Source: Candidatus Saccharimonadota bacterium
GTDB taxonomy: Bacteria; Patescibacteriota; Gracilibacteria; BD1-5; UBA6164
Assembly: GCA_965227835.1 (NCBI GenBank)
Contig: OZ245768.1
Span: 240,001-272,000 of the forward strand
DNA: 32,000 bases
Direction of reading: 5' to 3'
In this document: positions 1 through 32,000 of the stretch, in pieces
Layout: each line of letters begins with the position of its first letter
Numbering within the stretch: the first letter of the stretch is position 1
Position numbers and translations under genes: made by a program
The notes under the pieces: model-generated
What the model saw: only the letters and a program-made list of their open reading frames with translations
Databases searched by the model: none
What the model was told of the DNA's origin: nothing

Positions 1-194
1 ATTTGCTAAATTGAGTTGATTTTCAAGATGGTTTACTTTCTATATTTGGACATATACATAGGTCTATGAATGATAGCTATATAGTTGATTGAAAAACTGT
101 AAATTTTTTGTCTTTTCGAAGAGAAGAGGGTTAACAAGGTTTTTAAAAAATATTTTTACTTGCATTAATGGGAAAAAAATGTATATATCTATAT

Positions 195-1479
195 CTCAAA
201 ACTACCCACTTTTTATAAAATCGACATATGAGAATAAGGATAACTGAGGGAAATGTAGGTTGTTTTTATTATTTAAATTTTTAATATGTTTTTTAGGAGG
301 TTTATACAACTTTGTTAAACAATAAGATATAAATTTAACAATAGAATTAGAATTCATAGTTATTCATCGAGATTTTGTATAATCTCTAAATCTAGATTTA
401 AATCTAGAAGAAAGTATAAACCTCTGATTCTCACAAAAAGAATTATTCTTTTTATATATAGTCCTAGTCAAAGCCATAGCCAACTGTATAGTAGAAACAA
501 AATTTTTAAATACTATTAAACTCTTAGCTTGAAGTTTCTCAAGCTGAAACTCCTGCTTCATAGTTTTAAATATTGTCTCTATTTCCCGTCTTTGTTTATA
601 TTCTTCTATATCTGTTTTTCTTGAATTTGATAATATCCTCATTGGTTCAGGAAATTTAGGATTTGATTTAATATGAAGATATATTGATTCATTAACTGAA
701 TTAATTCTTACCTTATGAACTCAATCTTTAAATTCCTTTAATTTCAAATATTTATTGGTTTTTAAATCAAAATATATCCTATTCTTTTTAGCTCTTATTA
801 TCCATCTATTTACACTATTATTTAAAAACTCTATATATGATGCTATATCATATCAAGCATCATATACATATATTCACTTTCATTTAGTATAATCTTCTAC
901 TTTTTTAATTAATTTTCAAAAATATTCAGATTTAAATTTATTAGTTAAATCTTCATACTCAAGTATTACAGGAATTCAATTTATACTTACTCAATGATAC
1001 ATATATCAAGAAACTATATTTCAAGTACTTCAATCTCTTACTTTAGATAAATTTTCTAGCTTCTTTGAGTATTGTTTTGCTATATCAACTTCATCAAAAA
1101 CTATATAATCATTTTTATTTATTTTTCATAACATAGAAAAACATCTTTTTTCTACTTTTAGGTTAAAATTTTTAAAACTATCTTTTTCAAAGAAATGTTT
1201 TATTTTTTCACTCATTTTGTTAGGATTTTTATATTTTCAAAATCATAATTTGTTCATTATTGTTGTTCTTAGCTTTATTATATCTCAAAAAAACTCTTTA
1301 ATAAATCTTTTATCATTTTTGCATTCATATTTCATTAAATATCATAGTTCTTTGTTTATTATTTTTTGTATTTCTTGCATAAAAAAAAGTAATAATAATA
1401 TATTACTTCAATTATTAGATTATCCCCTCTGTCAAGCTTTTTTTAGACTTTTTTATTAAAAAAACTGGGGAGTTTTGAG
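195..1479 (-). mobile_element. IS-A copy 1 (IS4-superfamily-like insertion sequence), 1285 bp, intact
   Basis: Imperfect terminal inverted repeats (IRs): CTCAAAACTACCCACTTTTTATAAAA at 195 and the reverse complement of CTCAAAACTCCCCAGTTTTTTTAATAAAA ending at 1479. A 6-bp direct target duplication CTATAT lies at 189-194 and 1480-1485. Near-identical copies occur at 23346-25840 and 30894 to the window end. Confidence 0.85.
202..1215 (-). CDS. IS-A DDE transposase (337 aa when UGA=Gly)
   Basis: The minus strand is open from ATG 1215 to TAG 202 when TGA is read as a sense codon. The stop lies inside the terminal IR. The track ORF 364-642 is the in-frame C-terminal piece. Motifs: VFDEVDIAK, YVYDAGYD and YKQRREIETIFKTMKQEF (DDE plus the Y-R-E-K signature). 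No SD. Confidence 0.8.
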
Positions 1480-1605
1480 CTATATAGTTTATAAAAGTAA
1501 AAATATTTTTGTATATGAGTTTTGGATTATTATAATCTGTAAACAAAATTTAGTTTTTATAAACTATAGTACCCTCGTTCATTAAAACAAAAAGGAGTTT
1601 ATATT

Positions 1606-2115
1606 ATGACTTTATCACTAAATTTAGATCAAGAAGTCAAAAAGATGCAACTTAGATATAATATGTCTAAGATTTTTAGATATTTGCCTTTAGTTATAAT
1701 AGGATTAAGTGCTTTTTCTTTTCTATTAATGACTGTAAATATCTTCCTACTTTTTTTCTTCAACTACTCTTTGATAGGAGAGTATGTTATTTATTCTATA
1801 GAACCTCAAATAATTTTATGTATTTTGTCTACAATTATTATATATTATGGTTCTTATTGGGATAGAAAAACAATATTAATGGTAAATGCTTTATATCGAA
1901 GTTTCTTAGGACAGCTGGTATTTAAAAAAATCAAAGCTACAAGTAAGCAACTGGAAAATATAAGAAAAATAATAATTTGTAAACATCCATTTTTATTTGA
2001 AGGAGAAATAGCTTCAAAAAAAATTTGTTCTTACTCTAATATTATAGGTATGTTTACAATTTTGATGCCATCTATAAATGTCTTACTAGTTGCACTAACT
2101 ATGTATCTAATGTAG
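1606..2115 (+). CDS. hypothetical multi-pass membrane protein (169 aa), UGA-free, SD-led
   Basis: Uninterrupted ORF even in the standard code. AAAGGAG at 1591-1597 lies 8 nt before the ATG. About 3 hydrophobic helices. All 6 Gly codons are GGN. TAG stop, followed by the hairpin CCCCG-GCCTGAAGGCA-CGGGG plus a T-run at 2173-2200. Confidence 0.7.
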   Translation: MTLSLNLDQEVKKMQLRYNMSKIFRYLPLVIIGLSAFSFLLMTVNIFLLFFFNYSLIGEYVIYSIEPQIILCILSTIIIYYGSYWDRKTILMVNALYRSFLGQLVFKKIKATSKQLENIRKIIICKHPFLFEGEIASKKICSYSNIIGMFTILMPSINVLLVALTMYLM

Positions 2116-2159
2116 TTTTAAAAACCCTTGTTCTATTAAAAAATAGAGTAAAAAAGTTT

Positions 2160-2740
2160 TAGCTTTTCTTCTACCCCGGCCTGAAGGCACGGGGCTTTTA
2201 TTTGTACTGAAATTTAAAGCTCTATCTCTTCAATCTTATTCTCTTCTTCTCACTGTTGTTCCACATAATTAGATATTATTTCTCAATTTATCTCTCATAC
2301 ACTAGATACAAAATATCATACTCACCATATATTTCATGTCTTCCAATACCATCTCTTAATTTCTTTGTAAAAATAGCTCTTTATTGCCTTAGAACTTTCT
2401 CTCTTTATATGTCATACTATTGTAGATATTGGTTTAGTTAACGGTATCCTACAATACATATGTACATGATCTTCTTCCATTCATATCTTTATTATTATTA
2501 CTCATAGCTTTTTACTTATTCATCTTATGATCTTTTCCAATCTATCTTGTATCTCTTTTGTCATGAATGGATTTCTGTATTTTGTTATCCATACTATATG
2601 GTATCTGACATCATATGTCGCATGACTACTTTTTTGGTATTTCATTCTCTCTAGTGTTAGTTTTTAACACTATTTTATTTATTCTATTGATTTTTTACAC
2701 TTTTTTCTTTAGAATCGGCCTGAAGGCAACGGGGTTTAAA
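2160..2740 (-). mobile_element. IS200/IS605-family element no. 1 (tnpA only); boundaries approximate
   Basis: The Y1 transposase gene is flanked by two related subterminal hairpins: CCCCGGCCTGAAGGCACGGGG at 2173-2193 and CGGCCTGAAGGCAACGGGG at 2705-2724. There are no terminal IRs, as expected for this family. The exact ends cannot be fixed without an empty site. Confidence 0.6.
2214..2645 (-). CDS. tnpA: IS200/IS605 family Y1 (HUH) transposase TnpA, 143 aa
   Basis: Translation with UGA=Gly: MKYQKSSHATYDVRYHIVWITKYRNPFMTKEIQDRLEKIIRGISKKLGVIIIKIGMEEDHVHMYCRIPLTKPISTIVGHIKRESSKAIKSYFYKEIKRWYWKTGNIWGVGYFVSSVGEINGEIISNYVEQQGEEENKIEEIEL. It carries the family motifs YHIVW.TKYR, HVH and GYFVSSVG. 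Confidence 0.85.
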
Positions 2741-2896
2741 ACCCTATGTCACAACACATCTCATTTATTCAATTTCTATCACTTACACCTTCGGTGTCTT
2801 AACTATCTAAAGATAGGGGTTTTTATCCCGATGTGTTGAAATAAATTTGACTAATTTTGAATAATTCTATAAATTAATTAAATCAGTTTTAGGTTT

Positions 2897-2933
2897 AAAA
2901 AAATAGGTTGAGGTAAACCTCAACCTATTTTTC
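2897..2933. terminator. bidirectional rho-independent terminator
   Basis: An 11-bp stem ATAGGTTGAGG / CCTCAACCTAT with a TAAA loop. An A-run lies on the left and a T-run on the right. It sits between the convergent ORFs 1606-2115 (+) and 3051-3359 (-). Confidence 0.6.
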
Positions 2934-3050
2934 TATCAACTCCTTTTTGTATTAATTTTATATAAGAAAATCCTAACAATTAAGATAAATTTTCTAAAAA
3001 GATATAAAAATTTTGCCTCTTTTTTAATAATTATATCTTTGGTAAAATAT

Positions 3051-3359
3051 CTATTTATTGGAATAATACTTCCATGCAAATTTAGCTAAAAAGAAAGTAC
3101 AAACGGCAAATATTAAAAAGTATGTAAAACTTGAAAGAATATATGCTAAGACTATCCCTATTAAATATCCTATAAATAAAGAATATTTTTTCTTAACTAT
3201 AAAATAGTCTAAAACAAGTACAATTAATCCAAAGAATATTAGTCCAATAAGATTAAAAAAAACTAAGAATAAAGCTCCTAAAAATAAGCCCCCAAAAAAA
3301 GTATCTGATAAATCTATGTTTTTCTTAATACTACCTATAGTTTTGAGTAAAGAATCCAT
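3051..3359 (-). CDS. hypothetical small membrane protein (102 aa), UGA-free, SD-led
   Basis: AGGAGG at 3367-3372 (minus strand) lies 7 nt upstream of ATG 3359. Sequence begins MDSLLKTIGSIKK, followed by about 3 TM helices. All 8 Gly codons are GGN. TAG stop. The track ORF extends to 3428, but that upstream extension has no ribosome-binding site (RBS). Confidence 0.6.
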   Translation of the reverse strand: MDSLLKTIGSIKKNIDLSDTFFGGLFLGALFLVFFNLIGLIFFGLIVLVLDYFIVKKKYSLFIGYLIGIVLAYILSSFTYFLIFAVCTFFLAKFAWKYYSNK

Positions 3360-3523
3360 AATTTCTCCTCCTGAAAATGTTAATGAAAAATTTGAAAAAT
3401 AGCTTATATCATAAAATTTATGAGGCAAAGATATACTATTATTTCAAAGTAATAGTAATTTTATATAAGTTATAACAAATGTCAACAAAAAATTTTATTT
3501 ACATTTTTTACTTACCCACCATC

Positions 3524-3563
3524 AAAAAAAAACACCAAACTAGGCTTATTTGGTGTTTTTTAT
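3524..3563. terminator. bidirectional rho-independent terminator
   Basis: Stem AACACCAAA / TTTGGTGTT (3531-3539 / 3549-3557), flanked by an A-run and a T-run. It lies downstream of the minus-strand gene ending at 3591. Confidence 0.6.
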
Positions 3564-3590
3564 TTATTTCAATAAAAAGCTATTATATAC

Positions 3591-3953
3591 TTATGCAACC
3601 AAGGCATAATTTCAATCATTATATCAATTCTCTCCCCCTAAAGTAACCGTTCTTCAAGGAGAACCAAAAGTGCTACTAGGAGTTTCTCTATTTTCAACAA
3701 TACCTAATCATTGATTATGATTATTATCTCTTAATCAAAGATAATTTAATTGCTCTCTAAGAATAGCTCAGGGTCTTGCTCAAAGTTTTCTAGCTAAATC
3801 TGTAGCATCTGACTGCCCATCTACAAAATCAGAGAAGTCTCATCATCTATCATCTAATATTTCTGCAACATCTTGATTTACTCATGATTGAGTTAAATGT
3901 GCTTTATGTTCTGGATTACTTTGAAGTAATAATTTTTTGTTTGTTGTATTCAT
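3591..3953 (-). CDS. hypothetical protein (120 aa, UGA=Gly)
   Basis: Open from ATG 3953 to TAA 3591 with many in-frame TGA codons. Sequence starts MNTTNKKLLLQSNPEHKAHLTQSGVNQDVAEILDDRGGDFSDFVDGQSD. I recognise no family. It lies directly downstream of the M23 peptidase gene. Confidence 0.5.
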
Positions 3954-3998
3954 AATATTTATAATTAATTGTTAAAATATCCTCCTTTTTTTAATTTT

Positions 3999-6416
3999 TT
4001 ATTTAAAACTTATTTTTAAGCTATTGTTTGTAGATAGTGTATTGTTTAAAACAAATGCTACCTCTCATCTAGTTATTTTCTTGTTTGGTTGGAAATAATT
4101 TTCACCAAATCTATCTTTCCAAGTTAGGGTTTCCCCAAATAGGCTATATGCCTTTTTGTTCAAATCTGAATCTAAATCTTTATAGTCTCTAAGTCATCAA
4201 GGACTAATATCATCTAAGATTAAATATTTGTATGATCGTCTCAGGAACTCTTCTCTATTTAAAGTCTGATTTTTAGAATTTGGTTCTCTTGATAGAAGAG
4301 ACAGATTTTGTGTTACTTTATTTTTTAGTGATATATCGTTTGTGTTTAGTTTAATCTTGGTCAAAGCATTTCTCATCCACATATTGGAGTCATATTGACT
4401 TATGAAACGATCTTCCAAGAAATATCATCTGGATCAATTTGTAGCTATATCATTTTTAAGTACTTTTATAACATCATCTTTGTAAGCATAACTACTATCT
4501 AAACCTTTTGGGTTACTTACAACAAGTTTTTTCTCTGCTAATTTTTCATTGTTATAAGTATTTATTATTTCTATCTTTGCATCACCTCCTGTAGACCTAT
4601 AATCAAAGAGTAGTATTCAGGCAACTGTATCCGCATAGTCAAACTCAATTTCCTTTTGATATTCTCACAAGTTGCAAGTTCTCTTATAAATTCTTGAAAG
4701 GTTTTTTAATATTCCCTTTTTTATACAAACCTGTGTATCTCATATTCATTTTAGCTTATATGTTCATGAATATTTAACATTTATAAGTCTCTTTTTTATA
4801 TCATCTCTAAACATTGCTATTCATTTAACACTATCCGCTAATACTACTTTTGAATTTCAATATATTATTCAAGATTCTGGATATATCTTCTCATCTTTGG
4901 AATAAACTCTAATTTTGTATGTTTTTATTGTTTTACTACCAAACTTAATTGTTACATTTGTAGTTCAAGATTTTTTTCATGTAAGGTATATATCTCTCTT
5001 ACCATCAGTGAAGTTATAGAATTTCTTAGGGAATACTTCAAGTATTGATTCATCAGCTATAATTGCTATATCCAGAGGAGTATTTCATCTAAAAGGCTTG
5101 TTTTTGTATTTCTTGTTAATAGAGAATTCTATTTTTGATCTAGTTCCTTGTTTGATATTTCCTCAAATATTTTTTAAGTCTAGGTCAAACTCATAATTTC
5201 TAATAAAGTTTTCATATTCTCTAGCTTCTATTTGTTCTCTGGTCATTATATTCTTTCTTTCTATTTTCTTAGTTTTTGTAGTAGTTTTAGAATCTTCAAC
5301 CAGTACATAGTTGTGTTTTTTACCTGATGCTAGGAATTTGTCATAATCTTTTTTCATAGAAGATCTAGTTTTTGGTCAGAACCATCAAGCACCTGGTGTG
5401 GATTTATTTTGTACAATAGAGTTTTTGATTTGATAATCATATACTATATTTTCTATATCTCTATAATCTCAAGTTAATTCTCAATCATATAGTTCTAAAT
5501 CTCTAAGTACTTGTTGGACTAATCTTACATCTCATGAAGGGTATCAAACATAAACTGTTCTATCAAATATAGATGTATTTACAGTATCTATAGTTTTTGT
5601 ATTATTTGAGTTATTATCATCTTTTACTGTTACTTTTTCTACTTTGTATTCAGGGTTTTTAAGTTCTTTTAGTATTTTTCATTCTGTTTCTAAAAATAGT
5701 AATGGATCAACTGTATTTGCTTCTAGTTCATCAAAACAAACTCAATTTTCTGTTATTTCATTGTAAGAATAAGGACAAGTTTTACTATCATAATAATATG
5801 GATGAAATGGAGTGTCTAAATCAATTTGTAAGTGAAGATGATTTCATGTAGAATTTCAAGTATTTCACAGTGTTCAAAGCTTTTCTCAAGCTTCTAGCTT
5901 ATCTCATACTTTTACACTAATTTCATCTAAGTGTGCATAGTTACTAAAAACTTTTTTACCATACATATAATGTTCTACTGTAACTACATTTCACCAACCT
6001 AGTGCTTTTTTTGCAACTATTACTTTTCAGTCAGATATAGAATAAACTGGAGTACCTCTAGATGAAGCTATATCAGTTCATCAGTGTCAACCATATCATA
6101 CATCCCAACCATATTTATAACTAGCTCACCAAAGTACGGTATAATATCTAGTATAATCGTTGTAACCTCATCCTTTTTTTACATATTTGGAATAGTCTTT
6201 TGTTTTTAATATAGGTAGATTTTGCTTACAATCACTTTTCAGACTATCAAAGTCTGTATACCTACATTCAAGTTTTGAAACTTTTTTCAAAGGATATACT
6301 ATTTCAGGGGAATTATTAGCTCTTGATACAAGTCAAAGAGGGAATATATTTGAAATAATAAATATTGCTATAAATAGTTTCAAAACAAGTTTATTTAAGT
6401 TTTTTGTTTTTTGCAT
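3999..6416 (-). CDS. secreted M23/LytM-family metallopeptidase with a PG_binding_1-like domain and a long C-terminal region (805 aa)
   Basis: A single frame runs from ATG 6416 to TAA 3999 when TGA is sense. The track ORFs 5163-5357 and 4197-4418 are both in this frame. There is an N-terminal hydrophobic signal (KLVLKLFIAIFIISNIF). M23 motifs: HGGTDIASSRGTPVYSISDGKVI, NVVTVEH, YAHLDEISVKVGDKLEAGEKLGTLGNTGNSTGNHLHLQID. Peptidoglycan-binding-like segment: GDVRLVQQVLRDLELYDGELTGDYRDIENIVYDYQIKNSIV...GWFGPKTR. Confidence 0.85.
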
Positions 6417-7029
6417 AATAACTTTATTTTTGAAATAAATTTTTAAAAGTTATTATCCTGTATATAATCACGATGTATTAGAATTTTATTGCCTAGAATC
6501 TAAGAATCGTTTTTTTAATTATTACATTTAATATTTCTGCCAAAATACTTATAATGTTTCTATTTAAAGGTATATACAAAATATTTGACTTTTAATTTTT
6601 TATATACTTAATTTATTTTCTTGTGCACATATTACAACACAGAAATATAAACTTGTCAAATATTATATTTATTTTATAAATATGTTTTGAAATTAAAAAA
6701 TGACTCTTCCCTATCTGTTGAGAAAAATCAATTAATTTAATTAATAAAATATATTTACTTAATGTCAATATTATTGTATAATTAAATTATACAATAGCAA
6801 AGTATATTAGTCAATAGTTTAAAAATTTAATAAAAAAGAAGTAAAAACTAAAAATAATTTCCTCCTATACCCTTTTCCAGATACTATTTTACCCCCTATG
6901 TTTTATTCTCTCTATTCTATATCCCTTCTGTTCTATCCCCTACTATAAGAAACATTAAATAAAAAGATGGAATAAATGTTAATTATATATAGAGTATTAT
7001 GAAGAAAATCAAGTGAGATAGAGAGTGAA

Positions 7030-7345
7030 TGTCCACTCTCCTCCAAAGGAGAGGGTTAGGGTGAGGGTAAGTTGGAGAGGGTTAGGGTGAGGTATTGGTC
7101 GGCTTAGTGTTAGAGCTTTACGGAAAAAGCTAGGTTAAACTGTATGGAGTAAAGTCTTAGTAGAGTTAGAATGAAATCTGCTCTACTCCCCTCTCCTCTA
7201 AGGAGAGGGGCTGGGGGTGAGGTTGAGATGTAGAGGGTTAGGGTGAGGTTGAGAGGATCTATAGTGAGGTTGAGCCGAAGAAGGTTAGGATGAAGGCTGA
7301 GGGTTAGGGTGAGGGCTTGCTCGAAGAGGGTTAGGGTGAAGTCTC
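7030..7345 (+). repeat. G-rich hairpin and 16-mer repeat island (non-coding)
   Basis: GAGGGTTAGGGTGAGG occurs at 7051, 7077, 7233 and 7299, with a 15/16 copy at 7326, plus degenerate copies (GAAGGTTAGGATGAAGG at 7279; GGGGCTGGGGGTGAGGTTGAG at 7207). There are two hairpins: CTCTCC-TCCAAA-GGAGAG (7036-7053) and CCCCTCTCCT-CTA-AGGAGAGGGG (7187-7210). Local GC is roughly twice the background. Stops occur in all frames. Confidence 0.8.
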
Positions 7346-7415
7346 GCTCGGATCAAGATTAGTACTCAAATTAAAATTAACTTTTGGTTTAAAATTATTA
7401 AATACTTGTTTTCTT

Positions 7416-8192
7416 ATGTATATATTTGAATTTACCATTTTTTGAGTACATATAGCTCCTAGTTATTATTGATTAATGTATTTGTTGGGATTTTTAGCCT
7501 GATTTTATATAATAAAAAAAAGAATAGAGTTTGCTTTTAAGACTAAAAATTGAGGTAAGATACAGGAGAAAAAAGCAAAAGAATTACTGGATGATTTATT
7601 GATATATTTGGTATTAGGGGTAATACTATGATGAAGAATTTGATATATATTGTTTTATAATTTCAGCTGGTATTTAGAAAATCCTTTAAATATATTGAAA
7701 ATATGGGAATGAGGGATGAGTTTTCATTGATGACTAATATGAGTTGCCTTGGCTCTTTTTTTATTTAGCAAAAAAAATAAAGTTAATTTTTATTCTTTAG
7801 CTGATCATATAGCACTTGTTGCTCCTATTTGAATAGGTTTGGGTAGAATATGAAATTATTTAAATAAAGAATTGCTGGGTTTTTATCCATATTATTGACC
7901 TTTTAATGTAGATTGAAGATTTCCCTCTCCTTTACTTGAAATGTTTTTAGAATGAGTTGTTTTGTTTATTATTTTAAATTGGGTTTATAGAAACAAAAAA
8001 CTAGCCACAGGTCAGATAGCTAGTCTTTTTTTGATTTTGTATTGAGTGTTTAGAATATTTGTTGAAGTTTTTTTTAGAACTCCAGATGAACATATTTGAT
8101 ATATATGGGGTTATTTTACTTTGTGAGGGATATATAGTTTTTTTATGGTTATAGTTGGAGTTTATTTTTATAGGAGGGTTTTGAGGGTTTAA
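7416..8192 (+). CDS. lgt: prolipoprotein diacylglyceryl transferase (258 aa)
   Basis: With UGA=Gly the motifs are LGVILGGRIGYILFYN, IWEGGMSFHGGLIG, PIGIGLGRIGNYLNKELLG, RFPSPLLEMFLEGVVLF and FRTPDEHIGYIWG. In-frame TGA falls on family-conserved Gly residues (for example 7830-7832 and 7851-7853 in GIGLGRIGN). No SD. Confidence 0.93.
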
Positions 8193-8609
8193 TCAAATCC
8201 TGGTTCAATTGTAGCTTTAAAAAGATAATTAATATAAATATTAAATTATAAAGCCAAAAAAATTATATTTATAAATAGATAGAAAAACAATGAAAAAAAT
8301 ATAAACATCAATAAGAAAATTAAAAGAAAAATCAATTGAAGATCAATTAATAAATGATGCAAAAGAACTTTCTAAAATGGAAGTCAATGATTTACCAAGT
8401 GAAGAAAAATGGTTAATTTTAAAAAAATAAAATCTTTTAAATTTTTCAATCTTTTGCTTTATTGTTCAAACTTTATAAGATAATAAAAAAATAGATAGCT
8501 TTATAAAGTTTTGTGAAATATATATGTTACATAGATAAAATTAGGAAAAAAGATTTAATATTAGATTCAAAACTTAAGAGTATATCTAAAAAATCTTAAT
8601 TTTGAATAA

Positions 8610-9242
8610 ATGCAAAATCTAAATAAACATACATTTTCAAACACTTTAATAGTTATATCTATAATATTTACATATATATGATATTTGCATCCATGATTTA
8701 TAGAAGAATGGTCAATAAACAATAACTATTTAAGATCATGAGAATATATACATTTTGTAATTCAGTTTTTCACAGGTACATTCTTGCATTGATGAATAAT
8801 GCATCTCCTTTTTAACTCAATATTTATTTACTATTTTTGAAACTTACTTGAAGATATACTGTGAAAAAAGAAATTTATAATATTTTTTGTTTTAGCTGTA
8901 ATTTTTAACTCAATACTTTTATCTTATTTCTCTCCTCATTCATATACCATATGAATAAGTGGATTTGTTTTAGCTGTAATTACATATTATACTCTTGAGT
9001 TAAAAAGATTGGGTGATTATGAATATAGGTGATGAATAACTGCAATTGTGATAAATCTAGCCATATGATTTTACCCTGGTGTAAGTTTTTATGGTCATAT
9101 GTTTTGAGTAGTTTTTTGAATAATATTTTTTTATTTTTCAAATGATTTCACAAAAAAACAGTTGGTTTGAATGTTTGATGAAAATATAAAAAGAAGTAAT
9201 ACAAAGAGTATTAATCCAATAAATTCAAAGAAAAATTCCTAG
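8610..9242 (+). CDS. rhomboid-family intramembrane serine protease (210 aa)
   Basis: Motifs HGGIMHLLFN, catalytic GISGFV (GxSG) and a downstream GHMFG histidine. Multiple TM segments. TGA codons at Gly positions. TAG stop at 9240-9242. Confidence 0.8.
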
Positions 9243-19792: not shown

Positions 19793-20425
19793 ATGATAGA
19801 TAATCCTGATTCCAAAATAATACATAGGAAAAAAGATTATTGGTTTATTTTTAAGAAATGCTTTAAAATATTTTTACAAATAGTAATAAGTGGTATTGCA
19901 ATTTGGGTTGCATCAATAGATGAATTGTATGGAACAAATGGTAAAATACTTTTTTATATAGTAAGTACAATTGTTACTCTTACATTAACATTTTTTATAT
20001 TTAGAACTAATATAATCAAAAAACAAAGAAGGCTTATATTTTTAAACATTTCAATCCAACTTTCTGCTCTATTATTTTTAGCTATTTATTATAATAGTGA
20101 AATGCAAAGCAGTAAAAAAACTGAAATTGAAACTGCAAAAGTTGAACCTGCAAAAGTTGAACCTGTAATGTTTACTTATGAAGATGAGGTATCACGTATT
20201 AGTTCATGTTGTGAAAGATACTTAATTAGGCTTAAAAATTATAATGGAAAAGACTTCCATATATTTATTAGTAATATAAATCCAGAAGTACCTATAACTC
20301 TACCAGGTGATACAGTAAAAATAAAAGCTAATATTACAAAAGATGGATATATGAATGTCATATATTTTAACAATTTAGACATTTATACACAAGGAGAAAA
20401 CGAGGAATCTAATGTAACAAAATAA
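19793..20425 (+). CDS. hypothetical membrane protein with a C-terminal soluble domain (210 aa), UGA-free, SD-led
   Basis: AAGGAG at 19782-19787 lies 5 nt before the ATG. About 3 TM helices, a short AKVEP-AKVEP repeat, then a roughly 80-aa hydrophilic domain. All 7 Gly codons are GGN. TAA stop and a terminator follow. Confidence 0.7.
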   Translation: MIDNPDSKIIHRKKDYWFIFKKCFKIFLQIVISGIAIWVASIDELYGTNGKILFYIVSTIVTLTLTFFIFRTNIIKKQRRLIFLNISIQLSALLFLAIYYNSEMQSSKKTEIETAKVEPAKVEPVMFTYEDEVSRISSCCERYLIRLKNYNGKDFHIFISNINPEVPITLPGDTVKIKANITKDGYMNVIYFNNLDIYTQGENEESNVTK

Positions 20426-20462
20426 AGCTATATTTAAATGATTTAGCTTGAAAAAATATTAA

Positions 20463-20488
20463 AGTCCCTCATTTGGGGGACTTTTTTA
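20463..20488 (+). terminator. rho-independent terminator
   Basis: AGTCCC-loop-GGGACT followed by TTTTTT. Confidence 0.6.
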
Positions 20489-20535
20489 AAACTTAAATTA
20501 ATACAAAACTAGAATAATAATACTAAAAAGATTAT

Positions 20536-21087
20536 CTAAAAATTCTTGCTTTTCTTTATCTCATAAACAAATAATTTTTCTTTTCAATCCTTGTAATAAA
20601 CTTTATCTGGAGTTATATTTTTAAGTTTGAAAGCATTTACAAAAATAACAGTACCATGACTACACTTAGAAAATAGCTTTTTTTCAAGATCTCACATAAG
20701 ACAAGGAAAAAGATAAATATAAATAAAATCAAATTCTTTTAAAGAAGCATCTAAATAATTTTTTTTAATACTCCTATTTTTCAACCTAAGAAACTTTGAT
20801 ATAAATGATGAAATTAAAACATTTGATAAATCAATTTCAAATCAAGTAGCTGACATATTATAATTTTTCTCAAAAAACCTAAGCATTTTTCAAGTTCCAC
20901 TACCAAGATCAGCTATTTTCTTTCAGTCTAATTTGTATTTATCAAAAACACTTTTTAAAAAAGATAGATCAGAGTTAAATGTAGATACTTGTGGTACCTT
21001 ATAAAAAATATTGTTTAAAACAGAAAGTAGATAAAGGCCTACAAAAAAAGCCATAAATATAACTAAAAATCATGATAGATAAATCAT
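20536..21087 (-). CDS. class I SAM-dependent methyltransferase (183 aa) with an N-terminal TM segment
   Basis: Motif I IADLGSGTGKMLRFF with UGA=Gly. The start codon lies 4 nt after the murD stop, so the two genes are probably co-transcribed. Confidence 0.65.
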
Positions 21088-21090
21088 ATT

Positions 21091-22539
21091 TTAATCTTTA
21101 TATTCTAATACACATTTCCTAAAAAGCTCCCCTTTTTCTAAATAATTCTTCCAAGGCATAACTCAAACTCCAAAAGAGTTGAAACTAGGTGATGCTGTTG
21201 AAAGTAAAACTATCTTTCATTTTTTTGTTTTTTCATATGCAAACCTAACTGCATTTTGCATACTGAGAGTTTTGAAAATAAAACCTTTGGAAGAAATAGG
21301 ATTAGGATATACTTTGTCAAATTCAATATTTTTTCAAAAATTATCAAAAAGTTTCTCTCAAGTATCAGGAAAAATAACTATATTTTTAATAGAAAATTTT
21401 CTTATACTAAATTCAAGTTTGGTAAAATCAAATCAAGAATCTTGATTTCAAATAAGTAAAGTATCTATATCAAAACCAAAAGTATCTAGAGCTGCAATAG
21501 TTGATTCAGGGGTAGAAGCTATAGAATCATTTATAAAAGTAATTCATTTGTAGTTCCCTATATTCTCTTGTCTATGAGGAAGTCATTTAAAGCTTTTCAA
21601 TACATTTTTAATTTTTAAATCCCTTTGTTTCAAAGATAGTTTATTTGGCAAAATTTCATAACAAATATAGATTGCCTTTAAAATACCAGAAATATTTTTC
21701 ATATTGTGCTCTCAACGAAGAGAAATATCTTTCCCAGAAAATCAATTATCAATTCCAAAATATGTAATATTTTTAAATCATCTAGCTTCAATTAATTCTT
21801 TCAATTCTTCTCAAACAAGATTAAAACTAGATCTTTTTAAAATATTAAGTTTAGCTTCTTGGTAGTTTTGTAGTCAGTTATGCCAGTCAAGATGGCAATT
21901 GTATATATTGTTTAAAATGGATATAAATAATTTAGGTGAAAATCACTCAAGCATATAACTTGATAATTCATATACTACAAAATCATAAGTTTCAAAGCCA
22001 CTTTTATACCCAGTAAAATAGCTTGTAATATCTATTTCATCAAAAACTGGAGTTCAAATATTTCAAACAAGCCTCACTTTATATCATAATTCCTTTAAAA
22101 CATTGTATAGTAGACTTGAAGTAGTTGATTTTCATTTAGTTCAGGTAATACCTATTACTCTATCAGGATAATACTTAAAGAAAAATTCTGTTTGAGTAGT
22201 GATTTTATTTTTTAATTTTTCTAAAACAGGTATATTGTAGGGGCTTATTCAGGGGCTTTTAAAAATCAAATCAAAGCTAAAAATATTTTCTAAATAATCT
22301 TTTCAAAAAATATATTTTAATTCTTGACTCTCTCATAATTTTTTGTCTGATAAATTTGAATTTATTTCTAGTCCTAAGTCCCTAAAAAGAGATAAGTTTT
22401 GATTTAGAATTTTGGCATTTGAGTCAAGAATAGTTATATCTTTGACTCAAATTTTTTTTAAGAATCTAAGTGTAGAAATTCCTTCTTTACCAAAACCTAA
22501 AATAGCTATTTTTTTATCTCTAGGGTCAAAAAGTTTCAT
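21091..22539 (-). CDS. murD: UDP-N-acetylmuramoylalanine--D-glutamate ligase (482 aa)
   Basis: KIAILGFGKEG Rossmann start. P-loop GITGTKGKSTT, with both invariant Gly encoded by TGA (about 22120-22152). Also YELSSYMLE, NIYNCHLDWH, GLPHRQE and NDSIASTPEST. Confidence 0.9.
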
Positions 22540-22606
22540 ATTTTTATTGTAAAAATGATTTTTCAAATATAGTATAGAAATAGTTTAATAATTCAATTTT
22601 TCTTTT

Positions 22607-23278
22607 ATGGATAATATAAAACTTGAAAAATCTTGGCTTTATGAGTTAGGACAAGAATTTAGTGAAGATTATATGCTTGGGATTAAAGATTTTTTGAAAA
22701 AAGAAATAGAAAACTGAAAGAAAATATATCCAAATCCAAAGAATTTATTTAATGCTCTAAATCATACCCCACTAGATAGAGTAAAAGTCGTTATAATAGG
22801 TCAAGATCCTTATCATTGATATTGACAAGCTCACGGACTAAGTTTTTCTGTTCAAGATTGAGTACCCCCACCACCTAGTTTAAAAAATATTTATAAAGAA
22901 ATAGAAGGTAGTCTATGAATAAAAAAAGATTTCAAAAATTGAAACCTAATTCCCTGGGCAAAAAGTTGAGTACTTCTTTTAAATTCAATATTAAGTGTAG
23001 AAGCAAATAAACCTGCAAGTCATTCAAATATATGATGGGAGAATTTTACTGATAAGATTATAAAAATTGTAAATGATAAAAAACAAAGTGTAGTGTTCCT
23101 TTTATGGTGAGCTTTTGCACAAAAGAAGAAAATGTTTATTGATACAAATAAACATTATGTACTGGAAACTACTCATCCTTCACCTTTTTCAGCACATAGA
23201 TGATTTCTTGGAAGCAAGTGTTTTAGCAAAACAAATGAAATACTTGAAAGTTTGTGAGAAGATAAAATAAATTGGTAG
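22607..23278 (+). CDS. ung: uracil-DNA glycosylase, family 1 (223 aa)
   Basis: [18 protein letters not shown] with TGA at 22817-22819 and 22823-22825 on the invariant glycines. Also [37 protein letters not shown] and C-terminal INW. Confidence 0.95.
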
Positions 23279-23288
23279 AGGATATATT

Positions 23289-23316
23289 CATACGAGGAGT
23301 CAAGACTCCTCGTATG
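23289..23316. terminator. 12-bp-stem hairpin after ung
   Basis: CATACGAGGAGT-CAAG-ACTCCTCGTATG. It is followed by an A-run rather than a T-run on the plus strand, so terminator function is uncertain. Confidence 0.4.
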
Positions 23317-23723
23317 AAAAAAGTATAAAATGTCCACATATTACACACAAAACTCCCCAGTTTTTTTAATAAAAAAGTCTAAAAAAAGCTTGACAGAGGG
23401 GATAATCTAATAATTGAAGTAATATATTATTATTACTTTTTTTTATGCAAGAAATACAAAAAATAATAAACAAAGAACTATGATATTTAATGAAATATGA
23501 ATGCAAAAATGATAAAAGATTTATTAAAGAGTTTTTTTGAGATATAATAAGGCTAAGAACAACAATAATGAACAAATTATGATTTTGAAAATATAAAAAT
23601 CCCAACAAAATGAGTGAAAAAATAAAACATTTCTTTGAAAAAGATAGTTTTAAAAATTTTAACCTAAAAGTAGAAAAAAGATGTTTTTCTATGTTATGAA
23701 AAATAAATAAAAATGATTATATA

Positions 23724-24929
23724 GGGACCTCTGCAAAAAGATAGATTTAAATTACAAAAATATAATAAAAAGATTAAAATATGATAAATATTTTAATTTT
23801 TTTTTAATGATTATGTCACCATTTAAAGAACAACAAACATTTTTGAATTATTTCCAAAATGAGTTATGAATTACAAGAACAGAAAAGTTTCTAACAAAAT
23901 TAGATAAAGTAGTCCCATGGGAATCAATATCAAATAAAATTAATTTATCTAGAGAAATATCAGATTGATGAGTTTGAAGACCAAGAATGGAAATACAAAA
24001 AATGTTAAAAATACTATTTCTTCAATGATTATATGGATTATCAGATCCGGAAATAGAAAATCAAATAAGAGACAGAAATAGCTTTCAAAAGTTTCTATGA
24101 ATATCTGAATCTAAAGATATACCAGATGAAACAACAATATGTAGATTTAGAAATGAATTATCAGAAAACTGAAGTCAGGAAACTATATTTACAATGACTC
24201 AATTTATTTTAGCTGAAATGTGATTTACAGTAGAAAAGTGATTTATTCAAGATGGTACTATAATAGAATCACCAAAATGAAGAAAGAATAATAAATGAGA
24301 AAATACAAGAGATAAGGAAGCTAGTTTTACAAAGAAGAATTGAAGAAGTTATCATTGATATAAAGCTCATATTGAAACAACAAAGAGAGGAGACTTTGTA
24401 ATGAATACAACATATACAACAGCTAAGATACATGATTCACAATTATCTGATACTTTAATGACTTGAGATGAGAGTGAAGAGGCATATTGAGATAGTGCCT
24501 ATATAAGTAAAGATAAAATAAGATTTTTAGATGAGTTATGAATTAAGTGAGAGTTCAATGAAAGATGATCTAGAAATAATCCGTTGACTTCTTATCAAAA
24601 AGAACAAAATAGAATTAAATCTACTATTAGGGCAAGAGTAGAACATCCTTTTTCTATTTTAAAGGCTAAATATTGAAATTATAAAACAAGATATAGATGA
24701 TTAGTTAAGAATGCTATGCACTGGTTTTTATCTTGTGCTATTTATAATTTTGAACTATTGGCAAGGAGATATATATAGCTTTCTAATAGGTGAATTGTGC
24801 CTAAATTTGGAAATTATACCTAAAAAAAGGCATAATTCATAGAAATTATCTTATATATTCTTCAAAAAAAGTGATTTTTATTCAAAATCACTTTTTTCTT
24901 GTTCTTTTCAACAATATTGCAGAGGTCCC
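23724..24929 (+). mobile_element. IS-D (IS5 family), 1206 bp, intact, nested in IS-A copy 2
   Basis: Perfect terminal IRs GGGACCTCTGCAA...TTGCAGAGGTCCC. A 4-bp TSD TATA lies at 23720-23723 and 24930-24933. The empty site is visible in IS-A copies 1 and 3. Confidence 0.88.
23807..24778 (+). CDS. IS5-family DDE transposase (323 aa)
   Basis: With UGA=Gly the translation is MIMSPFKEQQTFLNYFQNELGITRTEKFLTKLDKVVPWESI...GRPRMEIQKMLKILFLQGLYGLSDPEIENQIRDRNSFQKFL...IQDGTIIESP...YKAHIETT...AYGDSAYISK...IRARVEHPFSILKAKYGNYKTRYRGLVKNAMHWFLSCAIYNFELLARRYI. This is the typical IS5-group architecture. Confidence 0.85.
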
Positions 24930-26014
24930 TATAGTTTTTGATGAAGTTGATATAGCAAAACAATACTCAAAGAAGCTAGAAAATCTATCTAAAGTAAGAG
25001 ATTGAAGTACTTGAAATATAGTTTCTTGATATATGTATCATTGAGTAAGTATAAATTGAATTCCTGTAATACTTGAGTATGAAGATTTAACTAATAAATT
25101 TAAATCTGAATATTTTTGAAAATTAATTAAAAAAGTAGAAGATTATACTAAATGAAAGTGAATATATGTATATGATGCTTGATATGATATAGCATCATAT
25201 ATAGAATTTTTAAATAATAGTGTAAATAGATGGATAATAAGAGCTAAAAAGAATAGGATATATTTTGATTTAAAAACCGATAAATATTTAAAATTAAAGG
25301 AATTTAAAGATTGAGTTCATAAGGTAAGAATTAATTCAGTTAATGAATCAATATATCTTCATATTAGATCAAATCCTAAATTTCCTGAACCAATGAGGAT
25401 ATTATCAAATTCAAGAAAAACAGATATAGAAGAATATAAACAAAGACGGGAAATAGAGACAATATTTAAAACTATGAAGCAGGAGTTTCAGCTTGAGAAA
25501 CTTCAAGCTAAGAGTTTAATAGTATTTAAAAATTTTGTTTCTACTATACAGTTGGCTATGGCTTTGACTAGGACTATATATAAAAAGAATAATTCTTTTT
25601 GTGAGAATCAGAGGTTTATACTTTCTTCTAGATTTAAATCTAGATTTAGAGATTATACAAAATCTCGATGAATAACTATGAATTCTAATTCTATTGTTAA
25701 ATTTATATCTTATTGTTTAACAAAGTTGTATAAACCTCCTAAAAAACATATTAAAAATTTAAATAATAAAAACAACCTACATTTCCCTCAGTTATCCTTA
25801 TTCTCCTATGTCGATTTTATAAAAAGTGGGTAGTTTTGAGATTACAAAAAACAACTTATTTAATGAAACTCTGAAAAATTAAGATTTTGCAGAAAAAGTA
25901 ATTCTTTTATTTTTATTAGGCAAAGAGCTTTAGCTCTTTGATTTTATATCTTCATCAACAGATGGCTTTAGCCATTTGCTATTGTAGGAAATTTTTCTTC
26001 TTGAAGAAAATTAC

Positions 26015-26050
26015 ATATCAATAAATAATGGTACCTATCTAATGGTACAG
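26015..26050 (-). repeat. solo terminal inverted repeat of the IS481-like element IS-E
   Basis: The reverse complement CTGTACCATTAGATAGGTACCATTATTTATTGATAT matches the IS-E left end at 29745/29916 (CTGTACCAGTAGATAGGTACCACTATTTATTGATAT) at 34/36 positions. No transposase gene is attached. Confidence 0.6.
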
Positions 26051-26148
26051 TTAATTTAGACATAAAAATATCTTTTGACAAACATCAATTAAAAAATAGA
26101 GTAGAAGATGAAAGTATTTTCAAATCTAAACTAAAAAGGAGTATTATT

Positions 26149-26622
26149 ATGAAATATTTTTGTGTTAACTTCAAATATATGCTTTTGCTTGCTGTACTAA
26201 TTTCATTTTTTATAAGTAAGCTAAACATTAGTTTTGAAGAAACTGTGGTTTATTCTGCAGTAGTTTTTACAACAATGCTTGTTTTAGCTTTAATACCGGC
26301 TTCAATCAAATTATTTAGTAAAAAAAGTTCCGATACATTGCTTCTACCTGTTTTTCAATGTATTGGTGCATTATTTTTACTGTATCCTATTTCTCTATAT
26401 ATAGTTAGGGAAATGGTTCCAGAAATTGGGCAATATTATACAAACTATATAATTATTGAAAGTTTGGCACTTTTATTTGCTTCAGTATTTGCATTAGTAT
26501 GGTTAAAGACAAGTAAAGAAGTTTCTAATACTGAATTTTGGGAAAATTTCCTAAAAGAAATTCCTTTATTATTCATAGTATTTGAAGCTTCATTTTACCT
26601 GAAAAGGAGACAAACAGCATAA
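26149..26622 (+). CDS. hypothetical multi-pass membrane protein (157 aa), UGA-free, SD-led
   Basis: AAGGAG at 26136-26141 lies 7 nt before the ATG. About 4 TM helices. TAA stop. A very strong terminator follows immediately. Confidence 0.7.
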   Translation: MKYFCVNFKYMLLLAVLISFFISKLNISFEETVVYSAVVFTTMLVLALIPASIKLFSKKSSDTLLLPVFQCIGALFLLYPISLYIVREMVPEIGQYYTNYIIIESLALLFASVFALVWLKTSKEVSNTEFWENFLKEIPLLFIVFEASFYLKRRQTA

Positions 26623-26624
26623 AA

Positions 26625-26668
26625 AAATCCCCTTTTAAGTTATTCTTAAAAGGGGATTTTTCTTTTTT
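26625..26668 (+). terminator. strong rho-independent terminator
   Basis: A 15-bp stem AAATCCCCTTTTAAG / CTTAAAAGGGGATTT plus a T-run. IS-B copy 2 begins at the very next base. Confidence 0.8.
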
Positions 26669-26753
26669 GAGCCTGTTGCAAATTAGATTTTAGCTATTAA
26701 AAAGTGAAAAAAAAGATATAATTACATAGTAATTATATCCTAAGAAAACATCT

Positions 26754-27719
26754 ATGTTAGAATCAAATCAAATAAGCTTTGTTAGCCTAAATGAGCTAAT
26801 TCCAGAAAATCATCAATATCGTAAATTTAAGAAATTATGGAACTTTGATTGAGTAAATAAAATACTAAAAAATATAGATCTATGAAAAACTCATGTATGA
26901 TATTGAGTAAAAAAATTATTTCTATGTTTACTAATCCAGTTTATGGAAGATTTATCAGATAGAGAGTTAGAGAAATATCTTGCAGAAAATCTAGCTGGTA
27001 AATGGTTTTGCTGATTTAAATTAACAGATAAAACTCCAGATTATAGTATATTCTCAAGAGCAAGAAAAAAGATATGAACAAATGAACTATCAAAGATATT
27101 TGAAGATTTAAAAAATCAATTATCAAATAAGGGTTATATGAGTGAAGTGTTTACATTTGTAGATGCTTCTCATTTAGTTACTAAAGCTAATTTATGGGAA
27201 GAAAGAGATAAATGAATAAAAGAATGATATGAAAAAATGAATAATGAAACTCTTCCAAAAGTTGCTAATGATAAGGAAGCTAAAATTTGATCTAAGTGAA
27301 AAAATAAATTTTGGTATGGTTATAAAAAACACGCTAGTGTTGATATGCAATCTTGAATGATAAACAAGATAGCTATAACTCAAGCTAATGTAACAGATGC
27401 AAAGTGAATGAAACATTTATTACCAAATTCATGAGCAGTATATGCTGATAAGTGATATTGTATTTGACCAGCTATATTATCATCAAAAAAGAAGTGATTA
27501 CATTTATGTGCAATAAAGAAGAATAATATGAAAGAGAAGGATAAGGATAAAGATAAGTTTTATTCTAAACTTAGATCTCCTTATGAGAGGGTATTTTCAA
27601 AAATGAATCATAGAGTGATGTATAAATCTGTAGTAAAAAACCAGTTTACTGCATTTATGGAAGCTATATCCTTTAATCTCAAAAGATTGGTTGTTTTAGA
27701 GGAAATCCGAATAACTTAG
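26754..27719 (+). CDS. IS-B DDE transposase (321 aa)
   Basis: Open from ATG 26754 to TAG 27717-27719 with UGA=Gly. The track ORF 27528-27719 is its C-terminal piece. Confidence 0.85.
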
Positions 27720-27840
27720 ATTAATTTCCTTAGGTGGATTTTGTCTAAAATCCTAAATTTTATATAAATATGATTATAATTTAACAAAAAATAGATGAAA
27801 TTTGTAAATTTTTCATCTATTTAGTAATTCTTTTAATTAA

Positions 27841-28458
27841 CCCAACACTAAACCACCAGCTCTGCTGGTGCGAGTAGTGCAGGTTTTACCGTTCCGGTAG
27901 TTGTGTATAATCTTCTAGGAAGCACCTAGGAGGGGAATAACTTTTTAAAAATATGTCCCACAAATACGCAAAGCAGTCCCATGTGAATTGGGACTGCACT
28001 TACCACATAGTGGTGGTACCAAAGTACCGAAAAAAAATACTTTTTCAATCAGTTAGAAAAGATATACGAGACACATTTCATGAACTTGCAAAGAGATATG
28101 ATTTTGAGATATTAAAATGAAATATAACGATAGATCATGTTCATCTCGTTTTGAGGATATCTCCAAAATACTCTGTTGCAGAAATTCTGTGAAGATTGAA
28201 ATGAAAGAGTGCAATAATACTTCATAACAAACATAGTAAGAAGAAATGACTGTACTCGAAGAATTTCTGGAGTAGATGATACTATGTAAGTACAGTTTGA
28301 CTTGACTTGGATATGATAAAAAATTATGTTCAACATCAGCAACATAAGGATAAAACCATTGATGGAAATCAGTTAGATTTAAACTGGTAAAAACTATTTT
28401 AGCACCTTCTAGGGGCTTCCATTTAAAGCTACCAGTTCTACTGGTAGATATTTACTAA
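27841..28458 (+). mobile_element. IS200/IS605-family element no. 2 (tnpA only), inserted in IS-B copy 2; ends accurate to about 2 nt
   Basis: The empty site is visible in IS-B copy 1 (CTTAATTAAAACTC). Subterminal hairpins CCACCAGC-TC-TGCTGGTG (about 27853-27870) and CTACCAG-TTCTA-CTGGTAG (about 28428-28446). No TSD. Visibly GC-richer than its surroundings. Confidence 0.75.
27953..28390 (+). CDS. tnpA: IS200/IS605 family Y1 (HUH) transposase TnpA (145 aa)
   Basis: Translation: MSHKYAKQSHVNWDCTYHIVVVPKYRKKILFQSVRKDIRDTFHELAKRYDFEILKGNITIDHVHLVLRISPKYSVAEILGRLKGKSAIILHNKHSKKKGLYSKNFWSRGYYVSTVGLDLDMIKNYVQHQQ. TGA falls on the conserved glycines of RGYYVSTVG. CGA encodes the conserved Arg of PKYR. 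Confidence 0.9.
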
Positions 28459-28491
28459 AACTCATTTTAAAATCAAAACGCAACAGGCTCT

Positions 28492-29676
28492 CCCAAAGTA
28501 AGAAATGAAGTGCAATTAAAAGAGAAGAAAATATAGTATTCCCCGTAGGGTAATAACATTATTTTCTAATATAATAAGATATGTACTGACAATTAATATT
28601 CCAAGAGAGAGAAAGTATTGAATTTCATTTAAATAAATGATTAAAGAAAAAAGATATAGCATCAATACTAAAAAGATCAGAATCAACAATAAGCAGAGAG
28701 ATATACAGAAATTCAGTAAAAAAACGATGAAACAATAAAAAAGTATATTTAGCACTAGAAGCAGAAATCAAATCATATCAAAGACGATGGTTAACAAAAA
28801 CTCAATCAATGAAGATAAATATGAATACTAATATGAAAAATTTCATAATAGAACAACTATCAATAACAGAAATACAAATGTCCCCAAAAACAATTGCTAA
28901 GAAACGGAATAATACTCAAACAGATAAAAAGAAACATATCTCCCATACAAGTATATATTCTTGGCTAGAAACTGGTATGTGAAATAAATATAAAGAACTA
29001 TTATTATATAAACATAAAGGTTATAGAAAGAAAAAACAACAAACAGAAAGAGTGAAAATTAAAAATAGAGTTAGTATTAAAAATAGACCTGAAACAATAA
29101 ATAACAGAGAAGAAAAATGACATATTGAAGCTGATTTAATTGTTTCTAAAAAATGATTTAAATGAGCTATACTTACATTGGTTGATAGAAAGACTAGGTT
29201 ACCTAAAATTTTTAAAATAAAAGATAAATCAAGTGAAAATATAATTAATCTAATAGCTTGAGTTAAAGATGATATATGAATTAAATCTGTTACTTTTGAT
29301 AATTGAATGGAATTTGCTAAGCATTATTTATTAAATGATATATGAATAGATACTTACTTTTGTGAACCTTATTCTTCTTGGCAGAAGTGAAGTGTTGAGA
29401 ATTTAAATAGGATTATCAGGAGATTTTTTCCTAAATGAACTATATTTGATTATGTAAGTGATGAAAAAATAAAAAGTATTTGCGATATATTAGCAAATAC
29501 TCCTAGAGAAATACTTTGATTTATTTCCCCTAATCAAGCACACTTTTCACAATCTTAATGTTGTATTTGGAATTATAACAAAATTTTTTATAATCTCAAA
29601 AATAAAAAATTTCTTAATGCTATATTTTCTTCTTTAAGTTCATTTAAAAAATTGCACTTCGGGGTTTAATTCAGGT
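28492..29676 (+). mobile_element. IS-C copy 2 (IS30 family), 1185 bp, intact
   Basis: A 2-bp TSD CT lies at 28490-28491 and 29677-29678. The imperfect terminal IRs share GAAGTGCAATT. It was inserted exactly at the IS-B right-end/flank junction. Confidence 0.85.
28581..29558 (+). CDS. IS30-family DDE transposase (325 aa)
   Basis: With UGA=Gly: N-terminal HTH (FQERESIEFHLNKGLKKKDIASILKRSESTISREIYRN), then [67 protein letters not shown] and NTPREILGFISPNQ. Confidence 0.88.

Positions 29677-32000: not shown

Follow-up and report, generated by a model that had tools for sequence, protein, structure and literature searches.

The locus raises the question of why a few genes of a bacterium that translates UGA as glycine avoid this codon, and why the same genes are the only ones around them to be preceded by a Shine-Dalgarno (SD) sequence. 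The window, by which we mean the whole stretch of 32,000 nucleotides analyzed here, belongs to a Candidatus Gracilibacteria genome of ~25% GC, in which UGA is decoded as Gly (code 25). Conserved Gly positions of topA, ung (GQDPYHgYgQAHG) and murD (GITgTKgKSTT) are encoded by TGA, which identifies the genome as one of code 25. In the native genes, which make up 24 of the 28 genes in the window, 71% of the Gly codons are TGA (307/430). The counts for lgt and ung are 19 of 30 and 11 of 17, in agreement with the two-thirds estimated by hand in the preliminary description. That description had found no SD sequence before any UGA-containing gene, and none of the 24 genes indeed has one within 20 nt of its start. 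Two GGAGG motifs, before 3953 and 27953, are located 27 nt and 19 nt from the respective ATG and are too distant to count.

Four UGA-free genes led by SD sequences

A strong SD sequence positioned 5 to 8 nt before the ATG is combined with the absence of in-frame TGA in exactly four of the 28 genes. These are ORF-A (1606–2115, plus strand), ORF-B (3051–3359, minus strand), ORF-C (19793–20425, plus strand) and ORF-D (26149–26622, plus strand). The first two had been described as a UGA-free pair whose 14 Gly codons are all GGN (6 + 8) and the last two as further instances of the same class, and the recount agrees on both points. Together, the four ORFs contain no TGA in 638 codons and terminate in TAA or TAG. 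TGA accounts for 0 of their 23 Gly codons, as compared with 307 of 430 in the native genes (p = 2.6e-13), and the co-occurrence of the two features in 4/4 versus 0/24 genes gives a Fisher p of ~5e-5 by our own calculation. A scan of the window for an SD sequence followed by an ATG and by 20 or more codons of open frame returned these four as the only long UGA-free ORFs.

The avoidance of UGA is restricted to the reading frame: 24 TGA triplets are encountered when the four ORFs are read in frames +1 and +2, and none in the coding frame. De novo birth from intergenic DNA was ruled out on this basis, TGA being common out of frame and absent in frame. For all other amino acids the codon usage equals that of the native genes (all p > 0.15), and GC and GC3 are likewise indistinguishable. 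The constraint is thus specific to UGA and does not extend to a general compositional foreignness. A code 4 origin was also ruled out, as Trp is invariably TGG (0 TGA). The SD sequences are unpaired, and the 5'UTRs fold no better than shuffled sequences (z ~0.3–0.45), which rules out leader structures that sequester the SD.

The products of the four ORFs range from 102 to 210 aa, display ~3–4 transmembrane (TM) segments and are mutually unrelated; paralogy was ruled out, with a best BLASTP E-value of 0.18. Each ORF is solitary and shows the same layout, in which its own SD is followed by the ATG, the ORF and a hairpin, and a sigma-70-like promoter is predicted for two of the four. The neighbors are lgt, topA, dus, murD, ung and IS elements. 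With no in-frame TGA and a classical SD, the four genes would read identically in an ordinary bacterium. The earlier designation as code-neutral cassettes, which can be translated under either code 11 or code 25, is borne out by their TAA/TAG stops and their autonomous SD-ORF-terminator organization.

Organization of the loci and comparison between strains

ORF-A encodes 169 aa with ~3 TM segments, contains 6 GGN codons and ends in TAG. Its SD sequence, AAAGGAG, occupies positions 1591–1597 of the plus strand and is separated from the ATG by 8 nt. ORF-B (102 aa, 3–4 TM segments, 8 GGN codons, TAG stop) is preceded on the minus strand by AGGAGGAG (3365–3372), which includes an AGGAGG core (3367–3372) situated 7 nt from the ATG. 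Both sites had been proposed before and were located with the expected spacing. A sigma-70-like promoter for ORF-B, predicted by consensus match only (TTGACA-16-TAAAAT, 11/12), is found ~100 nt upstream at 3458–3485 of the minus strand. The M23 peptidase gene (3999–6416), a large, TGA-rich, native gene, lies two genes upstream of ORF-B and is separated from it by hyp120 and a terminator-like hairpin.

The IS200-type element no. 1 (2147–2846, minus strand; tnpA at 2214–2645 with 10 TGA) is inserted between the two ORFs, as previously noted, and is positioned between ORF-A and a hairpin at 2897–2933. A 98% identical copy occurs elsewhere in the sister-strain locus L004; the element is a passenger and stands outside the UGA-free, SD-led class. 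The hairpin, AAAAAAATAGGTTGAGG-TAAA-CCTCAACCTATTTTT, was read directly from the sequence (strand unassigned). It is perfect, has an A-run and a T-run, and represents a candidate bidirectional terminator common to ORF-A and ORF-B. To this extent the earlier claim of a shared terminator stands, but a simple terminator scan did not list the structure.

ORF-C encodes 210 aa comprising 3 TM segments and a C-terminal beta-rich domain, and contains 7 GGN codons. An AF2 model computed from the single sequence has a pLDDT of 56, and its C-terminal domain is unreliable. The SD sequence AAAGGAG (19781–19787, plus strand), 5 nt from the ATG, is kept in the sister-strain loci L004 and L005; a terminator-like hairpin, found by the hairpin scan and scored on both strands, follows the ORF at 20461–20484, and a tRNA cluster adjoins it. 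The gene is hypervariable across strains, with a polymorphic AKVEP repeat and indels that are in frame. The L005 allele has 39% aa identity, with a pS of 0.46 and a pN/pS of 0.72, and the flanking genes are mostly 85–100% identical at the nucleotide level in the same comparison (100-nt bins). This allele retains AAAGGAG and has no TGA among its 11 Gly codons, and a tandem paralog of ORF-C is equally TGA-free and SD-led. At the conserved Gly columns of the ORF-C alleles, GGT and GGA replace each other and TGA never appears. The persistence of both features in the diverged alleles and the paralog indicates that the avoidance is a maintained trait and not a lag in amelioration. A role of ORF-C in strain-level membrane conflict, such as exclusion or immunity, is plausible.

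ORF-D encodes 157 aa with ~4 TM segments and contains 2 GGN codons. Upstream of the gene are a palindrome, GTACCTATCTAATGGTAC (26031–26048), and a sigma-70-like promoter on the plus strand (26075–26102; TTGACA-16-TAGAGT, 10/12), again a consensus match only. These are followed by AAAGGAG (26135–26141, plus strand), 7 nt from the ATG, and the 30 nt upstream are identical in L005. A terminator hairpin of 17–19 bp (26623–26661) begins directly after the stop. The comparison with the L005 ortholog, which differs by no indels, yields a pN/pS of 0.24, a value that shows purifying selection on ORF-D. Its synonymous divergence of 0.18 falls inside the range of the native neighbors (0.09–0.22) and gives no sign that ORF-D was imported. 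The sister-strain comparison for UGA, envisaged in the preliminary description, thus found the ORF-C alleles and the ORF-D ortholog all TGA-free.

ORF-C and ORF-D occupy fixed chromosomal sites across three strains. Two independent contigs of another assembly share their arrangement, which rules out an assembly chimera. In L007, from the nearest other species, the murD-ung-dus-topA synteny is found and equivalents of ORF-C and ORF-D are absent; the four ORFs are lineage-specific accessory genes. All four lie outside the mapped IS ends, and L004 and L005 have ORF-C and ORF-D but lack the IS nests that flank them here. The nests are therefore strain-specific insertions, the association of the four ORFs with IS elements is incidental, and the possibility that they are IS passenger genes was ruled out.

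Homology searches and the weighing of explanations

Neither the four ORFs nor the L005 allele of ORF-C matched anything in Pfam, PHROGs or PADLOC above threshold; PHROGs gave weak sub-threshold matches for ORF-C and this allele only (E 0.004–0.04). A phmmer search of ORF-A against 1.84 billion representative proteins returned the self-match only, and ORF-C, searched against 5.8 billion proteins, matched itself and one strain variant. Homologs of ORF-A and ORF-C outside the species were thus not found in these large protein sets. ORF-B and ORF-D were compared with Pfam, PHROGs, PADLOC, INPHARED and IMG/VR. No match emerged from INPHARED by tblastn (ORF-B, ORF-C, ORF-D) or from IMG/VR, which was scanned with the individual ORFs, an alignment of the ORF-C family and R113, a 113-aa ORFan from rumen code-25 contigs. 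R113 is led by AAAGGAG-8-ATG, and none of its 7 Gly codons is TGA. It adjoins tRNA-Pro and tuf, a site at which sister contigs lack it. The protein is soluble, unlike the products of the four ORFs, and members of the class consequently need not act at the membrane. None of the four ORFs has a phage, integrase or conjugation gene beside it in the window, and neither a donor nor a vehicle was found in the phage and viral collections, plasmid-like contexts and standard-code organisms searched.

Our preferred explanation, to which we assign a probability of roughly 45%, is that the four ORFs are accessory, laterally exchanged, code-neutral cassettes kept translatable by a standard-code, SD-dependent system. 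Such genes would belong to a pool that travels, on phages or other mobile DNA, between cells of code 25 and standard-code bacteria that depend on SD sequences. A gene in this pool would have to specify one and the same protein in both codes, 11 and 25, and to initiate on SD-dependent ribosomes. Both features are upheld by selection and are not a residue of recent import. The exchange with standard-code SD users put forward in the preliminary description is in this way retained as the best, though tentative, explanation; neither a donor nor a homolog was found. We infer the occurrence of the exchange, the identity of its vehicle and the cellular role of the proteins. The native-like codons and the stable sites of ORF-C and ORF-D weigh against exchange insofar as they also fit a long-resident native class.

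Another reading is that the ORFs are not genes at all, but arose by chance or are decaying remnants within junk DNA rich in IS elements. Chance ORFs had been dismissed in the preliminary description by their length. This argument fails: six stop-free runs of more than 100 codons (ORFs of 100–165 codons) occur in the window as antisense shadows of real genes, so that an ORF of 102 codons is insignificant by length alone. The conclusion nevertheless stands on the combined evidence. Gene status rests on the SD, its exact spacing, the gene-free position, conservation and purifying selection. The shadows and the failure to find database homologs can be cited for the chance reading; against it are the pN/pS and indel-free alignment of ORF-D, the in-frame indels of ORF-C, the conservation of both in independent assemblies and the terminators directly after their stops. 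By our calculation, moreover, only ~0.002 cases of four exact SD-ATG spacings are expected by chance given the ~30 AAGGAG/AGGAGG motifs of the window. The chance reading is effectively refuted for ORF-C and ORF-D and extremely improbable overall. It is also quite unlikely that the ORFs are very highly expressed native genes in which an SD boosts initiation and slow or error-prone UGA is avoided. This was assessed on EF-Tu and ribosomal-protein genes of other code-25 contigs only; none of the loci compared includes a 16S 3' end. No SD precedes any of the 24 EF-Tu ORFs, and an SD-like site was found before 2 of the 72 ribosomal-protein ORFs. Among the EF-Tu ORFs, each of the sixteen that exceed 300 codons holds 3–22 TGA, and the TGA fraction amounts to 0.25 in EF-Tu and 0.50 in ribosomal proteins. 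Across ~75 genes of five Gracilibacteria loci there is no strong SD, the sole SD-like match being a 4-nt AGGA core. The EF-Tu and ribosomal-protein genes thus use TGA and almost never carry an SD, and the SD does not act as a signal of native expression. In a rumen-type code-25 lineage, the TGA share does fall to 8–14% in EF-Tu and ~28% in ribosomal proteins, compared with 53–87% in the remaining genes, and an expression component in the source genome is therefore possible. An RRM RNA-binding protein of L008 is TGA-free as well, with 9 GGN codons, and there is a proteomic hint of low-level UGA misreading (PMC4032931). However, the more AT-rich lineages, which resemble the source genome, have 49–55% TGA in EF-Tu and 67–73% in ribosomal proteins, and pilin genes are TGA-rich. 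In L056, of a related lineage, the highly expressed genes shift their codons at 10 amino acids, including A, I, K, L, P, R, S, T and V, whereas in the four ORFs Gly alone departs from native usage and such a broad bias is lacking. Fast-evolving, strain-specific ORFans are, in addition, atypical of top-expressed genes. The highly expressed native class offered as an alternative in the preliminary description is thus poorly supported.

Recent acquisition, which the same description had considered, does not agree with the native-like non-Gly codons, the stable sites and the diverged ORF-C alleles that are still TGA-free and SD-led. As a one-off event from a standard-code SD-using donor, for example the bacterial host of the episymbiont, and with no lasting constraint, TGA being missing merely for want of time to acquire it, we regard it as very improbable. 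A gene of an ordinary low-GC bacterium would look just like these, SD-led and UGA-free, and the nearest other species lacks the genes in its syntenic region, which fits an import. Against this, GC, GC3 and non-Gly codons are those of native genes, ORF-C at 39% aa identity and a pS of 0.46 has undergone synonymous turnover at Gly and still has 0 TGA, four unrelated genes and a fifth family elsewhere share the state, and no donor homolog of ORF-A or ORF-C is present among the billions of proteins searched. A native specialized class, translated independently of the UGA-decoding tRNA and driven by SD, deserves more weight, although we hold it to be somewhat unlikely. Its members could be made when tRNA-Gly(UCA) or normal initiation is impaired, as may happen under stress, during host shut-off by a phage or through an anticodon nuclease, and could act at the membrane as abortive-infection or exclusion effectors. 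The codon usage that is native-like except at Gly, the stability of the sites in three strains, the retention of SD and UGA avoidance through deep allelic divergence and the failure to find external homologs of ORF-A and ORF-C are all in keeping with such a class. So are the small membrane products and the hypervariability of ORF-C, which is expected of conflict genes, and the predicted TGA-free phages of the clade would gain by disabling UGA decoding. On the other side, there is no sign of a conditional loss of UGA decoding, PADLOC gave no match and no defense genes are adjacent in the window, and the 113-aa analog is soluble. The 5'UTRs carry no regulatory structure, so that the proteins would be constitutive. 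Finally, we think it unlikely that these are cross-code genes, equipped with an SD foreign to the cell's other genes and maintained for translation where UGA is a stop and SD initiates. The cytoplasm in question could be that of a standard-code bacterium bearing the episymbiont, or the cell's own once a TGA-free phage has knocked out the decoding of UGA, in which case the products could be shut-off-proof membrane effectors. In both cases selection would have fitted the genes to function on either side of a code boundary.

Codon reassignment is usually viewed as affecting the entire genome and as impeding gene flow. In the bacterium described here, a discrete chromosomal minority is exempt from the reassignment of UGA to Gly, and the same genes are the sole users of a classical ribosome-binding site (RBS). 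If there is traffic with standard-code partners, the four ORFs mark genes that cross the code barrier, and the combination of SD and UGA-free status offers a simple search signature for Gracilibacteria and Absconditabacteria genomes. If they form a native class, conditional or costly UGA decoding and a second initiation mode are indicated. In practical terms, the SD-led, UGA-free genes alone are expressible unchanged in E. coli.

Comparison with known systems

Morons are autonomous promoter-ORF-terminator units in phage genomes that often encode small membrane exclusion proteins. The four ORFs are moron-like as solitary units placed between unrelated genes, with their own RBS, a predicted terminator hairpin, two predicted promoters (consensus matches) and strain-variable membrane ORFans as products; unlike morons, they are located outside any prophage, and phage homologs were not found. 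Type I toxins are shorter than ~60 aa, have a single TM segment and have their SD sequestered by structure or antisense RNA. The four products share with these toxins and with holins a small size, a very hydrophobic character and a strong RBS, but they measure 102–210 aa with 3–4 TM segments, their SD is unpaired, and no antisense RNA was identified. Holins are small proteins of 2–4 TM segments with a charged C-terminus, and their genes adjoin that of an endolysin in a lysis cassette. ORF-B, with 102 aa, 3–4 TM segments and a basic C-terminus, has a holin-like size and topology; PHROGs returned no holin match for it, and no endolysin partner was identified. Integron cassettes, promoterless ORFs that precede an attC site in arrays beside intI, were ruled out, as the window contains no integrase, the ORFs are scattered, ORF-B and ORF-D have predicted promoters, and the hairpins have the terminator form with A/T-runs.

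Bacteroidia are poor in SD sequences and have a sequestered anti-SD, and their rpsU retains an SD that serves autoregulation. The genome studied here resembles them in the genome-wide scarcity of SD and in the few strong sites, which suggests a special role for SD. The exception in Bacteroidia is a conserved ribosomal-protein gene, in contrast to the strain-specific ORFans found here, which avoid a reassigned codon.

The closest parallel in genetic code is provided by the code-11-compatible phages whose predicted hosts are Gracilibacteria and Absconditabacteria (PMC10746230) and which have a code-25 association, no in-frame TGA and the same product under both codes. Of the 38 predicted Gracilibacteria phages larger than 20 kb, 34 lack in-frame TGA and fit both codes, a state that was read as selection for a host range spanning the code boundary (Liu et al. 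2023, mBio; PMC10746230). Integrated Gracilibacteria prophages are TGA-rich (PMC10746230), and integration thus normally brings the adoption of TGA. No phage hallmark genes (terminase, portal, tail, integrase) are found near the four ORFs in the window, and whereas the phages are whole genomes linked to their hosts by CRISPR spacers (PMC10746230), the cassettes are single chromosomal genes. The phage survey (PMC10746230) left SD sequences unanalyzed, whereas they constitute the second defining feature of the genes described here.

The UGA-free, SD-led ORFs of the window

The window has a GC content of about 25% and is readable as coding only with TGA as a sense codon. Gene calling under code 25, in which UGA is read as Gly, returned 28 genes that do not overlap and span 100 codons or more, and TGA occupies universally conserved glycine positions in topA, ung (GQDPYHgYgQAHG) and murD (GITgTKgKSTT). 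All relatives of MurD belong to Candidatus Gracilibacteria. Because the closest is 94% identical and the following ones are at most 52% identical, the window is an IS-rich stretch of an isolated Gracilibacteria lineage.

Four ORFs combine the absence of TGA with a Shine-Dalgarno (SD) site: ORF-A (1606-2115, plus strand), ORF-B (3051-3359, minus strand), ORF-C (19793-20425, plus strand) and ORF-D (26149-26622, plus strand). The counts of the preliminary description were reproduced. All Gly codons of ORF-A and ORF-B (6 and 8, respectively) are GGN, and about two-thirds of those in lgt (19/30) and ung (11/17) are TGA. The SD sites are AAAGGAG-8 nt-ATG in ORF-A and AGGAGG-7 nt-ATG in ORF-B; ORF-C and ORF-D, for which the same properties had been claimed, indeed contain no TGA and carry AAAGGAG at 5 and 7 nt, respectively. 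In the 24 remaining window genes, the 20 nt upstream contain no SD. A mechanical scan of the window (AGGAG or GGAGG, a spacer of 3-13 nt and a start codon opening an ORF of 20 codons or more) returned these four as its only long UGA-free ORFs. Pooled, they use TGA for 0 of 23 Gly codons vs 307 of 430 in the native genes (p = 2.6e-13). Their products are mutually unrelated and contain three to four hydrophobic segments each, with an additional beta-rich C-terminal domain in ORF-C that is modelled at low confidence only. Hydrophobicity was ruled out as the cause of UGA avoidance, since 33 of the 49 Gly codons in lgt and rhomboid, the two native membrane proteins, are TGA.

Stop-free length, which had been offered as proof of coding, does not serve as such: six antisense-shadow ORFs of more than 100 codons occur in the window. 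Length alone thus does not establish coding status, and it says least for ORF-B with its 102 codons.

Gene status, unit structure and strain variation

The strain comparison used two contigs of assembly ERZ25074195 that cover part of the window region: L004, which is ~98-99% identical to the window, and L005, from a more diverged strain. The nests at 17336-19731 (IS5-like inside IS30-like) and 23348-25842 (IS5-type, IS5b, inside ISA) are absent from both. As ORF-C in L004 directly adjoins the tRNA cluster, and the ORF-D region there directly adjoins ung, the two nests are insertions specific to the strain, and the ORFs belong to the chromosome. L004 instead carries an IS200 copy ~125 nt upstream of ORF-D.

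ORF-D differs from its L005 ortholog at 34 codons with no indel (pS 0.177, pN 0.043, pN/pS 0.24) and is under purifying selection; the 30 nt upstream, including the SD, are identical. ORF-C shows only 44-71% nucleotide identity to its L005 allele, whereas identity in the neighbouring MT183, murD and ung is mostly 85-100% in 100-nt bins. The two alleles share 39% protein identity (pS 0.46, pN 0.33, pN/pS 0.72) and retain the C-terminus IYFNNLDIY.QGE.EESNVTK; a second, truncated ORF-C-like paralog adjoins ORF-C in L005. An AKVEP pentapeptide repeat (20140-20170, residues ~115-126) varies in frame, with 2 copies in the window and 3 in L004 (P0002). This hypervariability next to a conserved end suggests a possible function in strain-level recognition or exclusion.

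Each of the four ORFs appears to be a separate unit. Putative sigma-70-like promoters matching the consensus precede ORF-B (TTGACA-16-TAAAAT) and ORF-D (TTGACA-16-TAGAGT), and candidate hairpin terminators lie directly 3' of ORF-C and of ORF-D. The hairpin at 2897-2933 is common to ORF-A and ORF-B, with an IS200 (2147-2846) inserted between ORF-A and the hairpin. The leaders of all four are unstructured and their SDs unpaired.

Several further features were observed in these regions. A truncated HTH transposase-like gene (30026-30565) has its 5' end inside a perfect 171-bp tandem duplication (29739-30080), which also holds the palindrome GGTACCTATCTACTGGTAC and, after it, a perfect TTGACA-17-TATAAT promoter; the ORF-D promoter region (26009-26103) is a 76% similar copy of this module. 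Upstream of lgt, the interval 6860-7350 comprises a C-rich stretch and then ~320 nt of degenerate, G-rich repeat sequence (GAGGGTTAGGGTGAGG; GC skew +0.44) with no significant Rfam match, and the end of L004 coincides exactly with this region. The ung ortholog of L005 (4304-5412) is split by a frameshift, representing a pseudogene or an error (contig coverage 2.15x). The tandem paralogous TGA-rich genes para1 and para2 (9299-12040) share a 250-nt stretch of 75% identity, and L005 (2-3777) holds paralogs of another family, which have an EKLEREKQ repeat; both families are native, fast-evolving and adjoin UGA-free ORFs. Two of the three clustered tRNAs (17018-17093 and 17131-17207, both minus strand) have 8-nt anticodon loops, UUGGAAAG and AUUUUGAA, according to ARAGORN, inspection by eye and Rfam alignment. 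The L004 ortholog of the tRNA at 17018-17093 (9689-9764, minus strand) is 97% identical and differs at two adjacent anticodon bases (UUUCAAAG, readable as UCA, the UGA decoder), an apparent difference between strains that may bear on UGA decoding.

UGA avoidance and gene expression

Codon usage in the four ORFs (638 codons) is indistinguishable from that of the native genes (6,432 codons) at all amino acids but Gly (all p > 0.15), and GC and GC3 are equal. TGA is purged from their reading frame alone: out of frame it occurs 24 times (+1 and +2 frames), 11 of them in a single frame of ORF-C. All 11 Gly codons of the L005 ORF-C allele are GGN, as are the 3 each of the L005 ORF-C paralog and ORF-D ortholog. 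Codons have changed in 23 of 90 identical-residue columns of the ORF-C alleles, GGT and GGA have turned over in 2 of 5 conserved Gly columns, and where Trp (TGG) or Cys (TGC) stands opposite Gly, the Gly codon is GGA, not the one-step TGA. With native-like codons elsewhere, common out-of-frame TGA and survival through deep divergence, the avoidance is specific and maintained. Gly makes up 3.6% of residues for the four ORFs, compared with 6.7% for the native genes and 10.5% for the native membrane proteins; a low value is expected if the AT-friendly Gly codon is forbidden.

High expression was addressed in other code-25 genomes, through metagenome contigs scanned for a GTPase P-loop with TGA-encoded Gly; the scan yielded 43 code-25 loci, many with tuf and the S10/spc operon. 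In these other loci, all 24 EF-Tu ORFs are without an SD-like site, which precedes only 2 of the 72 ribosomal-protein ORFs, and TGA accounts for 50% of ribosomal-protein Gly codons overall (28% to 73% by lineage). EF-Tu shows no expression-linked depletion in the more AT-rich lineages (49-55% TGA; L010, L035, L045). In a rumen-type lineage (L022, L047, L049, L051, L053, L056), TGA falls to 8-14% in EF-Tu and ~28% in ribosomal proteins vs 53-87% in other genes, a depletion confirmed by the unbiased locus L056. Some code-25 bacteria, not all, thus seem to disfavour UGA for Gly. Highly expressed genes of the rumen-type lineage also diverge from its other genes in their codons for Ala, Ile, Lys, Leu, Pro, Arg, Ser, Thr and Val, a multi-amino-acid signature that is absent from the four ORFs when compared with native window genes. 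About 75 genes of five further Gracilibacteria loci are TGA-rich, pilins included, with a small RRM protein as the one notable exception; none has a strong SD, the sole SD-like match being a 4-nt AGGA core before a pilin-like gene (L009). As EF-Tu, ribosomal-protein and these further genes are essentially without SD, the SD is not the mark of highly expressed genes in these organisms, and its conservation on the four ORFs is therefore the more telling half of the signature.

Occurrence elsewhere and interpretation

The class occurs elsewhere at low density. The same SD scan of 292 kb of other code-25 sequence returned one clear UGA-free, SD-led case, a soluble 113-aa ORFan (AAAGGAG-8-ATG, 0 TGA among 7 Gly codons) flanked on rumen-type contigs by a large LRR/SLH surface-protein gene on one side and tRNA-Pro/tuf on the other. 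Its family includes L034 2141-2482 (minus), L052 207-548 (minus), L056 10001-10342 (plus) and L020 3445-3792 (minus), the last diverged, still TGA-free and with the SD lost; the cluster comprises 41 sequences, and each of the 15 members listed has 113 aa. The gene is absent from the same site in sister contigs. The nearest other species to the window (L007) retains the grouping of murD, ung, dus and topA and has nothing at the places of ORF-C and ORF-D. Other UGA-free ORFs were noted in code-25 loci: an RRM RNA-binding protein (L008 19396-19656, plus; 0 TGA, 9 GGN, no SD), a 121-aa ORF with a weak match to the effector-associated domain EAD9 (L049 2458-2823, plus) and a 63-aa ORF with AGGAGG-5-ATG that adjoins DndB and methyltransferase genes (L009 ~3645-3833, minus).

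The most economical reading, to which we assign a probability of roughly 45%, is a mobile, code-neutral gene pool that is also required to work in standard-code, SD-dependent cells. An SD and freedom from UGA meet the needs of an ordinary bacterial translation system, not those of this organism, and selection maintains both on ORFan genes that turn over fast, vary between strains and form single-gene islets, two of them adjoining tRNA genes. Our confidence goes no higher because no donor, vehicle or homolog was found, and because of their otherwise native look, their positional stability and the TGA-rich prophages described below. The main rival takes them as native genes under selection for SD-driven translation independent of UGA, such as genes for conflict proteins needed when UGA decoding fails; it is unlikely, though it deserves serious consideration.

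The preliminary description had also considered a highly expressed native class. The TGA depletion of EF-Tu and ribosomal-protein genes in the rumen-type lineage speaks for a pure expression effect, but the lack of SDs on such genes in other code-25 loci, and of a matching codon bias in the four ORFs, renders it improbable. The recent acquisition suggested in that description does not hold up well: a one-off, unameliorated import from a standard-code donor would neither look native at every non-Gly codon nor stay TGA-free through such allelic divergence, and is quite improbable. That the ORFs are non-genes is barely credible given the purifying selection on ORF-D and the in-frame AKVEP variation in ORF-C.

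The proposed gene pool has a published precedent in phages. Of 38 predicted Gracilibacteria phages, 34 lack in-frame TGA, which the authors attribute to a host range spanning both codes; integrated prophages are TGA-rich according to the same paper (PMC10746230). Apart from this phage observation, literature searches turned up no account of chromosomal genes that form a UGA-free, SD-led class in code-25 bacteria.
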